From: a virus
DNA: 64,000 bases
IMG/VR virus record: IMGVR_UViG_3300047476_000792
Span: 26,403 to 90,402 of that record
Strand: one strand, 5' to 3'
Part shown: positions 1 to 64,000 of the stretch, piece after piece
How the letters are laid out: every line of letters begins with the position of its first letter
Position numbering within the stretch: the stretch's first letter is position 1
Notes under the pieces: model-generated
Databases searched by the model: none
The model's input: only the letters and a program-made list of their open reading frames with translations
Told to the model about the DNA's origin: nothing
Made by a program: the position numbers and the translations under genes

Positions 1-940
1 ACTCTTTTTAGAGATGGAAAATCAGAACTTTAGAAATATTAAGGTTCTGTTCGTTGGAGATCCGCACCAAATCAATCCAGTGAACCATACTATGGCAATT
101 CCGATGCTAGAGACCCGCCGAGTAGAGTATAATATAGAACATGTAAAACTTGATAAGATTGTTCGACAAGCCGAAGGAAATCCTATTATTGCTCTTTCAC
201 AAAAGGTCATTAAAGATAGTTTTGAATATCTTCCCGGAACTAAAGAAATTCAAGGTGATTCAGGAGTAGTAATTATATCAAATAGTCAAACAAAAATTCT
301 TGCAGATCTTATAAAATATTATTTCGGATCGACTGCATTCGATTATGACCAGAATTTTTGCAAAATAATCGCATGGAGAAATTCTACTGTAGATTACTAT
401 AACAAATTTGTTCGGGCATTTAAATATGGCAATAAAGCCGCAAAGATTGTTCTCGATGAAAAATTAATAGTTGGACGACCTATTTGGTCTGATGATGGAA
501 CGGAAACTCGATTTGTCACTAATGAAGATTTAGTTGTTAAACAGATTGAAGTTAAAGAGAAAACGACTATAGGTGGATATAAATGGAAATATTATGACTG
601 CCTTGTTCAAGGATTTGAGAATGTTGATAATATTCATATTTTACATGAATCCGAAGAAGTTGCCTTTGCAAAGACTCTGAAGAATATGGCAGATAATGCC
701 TCATCAGAAGCAGATATCTCTAAGAGAATTAAGAAATGGAAAGATTTCTATAATTTTAAAGAGAACTTTGCAGAAGTTAAGTATGCATATTCAAATACTA
801 TTCATAATGCACAAGGAAGTACTTATGATAATACATTTGTAATGTATAGTGATATTATGCTTAATAAGAATGAGGAGGAGCGCAAAAGAATATTATATAC
901 TGCAATGACTCGGCCTAAAAAAATGTTATATATCGTTTAA
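1..940 (+). CDS. dda: Dda/RecD-like SF1B DNA helicase (5' partial)
   Basis: Motifs VGDPHQINPV, IVRQAEGNPII, TIHNAQGSTYD, YTAMTRPK; frame is open to the window start. Confidence 0.85.
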   Translation, partial: LFLEMENQNFRNIKVLFVGDPHQINPVNHTMAIPMLETRRVEYNIEHVKLDKIVRQAEGNPIIALSQKVIKDSFEYLPGTKEIQGDSGVVIISNSQTKILADLIKYYFGSTAFDYDQNFCKIIAWRNSTVDYYNKFVRAFKYGNKAAKIVLDEKLIVGRPIWSDDGTETRFVTNEDLVVKQIEVKEKTTIGGYKWKYYDCLVQGFENVDNIHILHESEEVAFAKTLKNMADNASSEADISKRIKKWKDFYNFKENFAEVKYAYSNTIHNAQGSTYDNTFVMYSDIMLNKNEEERKRILYTAMTRPKKMLYIV

Positions 941-945
941 TTCTG

Positions 946-974
946 TTGAATATATGATAGCCATGTACTAAAAT
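946..974 (+). promoter_or_regulatory. sigma70-type promoter TTGAAT-N17-TAAAAT
   Basis: Consensus-like -35/-10 pair ending 7 nt before the ATG at 982. Confidence 0.55.
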
Positions 975-981
975 AGTGTAT

Positions 982-1149
982 ATGCAAGTTAAAGACTATT
1001 ATATAGGGTTTTTTCGATATGATGACTCTAAGATTTGGAATAAAACAAATCTAAATGAAGATGAGAAAGTACTTAGGGAGTATTTAGAAAACCTCACCTA
1101 TGTCGATAAACTTTCTATTAATATCCGAAAAATACAGTTACCAGAATAA
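982..1149 (+). CDS. small hypothetical protein (55 aa, MQVKDYYIGFFRYDD...), not in ORF track
   Basis: ATG..TAA read manually; fills the gap and follows a promoter. Confidence 0.6.
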   Translation: MQVKDYYIGFFRYDDSKIWNKTNLNEDEKVLREYLENLTYVDKLSINIRKIQLPE

Positions 1150-1157
1150 TATAATAT

Positions 1158-1799
1158 ATGAAACCACAATTTAACAAAGAATACTGGACTAACCAGTTAA
1201 AAATAGAAGCAGGTGTGTCTCATGTACCTGATGAGGATTTGCATAAACATTTTATTTTGTTTGGGACATTTTCTAATGACGATGGAAATAAAGTATCTGC
1301 AAAAGAATATATTGAGAATCAGCTTAAATATCTTGAAGAACAGTATAATTCTGTAGATGCTAACTTGGAAAGTGATATAGCATCATTAATAGCAGATGTT
1401 CCTGAGAAATTTAAAAGTGAATGGGTAGGAGGAGAATCTACAAGTATAGCAAATACAGAGATTAGGCTGTTACCAACCGTTCAACAAACTATAAACCGTT
1501 CAGATATACACTACTATGACGTTGTTGTGGATGGTAATGCATTTACTGTTGCAATAAACGATCATGGCGATGATTTTAGAATCAAGGACCAGATAAATCA
1601 TGTAAAGCATACAACATTCTTCATTGAAGAACGTAATCCGATGAATATCACAGGTTTTGAGAATATTATTTCTTACTATCAATTTGCGAATATGGTGCAA
1701 TCAGTTGTTAAGAAAAACTCAACAGACCTATCTGCATACGAAAAAATATCACAGAATATAGATACCGTTTTTGATGGTATTAAATTGGAAGGATTTTAA
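1158..1799 (+). CDS. hypothetical protein
   Basis: 213 aa ORF in operon context. Confidence 0.7.
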   Translation: MKPQFNKEYWTNQLKIEAGVSHVPDEDLHKHFILFGTFSNDDGNKVSAKEYIENQLKYLEEQYNSVDANLESDIASLIADVPEKFKSEWVGGESTSIANTEIRLLPTVQQTINRSDIHYYDVVVDGNAFTVAINDHGDDFRIKDQINHVKHTTFFIEERNPMNITGFENIISYYQFANMVQSVVKKNSTDLSAYEKISQNIDTVFDGIKLEGF

Positions 1800-1800
1800 T

Positions 1801-2028
1801 ATGATTCAAAGATTTAAAAATAAATTAGCATCTCTCATACTAACATGGGCACTTGATCATAATTTCAGAGTAGATAAATCTGAACCATTATACAAGACAC
1901 ATAACCTATATCAAATAGGTGATGCGAAGTTTGTTGGTCGTTCAGAATACTCTGCAATCGTATTCTCTGTTTTAGAGGGTGATGGAAGCCAACCGAAGTT
2001 TATTGAAGAGGTGGTATTTTATAAATAA
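1801..2028 (+). CDS. hypothetical protein
   Basis: ATG immediately after the previous stop. Confidence 0.6.
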   Translation: MIQRFKNKLASLILTWALDHNFRVDKSEPLYKTHNLYQIGDAKFVGRSEYSAIVFSVLEGDGSQPKFIEEVVFYK

Positions 2029-2065
2029 AACTTGAAAAATAGATATATTTTTATAAGTGTGTTGA

Positions 2066-2860
2066 ATGATTAAATCGTTTCAATTCTTATCTGGATTCGC
2101 TACTGGATTCCCTCATCTTAAAGATCGCAAGTTTCAGTTTAATGATAATCTGAATATTTTATTTGGAAATGTCGGTAGTTGTAAATCGACTATATTGAAA
2201 ACTATGGCTGCATATTGCGGTATCCAAGTAGGAGGATGGAGTACGATCTCCGATCCTCCAAAACTTGCATACGATAAGCCTGAACACTTCCCATTATGTT
2301 ATAGGAATTATTCCCCTGGACAGTGTGATGCCCGCGTTGAGTGGGATGGAACCCCGTCATTTTATAATGATTCAGAGGCAATGGGTAAGAACGATAATAC
2401 ATGGTTTTTTAGCAATGCTAGCCAGTCAGCAGATGGAATCACATCAGAAGCAGAACAGATGGATATTCTTGCATCTAAACCATCATCAGGACAATATAGA
2501 ATTCATAAGATAAACAAGATTATGAAGGTGATTCAATATCCTCCTAATCTTGAAGTGATTCCTCCTAATATTCTTGATCCAAGGATGCGCGAATTGGCAA
2601 AGCTGGAAGTGGCTTATATTCAATCTCTTCCTAGAGATGGAAAAATAACATTGTTATTGGACGAACCAGAAAAGGCATTATCTATTCCTAAACAGATAGA
2701 ATTGTTCGACGTTTTGGTTAAGTTATCGGAACATTTTCAACTTATAGTTGCCACCCACAGTCCTTTTATATTAGAATATAAAAAGGTTAATATCCTAGAT
2801 GTCAGCCCTGGTTATGTAAAGGACTGCCGAAACTTGATAAAAGGACTTTCTAAAAAGTAA
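2066..2860 (+). CDS. ABC/AAA_21-type ATPase
   Basis: Walker A GNVGSCKS, signature-like SSGQ, Walker B LLLDEPE, H-loop ATHSP. Confidence 0.8.
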   Translation: MIKSFQFLSGFATGFPHLKDRKFQFNDNLNILFGNVGSCKSTILKTMAAYCGIQVGGWSTISDPPKLAYDKPEHFPLCYRNYSPGQCDARVEWDGTPSFYNDSEAMGKNDNTWFFSNASQSADGITSEAEQMDILASKPSSGQYRIHKINKIMKVIQYPPNLEVIPPNILDPRMRELAKLEVAYIQSLPRDGKITLLLDEPEKALSIPKQIELFDVLVKLSEHFQLIVATHSPFILEYKKVNILDVSPGYVKDCRNLIKGLSKK

Positions 2861-2869
2861 GTAGGTTCT

Positions 2870-3478
2870 ATGAAAATGGAAACTTTTATCGGAAACGCAA
2901 TAAGCAGAATGATTTCCGAAGGAGTATCAGTTGAGTTTACTAAAAGGAAGCGAGTAGGAAAATTCGGTTATAATTTTTTTTATGATGGAACCCATAAAGA
3001 TTATGGACCTATTCCGCTTTTCAAGATTCATTTTTATAATGACTCATTAGAGGAGAATTATGGAATATTCGTCCACGAATATTCCCATTTTTTACAATGG
3101 CAAGAAAAGATTCCTCTATGGAAAATAGCACAGAAATCCAATAAGAGATTTGATGATTGGTTACAACAAAAGACCAATGAAATAGATATAGAGGATATTC
3201 GAAATATCCAGAGGCTTGAATTAGATTGTGATAAAAGAGCTATTCAATGTATAAAAGACAACAATCTCCTTATTGATATACCGTCATATATAAAGGAATC
3301 CAATGGATACATTATGTCACATAATATAATGGTTAAATCTAGGACATTCTTCGTATCAGCATCATATAGTGATCCAGAAGTTGTACAATATATTCCTGAA
3401 GAACACTTAACTGAGGATCAATTAGACTACTGCCCTGTAGAGTTTTCGGAGGCATTTCTTAAAAAGTCTCTAGAATAA
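2870..3478 (+). CDS. putative HExxH zinc metallopeptidase
   Basis: VHEYSHFLQW followed by downstream LELDCDKRA. Confidence 0.6.
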   Translation: MKMETFIGNAISRMISEGVSVEFTKRKRVGKFGYNFFYDGTHKDYGPIPLFKIHFYNDSLEENYGIFVHEYSHFLQWQEKIPLWKIAQKSNKRFDDWLQQKTNEIDIEDIRNIQRLELDCDKRAIQCIKDNNLLIDIPSYIKESNGYIMSHNIMVKSRTFFVSASYSDPEVVQYIPEEHLTEDQLDYCPVEFSEAFLKKSLE

Positions 3479-3479
3479 G

Positions 3480-3959
3480 TTAATAAAGTTTTTTAGAAAG
3501 ATTTGAGAACATATCTCCTAAATTATTATCATGAAGAAATTCTTTAAGCTTTCTGGGATCGATAGATTCAGAATAATCGGATAATATTAATTCATCAGCA
3601 ATACATCCATCCAAGCCATCTATGGAAGATTTAGAAGGAACCTTAATATTATTTTTTATAAAAAACAATTTACCCGTGAGTTTCTTTAGCTTCTGGCATA
3701 TTTTATTAATATGCTTATCCAATTTATCCCGGTCATAATATTTTAACAATTCATGAGAATCGGATAAAACATGGGAGTGGTAGAATCGAACAGAAGAATC
3801 TTTTATACGGTTATTAAATTCGTGTATAAAAAAATACATGATTATTTTTTTAACATCAGGAGTGAATTTATTCAATAAATGGTAATCATAGAGAAGATTT
3901 ACCACATCTGTTTCTATATTAAAGAGAACTTCATCAATAGATATTAAGGTATATGTCAT
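3480..3959 (-). CDS. hypothetical protein
   Basis: 159 aa ORF in a minus-strand operon. Confidence 0.65.
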   Translation of the reverse strand: MTYTLISIDEVLFNIETDVVNLLYDYHLLNKFTPDVKKIIMYFFIHEFNNRIKDSSVRFYHSHVLSDSHELLKYYDRDKLDKHINKICQKLKKLTGKLFFIKNNIKVPSKSSIDGLDGCIADELILSDYSESIDPRKLKEFLHDNNLGDMFSNLSKKLY

Positions 3960-3970
3960 ACCCTAATATA

Positions 3971-4714
3971 CTACTCACCACAGTTGAATTCATACTTAAA
4001 AATCTCTTCTTTGTCCGCACCTAAACCTTGTAACATTCGCTCTTTCCATTTTTCGTCACGATCAGGAACTTGATTCCAAAAGAATTTTTCAACAGTATAA
4101 TTGTAATGGTATTTACCTTCTACGGAATTTTCATACAACCGTAAAATTCCGTAATCATTATCATCCATTTTAGGATTTGGACAACTTGCTATTACAATAG
4201 AGGAATTAGAAGCCTTAGAAGAAATGAGAGGCATTATTGCGCTTAAAACATCTTTATGTGATATATATGATGCATAGTCATAATCCATTAGATATATGCG
4301 ATTCAGCGAACGACCACATACTCCGCGTGTATAATATTCGAAAAATATTATCTCTGAACCATTTAAAAATGCTATTCTATTTTTAGTTTTATGGCATAAA
4401 ATTTCTTTTAAGTTTGCAATGTCTATGATTCTTTCTATATTATAATCTGATATTGCTTCTTTAGTGGACACTATACATATACTACAGCCAGAAAAATTAA
4501 GTGCATGATAAATCGCATCAATCAATATCATGGTGGTTGTTCCGACTTGTCTGCTTGCTACCAGTATATTTATTTTATTAGAATTCCAACTAGTTAGTAT
4601 CTCTTTTTGACGTGTGTATAGTTTTATAGGTGCCGATTCTTCATAAAAAGTAGAAACCCTTATATTTTCTTCTGCCCAACGAATTACATCATGATATACT
4701 ATTTCTTCTGACAT
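3971..4714 (-). CDS. terminase large subunit (gp17)-like ATPase domain only, degenerate catalytic motifs
   Basis: LYTRQKEIL (adenine-binding motif), ASRQVGTTT (cf. SRQxGKT), FLNGSEI, W..VPDRDEKW, FKYEFNC; no nuclease domain. Confidence 0.75.
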   Translation of the reverse strand: MSEEIVYHDVIRWAEENIRVSTFYEESAPIKLYTRQKEILTSWNSNKINILVASRQVGTTTMILIDAIYHALNFSGCSICIVSTKEAISDYNIERIIDIANLKEILCHKTKNRIAFLNGSEIIFFEYYTRGVCGRSLNRIYLMDYDYASYISHKDVLSAIMPLISSKASNSSIVIASCPNPKMDDNDYGILRLYENSVEGKYHYNYTVEKFFWNQVPDRDEKWKERMLQGLGADKEEIFKYEFNCGE

Positions 4715-4722
4715 ATGGGTAT

Positions 4723-5190
4723 TTATTTTATATCTTTGAAGATCTCTTGGGATATTTTCTTATATTTTTCCCGCAAATCCTTTGGACAATTACCAATACG
4801 GAAGTGGATTATACCATTAAAGAAACTATCATCGAATAAGACTCCGTGGCGCATTTGTTCCAAGGTTTCCATATACGACATCGTCCATTTAGTTTCACAA
4901 CAATGTAAAATTGTACGTTTAAATATGTCTGGACCGTATTTTTTAAGAATCTCTTTCAAATCGTTTGAACTACCATAGTATTTTTTCCAATCAGATTCTT
5001 TCATTACTCGACGACTACGAGTTTTACCTTTAAGGGGTTTTAACTTAGTATTACTCCAGAATATTTTCTTTCCTAAGTATTTTGTCGGTTTATCTTTAGG
5101 ATAATCCTCGGGAATATTTACTATCTCTATAAGATATACAAATCCTAAATAATCATCTATATTTTCTGGAATATTTTCCCATTCGTTCAT
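4723..5190 (-). CDS. GIY-YIG family endonuclease
   Basis: GFVYLI...KYLGKK, WKKYYGSS, FKRTIL, FNGII. Confidence 0.75.
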   Translation of the reverse strand: MNEWENIPENIDDYLGFVYLIEIVNIPEDYPKDKPTKYLGKKIFWSNTKLKPLKGKTRSRRVMKESDWKKYYGSSNDLKEILKKYGPDIFKRTILHCCETKWTMSYMETLEQMRHGVLFDDSFFNGIIHFRIGNCPKDLREKYKKISQEIFKDIK

Positions 5191-5199
5191 AAACTTTAT

Positions 5200-5820
5200 T
5201 TATGAACGTTTTTTGCGTTTTCTACGTCTTTTTCCTATAATATAAGGAACCCGTGCATCGGATGTATCATAGAGACCGTCATTTCCCAGAACAGATGCAA
5301 CAGATATATCTTCTTTTATGTTCTTCTTTTTCTTAGGTTTCCTCTGAGGTTTAGCTGGATTGTCGAATTCCGCACCTATTGCGGCAAATAGTTGATCATA
5401 ATTGGCATCCCGTGAAAACTTCTCAGGAACTACAGAAATGTCATATAACATTTCTAAATCCCCCAATGCATTTTTCTGTTTATCGGTTAAACTTTGTGAT
5501 GCAGTATATTTTAGTTGTGGTGTATATTGTGTCACATCTTTATTAATCTTAATCCAACCCCTATTAAGGAGATAACCAATCGCTAGAATCATTTCAGAAG
5601 AATGATCTGTCTTGTCTGATATATTCTTTTCATAGAAATCTGTAGTATAATTAACTATGCTTTTTATTATTCTTATTGCATCAGAGCCGTGCTGTTGCCA
5701 GCGAACAGGCCGAACAATGCCAGAAGGACTTACCCAAAATCCATAAGGGCATTCATCAGGAAGTTCAGCAAACGACTCTGCAAGTATTTTTCTTATGAAT
5801 CTATCGAAATTTTCTGTCAT
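5200..5820 (-). CDS. hypothetical late protein, possible internal virion protein
   Basis: Likely start MTENFDRFIRKILAE at 5820, preceded by AAGTAAATA; basic C-terminus. Confidence 0.6.
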   Translation of the reverse strand: MTENFDRFIRKILAESFAELPDECPYGFWVSPSGIVRPVRWQQHGSDAIRIIKSIVNYTTDFYEKNISDKTDHSSEMILAIGYLLNRGWIKINKDVTQYTPQLKYTASQSLTDKQKNALGDLEMLYDISVVPEKFSRDANYDQLFAAIGAEFDNPAKPQRKPKKKKNIKEDISVASVLGNDGLYDTSDARVPYIIGKRRRKRKKRS

Positions 5821-5869
5821 ACTATAATATTTACTTGAAATCATATATAACATATGATATTTTTGATAA

Positions 5870-6271
5870 ATGAAAAGTGCAGCAGAAATTCAAGAAGAAT
5901 TTGTAAAAGAATTGGAGATGGATACACAGATGGACTCTACCAATGTGATGGATAAAATGCTATCATCTGCGAATATTAAACAAAAATGGCTTATACGAAA
6001 AATACGAGCACAGAGAAGATTATATGATTTGGTAGCGGTAAAGGACGGATTTGTAAATGATAAACTTAATAATGACAATCCTTTGAAATTGTCAAAGGCG
6101 GTTATGGCAGCAAAAGCAGGAAGCGATCCTACTTATAGAGAGTTACAAAAGGAGATCCAAGATCAAGAACTTCTTGTAGAATATTTAGATGGAACAGTTA
6201 ATAAAGTCTTAACTCAGATGAGTTATGAATTTAGAGCGATTGTTGATTTGATGAAGTTGGAACAACTGTAA
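5870..6271 (+). CDS. uvsY: UvsY recombination mediator
   Basis: 133 aa helical protein upstream of uvsW; ends LVEYLDG...SYEFRAIVDLMKLEQL. Confidence 0.7.
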   Translation: MKSAAEIQEEFVKELEMDTQMDSTNVMDKMLSSANIKQKWLIRKIRAQRRLYDLVAVKDGFVNDKLNNDNPLKLSKAVMAAKAGSDPTYRELQKEIQDQELLVEYLDGTVNKVLTQMSYEFRAIVDLMKLEQL

Positions 6272-6272
6272 T

Positions 6273-6845
6273 ATGAGTGGTAGATGTCGGCCTAATATAA
6301 TTTCTCCATCTCCACCGAAAAGGAGATATAGCAACACCAATGATTCGTATTATATAGATGTTGTCAGGAATATGTATAATCACCCACCATCACTAAGTGC
6401 TTGTTATAATACTGAAAATTTGATAGTATCTGGTATATGCGGAGTAGATCAGCTTCTTAATCACTACGAATCTTCTAGTAATTCATCTAATAGATTTAAT
6501 ATTTATTACCGTAAATGTGAATATTGTTCCACGATAAACAATATTTCCTATGAAATCGATAATTGTGAATCGTGTGGAGCACAGTTTGGATTGCTCGATT
6601 TTCTTGATAATGCACGAATAGCGGAATTGTTACAACCTCACTACACCTCACAAGATACTTCATCATATAAAAGACTTGCACTTGAAATAATAGAAAATGC
6701 ATTCAAGAAGCATATTGATTTTCATAAGAATGTTGATGATATTGTTAATTGTTTAATTGGTCTGCCTGAAGAGAAGATTGCTTCTCTTATAGGATATTTA
6801 ATAGGTTTTATTAAGCCTGATAAGATGTTCAAAACTAATGAGTGA
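6273..6845 (+). CDS. hypothetical protein with zinc ribbon
   Basis: CEYC...CESCGA. Confidence 0.55.
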   Translation: MSGRCRPNIISPSPPKRRYSNTNDSYYIDVVRNMYNHPPSLSACYNTENLIVSGICGVDQLLNHYESSSNSSNRFNIYYRKCEYCSTINNISYEIDNCESCGAQFGLLDFLDNARIAELLQPHYTSQDTSSYKRLALEIIENAFKKHIDFHKNVDDIVNCLIGLPEEKIASLIGYLIGFIKPDKMFKTNE

Positions 6846-8269
6846 CTGAAAAGATAAAGGTTGATGTAAAAAATAAGAATAGCACATTACAGTGCTCTCC
6901 AACTATTTTAAAACTTATTAGAGAAAAATTCTCTATAAAAAACCCTAACTATCAATCGCGCAAGTTTGCCGATAGAATATATGCAATAACCCCTTCTGGC
7001 GCATTCCAGACGGGGATTTGGTATGAAATTGAAGGATTTATTCGTGGTTTAAAAATCCCTGTCGAAGTTGAGATATCCGATGAATTCAGGAAACAGTTTA
7101 CACCTTCTACTGGCATAACCGAAATATCAAAAATTCCAGGGTTTACTTATTATGATTACCAAGAAGATACTTTAAAAGAGTTTTTAACCACTGGAAGGGG
7201 TATATCTATACTCGCTACAGGGGCAGGAAAATCGGTTTTAATTGGAGGACTGTGTAAAACTTTCCTAGATCATCGACCTGATTATAAAATATTAATCAGT
7301 GTCCCTAATACGTATCTATTAAATCAGTTATATGATTCGTTCATATATGAATTCGGAATTGCCTCTGTTACTAAATGGGGTGATAAAAATGTTCCAGATC
7401 TTTCCAAGAATATCATCATTGCCAATAATCAGATACTGGTATCTGATATAAAGGCAACACTTTCAATTGTTCAAGATTTTGATGTGGTGGTGGTGGATGA
7501 GGTTCATCGTATAGGCGATAAAAAAACTCAAATAGGAAAAGTCATACATAATATTCAGACACCGCATAAGTTTGGATTAACGGGAACGCTTCCAGATGAC
7601 ATCATGACGATATGGAATGTTCTAGGAAAGATCGGACCTATAGTATATGAGAAAAATTCTTATGATATTCGTAAGAAGGGAGCAATCACTGATATCGAGG
7701 TAAATGTCATCATCTGTAATCACCAAACAAAACCGGTGTTTTCACGAATAACTAACGAACCAACGGAGAAATATAATCAGGAATTAGATTATATTATGAA
7801 TCTTTCTTCGCGAAATGAAGTTGTTAAAAAAATAGTTCATAGCCTCTCGGGTAATATACTCGTAATGGTTGATCGTATTGATTACGGCAATACCTTGCTA
7901 GATATTCTTAAAAAAGAAGGAAAGAAAGTGTTCTTCATACAAGGTGACACTCCTATAGAAGAGCGTAATAGAATAACAAATCTCATGGAAAATGAGACTG
8001 GTATTATCTGTATCGCAATGAGTACCATATTCTCCACAGGTGTATCGGTCAAGAATCTACATTATGCCGTGTTTACATATATAGGAAAATCTACAGTGAA
8101 AATAGTACAATCAATCGGACGAACAGTTCGAAAACACGAAACAAAAAATAAGGCTATTATCTTCGATATAGCCGATAATTTACCATATTCCTTCAAACAT
8201 CTTAAAGAGAGATTAGGAATATATAAAGATCAAAGAATAGAATATAAAACAACAACAATAAAAATATGA
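6842..8269 (+). CDS. uvsW: UvsW SF2 DNA helicase
   Basis: YDYQ, ATGAGKS, DEVH, GLTGT, FSTGVSVKNLH, QSIGR. Confidence 0.93.
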   Translation: MTEKIKVDVKNKNSTLQCSPTILKLIREKFSIKNPNYQSRKFADRIYAITPSGAFQTGIWYEIEGFIRGLKIPVEVEISDEFRKQFTPSTGITEISKIPGFTYYDYQEDTLKEFLTTGRGISILATGAGKSVLIGGLCKTFLDHRPDYKILISVPNTYLLNQLYDSFIYEFGIASVTKWGDKNVPDLSKNIIIANNQILVSDIKATLSIVQDFDVVVVDEVHRIGDKKTQIGKVIHNIQTPHKFGLTGTLPDDIMTIWNVLGKIGPIVYEKNSYDIRKKGAITDIEVNVIICNHQTKPVFSRITNEPTEKYNQELDYIMNLSSRNEVVKKIVHSLSGNILVMVDRIDYGNTLLDILKKEGKKVFFIQGDTPIEERNRITNLMENETGIICIAMSTIFSTGVSVKNLHYAVFTYIGKSTVKIVQSIGRTVRKHETKNKAIIFDIADNLPYSFKHLKERLGIYKDQRIEYKTTTIKI

Positions 8270-8838
8270 ACAACAATAATTCAACAGAATGTTTCTATAT
8301 TACAGGAATGTGCCCAGTATCATCGCTAAATTATTCGGATGATAATTGGACGATCACGACATCTGGTAAAAAATATGAATATGATAATCCTATTTCAGAA
8401 GAACCCCCTGAAAAAGAGTTAAGTAAAAGTAAACTTCCACAATCCTTTGATGCACGGGATTGGGTTAATGAATGGCGAGAAACATTAAAAACTGCTCCTA
8501 CAATATCCTGGGATAATGATACTATGTTGACATGGTTTAGTAATGCATTAATGGCTGGATTTGATGAAGCTCATAGACGAGAACAAGGCAAAGAAAAATA
8601 TGTTTATATTCTGCGGTCATCACAACATTCTGGAGTTATTGCGACATATTCTGAACTACCTTCGAAAGAGGTGTGTGATAGAGATTATTCTTTATACCTG
8701 GGAAAAGATTTGTCATGTATCGGAGGCTCAGATATACCAATCGCAGGTCAAGGATCAGATTGGAACTGTGTTTTAGAAAAATGGAAATTGGATTCTACAA
8801 ATAGAATACATGAAAATGTGAAGATTGAGTACAAATAA
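8266..8838 (+). CDS. hypothetical protein
   Basis: 190 aa ORF overlapping the uvsW stop (ATGA). Confidence 0.6.
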   Translation: MNNNNSTECFYITGMCPVSSLNYSDDNWTITTSGKKYEYDNPISEEPPEKELSKSKLPQSFDARDWVNEWRETLKTAPTISWDNDTMLTWFSNALMAGFDEAHRREQGKEKYVYILRSSQHSGVIATYSELPSKEVCDRDYSLYLGKDLSCIGGSDIPIAGQGSDWNCVLEKWKLDSTNRIHENVKIEYK

Positions 8839-8841
8839 TTT

Positions 8842-9576
8842 ATGTGGGACGAAATTGAAGAAGATGGAATAATATTAGATGAGCGTGAGGAACTTGAAAT
8901 AGTTCTTGATGATATTCCTAAAAAACGTACTCGCCGTAAGAAGAATGAAGGTTCTCCTAACGAAGATTATGTTAATAAAGATGAGATGTGGCAGGAGTTG
9001 TACAATTATTACAAATCTTTAGGATCTTCGTATGATTGGGATCTACAAAAGATTAATGATAGACATAGCTTTCCTAAAATATCAGATAGATTAACTACTA
9101 TTATAAATGATATTGCAACAAAAATGGGATATCGTGCTAATTTTTGTAGGTATTCTTGGTTGGATGAGATGATTGGCGATGCGATATTAAAAATGATCAA
9201 AGCTGTTCGAGATTGCTCATTTAAATGTTATACTACAGCAGAAGTTATTGCAGTTGATAATTTCAACAACACTGTGACCTTTTATGATAAAAAGGGACAA
9301 GTTCAGAATAAACCATTCGAAGATACTGATACTTATTTCAAGGGAGATGATCATAAGGATTATATAAAGTTCAAAGCCAATCCTTTTGGATATTTTTCAC
9401 GAATAACGAGTCATTCTTATCTTAATCGAATAAAGAAAGAGAAGGATGCAGAGAAGACCAAGCGGGCGTTTCAAGAAGAAACGTGGGAACGTCTATATTC
9501 TAATGAGAATTTTAGAAATGTCCGTAGGCAGAAAATCATTGATTCTGATGAGAATGAGGCTATATTTGATGAATGA
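8842..9576 (+). CDS. gp55: late-transcription sigma factor gp55
   Basis: YVNKDE, NFCRYSWLDEMIGDAI, NPFGYFSRI...NRIKKEK; located upstream of gp47. Confidence 0.88.
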   Translation: MWDEIEEDGIILDEREELEIVLDDIPKKRTRRKKNEGSPNEDYVNKDEMWQELYNYYKSLGSSYDWDLQKINDRHSFPKISDRLTTIINDIATKMGYRANFCRYSWLDEMIGDAILKMIKAVRDCSFKCYTTAEVIAVDNFNNTVTFYDKKGQVQNKPFEDTDTYFKGDDHKDYIKFKANPFGYFSRITSHSYLNRIKKEKDAEKTKRAFQEETWERLYSNENFRNVRRQKIIDSDENEAIFDE

Positions 9577-9860
9577 GAAAATGGTTAGCAGATGAGATAT
9601 TCTCTTGGTATTATGGCGATACAAAGCTATGCGAGGAAAGACTGAACGTCTTTACCAGACATCTTCCTTCGTGGTATTTAAGATTCTTAGTGTGGAGTTT
9701 ACGAGATATTAGGTTTGATCCTAATTACGGATTTTTATATTATTGGTCCAAGAATGTCAAACAAACGTATCCTGAATTGCTCCCTCATGAAATTGTTGGG
9801 GTTGAACCGCTGAGTGGCCCAGTAGGTATTGTATTTGCCCTTAAATATTATTATGAATAA
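9573..9860 (+). CDS. small protein ending in a major-capsid (gp23) Gol-region-like segment
   Basis: C-terminal VKQTYPELLPHEIVGVEPLSGPVGIVFALKYYY resembles gp23 VRRAIPNLIAFDICGVQPMNSPTGQVFALRAVY. Confidence 0.65.
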   Translation: MRKWLADEIFSWYYGDTKLCEERLNVFTRHLPSWYLRFLVWSLRDIRFDPNYGFLYYWSKNVKQTYPELLPHEIVGVEPLSGPVGIVFALKYYYE

Positions 9861-10848
9861 GAAAGTTATGGTCCTTGGCGACCTACACTTAGGCGTTTCT
9901 AAATCTGATGCAAAGTTTTTTGATACTGCATTGAAATATGCAGAATGGGTTAAAAAACTTTGCAATGAACAAGGTATCACTCAAATAATTCATTTAGGTG
10001 ATATTTTTCATCATCAGTATGTTCTTTGTGTCGGAACATTAAATGCTGCATATAAATTCTTTGATATTCTTAAAGAATTTGATATTCATATAGTCCTAGG
10101 GAATCACGATGTTCCAACTAAGCACTCTGTGGAAAACCATTCTCTTAAACTTTTATCAGAGTGGCCTAATATAACAGTTCATGATAAAGTTACGACTATT
10201 GATGATATAACTTTTTGTGGATGGGGGACGAAGCTTGAAGATATTCCTGAGAAGCAAAAGATTATATTTGGACACTTTGATATTAAAGGGTTTGATATGA
10301 GCGCAAGTAAAGTAGCAGAACATGGATTTACTGCGAGTGAACTGATGGAACGTTGTGAAATGTTGATGTCGGGGCATTATCACAAACCCCAGAGAAGATT
10401 TTATAAAAATAAATTGCTCACTTATGCAGGTTCTTGTTACCAATTGAATTGGGGAGAATCTGGTGAAGAAAAATATGCCTATGTTTTAGACACCGAAACT
10501 CTTTCATATGAGGCGATTCCCAATAATATATCCCCAAGATTTGAATATATTAGAAGCGAAAAAGACTACCATAAAATAGCAAATAATTTTGTTGCTATCG
10601 AAGTTTCTATGGAGGAACATGCAGAAAAGGTGATGCAGATGTTAGCCAATAATGCATTAGATGTCAAGACTATCAATAGAACGACTAAAGTAATAGAAGT
10701 GGGTGATTTGAAAAGTGTCGAAGAATTTAAAGGAGTTAGCATATCAGATATCATACAAGAATATACTGAGTTAATTGAAGATGTTACGGAAGAAGAGAAA
10801 ATTTACCTTGCAAAGAAAGCCAATCAACTCTATAATGAGTGTATATGA
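9853..10848 (+). CDS. gp47: gp47 recombination nuclease (Mre11/SbcD-like)
   Basis: Metallophosphoesterase motifs GDLHLG, LGDIFH, GNHD, GHF, SGHYH. Confidence 0.9.
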   Translation: MNKKVMVLGDLHLGVSKSDAKFFDTALKYAEWVKKLCNEQGITQIIHLGDIFHHQYVLCVGTLNAAYKFFDILKEFDIHIVLGNHDVPTKHSVENHSLKLLSEWPNITVHDKVTTIDDITFCGWGTKLEDIPEKQKIIFGHFDIKGFDMSASKVAEHGFTASELMERCEMLMSGHYHKPQRRFYKNKLLTYAGSCYQLNWGESGEEKYAYVLDTETLSYEAIPNNISPRFEYIRSEKDYHKIANNFVAIEVSMEEHAEKVMQMLANNALDVKTINRTTKVIEVGDLKSVEEFKGVSISDIIQEYTELIEDVTEEEKIYLAKKANQLYNECI

Positions 10849-11162
10849 GTGAAGAGAGGGATTTTTCTAAAGTTACACGATATGATTGGGTTACTAGAAC
10901 TTGGTTCGAAGAAACCTATGAATGTATTGGTGAAGATACTACTGGTAACTATGTCTTATTCAAAGATTATAAAGATCTTCTAGATGCCAAAACGCCTAAG
11001 AGACAAGCATCTTTCTCTGAATTAAAAGATCTAATTAAAAAAGAGATTTTTGAAAAGAAAGATAGTATAAATTATGGGGTAGCTGTTCATAGATATGATG
11101 AAGCAAGGCAGTTACAAAAAGCACTTTATAAAATTGAACAATTAACAGATGGAACTATATGA
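10845..11162 (+). CDS. hypothetical protein
   Basis: Translationally coupled ORF. Confidence 0.6.
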   Translation: MSEERDFSKVTRYDWVTRTWFEETYECIGEDTTGNYVLFKDYKDLLDAKTPKRQASFSELKDLIKKEIFEKKDSINYGVAVHRYDEARQLQKALYKIEQLTDGTI

Positions 11163-11731
11163 GTCTAGAAGGAAGTATACCAAAAATATATAGATGGTTT
11201 CCTATAAATCTTGAAAAATTTAGAGGATTGCCGATCAACACACATCCAGGTGCATTTGGTGTTGCACGTAAATATAACTTTCATGAAGGGGTTGATCTTT
11301 ATGGGAATCCGGGCGATTGGGTATTTGCGATTAGAGATGGCGAAGTAATTTCGAATGCACGGTTTACGGGCGCATCAGAAGGTCATCCTTGGTGGCTAGA
11401 AACCGATGCATTACTCATACGCGATGATGAAGGTTACTATGTGTATGGAGAGCTTAAATCTGATTTAAAAGCCGGAGATAAAGTCACATATGGTCAGAAA
11501 ATAGGAGAGCTTACACCTGTATTGACCCCTAATAAATTCCGTCCAGATATTCCGGGACACGGCGTTACCATGCTTCATTTAGAACGATGGGACAATTCTT
11601 ACGATCCTAATACCGGTTGGTCCGCATGGCAAACCCGTGAATCCCGTCCTAGTTATTTAAAAGACCCCACTGCTGAACTTGTTCGTATTTTAAACCATCG
11701 AAAAGTTCCGATCAAATTTTTAACAATGTAA
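11159..11731 (+). CDS. M23 family peptidase
   Basis: FHEGVDLY, AIRDGEV, GDKVTYGQKIG, MLHLE. Confidence 0.8.
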   Translation: MSLEGSIPKIYRWFPINLEKFRGLPINTHPGAFGVARKYNFHEGVDLYGNPGDWVFAIRDGEVISNARFTGASEGHPWWLETDALLIRDDEGYYVYGELKSDLKAGDKVTYGQKIGELTPVLTPNKFRPDIPGHGVTMLHLERWDNSYDPNTGWSAWQTRESRPSYLKDPTAELVRILNHRKVPIKFLTM

Positions 11732-11734
11732 TCT

Positions 11735-12421
11735 ATGAACACAGAACAAATTCCCGTTTTTCAGCCCCCGGAAACCAAAATACCAATCGAGTACAGATGG
11801 TGGAGTTGGAATGAGACTAATACTAAATGGTGCCAGAGTTGTTGGAAGGCTGATAATATACTTGATGCTATTAAAAAGTTTTATACTCCTAATGCATGTG
11901 AGATATCGCATTATCATTCTAAATTGATAAAGTATGATGGTGAAACATATGAAGATATTCTAACCATTCCGAAAAATGACTTAAAAAGTTATACAGAATA
12001 CCGATTGACGGAGGAATTGACGAGACGAAAAAATATCAGAGATGCGGAAGAATTGAAGAAATTTACTAAAACATGTGATAAATGTAAGACACATAATCAT
12101 CTATCTGAATGGTTTAAATTAAGAACATATACTTTCACAGATGATGTATATACTCAGAACTATACTATAAACGATGATTTTGCTGTAGTATGTCCGAGTT
12201 GCTCCCTTCACCATTGGGCTAAAAAAGAGTATAAATATGACTCCCCTTCTGAAGAAACCCAAAGAGATTTAGATTTATATAAATTCTGTAAGGATTTTGA
12301 AAGGTTTGGTAAATTTAAGCAAGAATATCACAGGCATGATAAGAATGGGTGGGAATTTAAATATACTATTAAAAATGACACGGGTAAAGAAATCCAAGTA
12401 AAAGATCCTTTTAAAAAATGA
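11735..12421 (+). CDS. hypothetical protein with CxxC pairs
   Basis: CQSC, CDKC, CPSC. Confidence 0.6.
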   Translation: MNTEQIPVFQPPETKIPIEYRWWSWNETNTKWCQSCWKADNILDAIKKFYTPNACEISHYHSKLIKYDGETYEDILTIPKNDLKSYTEYRLTEELTRRKNIRDAEELKKFTKTCDKCKTHNHLSEWFKLRTYTFTDDVYTQNYTINDDFAVVCPSCSLHHWAKKEYKYDSPSEETQRDLDLYKFCKDFERFGKFKQEYHRHDKNGWEFKYTIKNDTGKEIQVKDPFKK

Positions 12422-13083
12422 AAATATTAATAACAAGTGGCGGAACAGATGTTCCCATAGACAGTGTGAGAAAAATCACCAATATGTCAACTGGACGTTT
12501 TGGTTCAGAAATTGCTGAAGAGTTTGATAAGTTGGACCATGATGTGATTTTTTGGCACAGTAAGGGAAGTTCTATTCCACAAGGATTGCAGACGGCGGTA
12601 TACAATGGTCGCATTGATTCTAGTATAATGGCGTACAGAGATTATTATGCATACTTAGATATCATCGGAATCGCTGGAATGACCGCACCTGATATCATTA
12701 TCAGTGCGGCGGCTGTTTCAGATTATATTCTCGATAAAACCGAAGGAAAGATTTCAAGTTCAGAAGATGAGTTGGTTATTCGTCTTAAAAAAGCCAAGAA
12801 GGTTCTACCAGAATTTAGGAAAGTATCGCCAAAGTCCATGGTGGTAGGTTTCAAGTTGTTGGTAAGCCCGACCTATCAAGAAGTATATAACGCCGTTCAG
12901 AAGGTTTTAAATAATGGTTCGGATTATGTTGTTTATAATGATCTGACAGAAATTCGTAATGGAAATTCATCTCGTCTCGTATTTAATAAAAATATGAACT
13001 TTCGAGAAGTTAAAGATGCAAAAGAACTAGTAGATTATATTATAAATGAGTACACAAATTCAGAAAATAGCAATGGGTTGTAA
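12418..13083 (+). CDS. coaB: phosphopantothenate-cysteine ligase (monofunctional CoaB)
   Basis: ILITSGGT.VPIDSVRKITNMSTGRFG, AAAVSDY, GKISS, VGFKLL, VYND. Confidence 0.88.
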   Translation: MKILITSGGTDVPIDSVRKITNMSTGRFGSEIAEEFDKLDHDVIFWHSKGSSIPQGLQTAVYNGRIDSSIMAYRDYYAYLDIIGIAGMTAPDIIISAAAVSDYILDKTEGKISSSEDELVIRLKKAKKVLPEFRKVSPKSMVVGFKLLVSPTYQEVYNAVQKVLNNGSDYVVYNDLTEIRNGNSSRLVFNKNMNFREVKDAKELVDYIINEYTNSENSNGL

Positions 13084-13333
13084 ACCCGATCCATATAAAT
13101 TCACAATTTTAGAGAGATATGTGATAAACACACATACTATAATTTTAGCTCGATATGATGGATGTCTATCTTTTGGAGGTAATAAGCTTATGTTGTGTAG
13201 GGGTATTATTCCGTCTGATATTGAAACCCTTGATCCGCATTTTATAGAGGGACACCATGTTATAGCACGTTTTGAACCCACGCCAGGAGGAATGAGATTA
13301 GCGCGAATTTGTGCAGCTTGTTTATTATCATGA
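13046..13333 (+). CDS. hypothetical protein between coaB and coaC
   Basis: 95 aa ORF overlapping both neighbours. Confidence 0.6.
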   Translation: MSTQIQKIAMGCKPDPYKFTILERYVINTHTIILARYDGCLSFGGNKLMLCRGIIPSDIETLDPHFIEGHHVIARFEPTPGGMRLARICAACLLS

Positions 13334-13890
13334 ATATATTACATGGCCTGACAGGTAGTGTGGCATCTACCATCGTATGTAAATTCCAAAAGCACTATGA
13401 AGAGGATTCTGTTAAATTTGTATTAACAGAATCCTCTAAAAAGTTCAACCCGCCATATTATATGGTATCGTCCTTTGATCTAAAATTAGAAGGACAATTA
13501 AGATATGGACAGTTTGATGACGATGATGAATGGGTTATGTATGAAAAAGGGAGTAAGGTTCTTCATATTGAACTAGTAAAATGGGCAGATGTTTTTGTTA
13601 TCGCACCATGTTCGGCAAACACTATTGCAAAGATTGCTAATGGTGTTTGTGATAATTTACTGACATGTGTTGCCCGTGCATGGGATTTCGAAAAGAAATT
13701 CATTATTGCACCTTCGATGAATGTGAAAATGTGGGAGCATCCGATAACTAAGGAACATATAGATAAGATAAAATCTTGGGGAATAACCGTTGTTGATCCT
13801 ATTGAAAAGAAATTATTTTGTGGCGATTATGGAATGGGTGCAATGGCGAATATAGAAGATATTGTTAAACAGATTAAAAATGAGGAATAA
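13330..13890 (+). CDS. coaC: phosphopantothenoylcysteine decarboxylase (HFCD flavoprotein, CoaC/Hal3-like)
   Basis: GLTGSVA, VLHIEL..WAD, APCSANTIAKIANG.CDNLLT, PSMN..MW, LFCGDYGMGAM. Confidence 0.9.
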   Translation: MNILHGLTGSVASTIVCKFQKHYEEDSVKFVLTESSKKFNPPYYMVSSFDLKLEGQLRYGQFDDDDEWVMYEKGSKVLHIELVKWADVFVIAPCSANTIAKIANGVCDNLLTCVARAWDFEKKFIIAPSMNVKMWEHPITKEHIDKIKSWGITVVDPIEKKLFCGDYGMGAMANIEDIVKQIKNEE

Positions 13891-14176
13891 ACAATTACTA
13901 CAGGAATGGGTAGAAAAATCAGCATCAGCAGATTATAAAAATGCACAAAGATTGCGATTAACTACTAAAAATAGATGGGAAGAAGGAATAGATCACCATC
14001 CTATATCGGAAAGACTTATGAAATTTCTATGTGATCATGATTTTATAGATTATGATGATTATTTTTGTTGGAAGATAGGCGGTGATGGTGATAATGGCGA
14101 AACCTTAATGTATCAGATGGATGCATTTTTTGAATTGTTAGAGTATGAAAAAGCTATCAACACAGCAAGGTCATAA
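13880..14176 (+). CDS. hypothetical protein
   Basis: ORF containing WKIGGDGDNGETLMY. Confidence 0.6.
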   Translation: MRNKQLLQEWVEKSASADYKNAQRLRLTTKNRWEEGIDHHPISERLMKFLCDHDFIDYDDYFCWKIGGDGDNGETLMYQMDAFFELLEYEKAINTARS

Positions 14177-14573
14177 AGGTGGACAAGACTACCGTCCAAA
14201 CTATTACTGTCCAACATGTCATGCATATAATAGGATTCCCCATGAAAAGGGGTGTGTGGATGTGAAAGTGAGTATATGTGGAACCGCTCGACTCCCCTCT
14301 AAAAATGCAGATAAAAAAGTATGGCAAGATTTCTATGAGAAGTTTGTATTAAAAAACGATATAAAATATATACAGACCTTGAAAAAATCAAAAAAATCTA
14401 AATCATATAGGGAATCTAGTAGGTACGAGATTCTTCAAGAAGATGAAAGATACTTGAAAATGTCTTTGGACGAATTACTTAAAAGAGAAAAATTCTTGAA
14501 AATGACTAAGCAAACTGATAAATTAAAGAAATGTCAGAAATTCTTAACCGCTTTAAAGAGAAAACAGCATTAG
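14145..14573 (+). CDS. hypothetical basic protein
   Basis: CPTC; overlaps neighbouring ORFs. Confidence 0.55.
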   Translation: MKKLSTQQGHKGGQDYRPNYYCPTCHAYNRIPHEKGCVDVKVSICGTARLPSKNADKKVWQDFYEKFVLKNDIKYIQTLKKSKKSKSYRESSRYEILQEDERYLKMSLDELLKREKFLKMTKQTDKLKKCQKFLTALKRKQH

Positions 14574-15376
14574 CAATAATAACCTGCAACAGAGAACATG
14601 TATTTAAAAAATGTATCGACAGCATTGACCGTAATGCTGTCGGACAGATTTATGTCATTAATGCTGGGGATAGATATAAGGAATATCCTAAGGATGTAAT
14701 AGTCATTCAGCCTAAAAGAAATCCATCGCCAGTCGGAATTAATAAAAACATAGCCCTTCGTGAAATGAAGAATGCGGGTTATGAATTTTTATTTTTGATG
14801 GAGGACGATGTAAAGATTAAAGATAATAAAGCCTTTGAAGTATATATCGAAACTGCAATGGATTCTGGTATATGGGGAGGACAACTGGCATTTGGATTAC
14901 ATGGGGGATTTGCTGCGGGTAATATAAACGAAGATGGAACACCTAAGAAAAAGCTTACGGCCCAATATACTAAACATAAGGTAGATTTTTATAAACACGG
15001 TCCACATGCATTTGCAATATATCATGCAAATGTGTTGGCACATATTGGATATTTCGATGAACGATATATCAATTCTGCTGAACATTTGGATCAATATCTT
15101 ATGACATATTATAAGAATCTTGGTATGCCGTTTTGGTGGTTCCCGGATGTTTATGATTCATTCAATTATCTAGAAGATGTCGATGAAAATTTGAATGAAA
15201 GTGTTATCCGTAAACAGGAAGACTTCCCGAAGAATTTCTCGTATAGTTGGGGACTATTCAAAGAAAAGCATAGATTCTTCCCACACGAAGTTCCTTCATC
15301 CAGTCCTGAAGAGGCACATGAACGGATGGAATTCTTAGAAAAGAACTATTCGCAAAAACATTTACTAAATTCATAG
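14531..15376 (+). CDS. glycosyltransferase family 2
   Basis: IITCNR, KNIALR, FLMEDD, IGYFDERY, AEHLD. Confidence 0.8.
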   Translation: MSEILNRFKEKTALAIITCNREHVFKKCIDSIDRNAVGQIYVINAGDRYKEYPKDVIVIQPKRNPSPVGINKNIALREMKNAGYEFLFLMEDDVKIKDNKAFEVYIETAMDSGIWGGQLAFGLHGGFAAGNINEDGTPKKKLTAQYTKHKVDFYKHGPHAFAIYHANVLAHIGYFDERYINSAEHLDQYLMTYYKNLGMPFWWFPDVYDSFNYLEDVDENLNESVIRKQEDFPKNFSYSWGLFKEKHRFFPHEVPSSSPEEAHERMEFLEKNYSQKHLLNS

Positions 15377-15410
15377 TTGCATATTACTCTTAGCTGCTTA
15401 TATTAAGTGT

Positions 15411-16580
15411 ATGAGTTTTATTGATAATATCAAAGAATTAGAATTCGAGGTTGATACGTCCCTCTTAGCAGAGGACTATATTAAACAGTTTGTTCCCCAA
15501 AAGGATATGGGGTCGTATATAGATTATTGCTATGTTATAAAATATAATAGACTTCCATCAAGAGCAAGTATGGACTATAAGGTTTCGGATTTCATAAACA
15601 TCCTGAAAGTCCTTAAAGATAAAGGATTTAAACTATTAAGTATTAATTCCTCTTTTATGAGAAATATATCCCATGGATATGTATTTTCTCATTCATCAGG
15701 AACGTTTGTAGAAATAGGTAATTTTGGAAATATACCGACTGCAATTTCAGCAGATGATGGATCGCTCACATCCGTTCCAAAGGTAAAAGCAAGTACTCTT
15801 GTAGTATATTATGATATTGCTAAATCGTATGATTTAATAGATACTCTTAAAGATAATTTTTCGTATGTAGAAGAATTGGATTCTAAGGGTAAAATTCTTC
15901 TTTTTGAAAAGAATGAATATAATGAAATGGTATTGACACCGTACCCTATTAAGGGATACGACTTAGATATTAATGATAATTATAACGATGATTTTGCGCA
16001 AGTACATGAGCGTCTCCAAAACTGGATTCCTGATTTTAAATCACAGAACAATAAATTAGTATTGTTTAATGGGCAACCAGGAACAGGAAAGACTAATTAT
16101 CTTAAGTATCTCTTAAACAATACCCCTGATGTAAAGAAGATTTATATTCCCCCATATTTTGTTCAGTCTATTTCAGATCCTGCATTCTTTCCCATTATTC
16201 GTAGAGAAAAAGAATCCCTTCTTATCATTGAGGATGCAGAAAAGATTCTAGTTAATCGTGAAGATCAAGCAGATAACAGCACCATTTCAATACTCTTGAA
16301 TCTCTGTGATGGTATCATGGCCGATGTTCTCAATTTCAAGATTATTGCAACGTTTAATACTGATGAAAGTAAGATTGATGAAGCATTGAAACGCAAAGGT
16401 AGAATGTTTATGCATTATAAGTTTGACAAACTTGTGAACCATAAGGCTGCAAATCTTTATAAAAAGGTACATGGTATCGAACTTGATAGTGATGACGATA
16501 TGACTCTTGCTGACATTTATAATGATGAAAATCAATTCGGTAAGAAAAAGGCAGAGAGAAAGATAGGATTTGGGGTATGA
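15411..16580 (+). CDS. AAA+ ATPase
   Basis: GQPGTGKT, IIEDAE, LLNLCDG, IDEALKRKGR; C-terminal IGF. Confidence 0.85.
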   Translation: MSFIDNIKELEFEVDTSLLAEDYIKQFVPQKDMGSYIDYCYVIKYNRLPSRASMDYKVSDFINILKVLKDKGFKLLSINSSFMRNISHGYVFSHSSGTFVEIGNFGNIPTAISADDGSLTSVPKVKASTLVVYYDIAKSYDLIDTLKDNFSYVEELDSKGKILLFEKNEYNEMVLTPYPIKGYDLDINDNYNDDFAQVHERLQNWIPDFKSQNNKLVLFNGQPGTGKTNYLKYLLNNTPDVKKIYIPPYFVQSISDPAFFPIIRREKESLLIIEDAEKILVNREDQADNSTISILLNLCDGIMADVLNFKIIATFNTDESKIDEALKRKGRMFMHYKFDKLVNHKAANLYKKVHGIELDSDDDMTLADIYNDENQFGKKKAERKIGFGV

Positions 16581-16975
16581 AAAATCGAATATCTAAGTTC
16601 AGAGGGTGGGATATATCCCAAAAAGAGTGGATAAATCCTGCGAGGATAGAGATATATTCTTCCGATGGCATCCTTCAGGATTTATACGATCCCGAAGGAA
16701 CAGATGTAATAATACAACAATTTACAGGGCTTACTGATTTGACTAATAAGGAAATTTTTGAGGGAGATATATGTAATCTCTACATATATAGTCGGCGTAT
16801 AAGCGGTGTTCGACCTGTAATAGAATTGGGTGATATTAGGTTTCATAAACACGGATTTTGTTTTTTCAGCAAAGAAACCGATGGTGAATATATTGGTTCC
16901 CTTATTAGTGGTGTTCGTGACGGTTTTGAAATAGTGGGTAATATCCTAGAAAATCCAGAATTATTAAAGAAATGA
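16577..16975 (+). CDS. YopX family protein
   Basis: KFRGWD, QFTGLTD..NKEIFEGDI, EIVGNILENPELL. Confidence 0.85.
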   Translation: MKNRISKFRGWDISQKEWINPARIEIYSSDGILQDLYDPEGTDVIIQQFTGLTDLTNKEIFEGDICNLYIYSRRISGVRPVIELGDIRFHKHGFCFFSKETDGEYIGSLISGVRDGFEIVGNILENPELLKK

Positions 16976-17733
16976 TTGGAGTTGGTATAGTAACATATAA
17001 TCGTCCAGAGCGATTTAAGGAGGCGTTTGATGCAATTCAGAACCCCCTCATAGATAGATATTATCATGTCAAGGATGGTGGAAGCCCAAAATATAATAAT
17101 TATAAAGATTTGCACCAACTACCTGAAAATAAAGGAGTCGGAGTTTGTAAAAATATAATTATAGACAATCTTATAAACCAAGGATGTGAACATATTTTTG
17201 TGTTAGAAGATGATTGCCTTATAACTAATGAGGGGGTTTGGCGGTATTGTATAGATTTTTCCAAACACACAGGTTTATTACATTTTAATTGGAATAATTA
17301 TCGAGAAGAAGATAAAAACCATGTAAAAGTGATGTTTCCCGAGTTTGAGGCATTGATTTCATATAATGTAGAAGCTAACTTCTCATATTTTCACCGAGAT
17401 TTTCTAAAAGAGATTCGATTTGATGAAACCTATGTTAATGCATGGGAGCATGTTGATTTAGAATACCAAGGTGTTTTAAAGGGGTTTTCTCCCGCCTTTC
17501 GTATGTTCGTATCCCCGTTTCATTTAAGTCAGTTTATGAGGGTTAACGATGCTGGTAAATCGTCTATCGTAGGGTATCCTCTGCATAAAGAACGCATAGT
17601 AGAGGGATATAACTATTGGCTGACTAAATGGGGAAATCGAGTCACTGATATAGGACCGATTCCAATAGATAAATTTAAAGGCAAGATGCAAGAGATTACA
17701 AAAAAATATGCAAAACGAAATAACCCCTATTGA
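16972..17733 (+). CDS. glycosyltransferase family 2
   Basis: IVTYNRP, NKGVGVCKN, FVLEDD, FDETY.NAWEHVD; paralog-like to 14531. Confidence 0.8.
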   Translation: MIGVGIVTYNRPERFKEAFDAIQNPLIDRYYHVKDGGSPKYNNYKDLHQLPENKGVGVCKNIIIDNLINQGCEHIFVLEDDCLITNEGVWRYCIDFSKHTGLLHFNWNNYREEDKNHVKVMFPEFEALISYNVEANFSYFHRDFLKEIRFDETYVNAWEHVDLEYQGVLKGFSPAFRMFVSPFHLSQFMRVNDAGKSSIVGYPLHKERIVEGYNYWLTKWGNRVTDIGPIPIDKFKGKMQEITKKYAKRNNPY

Positions 17734-18091
17734 TATAAAAATGATCATTAAAAATACTGTCAGGAATAATGGTATGATCGTTTCGTGGAACGATATGTCC
17801 CATCCTGTTTGTCTATATCTTGATCATAATTTTAAAATGACAGTAGGAGAGGCGGAGTGCTTCCTTTGGAAAGTCAGGGACCAATCAATTCCCACACAAT
17901 ATCATCTATTAGAATGCGACCATGTATCTGAATTTATAGATAATTTAGATGTTATAGTTAAACGTAAATTATCAGAGGGGTATACTACATTTAAATATTA
18001 TTCATATGCTGATAATATGATCAGGGGATGTTTTTTTAAAGAACCTGAAATTCCAAAACAAATTATACAAGATATTAAAGCGTTCTACTAA
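17708..18091 (+). CDS. hypothetical protein
   Basis: 127 aa ORF. Confidence 0.55.
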   Translation: MQNEITPIDIKMIIKNTVRNNGMIVSWNDMSHPVCLYLDHNFKMTVGEAECFLWKVRDQSIPTQYHLLECDHVSEFIDNLDVIVKRKLSEGYTTFKYYSYADNMIRGCFFKEPEIPKQIIQDIKAFY

Positions 18092-18101
18092 TATAGAAAA
18101 T

Positions 18102-18983
18102 ATGCAAAACGATAACACTCGTATCGAACTTGTTACAAATACCTTCGGAAAATATCATCGCCAAGATATTGCTGTGGATTCTTGGCGTCATTTAAAGAAG
18201 TTATTTCCTGGTAATATTAATTTAAACAACTTCCAATTTGAGGATGAACGCAATACCTTTGTAGATCACTATGATGATGTGGATACATCGTTTAGATTAA
18301 AGAATTCTAGTAAATCTTTGGTGAAGGGTTCCACTAAAAAGTTGCCACTAGTATCAGAAATAATATTTTCTGGTTTTAAATACGATCCTGATTATGTGTT
18401 ATTTACAAATAGCGATGTTATTTTAATGCCACATCTTATTGAATATATTTTAAAGGAACAACCCGATTGTATGGCAATATCTCGAATGGATATTGAACAT
18501 ATTGAATCGTTTGATAATATTTTACGTCAAGATGTTAAACCTGTGAGATATGAGATTGGCGGTTATGACGTTTTCGTTATGAAGAGGGGGTGGTTCCAAC
18601 TTAATAAAAAATATTTCTGGAGTAACTTCTTGTTAGGTGCCCCTGCATTTGATCCTGTTTTTGCTGGACTGATGGTGATGTTTGGAGATAAGTTTGAAAT
18701 GGGTAATGGGTTCCCACCATACGCTTTCCATATCTGGCACGGAACCGCATCAGTCGATACTCCTTCCCCTGAACGAGACTATAATTACAAGGTCTTTAAT
18801 AAAAATCCTCTATTTAAGATAGCGAATAATATAATATTTCATAATATCCAGTATAATTTATGTAAGAGAAAACCGTGGGGTAGATTCCTTATTCCCGATG
18901 AACAGGAACAGAACAGACAGAAGAAGTTCTTTAATGAGATGAATCTAAAGGACATGAATCAAATAAGATATATCACTGACTGA
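18102..18983 (+). CDS. putative GT-A fold glycosyltransferase
   Basis: YVLFTNSDVIL, SRMD, GYDVF, FHIWH. Confidence 0.6.
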   Translation: MQNDNTRIELVTNTFGKYHRQDIAVDSWRHLKKLFPGNINLNNFQFEDERNTFVDHYDDVDTSFRLKNSSKSLVKGSTKKLPLVSEIIFSGFKYDPDYVLFTNSDVILMPHLIEYILKEQPDCMAISRMDIEHIESFDNILRQDVKPVRYEIGGYDVFVMKRGWFQLNKKYFWSNFLLGAPAFDPVFAGLMVMFGDKFEMGNGFPPYAFHIWHGTASVDTPSPERDYNYKVFNKNPLFKIANNIIFHNIQYNLCKRKPWGRFLIPDEQEQNRQKKFFNEMNLKDMNQIRYITD

Positions 18984-19907
18984 TCACAATTCATTGAAAG
19001 AATATTTGGATTCTTTAATGGATTGGTGGTATCGTGATACTTTAGATTTGTATTGATTGTGTTTTCTTGTAAAACCTATAGACCTATTGTGTTGATATAT
19101 GTAGTCGTATAATGCCGTGACATGACCATTTTTATTTATTTCTATAACGGATGAATGACTATTATCTCTGTCTTTATTTTTATGTGTTCGATTAAATATT
19201 CTATATGATATTTTCAAAGAACCGAATAATTTTTCCACAGAAGACCAATCTTGATTTATATTAGAGCTTATTGAGAATTTACTTTTTCCACAGTGCGCAT
19301 CTCCGTCGAAGTATCCTCTCCAAAACATATAATGCAAATTTTCTGGTATATGGTTTAATATTTTTGATTGAGGCGCAGTAGATTTAATATGGTAATCATT
19401 TTCTTTTAAGAAGTTAATAATATCTATATTAGAGGTTCTTATAGTTAAGAGCTGTTTTCGACTACGAGCAGTCATAGGTGTTTTAGTCACAGACCAATCG
19501 CCAATACTCATAAAAACTGGAACAACTTCTTTAAGATCGTCCTCCGCCACTGATACAGATACTGTCCACCTATTTATAGTACCGTCGGCATATATCAGCC
19601 CTAGTATATATGCAACATTTTCATTTACATTTTTTATGTTTTCTATAGGAACTTTTATACCACCTCTCCCATTCATCATGGTATCTCTTGCCCTCTTTGC
19701 CTTTATGATGGGGCTTATAGACAATCCGAGATTTGCAGCATACCATGACACTAATTTTTGTGATATACCTAGAGCATCGGCACAGGGTCTAATTCCTAGC
19801 GATATATAATTATTTTTTAAAAATTCTCTAATTTCGTTTCTTCTTATTTTTGTATTTCTTTTTCGTATATTAGGTTCACTATTTATGTGCATAGCACTAC
19901 TTATCAT
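18984..19907 (-). mobile_element. free-standing LAGLIDADG homing endonuclease
   Basis: AYILGLIYADG and FWRGYFDGDA, N-terminal HTH-like segment; antisense to the surrounding operon. Confidence 0.85.
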
Positions 19908-19972
19908 TTTTTCGAAGATTCAAGAAGATTTCTTTAGAGAAATGAATATATGTGAGTTAAATAAGATTCAAT

Positions 19973-20209
19973 ATGTCGAATAATACAGAAGAATTATCCA
20001 CAATCGATTTATCGTTGGTCGAGTATTTTCTTAAAAAATTTACTTTAAATTGTAAAAAGGGATTTTCAAGAGAAATATTAGAAAAAGATATTAAACAATT
20101 ACAGATGATTATAGATTCATTTATAATATATAATTTAATTCGAAATGGACAGATACAGGAGTTAAATGATCAAAATTCGGATGAAATATTGAAATATTTC
20201 GGTGATTGA
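19973..20209 (+). CDS. hypothetical protein
   Basis: 78 aa ORF. Confidence 0.5.
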   Translation: MSNNTEELSTIDLSLVEYFLKKFTLNCKKGFSREILEKDIKQLQMIIDSFIIYNLIRNGQIQELNDQNSDEILKYFGD

Positions 20210-20214
20210 TTGAC

Positions 20215-20934
20215 ATGAAGAGATTAGGAATAATTCAACCAGGAAAGATAGGAGACATAATCATATGTCTCCCCATTGCTAAATGGTATTATGATCGTGG
20301 TTATGAAATTATATGGCCCGTTGATCGGAATATTATAGATAATTTTGTCGATTATATAGAATATGTTACATTCATACCCATCGATTTCGACTGTAGAGTG
20401 GCTAATCAAGTATGCTTTAATAACATGTGTAATAAAATACTTGATTTATCATTTACCATACCCGGAGCCAGCACATACAATTCTGATAATTATTTAAAAC
20501 AGGACATCTATTCATTTGACGAATATAAATATTTTCTTGCAGATGTTCCTTTTGAGGAAAAATGGAATCTAAATCTTAAAAGGAATATGGATAAAGAACT
20601 TTCATTGCAAAAAAAGTTGAATATTCGAGAGCAGTATGTGATCATTCAGGAAAATTCTTCAGATTACGTTAGAAAAGTACAGTGGGAAAATGATCAGTTC
20701 AGAAGAATCGATTTCTCTATTCTGTCTACTAGTGTTTTTGATTGGCTTTCGGTATTAGAGAAAGCCTCCCAGCATATCTTAATTGAAAGCTGTCTAGTTA
20801 ATTTGGTTGACCAATTGAATATTACAGTCGATAAACATACTCTGTTGCTAAAACATGGGTATTACGGAAGACCATTAGTTGATGAAAGACTTAGAGGTAT
20901 ACCAGTTTTTAGAAAAGAGTGGGTAAGAATATGA
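20215..20934 (+). CDS. putative GT9-like (heptosyltransferase-like) glycosyltransferase
   Basis: IIQPGKIGDIIICLPIAK N-terminus, ILIESCLVNL. Confidence 0.6.
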   Translation: MKRLGIIQPGKIGDIIICLPIAKWYYDRGYEIIWPVDRNIIDNFVDYIEYVTFIPIDFDCRVANQVCFNNMCNKILDLSFTIPGASTYNSDNYLKQDIYSFDEYKYFLADVPFEEKWNLNLKRNMDKELSLQKKLNIREQYVIIQENSSDYVRKVQWENDQFRRIDFSILSTSVFDWLSVLEKASQHILIESCLVNLVDQLNITVDKHTLLLKHGYYGRPLVDERLRGIPVFRKEWVRI

Positions 20935-21734
20935 AAAAAATAGCATTTACGATTGTTCTGAATGGTATGCCGTTTATTCCGCTACAAGGGGATATAATAC
21001 CCGAGATATTTGATGAATGGCATATTATTGAAGGTGTAGTTCTCCCTATAAAAGATACTAAATGGTGTAAATTAGTAGATCCGAAATTCTTTGTTAATCA
21101 GGATGGTGATTATTTTGGCTGTTCTATTGACGGAACGTCGGGTGTAATAGATAATCTAAAAGCTAGATATCCAGAAAAAATATTTGTTCATAGAAAGAAG
21201 ACTTTTTGGAATGGAAAATTGGACATGTGCCAATGTATAGAGGATAGATTGCAAGATGCTATTCTGATGCAGATAGATGTTGATGAGATATGGAATAAAG
21301 ATAAACTTCGTGAGGTTCTTGAATTTGCTGAAAATAATGAAGGATTTGACGGTATGATTTTTAAATGTAACTTTTATGTTGGGCCTAAACTTGTTATATT
21401 TGATGAAGATACCCATCCGAATAAAACTGATACATGGACGAGGTTGTGGGTAATCAGAGATAGATCAAAATGGGTATCACATGAACCCCCCGTTCTGGAA
21501 AATTTAAAAACAGATAGTTTTTTGAATAAAGAATTCACATCACAAAAAGGTTGGATCTTTGACCATTTTGCATATTTATTTGAATCTCAATTAGAGTTTA
21601 AAGAGAATTTTTATGGATACGAAGGTGCTAAACGATCATGGCAAATAATGCAAAAATGTCCAGATAAAAAGTTCAGGCTGAATAGATTTTTTACTTGGGT
21701 TGATAATTATGATATGGTAAGTAGGATTAAATGA
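20931..21734 (+). CDS. putative glycosyltransferase (GT2-like)
   Basis: SIDGT, QIDVDEIW, HEPP, FDHFAY. Confidence 0.7.
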   Translation: MKKIAFTIVLNGMPFIPLQGDIIPEIFDEWHIIEGVVLPIKDTKWCKLVDPKFFVNQDGDYFGCSIDGTSGVIDNLKARYPEKIFVHRKKTFWNGKLDMCQCIEDRLQDAILMQIDVDEIWNKDKLREVLEFAENNEGFDGMIFKCNFYVGPKLVIFDEDTHPNKTDTWTRLWVIRDRSKWVSHEPPVLENLKTDSFLNKEFTSQKGWIFDHFAYLFESQLEFKENFYGYEGAKRSWQIMQKCPDKKFRLNRFFTWVDNYDMVSRIK

Positions 21735-22396
21735 GTGAAAATTTTATATATACTGGATTTGTAAAGGATGTTGATCCTGGAAAATATGCAAATCTAAATG
21801 CCGAAGATTTTTTCTCTATATGGATCGCGAATACACAGAGATTTGCACCTAATACACAAATTCGTATATTAGGTCCAGATGTTCCAAATAATATAGCCAA
21901 GTATGATAATGTAAAGAGTATCGCAGAATATCCTAATCTAGGACATGTGCATGATTATTTAGACGGGAAAAGAGATGGAATATGGTGTGGTTGGACAGCA
22001 GGAATCGTTCTAGGAATGGTAGATGCATATGTCAATGGAAAGGATTTCATATATAAAGAACAGGATTGTTTAGCATTTGGTGATTTTGTGAGCCGTATGA
22101 AGAAAGAAAATGATAATTATGATATTACATACGGCTCATGTAGACTTATGGGACCGGCACAATCGTTGTTCATTGTCAGAAATTATATTATTCCTGTTGT
22201 TATTGGATGTTTAGCACAATATAAAGATAAAGATATGTTACCAGAATACAAATTTAAAAATTTACAAGTTCGTCAAAATCGATTATCATTTGGATATGAC
22301 CGAGATCGCCCATTCAATATGAAGGATGAAGTCTTTTACATTCAACAACTATCAGATAATGATATGAATATACTGATTAATAACAATTTAATATAA
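21731..22396 (+). CDS. putative glycosyltransferase-like protein
   Basis: FIYKEQDCL (DxD-like) within the GT cluster. Confidence 0.45.
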   Translation: MSENFIYTGFVKDVDPGKYANLNAEDFFSIWIANTQRFAPNTQIRILGPDVPNNIAKYDNVKSIAEYPNLGHVHDYLDGKRDGIWCGWTAGIVLGMVDAYVNGKDFIYKEQDCLAFGDFVSRMKKENDNYDITYGSCRLMGPAQSLFIVRNYIIPVVIGCLAQYKDKDMLPEYKFKNLQVRQNRLSFGYDRDRPFNMKDEVFYIQQLSDNDMNILINNNLI

Positions 22397-23163
22397 TGCA
22401 CGGCCATCTAGAAATAACAACTCGTATAGGATGCAGATTGGCATGTGCCTTCTGTCCACAGAAAACTTTGAATACTGCTTATGAGGATAAAAAACATGTT
22501 TCAATGACATTATCCGATTTCGAGAAGATAATAGAAACTGTCCCTACGTCCATTGATATACATTTTTCAGGTTTTGCCGAGCCTTTCCTCAATAAGGAGG
22601 CTCCTTTTATGTTAAAATATGCTGTCGAAAAAGGACATAAAGTTCATGTATATAGTACTTTAATAGGATTAATGCCTGAGGGGGCGGAGATATTAAAAAG
22701 TTATAAACCAGCATTTTTCAGAATACATGTAGCGGATCAAAAGGCTATGAAGGTTCAAGATGATAAATGGATAGAAGCGCATGAGTTATTCTTAACTACT
22801 AGAATAGTCGGCTCGTATATGGCAATGGGTAATGTGACTGATCAGATAGATAAATATCTACGTTCTAAACATATTTCATACGAGATTCCTACTATGTTAA
22901 GTAGGGGAGGAAATTTAGATATAGGGGTGCATTACTTGGAAGGTAATATCGCATGTGGAATGAATAGGTGGCATCAAAATGTCGTTCTTCCGAACGGGGA
23001 TGTTTACATATGTTGTATGGATTATGGTTTAACTATGCCTAGTGGAAATTTACTAAAAGACCCCTATACTGTTATATGGGATAAAGCAGAAAAATATAAA
23101 AATAATATAAACCCTCCTAAAGATTCTATTTGTCGGAGGTGCGAGTGGGCTGTAAGAATATAA
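22396..23163 (+). CDS. radical SAM/SPASM domain protein
   Basis: CRLACAFCPQ (CX3CX2C), GFAEPFL, GDVYICCMDY, CRRCE. Confidence 0.88.
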   Translation: MHGHLEITTRIGCRLACAFCPQKTLNTAYEDKKHVSMTLSDFEKIIETVPTSIDIHFSGFAEPFLNKEAPFMLKYAVEKGHKVHVYSTLIGLMPEGAEILKSYKPAFFRIHVADQKAMKVQDDKWIEAHELFLTTRIVGSYMAMGNVTDQIDKYLRSKHISYEIPTMLSRGGNLDIGVHYLEGNIACGMNRWHQNVVLPNGDVYICCMDYGLTMPSGNLLKDPYTVIWDKAEKYKNNINPPKDSICRRCEWAVRI

Positions 23164-23167
23164 AAAT

Positions 23168-23680
23168 ATGAGACGAGTACAATTTGGTTGTGGTGGTAAT
23201 AGAATTCCCGGATGGGAAAATTATGATTGGGAAGTAGATATAACAAAGCCTCTACCCTTTGTTAACAATTCTGTAGATCAAATTCTTGCAGAACATGTTG
23301 TAGAACATGTTTCTATTCATGATGCATGGAATTTCTTCGAAGAGTGTTACCGAATTCTCAATAAAAATGGAATTTTGCGAATAGCTGTTCCGTGCGTGAG
23401 TCGCATTTTCACATTAGCTGATCAAGATTATTTCGACTTTATAGCTAAACATGGGTGGGGTTCGGCGACTAGAAAAGACGCTGTGAAATCTATAATTTTT
23501 AATCATGGGCATTTAACTATTTGGGAAAAAGACTCTCTATCAGCTATTTTACAATGTATGGGGTTTGCTATACTGACCGATCCCCCAGAGGCATGTACTA
23601 ATATATTAAATCATCACCATGTTATTGGCGAGAAAATAAATAATATAGAAACAATTTTCGTGGATTGTGTAAAATTATGA
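23168..23680 (+). CDS. class I SAM-dependent methyltransferase
   Basis: FGCGGN, LPF..NSVD, HVVEH, ECYRIL..NG.LRIAVP. Confidence 0.85.
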   Translation: MRRVQFGCGGNRIPGWENYDWEVDITKPLPFVNNSVDQILAEHVVEHVSIHDAWNFFEECYRILNKNGILRIAVPCVSRIFTLADQDYFDFIAKHGWGSATRKDAVKSIIFNHGHLTIWEKDSLSAILQCMGFAILTDPPEACTNILNHHHVIGEKINNIETIFVDCVKL

Positions 23681-24372
23681 GAACTGCTTTTTGTTTTTCA
23701 GGAGAACTTCGTAGTTTAGATAAAACTTTCCCTTCCATAGATAAAAACATAGTGTCTAAATTTTCAAATGTAGATTTTTTTGTATATACATGGGCCGATG
23801 ATCCTGATCTTCATAAGATGTCAATTTTCGAAAAAGACAAAAGAACTAAACATATTCTTACTGAGGATCGCATAACGTACGATGAAAAAATGTATAATGC
23901 TAGAAAAAGACCCGAAGTTTTTATACAAGGTATGCTTCGGCAGTTACATTGTTTGAAAAGGTGCAATGACATTAAAAAAGAATACGAGAATAATAATAAT
24001 TTTAAGTATGATTGCGTAGTTAGAATTCGTCCAGATATATTACCCATAAACAGTTCCTCTCTGGAAAATAGTGTCGAGGAATGGGATATGAAAAATTATA
24101 TGTATACCAGCGACCATGATGATTGGTTTGGTTACAATGACAGACTCTATTTTTCAAATTCTTCAAATATGGATTATATATGTTCGCGTATAGAATATAT
24201 AGATGATTATTTTAACTACGGAGGATTGATGCATTATGAGACATATCTAAAACATTGTATCGAACAATTGAATATAAAAGTATGTAGAAGTCGTTTGGAA
24301 TTTGTATTATTACGAAATGATGGAACGTATGCATCAGAACTGACAATGGGTTATAATATCGAAAACCGTTAA
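23677..24372 (+). CDS. putative glycosyltransferase-like protein
   Basis: AFCFSGELR, YDCVVRIRPD, YND. Confidence 0.6.
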   Translation: MRTAFCFSGELRSLDKTFPSIDKNIVSKFSNVDFFVYTWADDPDLHKMSIFEKDKRTKHILTEDRITYDEKMYNARKRPEVFIQGMLRQLHCLKRCNDIKKEYENNNNFKYDCVVRIRPDILPINSSSLENSVEEWDMKNYMYTSDHDDWFGYNDRLYFSNSSNMDYICSRIEYIDDYFNYGGLMHYETYLKHCIEQLNIKVCRSRLEFVLLRNDGTYASELTMGYNIENR

Positions 24373-24503
24373 TAAAAATATGTATCCTAAAAATTACGAA
24401 AAAGAACTGTATAGTGATTATTATGATCAATGTCCTTACACATCCTCGAAGAAATATAGACATATAAACTCTTCGTTTGAATCTGAAAATAACGATACTA
24501 AAT

Positions 24504-25568
24504 ATGAAAATGAACAAACAAAAGACGGCATTGGTGTTGGGGGCTGGCGGCTTCATCGGAAATCATCTAGTAAATAGGCTTAAAGATGAAGGATATTGGG
24601 TTCGTGGAGTAGATTTGAAATATCCTGAATATCAAGAAAAATCAAGAGCAGATGATTTTAAAATAGCCGATCTATCAAAAGATCAATATAAATATACATA
24701 TCATATCGGTGCTTATAATTGGGTAGAAGATCAAGTATCTCCAATACATGAATATATACCATTTGATGAAGTATATCAATTAGCGGCAGACATGGGAGGA
24801 GCTGGCTACATATTTTCTGGTAACAATGATGCAAATGTGATGACAAATTCCGCAAAAATCAATCTTAATTGTTGCAAAATAGTCTTAGATTTAATAGAGC
24901 AACATAAAAAAGGTATAGTTAGAAGTGTAGACACTCCAAACACCAAAGTCTTCTATTCATCTTCCGCATGTATGTATCCCGCACATAACCAAGAAGACCC
25001 TGATAATCCTAATTGTAGCGAGGATTCGGCGTACCCGGCAGCGCCCGATAGCGAGTATGGGTGGGAGAAGCTTTTCAGTGAGAGATTGTACCTTGCATAT
25101 CATCGTAACTACGGTTTAGATGTTCGTATTGCACGTTTCCATAATATCTTCGGGCCTTTAGGAACTTGGACAGGTGGAAAAGAGAAGGCACCAGCAGCAA
25201 TATGTCGAAAGGTTCTCGAATCTAATGGTGAAATCGAGATTTGGGGAGATGGTGAACAGACAAGAAGCTTTTTATATATTGATGAATGCATTGAAGGTAT
25301 TCGTAGATTGATGGAGTCTGATTTTACCGGTCCTGTTAATATCGGATCATCAGAAATGGTCACTATAAATGAGTTGGTAGATTTGGCATGTTCTTTTGAA
25401 AAGAAGAAACTAACTAAAAAACACATTCCTGGACCTCTAGGAGTTCGTGGAAGAAATTCAGACAATACTCTAATTGAGGAAAAACTTGGTTGGTCCCCTG
25501 ATTATCCTCTTATATATGGATTAGAGAAAACTTATTTCTGGATTAAGAAGCAATTAGAAAGTAAATAA
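24504..25568 (+). CDS. NAD-dependent NDP-sugar epimerase (GDP-mannose 3,5-epimerase-like)
   Basis: GAGGFIG, QLAADMGGAG, YSSSACMYP, YGWEK, EKAPAA, WGDGEQTRSF, GVRGRNSDN. Confidence 0.9.
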   Translation: MKMNKQKTALVLGAGGFIGNHLVNRLKDEGYWVRGVDLKYPEYQEKSRADDFKIADLSKDQYKYTYHIGAYNWVEDQVSPIHEYIPFDEVYQLAADMGGAGYIFSGNNDANVMTNSAKINLNCCKIVLDLIEQHKKGIVRSVDTPNTKVFYSSSACMYPAHNQEDPDNPNCSEDSAYPAAPDSEYGWEKLFSERLYLAYHRNYGLDVRIARFHNIFGPLGTWTGGKEKAPAAICRKVLESNGEIEIWGDGEQTRSFLYIDECIEGIRRLMESDFTGPVNIGSSEMVTINELVDLACSFEKKKLTKKHIPGPLGVRGRNSDNTLIEEKLGWSPDYPLIYGLEKTYFWIKKQLESK

Positions 25569-25574
25569 TTGTCT

Positions 25575-25808
25575 ATGATGACCACAGGTAAAGTATTCGG
25601 TAACAGTAACATTGCAAATCGCCCAGAATTCGGCGGGATAGATCCGAGGATTGAAGTTCAACAAGAAGCGGTTGCACAAAATCTTGCAGATGAACAATTG
25701 AGACTAGAACAAAATAAATCAAAACTTCTTCAGGATGCTATTACGAAGTTTCTTGCAAAAGAAATTACTAGAGCAGAACTAGAAGTAGTTCAAGAATCGT
25801 TGAAATAG
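25575..25808 (+). CDS. hypothetical protein
   Basis: Preceded by GTAAATA; short coiled-coil ORF. Confidence 0.55.
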   Translation: MMTTGKVFGNSNIANRPEFGGIDPRIEVQQEAVAQNLADEQLRLEQNKSKLLQDAITKFLAKEITRAELEVVQESLK

Positions 25809-25834
25809 TATTCAGTATGATGTAAAGTATTCTA

Positions 25835-27586
25835 ATGCATCATCGGAATGTCGAATTTCAAAAAATAAGAATACAAAATTTTCTATCATATGGGAACACT
25901 CCCATAGAAGTAGAGTTCAAAAATGGTATCACGTTCGTAACGGGATACAATAAGGATGAAGATGATACAAATGGAGTGGGTAAGACCTCTCTAATAGTTG
26001 ATTCTTTATCCTTTTTGATTTTTGGGGAGACCTATAGAAAGATAAATCTAAATCTAATCCCAAATAAAAGAACTAGAGGAACTTGTTTCGTTGAAGGATG
26101 GTTGAAGGTTAACGGCGTTCAATATCATATAACCCGTTCTATCGGGCCTAGTCGTCTTATATTAGAGATAGATGGGGAATGGGAGAAATATACCAAATCT
26201 ATTGCCGAAACAACCAAGGATATTATTGCTGCATTGGGAATATCAAAGACAGTGTTCACTAATACGGTTGTAATGACTAATAAAGATTCTCTATCATTCT
26301 TGAATCAGGGGAAAGACCCTAAAGTTAAGTTCATTGAAGGTATATTAGGCTTGGAGGCATTTGCAGAATTTTTTAAAAAGGCGAAGGATGAATATAAAAC
26401 CGTTGCAGATGAACGCGGGAAGGTGGAATTTCAAGTTAATCAATTGGTAAAAACCTTGGAATCTGATAAACAGTATCTCAATCAGGCAGAAGAGAAGAAT
26501 AAAAAAGATATTCAGCAATTAGAACAGAAGATTCAAGATTGTCGAGATATCCAACCTATTGATAATTCAGCCAAGATTGATGAACTCAATAATCAGAAAG
26601 AAGAGTTGTTGACCGCCATACAAGCTAAGGATGGAAAAATAGGCATTGCACAATCCAAGAGATATGAGCTTAAATTCGCATTAGATGAATTCCAGAAAAA
26701 GCTCAACGATTTTGATAATATAAAATTAGAGTGCCCAACTTGCAAACGTCCATTTGACGAACATAATCCGAAAGTATTAGATGAAGAGAAACAAACGCTG
26801 AAGAAGACTATTACAGAAAAACGTGATTTCATAAATAAACTCGATAAAGGTATAGAATTTGTTAAAAAGGAGAAAGATCTTCTACAGAAGACGTATTCTG
26901 ATATAGTAAATTCTATCAACACTTTGACTAAAGAACAATTAAAATTCTCCGAAAGTCAGCGAGAGATTGATAAATTAAATGGTCAATTAGATTCGGTCAA
27001 AGATTTCCAGAATCCGTTCATGAATAAAGTGGTCGAGACATCTGAACAATTAACAAATAAACAGACCGAACTGTTGAAGTGGAATAAGGATGTTCGCCTT
27101 GCTGATATAGTGAAACAGATGGCATCTCCTACTGGTATAAAATCACTTATGGTTAAGAAGGTTATAGAATCCTTCAACGAAAGAATCAACCAATATATGG
27201 TTCGACTAGGTTCCCCTTATCGAGTTCACTTTGATGAATATTTTGAAGAAACTATTACGCATAAAGACGGAGAAGCCTTTTCCTATGGTTCTTTGAGTGG
27301 TGGTGAAGCTAAACGAGTCGATTTCTCTATGTTATTCGCATTTAGAGATATTCGTAGACTTCAGAGTAATATATCAGTTAATTTGACGGTGATGGACGAA
27401 TTGTTCGACTCCGCATTATCTGAAAAAGGAATGTTCAATATTATAGAATTGTTGAAAGAATCTTCTGATGAGTGTTATTTTATTGTAACACACAGGAAGG
27501 AAAATGTTGATGAATCGGGATGCGATGTTATACATCTTATCAAAGAAAACGGAATAACAAGAATAGAAGATAAGAATAATTCTTGA
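25835..27586 (+). CDS. gp46: gp46 recombination ATPase (Rad50/SbcC-like)
   Basis: NFLSYGN, NGVGKT, CPTC zinc hook, LSGGE, MDELFD, VTH. Confidence 0.93.
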   Translation: MHHRNVEFQKIRIQNFLSYGNTPIEVEFKNGITFVTGYNKDEDDTNGVGKTSLIVDSLSFLIFGETYRKINLNLIPNKRTRGTCFVEGWLKVNGVQYHITRSIGPSRLILEIDGEWEKYTKSIAETTKDIIAALGISKTVFTNTVVMTNKDSLSFLNQGKDPKVKFIEGILGLEAFAEFFKKAKDEYKTVADERGKVEFQVNQLVKTLESDKQYLNQAEEKNKKDIQQLEQKIQDCRDIQPIDNSAKIDELNNQKEELLTAIQAKDGKIGIAQSKRYELKFALDEFQKKLNDFDNIKLECPTCKRPFDEHNPKVLDEEKQTLKKTITEKRDFINKLDKGIEFVKKEKDLLQKTYSDIVNSINTLTKEQLKFSESQREIDKLNGQLDSVKDFQNPFMNKVVETSEQLTNKQTELLKWNKDVRLADIVKQMASPTGIKSLMVKKVIESFNERINQYMVRLGSPYRVHFDEYFEETITHKDGEAFSYGSLSGGEAKRVDFSMLFAFRDIRRLQSNISVNLTVMDELFDSALSEKGMFNIIELLKESSDECYFIVTHRKENVDESGCDVIHLIKENGITRIEDKNNS

Positions 27587-27620
27587 TAGTGATAAAAGGC
27601 ATGTTTAAATAAAATTAAAC

Positions 27621-28961
27621 ATGCCTACTATTGTTAAAGAACCTCTTAAACAAGTACCTAATTTAACTCCGTTAGTTAGGAACCCTTCTCAGAATTCGCA
27701 AGAACTTTCTAATTTAAAAAGCCCTTTCCGAGGATATGGGCCTAAGATGTTTGGAGAACTTAATGTAAAACTTCAAGATAGGTCTGAGATAAAACTTCCG
27801 ACTCCGGGAGAAGGATTACCAAGGGTTATACATTACTGTGCAGATCAATCAGGTTGTGCATTTTGGCGGCTTCTTTGGCCTTCTGAAGAGCTTCTTGCAC
27901 ATAACAAGGCTGTCGTAATGACCTTGTATCAAATGGTCACTATAGGGCAGTTCTATGGCGGTATTGATGCTGTAAGATTACAGAGACAATGTACAGAACC
28001 ACAGATCGAATTCATCAAATTCCTTCGCAAGGTTTCTGATGATCTAAAATCTCAAACTGGTAAAGGTTTTAGAATTATATGGGAATGCGATGATATTGTA
28101 TGTCCTGCCGCTGATATACCTGATTATAATGTATGTAAATCTGCATTTACCGACGACTCTATTCTTAGAAATGTTACTGAGGCGATGAAATATGTTGATG
28201 AGATGACAGTACCATCAGAACATATGCGCCAACATTATAAGAAGCATCTAAATTTCGATAAAATTTCTGTTATTCCAAACTATGCTCCTAAAAACTGGAT
28301 AGATCGTGGCTATGATAAGGAACGAGTCCTCGAAACGTACCGTAAACATAAAGCTAAACCTCGTATCTTATATGCAGGAAGTGGAACTCACTTCGATGTT
28401 GCCAATAAAGTTAATCAGCAAGATGATTTTGGCGGAGTCGTCGATGCAATTGCCCGCGATATTATGGTTGATAAAAAGTATGAATGGGTATTTCTTGGTG
28501 CAATCCCGTTAAAACTTAAACAATTTGTAGGAAAAGGAATAGAATTTCATAACTGGTGTCCGATTACGGAATATCCTGAGATGATTAAGAAATTGAAGGT
28601 CAATGCAAGTATTGCACCCCTTCAAAATAATGCATTTTCTCGTTCCAAAGCAAATATCAAGCTTACTGAAGCAGGTATGCAAGGCATTCCGTGTGTTGCA
28701 CAGAATATAGATTGTTATAATTTTGATGGATGGAAATATCTTTTCGATACCAGTGATCAGATGTTTAATATTTTAGATGACATTCTATCATCAGAATTAA
28801 AATACGAAGAAGCTAGTGACTTTGCAAAGAAATATTCTGATGGTTATCTTCTTCAAGATCACTTAGATGAATATGTATTGCTCTACACAACTCCTTATGG
28901 AGATGATAAACGTAAAGAATGTCAGTCATTCTTGAAGAATAATCCTCAACAATTCAGATAA
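27621..28961 (+). CDS. GT-B fold glycosyltransferase (GT4-like)
   Basis: GCAFWRL, ECDD, VIPN, YAGSGTH, IAPL..N.F.RSKANIKLTE. Confidence 0.8.
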   Translation: MPTIVKEPLKQVPNLTPLVRNPSQNSQELSNLKSPFRGYGPKMFGELNVKLQDRSEIKLPTPGEGLPRVIHYCADQSGCAFWRLLWPSEELLAHNKAVVMTLYQMVTIGQFYGGIDAVRLQRQCTEPQIEFIKFLRKVSDDLKSQTGKGFRIIWECDDIVCPAADIPDYNVCKSAFTDDSILRNVTEAMKYVDEMTVPSEHMRQHYKKHLNFDKISVIPNYAPKNWIDRGYDKERVLETYRKHKAKPRILYAGSGTHFDVANKVNQQDDFGGVVDAIARDIMVDKKYEWVFLGAIPLKLKQFVGKGIEFHNWCPITEYPEMIKKLKVNASIAPLQNNAFSRSKANIKLTEAGMQGIPCVAQNIDCYNFDGWKYLFDTSDQMFNILDDILSSELKYEEASDFAKKYSDGYLLQDHLDEYVLLYTTPYGDDKRKECQSFLKNNPQQFR

Positions 28962-28999
28962 AATAAAAAACCCGCTAATTTCTTAGCGGGTTTTTTATT
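28962..28999. terminator. bidirectional intrinsic terminator
   Basis: AAAAAACCCGCTAA-TTTC-TTAGCGGGTTTTTT between convergent genes. Confidence 0.9.
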
Positions 29000-29011
29000 A
29001 GTCGTTTATCT

Positions 29012-29422
29012 TTATGCGGTAGCTTCTTTTAGACCTTTATAATAGAGTTTTTCAACTTCTCCTACGTCTTGAATCTTATTAAAGAGTTCTTCAGCAGCTT
29101 TAATAAACTCTTCTTTCTTCTGTTTTTCCAGCTTTGCCAGTTCTTGTTTCTTTGCTTCAAGAGCCTTTGTCATTTCTGCAAATTGCTTCAGAAGGTTGCG
29201 AAGTTTTTCTTTCGTATCCTTCAATACCACATCCCGCTCCTCGCTGAAAAGTTCCGAGATGACACTTCCTAATTGATCTTTTGGAACCTTATTAGGTATC
29301 TTTAGGTTTTCTTTACCACCTACCACAGCCACTAAACGGTCCAGTGCTTGTGTGAATTTCTTTTCGACTTTTCCAGTCTGTTCCTGTTCGTTGGGTACTT
29401 CTTCTGTATTTTGGTTACTCAT
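29012..29422 (-). CDS. hypothetical coiled-coil protein
   Basis: 136 aa, K/E-rich. Confidence 0.65.
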   Translation of the reverse strand: MSNQNTEEVPNEQEQTGKVEKKFTQALDRLVAVVGGKENLKIPNKVPKDQLGSVISELFSEERDVVLKDTKEKLRNLLKQFAEMTKALEAKKQELAKLEKQKKEEFIKAAEELFNKIQDVGEVEKLYYKGLKEATA

Positions 29423-29449
29423 AGTATTTTATAATGTTTACAAATTCGG

Positions 29450-29911
29450 TTAGAATTTGATCGACTCAATATCACCTAGATCTAGAGGAATGTCAAGAGG
29501 CTGTGCGATAATCTTCGCATTTTTTTCTTTAAGAATAGTACGCAGTCTTTCGTTTTCTATATATTCTGCATCTATCTCCGATTTTAAATCTTCTATCTCC
29601 GATTTTAAATCTTCTATCTCTCCTCTTAAATAACGCATTTCTCTTTCAAGAGTGTTATACGCCATTTCATACCCTTCTATCTTTTTATTACGTTCGTTTT
29701 GAAGTTCTTTCTTATGTTGTTTTTCTAAGGCATTTACCACATTTTTTAATTTTTCAGTATGGTCGTTATCAATATCATTTAGTATTTGTTTGAGACGTAG
29801 GTCTACGTGTTTAAAAAGTCTAGTTCCTACATCATCTATTGCAACATGATCCCATGCACTTAATATATGCATTTCATCAAAAATATTCTTAAATTCTTCC
29901 TGGGTTATCAT
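29450..29911 (-). CDS. hypothetical coiled-coil protein ending LDLGDIESIKF
   Basis: 153 aa ORF with internal heptad repeat. Confidence 0.65.
   Translation of the reverse strand: MITQEEFKNIFDEMHILSAWDHVAIDDVGTRLFKHVDLRLKQILNDIDNDHTEKLKNVVNALEKQHKKELQNERNKKIEGYEMAYNTLEREMRYLRGEIEDLKSEIEDLKSEIDAEYIENERLRTILKEKNAKIIAQPLDIPLDLGDIESIKF
29571..29620. repeat. 21-bp tandem repeat (~2.4 copies) encoding EIEDLKS heptads
   Basis: TCTATCTCCGATTTTAAATCT repeated. Confidence 0.85.
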
Positions 29912-30099
29912 ATTTTAAATTTTATATTTTCTATACTTCTAAGATTAAAAGTATCTTCTGTCGGATATTCGCCCAGATATTCTTTCAACATTAATTCGCC
30001 ATGATAATTTTCGCATAAATTAATCAATGCATCAATATAATCAGTTCCTTGATATGGGAATTCATTTTGAATTTTTTGTATCTCTTTTCGCAAATCCAT
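29908..30099 (-). CDS. small hypothetical protein ending FNLRSIENIKFKI
   Basis: 63 aa coupled ORF. Confidence 0.6.
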   Translation of the reverse strand: MDLRKEIQKIQNEFPYQGTDYIDALINLCENYHGELMLKEYLGEYPTEDTFNLRSIENIKFKI

Positions 30100-30102
30100 A
30101 TT

Positions 30103-30468
30103 TTAAAATTTTATATTTTCTATATCAGAGAAATCCAACTCAGGCATGTTGATAAATTGTCTATAATTAAGATTGCTTAGAATTTCATTCAATGCCGTAA
30201 TCCTAGTTTCATTCGGAACCCCCAAATCATCGAATTGTAATTTAGAAATATAATCTCCGAACGGTGAAGCCGATAGAGATATAATCGGCTTCATTTTATT
30301 AGTATAACGAAATACACTATTACTTCCAAAAAAGTCTCCAAATATATACTTGGCATCAAATCCACGAATAGCACTCATACATACGATTTCTGCCCGTAAT
30401 TCCTTGGATGTGGGAGATTTTAAGTTTAATTTTGAATTTATAAATTTTATAAGATATGGTAAATCCAT
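30103..30468 (-). CDS. hypothetical protein ending LDFSDIENIKF
   Basis: 121 aa ORF after a promoter. Confidence 0.65.
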   Translation of the reverse strand: MDLPYLIKFINSKLNLKSPTSKELRAEIVCMSAIRGFDAKYIFGDFFGSNSVFRYTNKMKPIISLSASPFGDYISKLQFDDLGVPNETRITALNEILSNLNYRQFINMPELDFSDIENIKF

Positions 30469-30473
30469 GACAC

Positions 30474-30524
30474 ACTATATACTCGATCTTTGTTCTTGCA
30501 AGGTCTTTCTTTCACCGCTATCTT
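30474..30524. promoter_or_regulatory. divergent promoter pair sharing a palindromic -35 (TTGCAA)
   Basis: + strand: TTGCAA-N17-TATCTT-6nt-ATG (gp43); - strand: TTGCAA-N16-TATAGT-5nt-ATG (30468). Confidence 0.6.
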
Positions 30525-30530
30525 AGTACG

Positions 30531-33113
30531 ATGCTAAGAAATACTTTCTATGACAGAAGACGATCAGTTATTCATCACTGGTTATATGACGAAACCGGAG
30601 AACCTGTATATCGTAAAGAACAATTTAAACCATTTTTATATATTCCATCGGTTGATCCTAAAAAGATCGATGCCTATGGTATTGATGACAAGCCGTTGAC
30701 TAGAAGAGAATTCATCTCTGAATGGGAACGTAATGATTTCCTCAAAACCTATAAAGGTGTTCCGTATTTTAATCTCCCTCCAACACAACAATATCTTTTA
30801 GAAAAATATTATACAAAAGATATTCAGGAATTAACCAGTCAACCTCTAAGAACCTTCTTTTTTGACATCGAGGTTATTGCTGATGAATTTCCCGATCCGA
30901 AAGATGCCAAGTTCCCATTAACATCTATTACAATATATGATACTAAAACCAAAAAGTATTATGTATGGGGAACTAAGCGATATGATCATTATTCATGTAA
31001 AGATCACCTAGAAGGAATAGAACCCGAAGAAATCGTATATACATATTGTATTTCAGAAACCGATCTATTAAAGAAACTTATTAAATTTTGGAGAGCAAAT
31101 TTTCCAGATTTAATAGTTGGGTACAATTCTTATAGTTTCGATATTCCTTACATCATTCATAGAATAGACCAAGTTTTTGAACCAGGAAAAGGTTCGGTAT
31201 TATCGCCCGTGGATTATTTGTATGGTCAAGAGAAAGAGAATAAATTCTCGCAAGTTTATACAGAATATACCATAGGCGGAATTTCTCACCTTGATTATAT
31301 GGTTTTGTACAAAACATTTACTCCGGGTGAACGCGAAAGTGATTCTTTAGATTATGTTGCAAAAGAAGAAGATATTGGTGGTAAACTTGATTATGGTTCC
31401 ATGTCTTTAAACGAATTATGTAACAAAGATTGGAATAAATTCATCAATTATAACATATGGGACGTAAAGATTCTTATGCTCATTGATGAAAAGAGGAAAT
31501 ATCTTGATGTTGCACGATTCTCTGCATTCAGCGGATTCTGTAACGTTGATAAAGCACTAGGGAAGGTTGCTATTATCGGTGGTATTATTGCAAAGCAAGG
31601 TTTAATGAATAATCAAATCATAACCACCCAAAGTGGGGGTGAGCAACAGACTATTCCTGGTGGATATGTGAAAGATCCCGAGCCTGGAATGTATGAAAAT
31701 ATTGTAGTTATGGATTTAAATTCACTTTATCCGAATACAATTATCACTCTTAATATTTCACCTGAAACAAAGGTAGGACGTGTTATAAAACAGGATGATT
31801 CTATTGTTAAAGTTGATTTTGTAAAAGCTCGCAAAATTATAGATATACCAAAAGATAAGTTCTTACCTCTTATCGAAGAGAAGGGATGGGCATTATCTGC
31901 CGCTGGAATTCTATTCAGTCAGGATAAGAAAGGGTTATGTGCAGAATTCGCAGACGGTCTTTACCAGAAGCGCAAAAAGGTTAAAAAGGAAATGTTTAAA
32001 TGGGAGAATAAATTATCTACTATAGAAAAGGGTAGCGATGAGTATAAATCCATAAAAAAATTGATTTCTCAATTAGATACTGAGCAGTATCTTTATAAGA
32101 TTTTGTTAAATTCTACTTATGGTGTTCTTGCAAATCGATTCTTTCCTCTGTACGACCTAGATTGTGCAAAAAGTATCACGCTCACGGGTCAAGCCCTTAT
32201 TAAGCAATCTGATAAAATAGCCAACGAATATGTTCAGAAGGAGTGGAATTTAGAGAAGAAGGACCGTGTGATTGCCGAAGATACCGACTCTGCGATTATT
32301 TGTATTGATGATATTTTGAAGTTATCAAACTCTACAATCGTCGATAGTAACGGAGATTTAACTCCTGAATTTATTGAAATTGAAAATAAAATAACTGAAA
32401 ACCTCAATAAAGGTGTAGTAAAATGGGCAGAAGAAACCCTCAATACTAAGGATTGTAGATTTGAATTTAAACGCGAATCTGCATGTCCAAAAGCTATTTG
32501 GGTAGCTAAAAAGCATTATGTTATGGATATTCGTAATTCCGAAGGTGTGAAAATGAATAAATTCAAATATAAAGGGCTTTCTGTAGTTAAGTCGTCCTTT
32601 TCAGAAAAAACTCGTAATATCACCAAATCTATCGTGAAGGGTATTTTCGATGCACCTGATAAGAAGGTGGCAGATGACCATTTTTTCAAATCCTATGATG
32701 ACTTTTTTACTATGCCCCAGAATGATGTGTCAACCCGCTCATCTATTAAGGTTTTAGATAAATGGGAAGCATCTTCTAATGGTCTTGATACTGGCTCTGG
32801 TTGCCCACAACATGTTAAATTCTCTTTATATTACAATCATTTGGTGAAATTGCTAAATCTTGATAATAAATATCCTTTAATTGAAGGTGGTAAAAAAATA
32901 AAATTAGCATATGTTAAACCTAATAAATATAATATTGCAGGAATTGCATATCTGGACGAGCTTCCCGAAGAATTTGAATTGGAAATTGACAGAGAGGCTA
33001 TGTTTGATAAATGTGTGGTTAAATGTTTAGAACCTATATTTGATGCTCTTAAATGGAATGTACCAAACCCTAAAAAACAACTTGAGTATTCGTTGGACGA
33101 CCTTTTCGGTTGA
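30531..33113 (+). CDS. gp43: family B DNA polymerase gp43
   Basis: FDIE, YNSYSFDIPY, DLNSLYP, KILLNSTYG, DTDS, KKHY; C-terminal clamp-binding-like SLDDLFG. Confidence 0.96.
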   Translation: MLRNTFYDRRRSVIHHWLYDETGEPVYRKEQFKPFLYIPSVDPKKIDAYGIDDKPLTRREFISEWERNDFLKTYKGVPYFNLPPTQQYLLEKYYTKDIQELTSQPLRTFFFDIEVIADEFPDPKDAKFPLTSITIYDTKTKKYYVWGTKRYDHYSCKDHLEGIEPEEIVYTYCISETDLLKKLIKFWRANFPDLIVGYNSYSFDIPYIIHRIDQVFEPGKGSVLSPVDYLYGQEKENKFSQVYTEYTIGGISHLDYMVLYKTFTPGERESDSLDYVAKEEDIGGKLDYGSMSLNELCNKDWNKFINYNIWDVKILMLIDEKRKYLDVARFSAFSGFCNVDKALGKVAIIGGIIAKQGLMNNQIITTQSGGEQQTIPGGYVKDPEPGMYENIVVMDLNSLYPNTIITLNISPETKVGRVIKQDDSIVKVDFVKARKIIDIPKDKFLPLIEEKGWALSAAGILFSQDKKGLCAEFADGLYQKRKKVKKEMFKWENKLSTIEKGSDEYKSIKKLISQLDTEQYLYKILLNSTYGVLANRFFPLYDLDCAKSITLTGQALIKQSDKIANEYVQKEWNLEKKDRVIAEDTDSAIICIDDILKLSNSTIVDSNGDLTPEFIEIENKITENLNKGVVKWAEETLNTKDCRFEFKRESACPKAIWVAKKHYVMDIRNSEGVKMNKFKYKGLSVVKSSFSEKTRNITKSIVKGIFDAPDKKVADDHFFKSYDDFFTMPQNDVSTRSSIKVLDKWEASSNGLDTGSGCPQHVKFSLYYNHLVKLLNLDNKYPLIEGGKKIKLAYVKPNKYNIAGIAYLDELPEEFELEIDREAMFDKCVVKCLEPIFDALKWNVPNPKKQLEYSLDDLFG

Positions 33114-33398
33114 ATTTAAACGTAGATGGAATATAATTTTTGAAGAACGATCTATAGAAGATATTCGAAATGATTATTTAAGAGGGTTGTGGATTTCCAA
33201 AGAAGAACTTATGAGATTGAAAGAATGGGAAACGCAAGAGTTTATAAAAGAATATCAACTCTTGCGTGGACAATATCTCGATCTTTTATCAGGATTCAAT
33301 ATGAATGCACTTTCAAATTATCATTTATTAGAAAGAAAAAATCAGGGAAAAATGTAAAATTTTGTTGATTTTTATACAGTCTTTCCATTAATATTAAT

Positions 33399-33776
33399 AT
33401 GGAAGAAAAAATCATAGGAATTCTCAAGAGTGTTAGCGAACTATTTGTTGCTACTCTCGTAAACGAAACAGAAACAGAAATTACAGTAAAAGATGCTGCA
33501 TTTTTGGGTATAAGTGGACAAAACGGGCAAGTTAATATTAACTTTATCCCCATTGAAATGCTAAGTCTCAATCCACCAGTCAACATCCGCAATTTACTTG
33601 CAGATCCGACCCAAGACCTAACATGGACTTTTGATAAAAAATCATTACTTAAATATGATTTAGTGTTATCCGATAACGTTCTCACTAATTATAAGCAATT
33701 GGTTAATAGATCGCCTATTATCACTCCTGATAAAAGTATAGTACGTCCTGATGATAATATCGTAAAACTATTTTAA
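33399..33776 (+). CDS. hypothetical protein
   Basis: 125 aa ORF after a promoter-like sequence. Confidence 0.7.
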   Translation: MEEKIIGILKSVSELFVATLVNETETEITVKDAAFLGISGQNGQVNINFIPIEMLSLNPPVNIRNLLADPTQDLTWTFDKKSLLKYDLVLSDNVLTNYKQLVNRSPIITPDKSIVRPDDNIVKLF

Positions 33777-33780
33777 TAAT

Positions 33781-34032
33781 ATGGAACATAATACACAACT
33801 AGAAATACTATCTGATATTGAAAAAGAGAGTGTTGAGCTATTTAAATCATACCTCAAAGACCTTCTAAAGTTCAGAACAAAAGGAACAGCATCCGCTGCT
33901 GCCCGAGCACGCAAAAAACTTTCAGAATTATCTCATCTTGCAAAACCTGTAAGAAAAGGAATTCAGAAAGATAAGGTAGCAAAGGTCGCCGAACGCAGAG
34001 CAGCAAAACAGGTAAAAATTACATCTTTATAA
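33781..34032 (+). CDS. histone H1-like Hc1-family small basic protein
   Basis: KGTASAAARARKKLSEL..LAK..RK.IQ. Confidence 0.7.
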   Translation: MEHNTQLEILSDIEKESVELFKSYLKDLLKFRTKGTASAAARARKKLSELSHLAKPVRKGIQKDKVAKVAERRAAKQVKITSL

Positions 34033-34034
34033 TT

Positions 34035-34253
34035 ATGCAACACATGCCTCCACATCAACAGAGAGTTATCAACGAGCTTTTCGAGCTAGAAGAAAAGCTC
34101 AATAACCTCCGCACCTTTATACAAAGTAACCCCATATTTAACACATTGGATGCAACAGAGCAAGGACGTTTAATACAGCAATCAGAGGTAATGGCAAAAT
34201 ATTCTCAAATTCTGGACGAGCGTATCAATGCCTTTGTAGCAGATATAATCTAA
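34035..34253 (+). CDS. crAss001_48-like small phage protein
   Basis: PHQQRV..E..EL.EK...L..FI...IF..L...EQ..L..Q...M..Y..IL.ERI. Confidence 0.65.
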   Translation: MQHMPPHQQRVINELFELEEKLNNLRTFIQSNPIFNTLDATEQGRLIQQSEVMAKYSQILDERINAFVADII

Positions 34254-34272
34254 TATTAGTATACCTGCACGG

Positions 34273-34306
34273 AAAATGCGAAAGATTGATTTCTTTCGCA
34301 TTTTTT
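34273..34306 (+). terminator. intrinsic terminator
   Basis: AAAATGCGAAAGA-ttgatt-TCTTTCGCATTTTTT. Confidence 0.75.
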
Positions 34307-34307
34307 A

Positions 34308-34344
34308 TTGAATTGAATGTTCCTATAAGGTATAATATAGGAAC
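34308..34344 (+). promoter_or_regulatory. uvsX promoter TTGAAT-N17-TATAAT with overlapping inverted repeat
   Basis: Near-consensus sigma70 promoter; GTTCCTATA-N8-TATAGGAAC spans the -10. Confidence 0.7.
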
Positions 34345-34346
34345 TT

Positions 34347-35420
34347 ATGGCTGATATTAAAAACGCATTACTTGCGAAATTCAAACAGAACTCAACTATT
34401 AAAGAATCATCAATTCTTTCAAATTCTAAATTTTTCAAAGAGAAAAAGTATATCGATACCGGAATCCCCGCACTAAATGTTGCGCTATCTGGCAGATTAG
34501 ATGGTGGTATGAGTTCAGGGCTTACTATGTGGGCAGCACCTTCTCGACACTTTAAAACGGCATTTACCCTAGTTATGACTAGGGCATACTTGGATCACTT
34601 TAAAGATTCTATTTCTCTGTTCTATGATTCAGAATTTGGAACACCTGAATCTTATTTTGATGCATTTGGCATTGATAAAGAACGTGTGTTACATACCCCG
34701 ATCACTAATATCGAAGAATTAAAATTTGATATTATGAAACAATTGGAGGCTATTCAACGTGGTGAGAAGGTTATTGGTGTTATCGACTCTGTTGGAAATC
34801 TTGCAAGTAAAAAAGAAGTAGAAGATGCCCTAGAAGGGAACTCTGCTGCGGACATGACCCGTGCAAAACAATTAAAATCTCTCTGGAGAATGGTAACTCC
34901 ACATCTAACTCTTAAAGATATTCCACTGATAGTTGTAAATCATGTTTATGATGAACAAAAACTTCACGGAAGACAAATCATGGGTGGTGGACAAGGTGGT
35001 ATGTTATCATCTGATAACGTGTTCTTCGTTTCTCGTTCACAAGAAAAGGATGGTGATGAATTGATTGGTTACAACTTCAACATCATAGTCGAAAAAAGCC
35101 GATCTGTCAAGGAAAGATCACGAATTCCTATTACTGTCACCTTTGATGGTGGTATTAGTAAATGGAGCGGTTTACTAGATATGGCATTAGAGTCTAAGCA
35201 CGTCGTTAAACCAAAAATGGGATGGTATAGTCGTGTTATAAATGGTGTCACCGAAGAAAAGCTCTATCGTATGAAAAATACTTTTTCAGAAGAATTTTGG
35301 GGAGATATTCTGAAAGAAGAATCATTCAAGGAATGGGTAAAAGATACCTATTCTATTAGTCAGGTTGATATGTTATCCGTGGACCGTGATACAGACGAGG
35401 AGGAAGAAACAGAAGATTAA
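34347..35420 (+). CDS. uvsX: UvsX RecA-like recombinase
   Basis: LNVALSG, PSRHFKT, YDSEFG, IDSVGNLASKKE, ADMTRAK, MGGGQG. Confidence 0.95.
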   Translation: MADIKNALLAKFKQNSTIKESSILSNSKFFKEKKYIDTGIPALNVALSGRLDGGMSSGLTMWAAPSRHFKTAFTLVMTRAYLDHFKDSISLFYDSEFGTPESYFDAFGIDKERVLHTPITNIEELKFDIMKQLEAIQRGEKVIGVIDSVGNLASKKEVEDALEGNSAADMTRAKQLKSLWRMVTPHLTLKDIPLIVVNHVYDEQKLHGRQIMGGGQGGMLSSDNVFFVSRSQEKDGDELIGYNFNIIVEKSRSVKERSRIPITVTFDGGISKWSGLLDMALESKHVVKPKMGWYSRVINGVTEEKLYRMKNTFSEEFWGDILKEESFKEWVKDTYSISQVDMLSVDRDTDEEEETED

Positions 35421-35421
35421 T

Positions 35422-35853
35422 ATGAGTAAATTATTAGAAGAAAATCCGATATTAGAATTATTGTCAAAATACCCTTGGTTAGGAGAAATCCAGCACAATA
35501 TAAGTGATTTCAATGCCCATCTCGAAGGTCTGAATAAGAAATTCAATCAACAATTATATAAACAAATGATATGCTCTGGAGTGTTTTTCAAACTAGATAT
35601 ATTAGATAAATATAAAGATAAGTTTCTGAAAGCGATTCCATTTTCCATAGGTGGAAATGTTGCACAAAATTATATATTTCAGATTGAAAATAATCTTATT
35701 GTATGTTTTATGATGGGAAAATTGAATGATATTGGTCTAGCAGTAGTTCCAGATTTCCACTCAACGTGTATGTCGATTCCATACAACTTTATCCTTGACA
35801 ATACAGAGTTTATAGTCGAACCTAATAAGAAGCCACTAGGCTTTGGAGGATAA
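35422..35853 (+). CDS. hypothetical protein
   Basis: Coupled ORF ending KPLGFGG. Confidence 0.6.
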   Translation: MSKLLEENPILELLSKYPWLGEIQHNISDFNAHLEGLNKKFNQQLYKQMICSGVFFKLDILDKYKDKFLKAIPFSIGGNVAQNYIFQIENNLIVCFMMGKLNDIGLAVVPDFHSTCMSIPYNFILDNTEFIVEPNKKPLGFGG

Positions 35854-35857
35854 AAAT

Positions 35858-36046
35858 ATGAATAAACATGAATTAGAAATTATAGTTGATGAATGGAGTA
35901 ATGTTGCAAAAGGATCGAAAACAGTACCATTGGTTTCTTTAGGGACTAATGATAATGCCATTAAACAAGAACGTAAAGTTTTTGAATATTGTGCAAAGGT
36001 TCTTAAAGGTATCATAAATAAAAAAGATGATACGAGCAACAGTTAA
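35858..36046 (+). CDS. hypothetical protein
   Basis: Short coupled ORF. Confidence 0.5.
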   Translation: MNKHELEIIVDEWSNVAKGSKTVPLVSLGTNDNAIKQERKVFEYCAKVLKGIINKKDDTSNS

Positions 36047-36332
36047 GACTGTCGGTGCATTAGTGAATCGTCCTCGAATATCTTTTATAGATGTCGAGGA
36101 CGAATCGCATATTGCAATACGACGAAAAAATGAAGATACTAATAAGGTCGAACAATTCACTATTTCTGAATTGTTCGATGTTTATAGTAAAAATTCTTCT
36201 TATGAACAGCGCATGGGAGATAATGAAAATCCTATAACTACTGATCTATGGGAGACATGGTTTATGAACAAATATATACGAGGAACGGGAATAGAAACTC
36301 GATTAATTTCAATAAGTTATGAGCGTATTTAA
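36027..36332 (+). CDS. hypothetical protein
   Basis: 101 aa ORF. Confidence 0.55.
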   Translation: MIRATVKTVGALVNRPRISFIDVEDESHIAIRRKNEDTNKVEQFTISELFDVYSKNSSYEQRMGDNENPITTDLWETWFMNKYIRGTGIETRLISISYERI

Positions 36333-36783
36333 CGAAAATAGATCGAAATGTAGATATTGTGATAAGATTAAAATCAGGCACCATGAGCGCAGACTAGACC
36401 AACACGACAGACAGCCATCGAATGGTTGCCTGCATTTTTCTTGTTCGGCTGTTGAGGAACTTCGAGAGGGGTTTCGTCAATTGGAACTTCGAGCAAAAGA
36501 GCAAGGCGATGATCTCGCTGCCGTGGTAGCCTCGTCACATCATAGGCTTGCAGACAAACTAGTCGTCCGATTGGGTGGCTTGTCGGTGCGTCAGCCGAAC
36601 TATGTAAATCATTGGGATTGGGCTGATAATGAATTACATGATTCAGGAAAGTGTGTTTTGGAGATGGCAGAACTTCTTGAGAGATATAACTCTTATATTG
36701 AGTGGCTGAACAACTACGAGAAAACAACCAACGGTATTTATGACTATCTTCTTGATTTAGACCACACCCTAGCCGACATTTAA
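36319..36783 (+). CDS. hypothetical protein (locally GC-richer)
   Basis: 154 aa ORF with CRYC. Confidence 0.55.
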   Translation: MSVFNENRSKCRYCDKIKIRHHERRLDQHDRQPSNGCLHFSCSAVEELREGFRQLELRAKEQGDDLAAVVASSHHRLADKLVVRLGGLSVRQPNYVNHWDWADNELHDSGKCVLEMAELLERYNSYIEWLNNYEKTTNGIYDYLLDLDHTLADI

Positions 36784-36785
36784 AG

Positions 36786-38141
36786 ATGGCAAAACTAGAC
36801 CTAGACCTGTTCGAAAAAATTATAATTCAACAATGCCTTAAAAAAGATTCCAATTATGTAGCGAATATTATAGATTATTTAGATAAAGACCTCTTCAAGA
36901 ACAATGATATTGCAAATATTATCAATATTATAAAAGATTTCTATATAGAACGATCATCAATTCCCACATTAACAGAACTTGCAGCAAGAATCACAACAAG
37001 CTCTCTTAAAGAATCCTTACAGACTGTCGTAGGCTTTATTAAGAAATTGGATAGTGAATATAACGAAGATGAATTAATCGCGAATACTGAAACATTTATC
37101 AAACAGAGAAAGTTTGGTAAGCTTATGGAAACTACTATTGATAAGAAAGTTTCTGAGAAGGAGTACTCTATTGAAGAGTTTCAGGCGGAATCGGAAAAAA
37201 TTCATTCTATATGTTTGATCGATGACTTAGGATTAGATTATTTCGAAGATCAACATAGAATTAAAGAATACCTCCAGAAGAAAGATAACTTATTATCTAC
37301 TGGATATAAAGGATTGGATGAAGCCTTTGGTGGAGGATTCCAAGCAGAAGGAAAGGCTATTTATGATATTGGAGGAGAAACCAATGTAGGAAAATCCATT
37401 TTCCTTGCTAACATTGTGGTCAATGTTCTTATGCAGAATAAGAAAGTTGTCATTATATCTCCTGAGATGTCGGAAATGCGATATGCAAAGCGTATTTCTG
37501 GTATTTTAACAGGAATTGCTATCAACACACTCGCAGATAATATAGAAAATTTTGATGAAAAGGTCGATGAATTTGTAAAAAAATATGAATCTCGTCTTAT
37601 TATTAAAGAAGTCCCTACTAAAGGGGTATCTGCAAAGAATATCTTAGGATATCTACTTAAATTGAAGAATCGTAAAGGATTTATTCCCAACCTTATATGT
37701 ATTGATGGACATGCATTGTTGAAACCTAGTATAAATCAAGGGAGTACACATGCTAATATTCAATATATTGTTCAAGAGTGTCGGGGTATAAGTTATGTAT
37801 TTCCCGCACCAGTATTGACAGTTGCCCAATTGAATAGAACTGCCCATAAAACAAATAATCCTGGATTGGATAGTTTAAGTGGTAGCTGGGACTCAATTGC
37901 GGATCTTGACGGACATGTTAATATCTGGCAAACAGACGAAGATCGGGAAGCGAATATCATTCGCTTTGGTGGTAAGAAAGCTAGAGACGGTGCAAAAGGA
38001 GCAGAAGGATTTCTTACTATTGATTATGACACCCTAAAACTGACTGAGGAAGATGATATGATGGCTTATGCAGACAATAATAATGATCAGAGAAGTATAA
38101 ATAACATTTTAAACTTTGATAAGTTAGTGGGAGATAGTTAA
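36786..38141 (+). CDS. gp41: gp41 DnaB-like replicative helicase
   Basis: LSTGY..LD, GETNVGKS, SPEMSE, IIKEVPT, AQLNR, KARDG. Confidence 0.9.
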   Translation: MAKLDLDLFEKIIIQQCLKKDSNYVANIIDYLDKDLFKNNDIANIINIIKDFYIERSSIPTLTELAARITTSSLKESLQTVVGFIKKLDSEYNEDELIANTETFIKQRKFGKLMETTIDKKVSEKEYSIEEFQAESEKIHSICLIDDLGLDYFEDQHRIKEYLQKKDNLLSTGYKGLDEAFGGGFQAEGKAIYDIGGETNVGKSIFLANIVVNVLMQNKKVVIISPEMSEMRYAKRISGILTGIAINTLADNIENFDEKVDEFVKKYESRLIIKEVPTKGVSAKNILGYLLKLKNRKGFIPNLICIDGHALLKPSINQGSTHANIQYIVQECRGISYVFPAPVLTVAQLNRTAHKTNNPGLDSLSGSWDSIADLDGHVNIWQTDEDREANIIRFGGKKARDGAKGAEGFLTIDYDTLKLTEEDDMMAYADNNNDQRSINNILNFDKLVGDS

Positions 38142-38150
38142 ATATTATGA

Positions 38151-38414
38151 ATGATTCCCGAAGATTTTGTTGCCCCTTGTGCAAATACCCAAATTAGTAG
38201 AGAAGAGTTAGAAGAAACTATTAACAAGTTCGGTTCATTCATAACTCTTCTCACCAATAAACCTGTTTCTTGCGTAACTATGTTTATGATTATCCAAAAA
38301 AGTCCAGAACTTCGACAGATTTTGATTGATCTGACTGATGCATCGTGGTATTCTATTGTTGAATACATGGCATATCGATATCCTGTATTGAATAAATCTA
38401 AAAAGATAAAGTAA
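38151..38414 (+). CDS. hypothetical protein
   Basis: 87 aa ORF preceded by TTAAATA. Confidence 0.6.
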   Translation: MIPEDFVAPCANTQISREELEETINKFGSFITLLTNKPVSCVTMFMIIQKSPELRQILIDLTDASWYSIVEYMAYRYPVLNKSKKIK

Positions 38415-38415
38415 T

Positions 38416-38847
38416 ATGGCTCCCGACTATATAAAAATAATTGCAGAACGATGGGTTTTTGACTTAATAGATTTTGCAGAAAATGTCCTAATGGAAGAGG
38501 ATACGACCCATATACATAATGCAGTTTTCTCTATAATTAATAGTGACTGTCATTGTGCTCTACAAGACGTTGCGGAATCGACGGTTGCATTAGGTTGGAT
38601 ACGAGAATTTCAGAAATTTAAATATTCATATGCATTATATCCGAATAAATTGAACAATCTCCTCATCATTGCCGTATATATGCATTGCCGAAATATCGAA
38701 ACTGCTGAATATATTATCAGGGCTCATCTATATAGAAACGGACATAGTATATATTCAGATATCCTAAGAAAGAATATACTCATTGATAGAAAATTTATTG
38801 AGAGGGTGAATGAATTCTACCAAAGATGGAATGATGTTGAACGATAA
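38416..38847 (+). CDS. hypothetical protein
   Basis: 143 aa ORF. Confidence 0.55.
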   Translation: MAPDYIKIIAERWVFDLIDFAENVLMEEDTTHIHNAVFSIINSDCHCALQDVAESTVALGWIREFQKFKYSYALYPNKLNNLLIIAVYMHCRNIETAEYIIRAHLYRNGHSIYSDILRKNILIDRKFIERVNEFYQRWNDVER

Positions 38848-39508
38848 TCAGAAAAGAATATATAATCTTTACCTACGAGCATATCGCACAAATAACGGTC
38901 AACCTTTTCGTGCGAAAAAGAACTTCAAAGACGTAGAATCTGATGAGGAGATACTTTTGTATCTTAAAAAATTAGAGAATGTGTTCTGTAAATATCCTGC
39001 ATTTTTTAACGATACCTACTTCAATGCTCCTTATATCATCTATCCTGATGATAAGAAATACTTCTCTCTAAAATTTTTCTCATCTCAGAAGGGTATAGGC
39101 ACTTGTATTGCATATTATAAGATTCTTCTTAAATCCGACCCCGAGAAGCAGTTTGAATTTTTTAAAGCGTCTTATAAGTTTATTGCAGAATTTTGTATAG
39201 AAAAAGGGCTTGAATTGAGAGAGTACACAGGTTACTGTTCAATAGCTCAAAACGACTGCCTAAAGCACCTGAAGGAGCATAAGATTTCTTGGTATGTTGT
39301 ATTCACAATACCTCAATTTTATGACCTATTATTTAATATGCCAAAGGATGAATTTGAGTTGTATTATGGTTCGGATATAGATTTAGTAGAACTTTATACG
39401 AATTTTAAAAATAGTACAAAAACGCAGAATTTACTAGCAGAAATGCATAAAAAAGTTTCACTTTTTGTTCAAAAAACTCTTCAAAATAAGAGAATTTTGG
39501 ATAAGTAG
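38831..39508 (+). CDS. possible gp59-like helicase loader
   Basis: IYNLYL N-terminus, ~225 aa, position immediately before gp32 as in T4; similarity is weak. Confidence 0.4.
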   Translation: MMLNDNQKRIYNLYLRAYRTNNGQPFRAKKNFKDVESDEEILLYLKKLENVFCKYPAFFNDTYFNAPYIIYPDDKKYFSLKFFSSQKGIGTCIAYYKILLKSDPEKQFEFFKASYKFIAEFCIEKGLELREYTGYCSIAQNDCLKHLKEHKISWYVVFTIPQFYDLLFNMPKDEFELYYGSDIDLVELYTNFKNSTKTQNLLAEMHKKVSLFVQKTLQNKRILDK

Positions 39509-39561
39509 TAGAAGAACGTAGAAATACGTTTGTTAGAATAATTAGAATAAAATATAAAAAT

Positions 39562-40491
39562 ATGGAAACAGTAGACGATATACTAGGATTAGTAAAAGAC
39601 ACAGAAGAAACAAGAATTAAACAAGAGCGTGGTGGATTTACACCAGACCCTCGAATTCTTAAATTTAAGGTTGGTGGAACATATGTTCTACGATTGCTTT
39701 TTAATCTAAAAGCAGAAGGTGGCGATAAGTTATTTGTAACTTACAAATCTATCGGGTTTACTAGCAGAGTAACTGGTAAATATGTGTTTGGGGGACGTGC
39801 GCCTTCGGACGCAGGAATGAAAACCGATCTCTTCAAAGATACGCAATGGGATCATTATTCCAAAGCTGTTGCAAATAATGATGAAGCAGAAAAGAAATGG
39901 TCTTATAAACTATTCCCTCAAGCAAATCAACTTGTTAATGCATATCTTGTAAGTGTTACTGGTGATGACGATGCTAAAAAACTCGAAGGAACCGTAGTGG
40001 TTGTTAAATACGCCGCACAAACTGATAAAGATGGAAATCCTACATCTGATCTTTATAAGAAGATCAAACAAGCAGTTATCGGAGATAAGGCTGCGAAGAT
40101 TGGTAAAAGAGCTTTTCTTCTAGATGAAAAGGGTAAACTTATTACTAACGGTAAAGAACTTATCGTAAAAGTTGTAAAGAATAATGGTGGTTGGGCTGAC
40201 TATTCAGATAGTGAATGGGATGATGCATCAGAAATTAAACTTTCTGCTGAACAGATCAAAACTATTTCTGAGAGTGTTCACGATCTTCGTGAATTCGTCC
40301 CAGAAGTTAAAACTAATGATGAAATCAAGAAATTCCTTGACGATCATTGGTACGGAAAGTCCTCAAATCTTGAGGATGAACTAGAAGACGACGAAAAACC
40401 ATCTAATATCCTGAAAGATGAAGATGATACTGATATCCCTATGGATTCAGGTGAAGACGCTCTAGATAAAATGCTAGCAAGCATTAAATAA
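39562..40491 (+). CDS. gp32: gp32-like single-stranded DNA-binding protein
   Basis: GKELIVKV...GWADYSDS.W, acidic tail ending DALDKMLASIK. Confidence 0.75.
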   Translation: METVDDILGLVKDTEETRIKQERGGFTPDPRILKFKVGGTYVLRLLFNLKAEGGDKLFVTYKSIGFTSRVTGKYVFGGRAPSDAGMKTDLFKDTQWDHYSKAVANNDEAEKKWSYKLFPQANQLVNAYLVSVTGDDDAKKLEGTVVVVKYAAQTDKDGNPTSDLYKKIKQAVIGDKAAKIGKRAFLLDEKGKLITNGKELIVKVVKNNGGWADYSDSEWDDASEIKLSAEQIKTISESVHDLREFVPEVKTNDEIKKFLDDHWYGKSSNLEDELEDDEKPSNILKDEDDTDIPMDSGEDALDKMLASIK

Positions 40492-40532
40492 TATTTGATA
40501 AAAATCGCAAAAGCGGCTAAATATTGCAATAT

Positions 40533-41168
40533 ATGGATGATAACACCGATATTGCAATATTAGCCGCTTCTGTTGAAAGAGAGATGCGCCAAGGTCTGGC
40601 AGGAAGCCAAGGTCTGCGATATAATCGCACAGATTTTAGAAATTTTTTAAATGGGCATCCTAATGTCCAACAGCCACAACCGATGCACCCTGCGCATCAA
40701 TATCATGGGCAGTATAATCATAATTACGGTCCTCCTCCGCAACAATATTATCCGCAACAGGGATTACCGCCCCCACAAGGAGGAGATGATTTGGTTATTC
40801 CTGAGGGAACTTTGAATGGACCTATAAAGCAATACGTCGTTCCTGCGCATTTACAACTCCCAAATCAAGGTGGACCACAAGTAGCACCTATGATGGAACC
40901 CTCTGGAGGATTTGTGATGCCTAATTACAATGCCTCATCTCAAAAAGTGTACCTCGAAGATGAACAAGAATTTCGCGATGCTCTTATTAAAGAAATTAAA
41001 TCACAGAAAAAGTCATTAAATAAGTTGATTAAGACTAATGAGCAACTTATACTAACAGTAGACACTCTCACTGCTAAGATCAAAGAGATGGCCGAAAAGC
41101 TTAAAATAGAATTAGAACCTGAACCCATACCTGAAAATATAATAGATGAAGTTAAAGATAAATCCTAA
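40533..41168 (+). CDS. hypothetical P/Q/Y/G-rich low-complexity protein with C-terminal coiled coil
   Basis: QQPQPMHPAHQYHGQYNHNYGPPPQQYYPQQGLPPPQGG; ATG at 40533 after TTGATA-N17-TAAATA. Confidence 0.65.
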   Translation: MDDNTDIAILAASVEREMRQGLAGSQGLRYNRTDFRNFLNGHPNVQQPQPMHPAHQYHGQYNHNYGPPPQQYYPQQGLPPPQGGDDLVIPEGTLNGPIKQYVVPAHLQLPNQGGPQVAPMMEPSGGFVMPNYNASSQKVYLEDEQEFRDALIKEIKSQKKSLNKLIKTNEQLILTVDTLTAKIKEMAEKLKIELEPEPIPENIIDEVKDKS

Positions 41169-41892
41169 GACGTTTATAACAGAGTTTATAAATCCAGTTG
41201 TTGAAATAAATAAAGAAGGGAGGATGGCGGTATTTTACGATGAAAATCGTAAAGAAATTTATTCTGTATCAGGAACAAAAACAGAATCGATAAGATTGTA
41301 TAATACATATAAATGTTTTGATGTGATTGATCCGTGTAATAGAATTTCGCTGAATGTCTTACGCCTTGTAAAAGGTTTGCAATGTGTTGGCGCTAGCGAG
41401 CAAGTAATAGATTTGGACATAAATAATTCGAATAAATCTTGCTCCTTTACTTCAAAAGATATAAAGTTCAACATTAGGCTTATTGATGATAAAATGGTAA
41501 CAGTGCCAAAGTTTAATGTTGAGGTTTTTAGGAAATTTTCCGTAGATCATACTATCGCAGTAGATGCTGAATCTGTAATTAACATTAAACGTGCATTAGA
41601 TTTCTCATCCGAAACTGAGAAGTTTTATATTGAACAAGAGGGAACCGATGTTTACCTATTCTTCGGAGATAAGAGTACTACTTCTAATCACACGGACTCT
41701 ATTAGGGTTTTAATCTCTGAGGGTATCAGCAATAATATCCCATCTCATATTTATGATATAGATATTCTTAAATTGATTCTGAAAACAAAAAACGATTTTT
41801 CTATAAACTTAAACAATAATGGTATTATGTTTATAGAGATACAAAATAATAACTCAAACTTAGCATACATAACAACTCCACTTAAAAAATAA
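41146..41892 (+). CDS. gp45: sliding clamp (gp45/PCNA-like)
   Basis: 248 aa two-domain beta-rich pattern, C-terminal YITTPL, replication-module context. Confidence 0.6.
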   Translation: MKLKINPKTFITEFINPVVEINKEGRMAVFYDENRKEIYSVSGTKTESIRLYNTYKCFDVIDPCNRISLNVLRLVKGLQCVGASEQVIDLDINNSNKSCSFTSKDIKFNIRLIDDKMVTVPKFNVEVFRKFSVDHTIAVDAESVINIKRALDFSSETEKFYIEQEGTDVYLFFGDKSTTSNHTDSIRVLISEGISNNIPSHIYDIDILKLILKTKNDFSINLNNNGIMFIEIQNNNSNLAYITTPLKK

Positions 41893-42194
41893 TGGAATAT
41901 ATAGACTACCAAACATTTGCCAGTAGAATGAAATCTAACGGGCATACTGTACATAAGATGGACATCAGTTATCCCCTAGCAGATACCAGATGTTGGACAG
42001 CACAGATTAACCCAGGAACAGATAATATCTTAATAACATTAAATGTTAATAGATATCAGGTCGGAAATCAATATTTCGATATTCTCTCTGATACAAAAAA
42101 CATAACCGATGTGTATATAGATGATATTTACGATACTGTAAATCTTCTCGTAAGAGAACCTTTAGAAACAACATACTTCAGCGACAATGTCTAA
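41892..42194 (+). CDS. hypothetical protein (paralog of the next gene)
   Basis: RMKSNGHTVHKMDISY...DTRCWTAQINPG. Confidence 0.65.
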   Translation: MEYIDYQTFASRMKSNGHTVHKMDISYPLADTRCWTAQINPGTDNILITLNVNRYQVGNQYFDILSDTKNITDVYIDDIYDTVNLLVREPLETTYFSDNV

Positions 42195-42507
42195 TAAAAT
42201 AACTTCAAAATCATACTGTATTAAACGTCTCCGTGATTGCGGATACTATGTGGATAAAATCGACTCAATTGAGTACTCCGAAGATGATTCACGTAAGTGG
42301 ACTGCTATTATTGATCCAGGTGGCATGTCTATTTTCCTTACATGCAACAAGGACGAAACTATCAGTCTCTATGACGGAGGCAGATACATAAACACCAAAG
42401 AAAAATTGAATACCGATAGCGTGGAAGTTCTGATAGATTTTCTAAACGAAAGAGGTTTGATTTATAAACATTATCTCTACGGAAAACCAAGGAATATTCC
42501 AGCATAG
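42187..42507 (+). CDS. hypothetical protein (paralog of the previous gene)
   Basis: RLRDCGYYVDKIDSIEY..DSRKWTAIIDPG. Confidence 0.7.
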   Translation: MSNKITSKSYCIKRLRDCGYYVDKIDSIEYSEDDSRKWTAIIDPGGMSIFLTCNKDETISLYDGGRYINTKEKLNTDSVEVLIDFLNERGLIYKHYLYGKPRNIPA

Positions 42508-42515
42508 TATAAATA
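42508..42515 (+). promoter_or_regulatory. T4-type late promoter TATAAATA
   Basis: Exact gp55 consensus 5 nt before the ATG at 42521. Confidence 0.7.
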
Positions 42516-42520
42516 CTTAT

Positions 42521-42859
42521 ATGGAAGAAAATTCTATGCCGTCCGATTCGGATAATAAAGAAATTGATAAGTTACGAAAAGTAACAGGTAAGTTAAACCC
42601 TAAAATTCGACGCAAAGGTAAGAATAAAACAGTAACAGAACAAGTAAAACTGAGCACTGCCATTGCTAATAGATTATCGGAATATTGTGATTGTTATATG
42701 TTGTTCGGGTTCGATACAAATGGTAATCCTATTCTCCTAATCAATTCAGCAAACAATCTTGAATATAGAGCATTATCAGATCTTTTAATGGAATTCGTCA
42801 ATGAGTCTATTTTAATAGATACGCCCGATCCATTCGGAGAAGATGAAGATTTAGAATAA
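42521..42859 (+). CDS. hypothetical protein
   Basis: 112 aa ORF after a late promoter. Confidence 0.65.
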   Translation: MEENSMPSDSDNKEIDKLRKVTGKLNPKIRRKGKNKTVTEQVKLSTAIANRLSEYCDCYMLFGFDTNGNPILLINSANNLEYRALSDLLMEFVNESILIDTPDPFGEDEDLE

Positions 42860-42860
42860 T

Positions 42861-42890
42861 AAAAAACCCCAGCATATGCTGGGGTTTTTT
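42861..42890. terminator. intrinsic terminator
   Basis: Perfect palindrome AAAAAACCCCAGCATATGCTGGGGTTTTTT. Confidence 0.9.
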
Positions 42891-42903
42891 GTAAGTATCG
42901 TAT

Positions 42904-43674
42904 ATGTCATTCTCTAATTTAAATAAAGTTTGGACTCCTGATACACTTTCTTTATATCTATCTAAAATAAAAGCACCCGAATGGGCAACAAAAATATGTA
43001 TACATCACACTGCAAGCCCATCACTGGCACAACGTCCTAAGGGATTTACTATGCAGCACATAGAGAATATTAAAAGTTTTTATGAGAATGATCTGAAATG
43101 GAATAGGGGACCGCATCTATTTGTTGATGAAGATCAATTATTCGGTATGACACCATTTACAGAAAAAGGCATTCATGCACCATCCTTCAACTCAAATGCT
43201 ATAGGTATTGAAGTTTTAGGTGATTATGACTCCGAAGATCCTAAAAGCGGTAGAGGTTTGCAATGCTGGGAAAATACAGCGGCATCTGTTCGAGTATTAA
43301 TAAAATGGTTAAATATTCCTATAAATGACGAAACTATTGTATTCCATAGGGAATGTGCAGTGACAAAACGAACAACAAAAAAATCATGTCCAGGAACAAA
43401 AATCTCCAAAGACTGGTTCTTATCTCTAGTCAATAAATCAACCAATATAGATATTAAACAATCAGTTGTTAAAGATGATAAAGTCTTCGTACCTGTTGTG
43501 AAATATCTAACAGAAGAAAAACAAGTTCCTTATAAAGAGGCAATTACAAAACTTAAAAAATCTGGTAATGTATTTTTATATGACGGACATTTACTAGAGT
43601 TTGCGCATTTTGATACTGTAACACAGTCAACAGTAGCACCTAAATCTGAAATAGACGACATATTCACTTGCTAG
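42904..43674 (+). CDS. N-acetylmuramoyl-L-alanine amidase (Amidase_2), putative endolysin
   Basis: ICIHHTA, GPHLFVD, GIHAPSFN..AIGIEVLG, FHRE...KSCPG. Confidence 0.85.
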   Translation: MSFSNLNKVWTPDTLSLYLSKIKAPEWATKICIHHTASPSLAQRPKGFTMQHIENIKSFYENDLKWNRGPHLFVDEDQLFGMTPFTEKGIHAPSFNSNAIGIEVLGDYDSEDPKSGRGLQCWENTAASVRVLIKWLNIPINDETIVFHRECAVTKRTTKKSCPGTKISKDWFLSLVNKSTNIDIKQSVVKDDKVFVPVVKYLTEEKQVPYKEAITKLKKSGNVFLYDGHLLEFAHFDTVTQSTVAPKSEIDDIFTC

Positions 43675-43687
43675 TAATTCATCTGCT

Positions 43688-45724
43688 CTAGGCTATATTC
43701 CCTATTTGTTCTTTAAGTTTGGACAAATCTGCTAATGCTGCTTGAATTTCTTTATACTTAGATTCCAATTCCGTCTCTAATTGTTGCATTTTCTGTTTCA
43801 AGGACTCATCTGTATAATTCGATGTCCTCACACCTTCTCCAGAAGGACGAGTATCATCCACAGAACTTGCATCAGCCCAATCAGTTTTATTGATTGCCAT
43901 TTGTTCAGAAGTTCCGCCGAACTTTTCAACGACTGTTAGTTCTGTTTTAGAGTTTTTTACAGGGAGAGCCATAACTGGCATTGCCCAATTGTTTCTTGAT
44001 CCTACGGCACGGATAACATCATGCGGATTTGCACTAGTAGAGCCTCCGATAGATCCAGACTGCGAAGTTAGTTTAGTATCAGATTCGACTAATTTACTAG
44101 CAATAGCTTTGAAAGGATGAACATGTGGATCAACAACAGCAAAATTTGGAGAATTTTCAGAATAAACATCCAAGCATAATGGATTTCCTTGTGAATCACG
44201 TCCAACAGCTTTACCCAAATATGCACCAGCTAATAAAGTCGCATATGTAGGAATTTTTGGAGGAGTCGTAGTCGGACTAGGTTCCATAATATTACTAATT
44301 CCATTGATTCCATATGAGCACAACTCTGGATCAGGATTTGGTAACTTCTGTGGTTCTTGTGCCATTCCCCAAGAAAAATTGGTCTCGGTTATATGATATT
44401 CACAAGGGGCCGTAATATGATGCACCGATAACTCCCCTTCGATATGAGCACCACCTCGTATTATTGCATTAAGTCCAACATTTAAATTACCGTCTACTAA
44501 AACCTGTTGCTCTTCTTCAGTTTTTCCGCCAGTATCCAAGTCTCTGGCTACTTTTTTAGGACGTAGTGATATGACTTCGCCAGATATATCAACTCTCTCA
44601 CCACCTATAGAAGTTTCACCCCGAGAATTTATAGTTACTTGCTCACCTAGAAGATTTACGATTGTTCCATATATATTCAATGGACCCGTCGTCTTAAAAT
44701 TTATTCCATTTGAACCTACTGTAACATTCCAGCCATCACAGATATTCAATTCATAAGATCCTCCTGGAAACTTCTCAACATCAACATTTTCGATAAGAGA
44801 AGATTCTCTATATTGTGTATAAATGGTTGTTCCTAATGGGTCTATTTTAACTCCGTATGGAACTAATTTACCCTTGGGGTCTTTTCTAAATGATTCAAAA
44901 TCATTAAACACAAGACCTATATTATCTATAAAATTCTTTGCGATTGTTCTTATATGCGATCCACCCTCAGGATGCTTATTTTGTCCTAATTGTTTCTCAT
45001 ATTCATAGATAGTTTTTTGTATTTGCTCTCTCTTCTGAACTATTTGATCTTTTGTTATTTCCCTGACAAAATTACCGTCTTGTGATGAAGGACTTAGTAG
45101 CTTACCCCAGCAAGTAAGGCACGTCTTACCCGCACTACCTACAGTTTTATAAGAGTCTTTACCATCTGTTATTTCGACAACAGTGCCGCTGTTTTTCTTT
45201 ATCTTTTTTACTTTCGATGTACTTGTAGAAATAATTACTTTCGAAGATATACCATCATACCTTTTATTCGTTCCCGATTTTACTTGGTCTGGTGCTTGAT
45301 CTATAGAATTGTATCTATTCGTTCTTCGAACTTCGAATTTTCGTTTAATATCATGCAATTCTCTCTGGGATTTTTTAATATCTTCCATAGGCTTTTGCCA
45401 TTTATCAATATCTCCGACCTTTTCGATTATATCTCCTAATGTGATTTCTTCTTTATTTTCGTCAATTATTTCTAGATGAGTTCCGCCTATATTCAAAAGA
45501 GAATCACCCATGATATTCTCCCTTTTATCACGGGTGATTAAGATATCCTGTCCATTTTTATCGAACTTTTCAAAGGTTCCGTTTTTATGAGTGATAGTTA
45601 CACTCTCTTGATCTTTGGTATTAATAAACTCTATATTTCCCGCTGGTTGATTGAGAACGACTTTATCTTTGAATATTTCATCATTATTTTCGTTGTCGTT
45701 ATTATATTTTCCTGGATAATTCAT
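43688..45724 (-). CDS. gp5/VgrG-like spike C-terminal part (beta-helix)
   Basis: VTITHKNGTF, repeated V/I-G beta-strand units, VDGNLNV...GGAHIEGEL, HVH; follows the gp5 OB-fold gene. Confidence 0.6.
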   Translation of the reverse strand: MNYPGKYNNDNENNDEIFKDKVVLNQPAGNIEFINTKDQESVTITHKNGTFEKFDKNGQDILITRDKRENIMGDSLLNIGGTHLEIIDENKEEITLGDIIEKVGDIDKWQKPMEDIKKSQRELHDIKRKFEVRRTNRYNSIDQAPDQVKSGTNKRYDGISSKVIISTSTSKVKKIKKNSGTVVEITDGKDSYKTVGSAGKTCLTCWGKLLSPSSQDGNFVREITKDQIVQKREQIQKTIYEYEKQLGQNKHPEGGSHIRTIAKNFIDNIGLVFNDFESFRKDPKGKLVPYGVKIDPLGTTIYTQYRESSLIENVDVEKFPGGSYELNICDGWNVTVGSNGINFKTTGPLNIYGTIVNLLGEQVTINSRGETSIGGERVDISGEVISLRPKKVARDLDTGGKTEEEQQVLVDGNLNVGLNAIIRGGAHIEGELSVHHITAPCEYHITETNFSWGMAQEPQKLPNPDPELCSYGINGISNIMEPSPTTTPPKIPTYATLLAGAYLGKAVGRDSQGNPLCLDVYSENSPNFAVVDPHVHPFKAIASKLVESDTKLTSQSGSIGGSTSANPHDVIRAVGSRNNWAMPVMALPVKNSKTELTVVEKFGGTSEQMAINKTDWADASSVDDTRPSGEGVRTSNYTDESLKQKMQQLETELESKYKEIQAALADLSKLKEQIGNIA

Positions 45725-45740
45725 ATATAATATTTAGATG

Positions 45741-47189
45741 TTACTTCAGCTCGAATATACCTTTATAATCAGCACGGGACGCAAAAGTTCCTATGATAAT
45801 AGGATATAACGGATCTCCATTTTCGAACCGAACCCACACATGTGAACCTACACCAGGAATAGATATTATTCCCTTCCAATCATTGTTGTAATCAGGCGCT
45901 CTGGCTGGTCCTCTATATATTTGTGTTGCATTAGTTTGAATGTTAGAACCTTTGGTATTATTAGGATCGTTTAAGGATTTTCGGCCATGGTTGGTCGTAT
46001 ACTTAGATTGATTGTTTGCTCCACCGATATGACTATTTCTGCGCTGTTGCTCATCTAGTAGACCTGTTGTGACATTGTTATATATCTCACCTCCACCTCC
46101 TCCCCTAGAAAGCATAGTACTCCCCCTAGACATAGGCGCTCTTGGCATAATAATTCCCCCTATGATACTGGTAACTATAGGAACTAATGCTAATATCTTT
46201 GAGATGTCGAAATTATTATTCTTCCCTTTTATTTTTACATAGTTGATATTACTTATAGGAACCACTACTCTCACATTGTCAGACTTATATGTTATACTAG
46301 TTTCATCGCTGGTTTCTAATTTAAATTTCTTATTCAAGGTATCTTTGCCATTTATAAGTATGTTAACAGGGAAAGATTCTAACGAACCAGAAACAGATGT
46401 ATTAGAATTCTCAAATAAAATAGGTGGAGAGTAAGATAGTTTGTCAGACGATAGTGTTGGCTCCTCACATGTATTATATAAAGGGCTTGTGTTATTTACG
46501 AGAACGTCATTTATTAGAATATTTGGTGAAGTAACGTCGATTTGGATACTCTCTATAGTATTGTTCGTTTCATTCGTATCATCTATAATTTCTAAAGAAG
46601 ATAGAGGCTTGACATCATAAACACTAGGTAATGAATTTTTAAGATTTGTTAAACATGTATTTCCGTATGAATTGGCCCAGAATGCAGGAATATTAGTATT
46701 TCCGTCACATCCTGTATTAAAACAGAATTTTCTACCCCCTACCTTAAAATTTAGTAAAATAGAGGTTCTAGGAGGAACAGAAATACTATTAAATGTTATA
46801 GGTTGATCCCTTCGTTTTTCAGCATCCGATTCATCTTTTTTGAAAAATGATACTGTTTTGTTATCGCCTTGGAATATGAAATCAGAATCATTTCCTATAT
46901 AATATACATCGGAAGATGCATGATAAAATCCAGGTGCAGACATACCTATAGAAGGAAGCATAACTTCTGCCCAAAACAATTTATCTTTCTGATTTTGTAA
47001 TATATCTACGGTCAAGGACGATTTTGTATTCTGTCCCATAACCTTAAACATCTTATCTTCTTCTCTTTTCTGGTTCCAATTCTTTAATTGTTGAAGATTT
47101 ATTCCTGGCACAAACACTTTGACCCGTCCTTCTTGCTTTGGGTCATTATTTTGAATAACTATCCCTCTATATGTTTCGGTATATTTCAT
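45741..47189 (-). CDS. gp5: gp5 N-terminal OB-fold baseplate protein with large insertion
   Basis: YRGIVIQNNDP..EGRVKVFVP, WAEV, and at the C-terminus IPGVGSHVWVRFENGDPLYPIIIG. Confidence 0.75.
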   Translation of the reverse strand: MKYTETYRGIVIQNNDPKQEGRVKVFVPGINLQQLKNWNQKREEDKMFKVMGQNTKSSLTVDILQNQKDKLFWAEVMLPSIGMSAPGFYHASSDVYYIGNDSDFIFQGDNKTVSFFKKDESDAEKRRDQPITFNSISVPPRTSILLNFKVGGRKFCFNTGCDGNTNIPAFWANSYGNTCLTNLKNSLPSVYDVKPLSSLEIIDDTNETNNTIESIQIDVTSPNILINDVLVNNTSPLYNTCEEPTLSSDKLSYSPPILFENSNTSVSGSLESFPVNILINGKDTLNKKFKLETSDETSITYKSDNVRVVVPISNINYVKIKGKNNNFDISKILALVPIVTSIIGGIIMPRAPMSRGSTMLSRGGGGGEIYNNVTTGLLDEQQRRNSHIGGANNQSKYTTNHGRKSLNDPNNTKGSNIQTNATQIYRGPARAPDYNNDWKGIISIPGVGSHVWVRFENGDPLYPIIIGTFASRADYKGIFELK

Positions 47190-47192
47190 ATA

Positions 47193-48233
47193 TTATTGTT
47201 TTTCCTTTTTATATTCTACTTTAGATCCGACGATTTTATCGTTAGTAGGATCGTTGATATCATTTGTAGTTTCTCCATCTAATAATGGGCGACCTGATTG
47301 ATCGACGATATATGTTATCGGTTCACCATTTGGTCCTTCATTCATAGATATTTGAAACCCTTCCACCTCATACCTTGCCAACTCTTTAATGCAAAAGAAT
47401 TTGTTGATGAGCCTCAGGGCATCTTGTGCAAGATTTATCACCGCTGCTGTACATGGTGCTACAGCATTGCGTTTTCTTTGTGCATTATGAACATCCATCG
47501 TAAAATTATGTCCATGAGATATAGGCGTTTCTGATGAATAATTAGGATGTAATTTACTCATAGTATTATCAGTAGGAAGTGCTCTAACGAATAAACTATT
47601 TGTCAAATTCTGCGCACCATCCATTAGTGCAAACATTTCAGGAAACATTTTAAGGAATATATTTTTATTCATCCTGCTATTAGTAGTTAGACAGTTTACA
47701 CCATCATTCCCCATCCATTTCATCGGATCGATTTCGGTAGATTGCATCACAATACTGGAATATTGTCCAATATCTTCGCTAACTTGTTGATAATATGGAA
47801 ATGTTCCTATGTGCATTTGGATATACATGTTTATTGCAGGATGTATTTTTTGGGAACGATTTATGAACTCCCGTAGAAGAGGTGTAGGCATTATTGCAAA
47901 TGTTCTAGGATCTTGTTTATTAACAGAGGATTTAGGTAATAGAGATATTGCTTGGGTTATACTACACGCCGAAGTCCCCTTCTGTATTGCGAGATTTTTC
48001 AACCCACTAGAATTTGTTGCAGATGCAAGAAATGCGGTAAAATCGGTTAATTGCTGAGAACTTCCGTTCCAAGGACCGTGAAATTCTGATATAAGTTGAA
48101 CTATCCTATCCAAAGGCTTATCAGACGTTTCTAATGAACCGTATAGTTCATCAAAAATTGTTCCTGATTTACGTTTTCCTGTTGGACTTGATTTTAGGGA
48201 TTTATGAAAATCCTCTGTTACGACTTCTGGCAT
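47193..48233 (-). CDS. hypothetical (baseplate module) protein
   Basis: 346 aa ORF preceded by GTAAATA. Confidence 0.6.
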   Translation of the reverse strand: MPEVVTEDFHKSLKSSPTGKRKSGTIFDELYGSLETSDKPLDRIVQLISEFHGPWNGSSQQLTDFTAFLASATNSSGLKNLAIQKGTSACSITQAISLLPKSSVNKQDPRTFAIMPTPLLREFINRSQKIHPAINMYIQMHIGTFPYYQQVSEDIGQYSSIVMQSTEIDPMKWMGNDGVNCLTTNSRMNKNIFLKMFPEMFALMDGAQNLTNSLFVRALPTDNTMSKLHPNYSSETPISHGHNFTMDVHNAQRKRNAVAPCTAAVINLAQDALRLINKFFCIKELARYEVEGFQISMNEGPNGEPITYIVDQSGRPLLDGETTNDINDPTNDKIVGSKVEYKKEKQ

Positions 48234-48239
48234 ATATGG

Positions 48240-49790
48240 TTATTTACTGCTAATTATATCCACGTCACTTGGTTCAAATGTGGTCATCTCTTTATAGGTA
48301 TGAGTTTTTATTCCTGTAATTTGTGTTTGATATGTCTTTGTAGTATTATTAAAATGATGTATTATATTCGTAACAAAGTATTGACCTTCTAACTTTGAGT
48401 CGTATTCTTTATCATTTCCAGTTAGCTTGGATAATCCGAAAAATCTTCCAGGTTGTCTGATAGTTAAACCTTGTATAGTAAATGCAATACCCAGATTTGA
48501 AAATAGATAATATTTTAATAGGCGATTTCTTCCATCAGCTAACCGACCTAAATCATCACTTCGCAAGGAATAAACAGTTCTCGTATTTAATCCGTCCCTA
48601 ATATATGGTGTTAGATTAAGCCGATCTTGTGTATTATTAGTCAATATATTTTTGGATATACTATTATTGTAAAACTTTCTATATTCCTCTGCTTTATGAG
48701 TCATTCCCTCTTCATTAAATTGGCCACCAGATGAATTATAAGACACTACTCGATAATTAGCCAGATTTTGAGAATATGTCAGTCCACTCATATCAATTAG
48801 TTGATATTCTTTGATGGTGTTGTATTGATCGGCCTTAACTTCTAATATAGGACTATCATTGATCGGTGCTTTTTTAATATAAGGACTTTGATTATTCTCT
48901 GAATGTTCCTCTATAAAGAAATGCTCTATTTGAAAGTCTTTTGCCGTATCCTTTCCGGCCTTTTCGAAGTATTTCTTAATTGATTTTAACGAAAACTGTT
49001 TAGGTTTCATTTTTTCCTGTGATCTCTCAAGTTTGAAAATACATGGTTGATAATCATTCTCTTCCGATGATGTCGTATAGTTTAAAAGATATTCTAGATC
49101 ATCTATAAACTTAGCATGAACGGGCGACGAATAAAATATCATATTATCGTCACTACCCGCGTCCCATTCTGCAATTTTCCCTACATTTTTAGTATATTTT
49201 GTAAATTCAGGGGCTGATTTTAGAAGCTCTCCCACAGAATCACCAGTTTTTAAACTTTTTTCAGAATTATCTAACTGACTTAGATTTCCCTTTCCTTTAT
49301 TTTTACCAGTGTTTGCAGTTGAAAACTCCGAATCCCGTTCAATCATTAATTGATATACCTTCTCCCAGAAGAAAACCTTTTTCATTTTATTAGAAAAGTC
49401 TGCACCTGATAAATCTTCGGTATCATATATAACACCTTCAAATTCGATCAACCATTTACTATCTTCAAATAGTATATCATCAACCAATCCAGGAACAGAA
49501 GATGTTTTAGGTTTTATACTTATGAAAATAGTGTCCCTGCCGTCATTTCGGAATTTATATATATCGTTCTCTTTTTTGTTTAATGAGGTATCACTATCCC
49601 GCTCGAAAGATTCATAGGGAGTCTTTATAACTAAACTACCCTTGATTTTCCAATCAAAAATATCTTCCTCAATTACTAAATCTTCCCATGATTCGTTTGT
49701 GAGATATACGTTATTGTAACCATTATATATCCTAACAGTCATTTCATAATCCTGTTGATTAAAATTATATTGATTATCTTGTTCGTTCAC
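48240..49790 (-). CDS. baseplate hub protein (gp27-like)
   Basis: C-terminal G.T.RQPG.F...KLEGQYFVTNIIHHF; position between gp53 and gp5. Confidence 0.6.
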   Translation of the reverse strand: MNEQDNQYNFNQQDYEMTVRIYNGYNNVYLTNESWEDLVIEEDIFDWKIKGSLVIKTPYESFERDSDTSLNKKENDIYKFRNDGRDTIFISIKPKTSSVPGLVDDILFEDSKWLIEFEGVIYDTEDLSGADFSNKMKKVFFWEKVYQLMIERDSEFSTANTGKNKGKGNLSQLDNSEKSLKTGDSVGELLKSAPEFTKYTKNVGKIAEWDAGSDDNMIFYSSPVHAKFIDDLEYLLNYTTSSEENDYQPCIFKLERSQEKMKPKQFSLKSIKKYFEKAGKDTAKDFQIEHFFIEEHSENNQSPYIKKAPINDSPILEVKADQYNTIKEYQLIDMSGLTYSQNLANYRVVSYNSSGGQFNEEGMTHKAEEYRKFYNNSISKNILTNNTQDRLNLTPYIRDGLNTRTVYSLRSDDLGRLADGRNRLLKYYLFSNLGIAFTIQGLTIRQPGRFFGLSKLTGNDKEYDSKLEGQYFVTNIIHHFNNTTKTYQTQITGIKTHTYKEMTTFEPSDVDIISSK

Positions 49791-49798
49791 CCTTATAT

Positions 49799-50125
49799 TT
49801 ACTTGGTGTTATTTATTTGACTAAGAACTTCTGATACTATCTCTTTTTTTAGAATTTTAACACGCTGTCCTTCGATTACATCAAACGGATTTGAAATATT
49901 ATTTGCAACTAATATAATCCACCACAAACGAGTAGTTCCATAATGCTTAAATGATAAAGAATACCAATCCGAAAAGGAATAGATAGTATCATATGTTACC
50001 AAACCTTCATCTATATCACCAGAAATGTTAATTGCATTTGAAAGATTATAAAATTCGTATCCATCCTCATCTGTATAAGTTGAGAATATATTTGCATAGT
50101 CGTAAGGATGTAAATTGTTTGCCAT
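49799..50125 (-). CDS. gp53: baseplate wedge protein gp53 (LysM-like)
   Basis: LSFKHYGTTRLWWIILVANNISNPF. Confidence 0.8.
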   Translation of the reverse strand: MANNLHPYDYANIFSTYTDEDGYEFYNLSNAINISGDIDEGLVTYDTIYSFSDWYSLSFKHYGTTRLWWIILVANNISNPFDVIEGQRVKILKKEIVSEVLSQINNTK

Positions 50126-50126
50126 A

Positions 50127-51242
50127 TCAATTATTCAGTCTAAAAACCTCATTTAAATTACCCTCGGCAGCAGTTAACCTATCCCGAGAGTTTATATTCA
50201 TAACGTTTACAGGAGTTCCGTCCGAGTTTCTTTTCAAATTCTCGAAATTAACTAATTCGTTCGCATAATTTCTTATCGCAGGTTCAAATGGAGTAATATC
50301 ACTAATAGCTTCTACACTTACTCCTTTATCAAGCGCAAGAAGTATATTTCTAGAAGGCATCAGTAATGATGTAAATTCCATAGTTATTCTATATGCTTCA
50401 GGAATAGTTCTTGGGACACTAGTACTTCCGTCCGAAGATGCTAGATATTTTACTCTGGTATTTCCTAAGTTTGTAATTTCTAAATTTGACATCCAACACG
50501 CAGGCATATGAACTACATCAGGAATGGTCAGTGAATATATAACAGGTGGGTCAATAATCGCAAAATTTCTACGAGATGGCGAGTTCTGATAAGATAATAA
50601 ATGGCATAGATTTCTATTATTCTCTACATCTTCGAGAGTTCCAGTATTAAAAAGATCAAATGTAACAGTGTATGATTCTGTTGTAGTATCTGTCCAAGAT
50701 TTAGGCATTTCAAAGCCTACTCTTCCTGGAAGAATCACATTAGCAATGCCAGTCATTAAATCTCTGGCGGATTTTATTTTTGAAATACCTTCTGTATATG
50801 CATTAAAGCCTCTCTCCACACCAGGGAAAGACCTCATAGCGGCACCCATACCCGCAAGATCATTAATAGGATTTGCGGAAACATCATCAAATGTATTTTG
50901 ACGAGATATTTTTTTTGTGTTAAAGTATGGAAACTTATATGTAAATCCAGTAGGCTCCGCAAAATATTTGTATTTATAGACATCGAATGGATCACGGTCT
51001 GCCTGTGCAACAGATGTTACTCCATTATTAACTAATCTTGCTGCAACACGTCCATAATAAACAATAGATGCAATAAGTTGTCCTGTTGTTTGTTGATATT
51101 CCGTAAGTCTAACGTATGGCACTTCCTTTCTCGCAGCTTTAGGAGAAAGAGTCCATGCCATATCCAATACGTCAATAATCCCATCTCCTACAGGTTGTAG
51201 AAATCTAGAATCTTTATCAGATTGTTTGTATTGGATTTTCAT
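50127..51242 (-). CDS. baseplate/tail-tube initiator (gp48/gp54-like)
   Basis: YTVTFDL, PPVIYSL.IP, ACWMSNLEI, YRITMEF. Confidence 0.5.
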   Translation of the reverse strand: MKIQYKQSDKDSRFLQPVGDGIIDVLDMAWTLSPKAARKEVPYVRLTEYQQTTGQLIASIVYYGRVAARLVNNGVTSVAQADRDPFDVYKYKYFAEPTGFTYKFPYFNTKKISRQNTFDDVSANPINDLAGMGAAMRSFPGVERGFNAYTEGISKIKSARDLMTGIANVILPGRVGFEMPKSWTDTTTESYTVTFDLFNTGTLEDVENNRNLCHLLSYQNSPSRRNFAIIDPPVIYSLTIPDVVHMPACWMSNLEITNLGNTRVKYLASSDGSTSVPRTIPEAYRITMEFTSLLMPSRNILLALDKGVSVEAISDITPFEPAIRNYANELVNFENLKRNSDGTPVNVMNINSRDRLTAAEGNLNEVFRLNN

Positions 51243-51251
51243 TTATAATAT

Positions 51252-53243
51252 TTATTGACCGAACTCAATATGTCGCCCAGTATTAATTCTATGACGTTGG
51301 ATAGGGTTACTTCCTCCAATGATGGTAGGATGAGGTTGCTTAGAGGCTCCTGCGCTCGCAATAACCGCTTGTGCGACGTTTCCGCTACTCTGAGCAGTCA
51401 CAGCCGCCAAACCGCTGAAACCATTGCTTAAAACGGCTACAATCGTGTCTATTTTTTTATTAACATCTTTAAGAGCTTGGTCGAATGGTCCACCACCTTT
51501 TGCAAAGATATGTGCATCCTTTTTATTCGGTATAATAATTTCAGCATCTTGGACCTTAGTCTTATTTGCATTGGTTAAAATATTAATAGCTTTTGCGGTT
51601 GATATTTCCCTATCCTGTAATTCTTTTAATCTTTGATCGCGAAGTTTTTGACTAGGATTACCTATAATACTCCCAAGAAATCCTTGATCGCCAGAACGTT
51701 TGTTGATAACTGAACGCTCGTTGTTTATATTTGATATATCTTTCTTATATCTTGCAATAGCTAACTCATTTTCTTCTTTCCAAGACAGTCCAACATTTCT
51801 CTTCTTCTCTTCGAGATTCTTAATAATTTCGTCTTGAGTAGATATAGATTTTTTAATAGCATTAGACATGCTTGCATTATTTTTAGCGAGCATCTCCTTT
51901 GATGTAGTGAATAAATCTATTACATCATTCATCATAAGAGGAAATTCTTTTAATATACCCGGAATTTTATATAAAGTATATGCGATACCAGATATGATTC
52001 CTCCAATTATAGAAAATCTTCCTACGGCCAATCCAAAAGTCTTTATTCCTTGAACGAATGATGCAGCGGTTCCTAGTGGTAATTTACCTAAAATACTGAA
52101 TAGTCCTGATAATATCTTCCACGATCCTTTAAAAATAGTTGATATTCCTCTGAGAGCGAGTCCAATACCTGGAACAAATTTCAATAGAGATAAAATTCCT
52201 GCCGACCCTAGTATCTTAACCCCTAACGAACCATATTCTCCTTTTTCAAAATCCTTTTTCATAGATTCGCCAATACTAGTAAATATAGGCTCTAATATAT
52301 TCTTCGAGACCCATATTACTTTATCACCCATATAATTAGCAACCTTGCCCCAATCAGTGGTTTTCACTTTATCAGCAATAGGCTCTACGACATATTTGAA
52401 TATATTATCAGATATAGCCTTGATACCATCAATTATAAATAATGCAGAACGTCCAAAGGTCTTCCAAGTTTCTTCGGATTTTACAAAGTCTGTTATAGAA
52501 GTTAAAATAGATTGAAATGTTCCTGATAAGATGCTTTGTATTGCTCTTCCAGTCGCGGTTTCGTCTAAGTATTTCTTAAATTTTCCTAATAGATAAACAC
52601 CCGTTCCGAGCATTGCATATTTAAACATCTTCCCGAATATACCGGATTTCTTATCATCTCCCAGGTTGTTTGCAGAATTATTAGTATTGTTGGAAAATAA
52701 ATTAAGAACCATTTTTTTATTAATTTGGCTGGGTTGGGTTGAATTGCTCTGCAAGGCTTTTTCTTGCAACGAATCTCTTAATAATCTTTCAATATTCCTT
52801 AGAAGTTTATTGGTCATCAGTAAACCATTCGTATTAATACGAATTTTATTAACATTATCCAATAAAGTCTTAGGAATAGTAGGTGTTCTGTTTCTTGTAC
52901 CTGCGCCAACTTTGGGAAATTTTAATACATAATTATTCAACCTTTTTGTCAAATCTTCCGCAGCAGTATTCAATTTATTGAATGTACTAGGTTTTATTGC
53001 TGCCATCAATATTCTGACCTTTGTATTGAAACTACCTACGGACAAGGTCAAATCATCTACCTTTTTTCCTAATTTATTAAATTTATCTGAAACTAATTTC
53101 ATTGGCCCATCAACCACATTAAGTGGAGAATTTTTGCTTTCGAATAGATCTATAAATTTTTTTGCAAGATATGACTGTCCCTTACCATTCTTAGACATGT
53201 AATCATCTATTGCAGAAAGTGCATCATTTATCGTAGTAGCCAT
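51252..53243 (-). CDS. tape-measure-like / gp29-like protein
   Basis: 663 aa helical protein with G/A/L-rich hydrophobic segments; TATAAATA upstream on the minus strand. Confidence 0.55.
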   Translation of the reverse strand: MATTINDALSAIDDYMSKNGKGQSYLAKKFIDLFESKNSPLNVVDGPMKLVSDKFNKLGKKVDDLTLSVGSFNTKVRILMAAIKPSTFNKLNTAAEDLTKRLNNYVLKFPKVGAGTRNRTPTIPKTLLDNVNKIRINTNGLLMTNKLLRNIERLLRDSLQEKALQSNSTQPSQINKKMVLNLFSNNTNNSANNLGDDKKSGIFGKMFKYAMLGTGVYLLGKFKKYLDETATGRAIQSILSGTFQSILTSITDFVKSEETWKTFGRSALFIIDGIKAISDNIFKYVVEPIADKVKTTDWGKVANYMGDKVIWVSKNILEPIFTSIGESMKKDFEKGEYGSLGVKILGSAGILSLLKFVPGIGLALRGISTIFKGSWKILSGLFSILGKLPLGTAASFVQGIKTFGLAVGRFSIIGGIISGIAYTLYKIPGILKEFPLMMNDVIDLFTTSKEMLAKNNASMSNAIKKSISTQDEIIKNLEEKKRNVGLSWKEENELAIARYKKDISNINNERSVINKRSGDQGFLGSIIGNPSQKLRDQRLKELQDREISTAKAINILTNANKTKVQDAEIIIPNKKDAHIFAKGGGPFDQALKDVNKKIDTIVAVLSNGFSGLAAVTAQSSGNVAQAVIASAGASKQPHPTIIGGSNPIQRHRINTGRHIEFGQ

Positions 53244-53273
53244 TATTTATATTTATACGGTAAATAATACAAT

Positions 53274-54002
53274 ATGACTATTTACGAACAAGAGCAGCTT
53301 GAACATTTTCAAAGACAATTACTTTCTGGTGTGTATTCTGAAGAAACACTAATACATCTTTACGAATCTAACCAACTGAGTGATGGTCAGATTAGAATAA
53401 TCCAAGAACTTGCTCCTGTGTTAGGTGGACTCAAAAACGTTGCATCTAAGATAGGTAGTAACATAGGAGGTGCATTTAAACAAGCCAGAACACAAGGACT
53501 AGACAAGGCTGGTAAAGATTGGATGGGTCGTGCTAAAAATGCATATCAACAAGGTAGACAGGAGACCCAATATAATAATCATGCAAATAATATAGGTAAA
53601 CAGTGGCAGAAAATAGATCGAACCGTCACCAACAGTCGCTTATTCGAACAAATGGAAGCTTTTAGAAAGGGTTTCAATGGACAGGATAAATATGTAGATC
53701 AAGCACTTGCTTATATTAATTCGACATTCTTAGATCTTCAACATTACCTCTCTGTTAAATATCCACAACTCAACGTTGAAACCGATCCATCATACACACC
53801 TGAATGGAAAAAACAGGAAATGGCTAAACAGGCCGAACGCCAGAAGAGTTTGGACGCACAAGTAGGTGCAGAAGATGTCGCTAATCCGGCCTCTCGCGCA
53901 AGTCACCGTAGCACACAGAGAAGACGGGATTATGCACAGAGAAAGGCCCAAGGCTTAGTCAAACCAAGAAACACCTTAGCGAACAAGATAAGAAATGCTT
54001 AA
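53274..54002 (+). CDS. hypothetical late protein, possible internal virion protein
   Basis: GTAAATA upstream; acidic N-terminus ending IIQE, then a basic helical body. Confidence 0.6.
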   Translation: MTIYEQEQLEHFQRQLLSGVYSEETLIHLYESNQLSDGQIRIIQELAPVLGGLKNVASKIGSNIGGAFKQARTQGLDKAGKDWMGRAKNAYQQGRQETQYNNHANNIGKQWQKIDRTVTNSRLFEQMEAFRKGFNGQDKYVDQALAYINSTFLDLQHYLSVKYPQLNVETDPSYTPEWKKQEMAKQAERQKSLDAQVGAEDVANPASRASHRSTQRRRDYAQRKAQGLVKPRNTLANKIRNA

Positions 54003-54040
54003 AATAAAAAACCCTCAGATAATCTGAGGGTTTTTTTATT
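54003..54040. terminator. bidirectional intrinsic terminator
   Basis: AAAAAACCCTCAGA-TAA-TCTGAGGGTTTTTTT between convergent genes. Confidence 0.9.
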
Positions 54041-54851
54041 AGGAGAACAGTGCAGGAGATATTTCTATTACTCCTCTATGAGACACATCATCTATCATCT
54101 CTTCGACAGTTAATACTTCTGTTATTCTTTTTCCAAATTCAGAATCGATTTTTTCTATAATTTTATTAATCAGATTGCTAGGAAGATTCTCAACAATCGT
54201 CAACCTATCCTGGACATTTTTTGCAACTAGATTTATATTCGTCTCTCCAATTTTTATATATTTTATAAATTGTGACAGGTAGTACATAAACATAACACCT
54301 GGAATATCTTTCATAGAATCCTTATTCCTTTCATCAATCTTTTTAATTTTTGTTTGTTCAAAATCTCTATCAAAAATAAACTCCTGATCTAAAGACGGAA
54401 AGTTCAGAGTAGCTTCATAGGTTCCATCTTTCACTGTTTGATCTGAGAAAGATTTCTTAGACTTTTTAATAGAACGCAATATACGGTCGATATCTACTTG
54501 GATAATCTTTCCAGTTTCTGCAAAAACTTCCACATCTATTGTGGATTTGACATTCTTTTTTCGCAAGTCCAACAGAATTGAAATTTTATCGAATATATTT
54601 ATATTTGAAGTAGGTATAGACGGATCGAGTATGTCTTTTAGAATAACAAACATAGTTTGGTTAAACTGATTGTCTACAAACGAGCCTGCGAGAGCAGTTT
54701 TAATAATACTCTTCAAATGCAATGCATTCATAGGCTTAATATGAACCTCTTTATTTAAAGAAGGAATGTATGTGTTAGATTCAAATTGTTTATTTGATTC
54801 TTTTAAGAGTGCTAGAATTTCTTGTTGATTTAGGGGAATTTCGGGTTCCAT
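54039..54851 (-). CDS. baseplate hub assembly protein (gp26-like)
   Basis: YIPSLNKEVHIKPM...K.I, NIFDK..ILL.LR. Confidence 0.6.
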   Translation of the reverse strand: MEPEIPLNQQEILALLKESNKQFESNTYIPSLNKEVHIKPMNALHLKSIIKTALAGSFVDNQFNQTMFVILKDILDPSIPTSNINIFDKISILLDLRKKNVKSTIDVEVFAETGKIIQVDIDRILRSIKKSKKSFSDQTVKDGTYEATLNFPSLDQEFIFDRDFEQTKIKKIDERNKDSMKDIPGVMFMYYLSQFIKYIKIGETNINLVAKNVQDRLTIVENLPSNLINKIIEKIDSEFGKRITEVLTVEEMIDDVSHRGVIEISPALFS

Positions 54852-54866
54852 AATATAATACTTAAC

Positions 54867-55829
54867 TTACATGAATTCTGATGGCTGTTCAACCATTCCT
54901 TTTGTTTCAGAGCGATACTGATCAAATAAATCAGTTGTTTGATTCTCTTGTATTGATTCTTTAGGTGATTCGGATTGATGTGCTTTTATCAATTTAGCAA
55001 ATATAATATCTAATTCAAGAGGTGTTATATTTTCATAAAATTTATAATCTAAATGATAATTGGCGGACACATCGGCTATAACCGATAAAATATTATCCAG
55101 ACTATCGTCATTATATAATATTTTTATTATATCCGTTATATTACCTGTGCTAAAGTTTAACTTAAATATTTCCGATTTACATTTATCGTTGGAGCAGTGC
55201 ATCTCCATTAATGATAAATCAGTGAAACTCTTATACAACGGATCGATGAACTTATCCTTAATACTTAAAATATCTGCCATTTGTATATGCGGAAGAACTA
55301 TTTTCATATCCTCTTGAGTATTTGTATGAAACGTATTACCATTTATTATTATACCTCGTATGTGACTAAAAAGATAATCATCTAATTGATCATTAATATC
55401 CTCTATATCTCGAATGTATGAGTCCGCACATAGTATATTCGGTATATCACATATTATTTGATAATTCTTAAATGAAAATATATGTTTAAATGATCTATCT
55501 ATAACGGGTGCAATTGTATCCAACATATTATTCAAGTCAAAGGACTTGCTAGTTTCAGTCTTACATTTATCGCATATTCGGGTGAATGGAAGGTCTTTTC
55601 CACACGAATATATCTTTAAATACAAGAATATAACAAACCGATCTATAATAGTTAAGGAGTCTGTATTAAATCGCCAAGGACCATTTGCTGCTAGTAATGA
55701 ATTGAGCATATTAATAAAGTCCTCTTTGTCACTCATTTGCTTGTGTAGGTCTTTATACTGGATTACTGTTAATTCTTTGAATAATATGAATTCTTGGATA
55801 GAAGGTATCCAAATTTTTTTAGATGTCAT
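54867..55829 (-). CDS. baseplate hub assembly protein (gp26/gp51-like)
   Basis: WIPSI....FKELTV.QYK, IIDRF.IFL.L, CDKC, CSNDKC, C-terminal TPLELDI. Confidence 0.6.
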   Translation of the reverse strand: MTSKKIWIPSIQEFILFKELTVIQYKDLHKQMSDKEDFINMLNSLLAANGPWRFNTDSLTIIDRFVIFLYLKIYSCGKDLPFTRICDKCKTETSKSFDLNNMLDTIAPVIDRSFKHIFSFKNYQIICDIPNILCADSYIRDIEDINDQLDDYLFSHIRGIIINGNTFHTNTQEDMKIVLPHIQMADILSIKDKFIDPLYKSFTDLSLMEMHCSNDKCKSEIFKLNFSTGNITDIIKILYNDDSLDNILSVIADVSANYHLDYKFYENITPLELDIIFAKLIKAHQSESPKESIQENQTTDLFDQYRSETKGMVEQPSEFM

Positions 55830-55843
55830 GTATTAATCTACAC

Positions 55844-56698
55844 TTATGCCAAACCTTGCACAAGTTTATTTTGTTGATTTATGAATTGTTGACTCATAGC
55901 GATTTCCCCTTGAAGTGTAGAATTGGTGATGGTAGACTTCGTTGCTGCCGAAGATTGACCAACAAATCCATCAATCGAATAACTATTATATACAAAATTG
56001 GCCTGCATTTTAGGAAAATCTGAACTTGAGGTATAATCCATTTCTTCTCTAGGAATATTAACAGGTACACAATCTTTAAAAATATATGCCTTCCTAATGA
56101 TATTAGGAGAACATTCACCATTTCGTGCAAGCTGATATATAAAAATATCAGCTTTTATACTCCTATCTCTAGGAGTTGCTATTAATCCCTCATGTGCAGC
56201 TAGAATAGCCCAAGGACGTATTACACCGTCTACGAAAGATTTATTAGTTTCTAAGAAACCAGTAGTAAGTTGTTCAAAATTAGACCTACCATTTATAATG
56301 GGCGCATTAATGAATCCATTGTTAGAACCTTCTGTTATTCCTGCATAATCAACATTTATATTTTCTCCAGGAATTCCAACTGCATGTGCAAAAATACAAC
56401 CTACGACATCTTGAGTTGCAGTTGTCCAAGTTGCATCAGTCATTGATGCTATATTCCATCCCGGAGGTTCGTAGTTAGGTACAACGTTCTTAATTTTATT
56501 AATTAAATAATTCCTGTTATGAGCATTTATAATCATGACCCACGAAAATCGCATAGGAACATTATATGCCCATTGACATAACATTTTATTGAAATATGGA
56601 ATATGGTTGTGAGTTACGGCAGGTAGACCCCCGAAATCACATGTCTGAAATACTTGAGGTGTTATAATTCCACAGTTACTAACAATTCCATTTATCAT
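55844..56698 (-). CDS. tail tube-like protein (gp19/gp54 family)
   Basis: V.IPGE, L..GFLETN, IFIYQL, YIFKDCVPVNI, ANFVY. Confidence 0.6.
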   Translation of the reverse strand: MINGIVSNCGIITPQVFQTCDFGGLPAVTHNHIPYFNKMLCQWAYNVPMRFSWVMIINAHNRNYLINKIKNVVPNYEPPGWNIASMTDATWTTATQDVVGCIFAHAVGIPGENINVDYAGITEGSNNGFINAPIINGRSNFEQLTTGFLETNKSFVDGVIRPWAILAAHEGLIATPRDRSIKADIFIYQLARNGECSPNIIRKAYIFKDCVPVNIPREEMDYTSSSDFPKMQANFVYNSYSIDGFVGQSSAATKSTITNSTLQGEIAMSQQFINQQNKLVQGLA

Positions 56699-56706
56699 TC
56701 AATTAC

Positions 56707-57144
56707 TTACTTGTAATGTTTAGGTTCGAGGAATTGAAAATCTGTTTTACCTACGGAGCCTATTTTAGAAACACCATTCTTTAATGTATATTTAACCTCC
56801 ATATTTCCTTGTTTAGAGTTTACTCTTGCTCCTGGCTTTTTAGGGTTCACACCTTTTATTCTTAAATGACCTCCTAGACCTTTTGCAATACCTGCCTGTG
56901 CATGATCTTTTTGGGATTTATTCTGTCCCCTAGCACCTTTTCCATCCCAATAATTTCCTATATATTGTTGATTTCCTAACTTGGTTTTTTGCGAGTCTGA
57001 ATGATTATTTAGGGAGCGTACCTGTCTAACACCCGACTTGGGAAACATGGTATCTGCCCAATAGCGCGACTCTCTACGTTTGGATTTCGCAGTTGTATAT
57101 TCACGAATAAGAGATTCACAAAATTGATCAAATTCAGGGGTCAT
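56707..57144 (-). CDS. basic hypothetical late protein, possible internal virion protein
   Basis: MTPEFDQFCESLIRE N-terminus; TAAGTAAATA directly upstream. Confidence 0.6.
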   Translation of the reverse strand: MTPEFDQFCESLIREYTTAKSKRRESRYWADTMFPKSGVRQVRSLNNHSDSQKTKLGNQQYIGNYWDGKGARGQNKSQKDHAQAGIAKGLGGHLRIKGVNPKKPGARVNSKQGNMEVKYTLKNGVSKIGSVGKTDFQFLEPKHYK

Positions 57145-57190
57145 GTATTTACTTATTGAAAAATGTGGGCTTACTCGCTATATTGTATGG

Positions 57191-59065
57191 ATGGAATTAC
57201 CCCAAGCATATTTGATAAATAAATTCAATTACTACTCTGCTTCGATAAGAGAAACTTCTTCTTATTTGAATGGTAGTTGCCCTATTTGCAAAGAGGGGGA
57301 TAGTTGGGGTAAAAAGAGGCGGCTTTTTTATTTTAAAAATGATGATTATTTATACTGCCATAACTGTTTCTCTGGAGATGTTAAAATATTAACACTGGAG
57401 TATGGCCCTATAGAATTTAGAAAAATAAAAGATTTATTGGTTACTATAAGATGTAAGGATGGTGTTTGGAGAAAAAGAAAGATATTAAGCTATGGACACC
57501 AAAACGTGTTCGAATATCAATTTGGTAATCTAGGATTTTCAAATAAAAGATATACTATAAAAGCTACAGAGAATCATAAATGGTTTATAAAAAGAGATAA
57601 TAAAAGAAGAAAGTATGATACTACTACTGAATTAAAACTAGGCGATAGATTAGATACTACACCAACTGTTGAAGAGAGAGATATTATGGGTATTGTTCAT
57701 GGTATTATTTTTGGTGATGGAACTTATAGAAAATATAAAGGAGAAAAACGATATGCTATTATCAGAGTATGTAAGCAAGATAGCCGAAAAGACACAATAT
57801 TAGAAATATTGCGAATGGCGGGGTATAAAGTAACTTATCCTAAAAACTTAAAAGGGGATGCGTATGTTAATATAGGTCGTGTCGAACATTTAAAAGATAT
57901 TCCAAATACAATAAATCCAAGTTATATTTCCGGGTTCATTTATGGATTATGGTTGACAGATGGATACGCTAATAATCTATATGAAATAGCTACAGTTCGG
58001 TCAGATTTAGTCGAATGGATAACTACATTTGCAGCAATGGGGGGATATAGAATAGTAAATAATATATATCCCCGCACAAGAAAAAACTGTTATGCTAATG
58101 CTAAACCTATATATCGTATCAAATTGAAAACAAATTCAGATGTTATTCTTAGAAGTAAGAAGTTTATAGGTTCTGAAGAAGTTTTTTGTTTAGAAGAGCC
58201 GATTACTGGTGGGTTTTATTTGGATGATAATATTCTTACAGGAAATTGCGCCCGTTCATGGACTCCGTATTTTTGGATAAAGGAAGTTACGGGATTAACT
58301 TTTAAAGAAATATTCACAGAGTTAAAGGATTATGACTATGATTCTAAATATAAACTAATTATAGATAAAGCTGAAGAACGTGTTTTTGATTTGCCAACTC
58401 TTCCAGGAGAATGTGTAAACTTAAAAGATTCATTACAAATAGAATATTTTAAGAATTATCCAGTTGTTAATATTGCATTGGAGGTTTGTAACGAGAGACG
58501 TTTATTTTCTGCACTGAACGCTCCAAAGACTTATTATGTATGTCTAAATGATAAGTTTCATGGAAATAGATTAATCATTCCTTTTTATAATAATCATGGA
58601 AAAATAGAAAGTTATATTTCCCGAAAACTTTTAGATTCAGATAGTAAAGCGAAGTATTTGATAAAATTTGGATCAAATAAACCCATCTTTAATTTAGACA
58701 AAATTGATGAAAATTTCCCATATATATTCTTATTTGAGGGACAGATAGATTGTATGTTTGTTAGAAATGGCGTATCTGTAGCGGGGACACGACTGACTGA
58801 ATCACAAGAAGAGACATTGTTACGATTATTTCCATTTCATCAACTGATATGGGTATTAGATAATTATACACTAGAAGGTGATGAAGTTAGGAAAATAATC
58901 GAAGATAAATTAAAAAACAATCAGACTGTCTTTTTATTTGAGAATGAATTCAGTGAATTTAAAGATTTTAATGATTATTGTGTAGAAAAAAAGCAGGACC
59001 AGATAGACCCTGCTTTAGTTTTGCAACATTCTTATAAAGGCTCTGCGGGCCTTGTGAGACTATAA
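57191..59065 (+). CDS. gp61: DNA primase (gp61-like) containing an intein
   Basis: CPIC...CHN|C zinc finger, RLIIPFY, KYL, FEGQID, VLDN, KDFND (TOPRIM); start ATG at 57191 after TTGAAA-N16-TATATT. Confidence 0.88.
   Translation: MELPQAYLINKFNYYSASIRETSSYLNGSCPICKEGDSWGKKRRLFYFKNDDYLYCHNCFSGDVKILTLEYGPIEFRKIKDLLVTIRCKDGVWRKRKILSYGHQNVFEYQFGNLGFSNKRYTIKATENHKWFIKRDNKRRKYDTTTELKLGDRLDTTPTVEERDIMGIVHGIIFGDGTYRKYKGEKRYAIIRVCKQDSRKDTILEILRMAGYKVTYPKNLKGDAYVNIGRVEHLKDIPNTINPSYISGFIYGLWLTDGYANNLYEIATVRSDLVEWITTFAAMGGYRIVNNIYPRTRKNCYANAKPIYRIKLKTNSDVILRSKKFIGSEEVFCLEEPITGGFYLDDNILTGNCARSWTPYFWIKEVTGLTFKEIFTELKDYDYDSKYKLIIDKAEERVFDLPTLPGECVNLKDSLQIEYFKNYPVVNIALEVCNERRLFSALNAPKTYYVCLNDKFHGNRLIIPFYNNHGKIESYISRKLLDSDSKAKYLIKFGSNKPIFNLDKIDENFPYIFLFEGQIDCMFVRNGVSVAGTRLTESQEETLLRLFPFHQLIWVLDNYTLEGDEVRKIIEDKLKNNQTVFLFENEFSEFKDFNDYCVEKKQDQIDPALVLQHSYKGSAGLVRL
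57365..58246 (+). mobile_element. intein (294 aa) with LAGLIDADG endonuclease
   Basis: N-terminal CFSGDVKILT, block B ATENHKW, GIIFGDG and GLWLTDG, block F VFCLE, C-terminal ILTGN|C. Confidence 0.92.
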
Positions 59066-59067
59066 AT

Positions 59068-59721
59068 TTATCTAAGAGGAGATGCTGGTGGTTTTCCTAA
59101 GGAACTATCGCCCGTTTCTGGTGAATCGTTTAATCCTTGTTCTTGATCTGGGATGAGATCTTCCAACTCTTCATCACTCATAGGTTTTTGCAGGGTTTTA
59201 ATAAACACACCGAATTTAGTACTAACATTATTAATGGCAACCTCAAGTTCTGAGATAGATGCATTAAATTCTGTTAAAATGTTAGTAAGATCGTTGAATG
59301 CGGTTTCTTTATCAGCATTACGGGTTATATCATTGGCAATAACTGCCGAGCGTTTATATTCTTCTCCTGGTTTAGGTTTGAAATGGTTCTGAATAGATCC
59401 GAGAGCGGATGTTGCATTATCAGAGATACGTCTAAGTTCTCCAAGATTCATGTCTGATAACTTCTCAGGTGAGAAAGCTTCCGCCATTCGTGCGACCTCC
59501 TGTTCAAATCCGTTACGAATTTCTTCGATCTTTTCTTTCAACCCACCATCATCTGTAGAAAATTCAGCGGGATTGGTGTCGTCATCCAGAAAAGAATCGA
59601 TTGCACCAGAGGGAGTATCGTAACGAGGTCTAGAAGTTTTAGGGGTTCCTGCTGGAGTGGTGCTTGATGGTGTCTGTGCAAGTTCCAGAAGTACAGATCG
59701 AAATAATTCATTATAGTTCAT
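59068..59721 (-). CDS. hypothetical late protein, possible internal virion/scaffold-like protein
   Basis: MNYNELFRSVLLE N-terminus; TAAGTAAATA upstream; acidic and helical. Confidence 0.6.
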   Translation of the reverse strand: MNYNELFRSVLLELAQTPSSTTPAGTPKTSRPRYDTPSGAIDSFLDDDTNPAEFSTDDGGLKEKIEEIRNGFEQEVARMAEAFSPEKLSDMNLGELRRISDNATSALGSIQNHFKPKPGEEYKRSAVIANDITRNADKETAFNDLTNILTEFNASISELEVAINNVSTKFGVFIKTLQKPMSDEELEDLIPDQEQGLNDSPETGDSSLGKPPASPLR

Positions 59722-59774
59722 ATGTATATTTACTTATTTCTTGCGTATTTTTCTACAATGTGTTAAATTGCTAT

Positions 59775-60518
59775 ATGCGATTTAAAATAGTAGTCCCTAC
59801 AATGAAGACCGTTGAGGAATATAGAAATAGTCACTTTTTCGAATGTATCGATAAGCTCGAAAATGACAACTCCGAACAATATGATGTATCTATAGAATTA
59901 TTCTGTGAGAATAAAACGAGTTTATCCGAGTTATATCAAAACTGTTTAAATAAAAGTTCAAAATATGATTATGTCATTTTCATGCACGACGACCTAGAAA
60001 TACATGATCAATTCTTTTTCGAGAAGCTTATAAAAGCTCATGAACAATATGATATAGTAGGTCTTGCGGGGGCGACCAGTCAAGACTATTCTACTATTAT
60101 CATGCCTAGTGGACAAGAACTTCCCTTAGTCTGGCATCTACGGAAAACGAAACCTGAGCACGGACGGGGTATCGTTTCACATACGATACCTAAAGGATTT
60201 AATGGATGCGAATTCAGCCACATCAATTCAGCCTACTTCGGGCCAACTCCTTGTAGGGTGGCTGTTATAGATGGCCTGTTCATGTCTTTTAAAATGGAAT
60301 CGTTGAAAGAAAAAGATGAAGTTTTTGACAGAGATTTTACGTTTCACCACTATGATATGGGAATGGCTGTGCGTGCTAACATAATGAGCCTAACTATGGG
60401 AGTATATCCTATATTCTGTATACACCATGGACTAGGAGAATATGCTAATGATAAAACGTGGCATCTCATGGCAGAAAAATTTAAACAAAAATATAGTAAT
60501 TACAAAACAGAAGTATGA
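59775..60518 (+). CDS. glycosyltransferase (GT2-like)
   Basis: YVIFMHDD, VGLAG, VIDGLF, FD..FTFHHYD; start at 59775 after TTGCGT-N17-TAAATT. Confidence 0.8.
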   Translation: MRFKIVVPTMKTVEEYRNSHFFECIDKLENDNSEQYDVSIELFCENKTSLSELYQNCLNKSSKYDYVIFMHDDLEIHDQFFFEKLIKAHEQYDIVGLAGATSQDYSTIIMPSGQELPLVWHLRKTKPEHGRGIVSHTIPKGFNGCEFSHINSAYFGPTPCRVAVIDGLFMSFKMESLKEKDEVFDRDFTFHHYDMGMAVRANIMSLTMGVYPIFCIHHGLGEYANDKTWHLMAEKFKQKYSNYKTEV

Positions 60519-60898
60519 GTATATCTTTACTAGATAATAGCATTAGCACTATTGATGAACAGTTCTGGAAACATCGAAATATAAATCGAAAAACTTTCGG
60601 ATATTGGCGACGTTCATTGAGGATCGATCATAGCGATTTACCGTTCCCCACAGATTTTATAGATACTTCCTGGGATATTTCTTTCAGAAATAAGTTGCTG
60701 AACATTTTGAAGACTGCTAATGTGGATGAATACTGGCTTGGATGGTCTAATTGCCGTATATGTGGTATAATGAATGGGTCTAAATGTATGGAGATAAATG
60801 GCTTAGTATTTCCTGAAGGTCTGTCCCATTATATAAAAGATCATGGCCTTAGACCTCCTGATGAAATTTTAAAAATTATATATGAAAAATCCACTTGA
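60515..60898 (+). CDS. hypothetical protein
   Basis: GWSNCRICG..NGS...FPEGL.HYI..H. Confidence 0.6.
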   Translation: MSISLLDNSISTIDEQFWKHRNINRKTFGYWRRSLRIDHSDLPFPTDFIDTSWDISFRNKLLNILKTANVDEYWLGWSNCRICGIMNGSKCMEINGLVFPEGLSHYIKDHGLRPPDEILKIIYEKST

Positions 60899-61289
60899 AT
60901 TCGCAAGAGAAATTTTAACCGAAAAAGAACAGCATCCAATTCTTCCATGTGATTCTTTTGTTAAATTTCTGATCCAAAGATATTTATCAACCGCATCAAT
61001 GACACACTGTAATCTAATAAACAGTACGTTGAATATGAAATTGAAGGGGTGGGACGATGATCAAGAGATTTATAACTTTTTAAAATGCTTAATCCCTAAA
61101 GTTAAGAGTGCCTATATGCCTTATATCTGGCAGAAGAAAGAATATAAAGATCCTCCATTTGATATCGGATTAGTAGCAGAAAATCTGGAAATATCTAAGA
61201 GAGAATTAGAGGATTTAATTGATATTTTTCCTGATTTGGTTGATAATTATACAGAAACTTCTGAAAAAATCTTGCAAGAACAAAAGTAG
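60882..61289 (+). CDS. gp62: clamp loader small subunit (gp62-like)
   Basis: FLIQRYLS, YNFL..LIPK, VAE...IS.RE. Confidence 0.6.
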   Translation: MKNPLEFAREILTEKEQHPILPCDSFVKFLIQRYLSTASMTHCNLINSTLNMKLKGWDDDQEIYNFLKCLIPKVKSAYMPYIWQKKEYKDPPFDIGLVAENLEISKRELEDLIDIFPDLVDNYTETSEKILQEQK

Positions 61290-61305
61290 TGCCTAAATAA
61301 AATAA

Positions 61306-61749
61306 ATGTCAGAAGAACTTACTAAATTAACTCAGCACACTATATCACATGCTATTCAAAAGCACTTTAGAACGGAAAAGATTGTAAATTATGATCTAGA
61401 CTTTTCTAGATGGAATATTAAAAAATTATATAAAGATACGCTCTGGGTACAAATGATTGATGATCCTGATGCGGATACTATCATACGCAACGGCATCAGC
61501 ATCCCAATTAGTCAATCAAAGGGTCTTTATCGTCTAGGAAAAATTCTTATGGCTGGACCCGATGTTAAACATGCCCAAATAGGAGAATACATCAGATTTG
61601 CTAATGGACTTGGCTCCCCATTTGAACAAAAAGTTGGTGGTTATAAAACCATGTTAATCCGCGAAGAACAAGTTATGATGGTTGTGGAATTTGATGGTTC
61701 TGAAGATGAAATTAAGAGAAGTATAGAGGATAACGTTTTATTACAGTAA
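61306..61749 (+). CDS. co-chaperonin GroES/gp31-like
   Basis: L.D.LWV, RNGISIP mobile loop, GKILMAGPDVK..QIGE, LIREEQVMMVV. Confidence 0.75.
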   Translation: MSEELTKLTQHTISHAIQKHFRTEKIVNYDLDFSRWNIKKLYKDTLWVQMIDDPDADTIIRNGISIPISQSKGLYRLGKILMAGPDVKHAQIGEYIRFANGLGSPFEQKVGGYKTMLIREEQVMMVVEFDGSEDEIKRSIEDNVLLQ

Positions 61750-61750
61750 T

Positions 61751-61978
61751 ATGAACGAGTTACAATTTTGTTATTGGCTGCAAGGTTTTTTTGAACTTAG
61801 TAATCCAAAAACTTTGGATGAAAATCAAGTACAAGAGATTAAGAATCATCTCAATTTGGTGTTTAAAAAGGTTACACCCGTTCTAGAACCTTCTTATTGT
61901 TCTCCCGATCATTCCAACTTAGGGTATCATAAATTATTTACAGGACATACAGGAGTGAGTGCAACACCACTCTGTTGA
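61751..61978 (+). CDS. hypothetical phage protein
   Basis: FCYWLQGFFEL...QV..IK.HL.LVF.KVTP. Confidence 0.65.
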   Translation: MNELQFCYWLQGFFELSNPKTLDENQVQEIKNHLNLVFKKVTPVLEPSYCSPDHSNLGYHKLFTGHTGVSATPLC

Positions 61979-61989
61979 TAAATATATGA

Positions 61990-62502
61990 ATGAACAACAG
62001 TCAACTTCAATCTATCTTAGGAACTAATGTAGTAGAATTGACATTTGTTAGAAGACACCCAAAATTGGGATGGTCAGATATAAGGGGGATGTTCGGAACC
62101 ACGAACTTCCCCCTTCTTAATGGGGATTTTGGTTCACAGGTTTTACACTTCCACCCTCCTAAAGGTGTTGGAATGGGATATAATTATAAAGCATATAATC
62201 TATGCGTTGTGTGGGATATGTTTCGACAAGAATACCGGGTATTTGGTGCAGAGCAAGTGGAAATTAGAAAACAATTTCCACTTAACACTCCTGAAGAACA
62301 AGAGCAATTCATGCAGTATTTTTATGATTATATAATAGGTATGTCTAATCAACAAAAGATTGATTTTATGGGATACGTCGGAAATATGATCATTCCTGGG
62401 CAAGTTGCACAAAACACACCCGATAAAATTCCAAACAAGCTATCAAATATATACGATAAATTTAAATCAGGTATTTCGCAATTTTTTAACAAAAAACCTT
62501 GA
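61990..62502 (+). CDS. WYL_2/DUF2693-like SH3-fold protein
   Basis: VVELTFVRR, R.M.GT, VVWD...EYRVF. Confidence 0.55.
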   Translation: MNNSQLQSILGTNVVELTFVRRHPKLGWSDIRGMFGTTNFPLLNGDFGSQVLHFHPPKGVGMGYNYKAYNLCVVWDMFRQEYRVFGAEQVEIRKQFPLNTPEEQEQFMQYFYDYIIGMSNQQKIDFMGYVGNMIIPGQVAQNTPDKIPNKLSNIYDKFKSGISQFFNKKP

Positions 62503-62532
62503 AATACTTGTTTTGTATTTTAAATAGTTTTT

Positions 62533-62907
62533 ATGTTTCCCGATTCTTCTTCTGAAAAAATTGAAAATATCTTTGAGAAATATTTTCAAAAATATTTAGA
62601 GATTTATATTAAAGATGTGCTATTTAAACAAGGACGTTTTATCCTAGTAGATAATAAAATAACAGGTAATAATTACTATTATGAATTACTTCTAGAAAGA
62701 ACTAAAAAGATAGATGTTATAAAAATTCCATTTCCTTTCCATGTAGAAGAACATTCGTCAGAAGGAATAATGTATTTTGATTATAGGATAGACACCCTTA
62801 TAAAATACTCGAATATAAAAAGATCAGCAATAGACGGAATTATTACCAATTATAATAATATTCCATCAAAATTATTTGATAATATATTAGAATTTAAGTT
62901 TAAATGA
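62533..62907 (+). CDS. hypothetical protein
   Basis: 124 aa ORF preceded by TTAAATA. Confidence 0.6.
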   Translation: MFPDSSSEKIENIFEKYFQKYLEIYIKDVLFKQGRFILVDNKITGNNYYYELLLERTKKIDVIKIPFPFHVEEHSSEGIMYFDYRIDTLIKYSNIKRSAIDGIITNYNNIPSKLFDNILEFKFK

Positions 62908-63143
62908 ATACGAAATTATTATATTTTTCTATTTTTAGCGGAGACATATATGAAATTATGCCCGAAGACGAGAAAGCATTAGACAGCTTTCAAATACCTT
63001 TAAAAATGAGACCCAAAGGGTGTCGAAAATGTAAGGGTTGTTTCTATATTCATTACGATCTAACTAATAAAAAGTTTGATATATGCCCTAGGTGTGCAAA
63101 AAAATATATAGATTATAATAAATTATTAAATGAAAAACCCTGA
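62904..63143 (+). CDS. small zinc-finger-like protein
   Basis: CRKC...CPRC. Confidence 0.6.
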   Translation: MNTKLLYFSIFSGDIYEIMPEDEKALDSFQIPLKMRPKGCRKCKGCFYIHYDLTNKKFDICPRCAKKYIDYNKLLNEKP

Positions 63144-63432
63144 TAAGATAATAAATGGATTTTTATATATCCAGGACGAGGATACCGTAGTGTTTATATC
63201 TTTATACACTGAACAGAAACAGTATTATGAGTCCATATTATTCAATAAGTTTCTAAAGGATTATAAGATAAATAAAAAACATATAATCCTTGCTCATGAA
63301 GAGCATGGAAACGTGACACCGCTATATACTACACGACATAAGGGTGGATGTGATGTTGCTGAATTAGATTTTGATAAATTAATTCAGGAAGTATATTCTA
63401 TTTGTATAGAAGTCACTAAGTATAATTTTTAA
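63130..63432 (+). CDS. hypothetical protein
   Basis: 100 aa ORF. Confidence 0.55.
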   Translation: MKNPDKIINGFLYIQDEDTVVFISLYTEQKQYYESILFNKFLKDYKINKKHIILAHEEHGNVTPLYTTRHKGGCDVAELDFDKLIQEVYSICIEVTKYNF

Positions 63433-63434
63433 TA

Positions 63435-64000
63435 CTAATACAGTACTGTTCCCGTAGGTTCTAGAACTGTGTAATTCGTTTTAGCTATATTATTGACTTT
63501 ATCAAATTTTCCTCCCAAAGTTATATGCCCAGTTGAATTTATAGTCATATCTTGGATAATAGGGTATACAGTTGGGCTTGTGTATTCTATACTTATATAT
63601 CCCGATGGAGAATTAAACGCTGTATTAAGTGTCCCGCCAGATGTATAATTATACAAGGTTCCGTATTTCGTCGAAGATACTATTGGCGACACATAATAGT
63701 ATATGAATATATTTTCTCCCTTTCCTCTAATTTTCAGACCTTCGAAATTCGAAGAAGTTGTTGCTATAGTATGGGACCATATTGTGGCTCCTGTATAACT
63801 TATTCTTAGAAGCTTTAAATGTTTTTTGTTCGTTGCAGTTCCGACTACGATGATGGAATCATCTGGGAGAATGTATAAATCCGAAACGGAGTCCATACCT
63901 GAAACTGAAGTATTTGCATTAAAAGTAAGATCAACTGCACCAGTATCTTTCCTAACTCTGGCGATAAACTTCCTGGCAACACTTCTTATCGATGTAAAAT
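63435..64000 (-). CDS. delta-60-repeat beta-propeller-like protein (5' partial), probably virion-associated
   Basis: GAVDLTFN, PDDSIIVVG, GTLNTAF, ITLGGKF; reading frame continues upstream of 63896. Confidence 0.55.
   Translation of the reverse strand, partial: FTSIRSVARKFIARVRKDTGAVDLTFNANTSVSGMDSVSDLYILPDDSIIVVGTATNKKHLKLLRISYTGATIWSHTIATTSSNFEGLKIRGKGENIFIYYYVSPIVSSTKYGTLYNYTSGGTLNTAFNSPSGYISIEYTSPTVYPIIQDMTINSTGHITLGGKFDKVNNIAKTNYTVLEPTGTVLY

Follow-up and report, generated by a model that had tools for sequence, protein, structure and literature searches.

TerL-N is a minus-strand gene in the window (the whole 64,000-nucleotide stretch of DNA that was analysed), which comes from a contig of about 90 kb belonging to a freshwater T4-like phage. 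With a completeness of 35%, this contig has no part of the head and packaging module. TerL-N is an intact ORF, as the initial annotation had it, which runs from ATG to TAG and is part of a small cassette (Table 1). A gene for a GIY-YIG nuclease lies 8 nt upstream. The downstream neighbor orf159 gave no Pfam, PHROG, PADLOC or Atlas lead. It is unrelated to the Terminase_6C nuclease domain and is a conserved gene of its own. orf206 has no Pfam match, and PADLOC returned no defence-model match for TerL-N, orf159 or orf206. TAAATA stands ahead of TerL-N, the GIY-YIG gene and orf206, and four baseplate-module genes have it in the same place. It might be a late promoter, but this reading is weak because TAAATA also lies ahead of some replication genes.

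Table 1. Features of the TerL-N cassette (window coordinates)
Feature	Position	Strand	Remarks
orf159	3480..3959	-	Conserved downstream neighbor
TerL-N pseudo-ATPase gene	3971..4714	-	247 aa; T4-type terminase ATPase domain without nuclease domain
C-terminus FKYEFNCGE	3974..4000	-	Family-invariant; ATPase/nuclease hinge of canonical TerL
Degenerate Walker B IYLMDYDY	4274..4297	-	Residues 140-147
Degenerate Walker A SRQVGTTT	4532..4555	-	Residues 54-61
TAAATA	4720..4725	-	5 nt before TerL-N ATG; late-promoter-like; overlaps GIY-YIG stop codon
SegE-type GIY-YIG nuclease gene	4723..5190	-	155 aa; catalytic domain only; Pfam PF19835, 99.4 bits
TAAATA	5197..5202	-	6 nt before GIY-YIG ATG
orf206	5200..5820	-	First gene of the cassette; 206 aa from ATG at 5820; poly-basic C-terminal tail; poorly conserved
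TAAATA	5828..5833	-	7 nt before ATG at 5820; divergent intergenic region shared with uvsY

TerL-N is a true homolog of the ATPase domain of T4-type large terminase subunits (TerL), and the similarity is far above chance. In tblastn it matches cyanophage g17 with an E-value of 1e-19 and 27% identity, residues 8-245 pairing with 36-267 of the 550-residue g17 of S-RSM4. Phmmer finds the T4 gp17 chains 2o0h and 3cpe (E 2.8e-6), and a profile of the five-member TerL-N family matches the same chains at positions 139-346 with an E-value of 1.5e-18. These positions presumably correspond to about gp17 residues 114-321, given an offset of some 25 extra N-terminal residues that we infer from what we take to be the K166 numbering. 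"Terminase large subunit" families of PHROG match as well (E 3e-10 and 2e-8), and Pfam Terminase_6N scores 17.5 bits, under its cut-off of 22. Homology with gp17 extends across the whole RecA-like ATPase core. The fold-defining Q motif and R-Q-x-G of the P-loop are retained (S-R-Q-x-G in the alignment with gp17) and the C-motif region aligns. The C-terminal subdomain is also retained, with its W..P.RD..W and E-F/Y motifs.

In contrast to gp17, TerL-N lacks the Walker A Lys, the Walker B Asp-Glu and the C-terminal RNase-H-like nuclease domain. T4 has SRQLGKTT, with Lys at the position where TerL-N has Thr. Walker B can be aligned in two registers. In the first, Asp becomes Met and Glu becomes Asp. 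In the second, shifted by one residue, the Asp is retained and the Glu becomes Tyr. Either way the Asp-Glu pair is missing. The end of the protein pairs with FAQEFEC of g17, immediately before DFLGS, where the ATPase domain ends, and the Terminase_6C nuclease domain (PF17289) has no match anywhere on the 90-kb contig. The location differs too, since TerL-N lies in the recombination module rather than between TerS and the sheath gene. The initial annotation had proposed a catalytically degenerate terminase paralog, without the Walker A Lys and Walker B Glu, that consists of the ATPase domain only and stops before the nuclease domain. All of these points have been corroborated.

Is TerL-N simply a relic? 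In this scenario, a fragment of TerL was moved by endonuclease-driven recombination and is now slowly decaying without a function. The neighboring gene is indeed of the SegE family, the slot is variable, TerL-N is missing from five close relatives and its catalytic residues are gone. However, all five family members have unbroken frames and a conserved length. Four metagenomic homologs of 240-242 aa (49-54% identity) share the altered motifs and the C-terminus. The family as a whole spans 240-247 aa, ends in FKYEFNCGE and has SRQVG-x-T and YLMDYDY in common, and YLMDYDY is invariant. The residue at the Walker A Lys position is Thr in this protein, and the four homologs have either Leu or Met there. 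Loss of the Lys and of the Asp-Glu pair is thus conserved in 5/5 members, and neither decay nor a copy with GKT/DE was found within the family. Comparison with the syntenic copy in L004 gave pN 0.315 and pS 0.733, hence a pN/pS of 0.43 with synonymous sites saturated, whereas a relic should be near 1. In addition, the clade to which TerL-N belongs is deeply conserved, and fused forms persist down to 43% identity (see below). TerL-N is the fastest-evolving gene of its neighborhood. It is kept under purifying selection and is not a decaying pseudogene, because its homologs keep the altered motifs and the C-terminus and because of the pN/pS ratio. The relic scenario is largely refuted and very improbable. 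The family is well separated in a profile search, where a family representative scores 463 bits and the next match, a canonical TerL, 141 bits. Scans of metagenome contigs with A2 and with P0155 gave no matches, and IMG/VR scans with P0072 and P0155 gave no close copies.

Where, then, is the real terminase? Locating the true gp17 elsewhere in the genome had been suggested as a check, and on the 90-kb contig this failed, as a search for a further TerL-like ORF gave nothing. Synteny predicts it just off the contig end. In G006, 53 ORF pairs are collinear with the contig studied here (G000) and a canonical TerL lies about 1.5 kb past the last shared gene. G009 has the same collinear arrangement, with its canonical TerL at about 3.3 kb. 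TerL-N is about 55 kb from the TerL position predicted for this lineage. Furthermore, G006 has the canonical TerL and no TerL-N, whereas in G009 TerL is accompanied by a short paralog. Very probably, TerL-N can neither hydrolyze ATP nor cut DNA and is not the terminase of this phage, whose real TerL would lie just past the contig end. The opposite reading is a split, re-wired terminase in which TerL-N is the only terminase ATPase and works with the neighboring GIY-YIG nuclease. The absence of a further TerL-like ORF from the contig would fit, and a nuclease plus an ATPase-like protein, which are fused in some phages, does mimic the two activities of TerL. However, TerL-N has neither the P-loop Lys nor the catalytic Glu, the module in which TerL would be expected is absent from this incomplete contig, and the two collinear genomes have a canonical TerL just beyond its end. 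This reading has next to no probability.

TerL-N is not alone. It fits a class of short proteins defined here by a length of 220-295 aa and a C-terminus no more than about 12 residues from the E-F/Y hinge motif. In a quick IQ-TREE run of 70 rows that we selected, TerL-N falls in a 16-row clade (SH-aLRT 96) that includes the G009 paralog, consists entirely of short proteins and has no canonical TerL inside. With 144 rows, FastTree recovers an all-short clade of 21 rows (SH-like 95), from which 6 of the 21 rows depart in the IQ-TREE run. Most members of the nuclease-less 16-row clade are Walker-degenerate. The Walker A Lys is missing in 25 of 50 short domains and in 4 of 94 long domains (Fisher p = 2e-10), and the losses of ATP-site residues require at least 10 changes on the tree. 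Some clade members have export-like leaders. The N-terminal extension of P0056, which looks helix-turn-helix-like by eye, has no Pfam match.

Short TerL-N-like genes that are not in the trees were detected with a profile of the 21-row alignment (A4), and several are found next to terL. The "terminase small subunit" of Xoo-sp13 (Xoosp13_242), directly upstream of TerL, matches with an E-value of 5e-26 and has degenerate Walker motifs like TerL-N. In phiN3, gp94 lies between TerS and TerL (E 8e-44). It differs from TerL-N in being shorter and in keeping GKT and DE. In LR756500 a split TerL is followed directly by a short copy, and others are about 1 kb upstream of TerL in L226 and L227. The Xanthomonas phages XaC1 and XbC2 have been described as having tandem "two large terminase homologs" (PMC11273794). 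Like TerL-N, the short genes of Xoo-sp13, phiN3/phiM12 (gp94) and XaC1/XbC2 are nuclease-less. They co-exist with a full TerL, as synteny predicts for TerL-N, but they adjoin terL rather than a GIY-YIG gene. Literature searches found no functional study of these short genes, nothing on gp94 for phiM12 or in the DLP6 paper, and no paper on a terminase pseudo-ATPase or a Walker A-altered large-terminase paralog.

One clue to what TerL-N does is the GIY-YIG gene. The two genes are adjacent in G000, L004, G002 and G003. In G001 they are fused, with both Pfam domains above cut-off, and five more fusion protein clusters (P0166-P0170) of 382-387 aa are 43-65% identical. All six fusions lack the Walker A Lys and have D-N at Walker B. 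The catalytic positions of the GIY-YIG domain, which we assign from I-TevI as FVY, Y-x-G, R60, E108 and N125, are invariant in these fusions and in the 6 sequences compared. TerL-N of this phage is just 26-29% identical to the fused versions. A search for terminase large subunits with GIY-YIG in T4-like phages returned nothing on the subject, judging by titles and the start of abstracts.

The association is not obligatory. Among the best 80 IMG/VR loci of the GIY-YIG family, none has a TerL-like ORF within 4 kb. In G006, L064, L065, L066 and L086 (L091 is the G006 locus), the GIY-YIG gene is followed directly by orf159. The nuclease thus does not need TerL-N, because its family is mostly found without it. 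All 80 related GIY-YIG ORFs fall in length bins of 125-174 aa (examples 137-152 aa) and extend 0-24 aa past the domain. A sequence search gave no solved relative of the GIY-YIG protein. T4 SegE is a GIY-YIG homing endonuclease encoded near uvsW. The gene here resembles it in matching the Pfam family SegE_GIY-YIG and in adjoining uvsY and uvsW, as 22-24 of the 80 related loci do. However, the GIY-YIG proteins here are catalytic domains only, without a DNA-binding extension. One idea that was dropped is that this nuclease substitutes for T4 endonuclease VII in debranching DNA for packaging. PF19835 is present and PF02945 absent in the complete genomes of the relatives G007 and G008 (with T4 as a positive control), and the fusion-bearing G001 also has an ORF with an Endonuclease_7 domain. 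The "putative endonuclease" encoded upstream of g17 in cyanophages was considered as a member of the same nuclease family and rejected, as it is an SNase homolog.

How might a dead ATPase domain be useful? The explanation that we tentatively favor is that TerL-N is a non-catalytic binding, adaptor or regulatory module, either for the GIY-YIG nuclease or for the packaging machinery. It would act by binding, not by catalysis. Its most likely partner is the small nuclease encoded beside it, which is a bare domain here and part of the same polypeptide in relatives. TerL-N would supply the nuclease's contact to DNA or to the packaging machinery, for example by bringing it, late in infection, to TerL, the portal or concatemeric DNA, and the GIY-YIG domain would do the cutting. 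A role as packaging regulator, which had been raised from the start, is plausible because of the GIY-YIG adjacency and fusions and the short TerL-N-like genes beside TerL elsewhere. The arrangement would resemble that of other phages in which a stand-alone HNH nuclease, such as HK97 gp74, assists the terminase. In Skunavirus, an HNH gene adjoins the packaging genes (PMC12967558). The likeness is a small accessory nuclease tied to the packaging enzyme. The differences are the GIY-YIG fold, the tie through a dead TerL-like domain, and a function that in our case is inferred.

One observation that the adaptor model does not explain comes from the slot itself. Three types of TerL-N, only 23-29% identical to each other, occupy one slot. 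The remaining genes of these genomes are 50-78% identical. G009 has its copy at another site and G006 lacks the gene. The slot-mates in G002 and G003 have a twin-arginine-like leader and intact GKT/DE, which the adaptor model leaves unaccounted for. The distance of about 55 kb to the predicted TerL position and the many GIY-YIG genes that have no TerL-N nearby also count against an adaptor, as does the weakness of the late-promoter reading. A patchy, fast-evolving gene fits an arms race equally well as it fits an adaptor. Perhaps, then, TerL-N is a weapon against other phages. With or without GIY-YIG, the dead domain would join and poison the packaging motor of co-infecting relatives or cut their DNA. 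This would suit the patchy distribution, the xenolog-like replacement at one slot, the fusion to a nuclease, the export-like leaders of some clade members, and the retention of the C-terminal subdomain, which in T4 contacts the portal. However, there is no sign of discrimination between the motor of self and that of a rival, and a dominant-negative protein would endanger the phage's own TerL too. Stable adjacency to TerL in Xoo-sp13 and phiN3 also suggests cooperation, not attack. The weapon idea is improbable.

The other conflict scenario involves bacterial immunity. As a TerL look-alike, TerL-N might titrate or block sensors such as Avs1-3 and Upx, or otherwise shield the real TerL. EcAvs2 binds the TerL ATPase domain and Upx is activated by this domain alone (Evans et al., 2026; PMC13601566). 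The same authors suggest that non-terminase activators may be anti-defence proteins. The patchiness and rapid evolution of TerL-N would fit, and the phage has a free gene for a fragment of a capsid protein. The latter is the Gol-like mini-gene of the initial annotation, which is real as a capsid-protein fragment. That it and TerL-N form a set of decoys is speculation. One difficulty is that SeAvs3 reads TerL active-site residues together with bound ATP, and that EcAvs2 seals its interface with a bridging ATP, which is bonded to ATP and Mg of the terminase (Evans et al., 2026). The Lys and Asp-Glu that hold this ATP are missing from TerL-N. In other words, TerL-N should be a poor mimic for SeAvs3 and EcAvs2 because it has lost exactly the residues on which they depend. 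Nor does a decoy explain the nuclease fusions or the adjacency to TerL in other phages, and PADLOC is silent. A decoy role is rather unlikely.

A known protein for comparison is T4 vs.8, a stand-alone TerL-ATPase-like protein that keeps Walker A and B and activates EcAvs2 (Evans et al., 2026; PMC13601566). It is an activator, not an inhibitor, which also speaks against the decoy. The supplementary vs.8 phylogeny of that study may include related short proteins, and its methods state that partial or truncated proteins were removed. vs.8 is like TerL-N in being a small phage protein that derives from or resembles the terminase ATPase domain and is encoded apart from terL. It is unlike TerL-N in its intact GRQSGKS and IIDE motifs and in its 219 aa, which stop past the C-motif region. 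vs.8 aligns only marginally with the TerL-N clade (hhalign probability 18%, E 1.3e-3, 117 columns).

What would it mean if the clade is a functional class? Among the enzymes of tailed phages TerL is the most conserved, and it is a main target of bacterial pattern-recognition immunity. Its ATPase domain has repeatedly been copied, stripped of nuclease and catalysis, and yet kept. Some copies are joined to an unrelated nuclease, and some lie beside terL, where they have been mistaken in annotation for TerS or a second TerL. A bolder proposal, which we consider rather doubtful, is that dead terminase ATPase-domain paralogs are a widespread unnamed phage class that docks accessory activities to the packaging motor or its substrate, and that residues of the ATP site were lost many times. 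The accessory activity would be the GIY-YIG nuclease here, and elsewhere the paralogs lie in tandem with TerL. A possible reason for the losses is that a non-catalytic copy is free, or selected, to shed the features that Avs2 and Avs3 read. The question raised is what a non-hydrolyzing terminase domain binds. A motor accessory would alter the two-protein picture of terminase. An immune mimic or escape form would tell us about the influence of Avs-type sensors on phage proteomes. For annotation, the rule is simple: a short Terminase_6N match without G-K-T and D-E is not a terminase. As a separate observation, one short paralog (P0004) is encoded on a 204-kb contig, and other short paralogs lie on contigs of 186-368 kb.

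Judging by its alignments, the minus-strand ORF TerL-N is a genuine homolog of the ATPase domain of the large terminase (TerL; gp17 in T4). A tblastn search matched 525 phage records, every one below 60% identity. The best matches are cyanophage g17 genes (E 1e-19), and residues 8-245 align with residues 36-267 of the 550-aa S-RSM4 g17. Among solved structures, T4 gp17 is matched at E 2.8e-6 by the single sequence and at E 1.5e-18 by the profile of its family. The catalytic motifs are lost. Walker A reads SRQVGTTT, versus SRQLGKTT in T4, and the Walker B strand reads IYLMDYDY, versus hhhhDE in TerLs; two alignment registers are possible for this strand, with an Asp-Glu pair in neither. The protein ends two residues past the EFxC motif, which closes the ATPase domain of canonical TerLs. 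The initial annotation was thus correct in describing a TerL ATPase homolog that has lost its Walker residues and stops at the end of that domain.

Could TerL-N be a relic? When 5.8 billion proteins were searched by word index, five of the 221 candidates were family members: the protein encoded in the window, plus four others that are 240-242 aa long and show 49-54% identity. All five end in FKYEFNCGE, read SRQVG-[T/L/M]-T at Walker A and share an invariant YLMDYDY, and so the altered motifs first noticed in one ORF are kept throughout the family. Among 1.84 billion representatives searched exhaustively with a profile, the family's own one scored 463 bits and the next protein, a canonical TerL of 581 aa, 141 bits; therefore, the family has no close full-length relative. 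Compared with the syntenic copy on the IMG/VR contig L004, pN is 0.315 and pS 0.733 (saturated), a ratio of 0.43. Of the eight genes compared with L004, TerL-N evolves fastest, but by these rates it is clearly constrained. It is a conserved gene and not debris, and a relic is very improbable.

Another suggestion might be that TerL-N is the sole, split terminase of this phage. The window covers the right-hand 64 kb of its contig, which is 90,402 bp long and rated 35% complete. This contig encodes proteins of replication, recombination and the baseplate hub; neither a head or packaging module, nor a Terminase_6C domain, nor a second TerL-like ORF was found on it. However, the contig stops 568 bp past the last gene shared with G006, a collinear 82-kb IMG/VR contig (53 ORF pairs, 26-64% identity) that extends beyond this point. 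About 1.5 kb past the last shared gene of G006 a canonical TerL begins (P0006, 581 aa, with intact GKT and DE), followed by the sheath gene and then a Gp23-type capsid gene. Another relative, G009, is arranged likewise, its TerL lying about 3.3 kb further on. A 254-aa short TerL-N paralog adjoining the sheath gene is also encoded in G009, so both can occur in one genome. The initial annotation asked for the true gp17 elsewhere in the genome; synteny with G006 and G009 leads us to expect a canonical terL just off the end of the window's contig. TerL-N is almost certainly not the phage's terminase, and a sole split terminase is hardly tenable. The short gene of G009 lies in a minus-strand insertion (locus L051) together with two ORFs, a lipoprotein-like one of 82 aa and another of 204 aa; G006 has no such insertion at the syntenic site.

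The phage is a deep-branching T4-like one, with a DNA polymerase 32% identical to those of the nearest cultured phages. The window's DNA is present in three freshwater-metagenome runs, which may indicate its source. TerL-N belongs to a four-gene minus-strand cassette flanked on both sides by plus-strand blocks, one with a Dda-like helicase, a mini ABC ATPase and an HExxH protein, the other with uvsY, uvsW and gp55-like genes. TAAATA, which we liken to the T4 late-promoter consensus, stands 5-7 nt before the ATG of each of the first three cassette genes and likewise before four baseplate-module genes. It also precedes several replication genes, and therefore only weakly suggests that the cassette genes are late. 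The first gene, orf206, gave no family match; its window and L004 copies (42% identity) have a similar N-terminus (MTE-x-FD-x-F) and both end in an Arg/Lys run (GKRRRKRKKRS), the middle being poorly conserved.

Coordinates of the cassette genes and of other features discussed in the text
Feature	Sequence	Position	Strand	Remark
orf206	window	5820-5200	-	first cassette gene
GIY-YIG protein, 155 aa	window	5190-4723	-	second cassette gene
TerL-N ORF, 247 aa	window	4714-3971	-	third cassette gene
orf159	window	3959-3480	-	fourth cassette gene
mini ABC/AAA_21 ATPase, 264 aa	window	2066-2860	+	
HEYSH (HExxH) protein, 202 aa	window	2870-3478	+	directly after the ATPase
95-aa mini-gene	window	9573-9860	+	between gp55-like and gp47-like genes
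orf206 copy	L004	3074-3625	+	
short TerL-N with leader	L026	1420-2193	+	
short TerL-N with leader	L027	1-318	-	G003 copy
Xoosp13_242	L006	3214-3909		directly upstream of terL
lipoprotein-like ORF, 82 aa	L051	2300-2548	-	G009 insertion
204-aa ORF	L051	2563-3177	-	RRQF leader

One clue to function is the gene upstream. It matches Pfam SegE_GIY-YIG (99 bits), and FVY, Y-x-G, R60, E108 and N125, which we take to be the catalytic positions after I-TevI, are invariant in six orthologs. The GIY-YIG/TerL-N arrangement recurs in L004, G002 and G003, relatives found via UvsW. In the relative G001 the two are merged into a 384-aa ORF in which each Pfam domain exceeds its cut-off, and a search with this fusion gave five further full-length ones (P0166-P0170, 382-387 aa, 43-65% identity, 98-99% coverage) on contigs of up to 160 kb. 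In all six fusions the P-loop reads G-R/S-Q-S/T-G-[M/L/I/V]-S and Walker B D-N-I-D, Lys and Glu both being absent. On sequence evidence, this joining of an apparently intact nuclease to a dead TerL-N is lasting and selected. Nevertheless, several observations speak against an obligate partnership. At least 454 GIY-YIG relatives are among the 599 pattern matches listed. The best 80, kept for context, are all domain-only ORFs (length bins 125-174 aa); a TerL-like ORF within 4 kb was found at none of these 80 loci, 24 of which lie beside uvsW and 22 beside uvsY. At five loci (four relatives, and L091, which is G006 again) an orf159 homolog directly follows GIY-YIG. TerL-N is therefore an addition to a conserved slot made up of GIY-YIG and orf159.

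Three types of TerL-N, mutually only 23-29% identical, occupy this slot: the present family, the fused type, and a G002/G003 type that keeps GKT/DE and starts with a hydrophobic M-L-R-R-x-L-F-K leader. Short TerL-N proteins with intact GKT that start with M-[L/F]-R-R-x-L-F-K and a hydrophobic stretch include those at L026 and L027, P0013 and P0033. The start looks like what we take to be a candidate twin-arginine export leader, although export of a terminase ATPase domain would be odd. Walker B keeps DE in G002 and has Q-E in P0013 and P0033; in G003 the contig ends before it.

Loss of the Lys is not peculiar to this family. From the best 150 profile hits and six added sequences, 144 ATPase domains filling 185 or more of the 242 profile positions were classified, 'short' meaning under 400 aa with at most 45 aa after the domain. 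Lys and DE are kept in 88 of 94 long domains, with four lacking Lys, and in 22 of 50 short ones, with 25 lacking it (Fisher p = 2e-10 for Lys loss); several intact-motif short domains come from ordinary TerLs that are cut by a contig end or interrupted by an intein. FastTree on the 144 rows gave an all-short 21-row clade (SH-like 95) that includes the TerL-N family. In these 21 proteins the Q motif, the P-loop R-Q-x-G, and a C-terminal W..P.RD..W and E-F/Y segment are (nearly) invariant. A quick IQ-TREE run (LG+G4) on 70 hand-chosen rows, 40 short or degenerate ones of interest and 30 canonical (23 random), recovered an all-short 16-row clade (SH-aLRT 96; 98 for the TerL-N family itself) and placed six of the 21 rows elsewhere. 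Within the 16 rows Lys is kept in three and DE in two. Another clade of short, degenerate proteins, independent of the first and eight rows in size (SH-aLRT 92; 97 in the FastTree run), includes P0007. On the tree of 144 rows, Lys loss requires no fewer than 10 changes. P0007 (612 aa) is itself two tandem degenerate domains (SRQTGISY/IIIEDF and SRETGLTK/IIIKDF). By regular-expression match, full-length TerL-like ORFs at L160, L161, L223 (494 aa) and L221 (605 aa) also seem to have a Lys-less P-loop, RQAGVT or RQVGMS.

The short-clade profile also found copies beside terL in other phages, related by profile match and not by tree placement. Directly upstream of terL in Xanthomonas phage Xoo-sp13, Xoosp13_242 (E 5e-26) has degenerate motifs (YRESGTSY; FLLDVNGF), and its label 'terminase small subunit' is probably wrong. 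In Sinorhizobium phage phiN3, gp94 (E 8e-44, GKT and DE kept) lies between TerS gp95 and TerL gp93. In LR756500 (uncultured phage, 462 kb) the split terL is followed closely downstream by a dead short copy, and at IMG/VR loci L226 and L227 a 216-aa copy (RQSGGS) lies about 1 kb upstream of terL. Xanthomonas jumbo phages are described as having 'two large terminase homologs in tandem', without TerS (PMC11273794).

TerL-N has kept its fold and lost catalysis, is under selection, and is tied to a nuclease by adjacency and fusion. We infer that it acts by binding. The favoured, though tentative, reading makes it an adaptor or regulatory protein, which would bring either the terminase or the GIY-YIG nuclease, a bare catalytic domain, into contact with DNA or the packaging machinery. 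Accessory HNH nucleases in other packaging systems would offer a parallel. HK97 gp74 is one of these. A second is encoded by the Skunavirus HNH gene, which lies next to packaging genes (PMC12967558).

What if the target is instead a host sensor? According to Evans et al. (2026; PMC13601566), SeAvs3 recognises terminase active-site residues and bound ATP, a bridging ATP in EcAvs2 is set against terminase ATP and Mg, and Upx is activated by the ATPase domain alone; non-terminase activators, it is suggested, could be anti-defence proteins. TerL-N lacks exactly what Avs2 and Avs3 read, which argues against a sponge for them, but the same loss would fit a copy selected for invisibility to both. An immune mimic or anti-defence protein is on balance unlikely, and a poison acting between phages more unlikely still.

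Neither stand-alone TerL-ATPase-like proteins nor tandem TerL homologs are new to the literature. Evans et al. (2026; PMC13601566) describe T4 vs.8, an activator of EcAvs2, as an uncharacterised ATPase-like protein that is homologous to the ATPase domain of terminase and in which the Walker motifs are conserved. The similarity of vs.8 (219 aa) to the short clade is marginal (hhalign probability 18%). Literature searches turned up no paper about TerL paralogs with degenerate Walker motifs, and nothing in print on conserved catalytic-residue loss, a separate short-form clade or recurrent GIY-YIG nuclease fusion.

Two further features of the window deserve mention. The mini ABC/AAA_21 ATPase is 64-89% conserved in relatives, and the PADLOC AriA, PtuA and GajA models match it at the P-loop and signature ends only. 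The 95-aa mini-gene, whose slot in G001 holds an Endonuclease_7-domain ORF, exceeds the Pfam Gp23 cut-off by itself (25.7 versus 24.4 bits), and the final 34 residues of its product share 62% identity with the major capsid protein of G006 (Gp23 type, residues 129-162).
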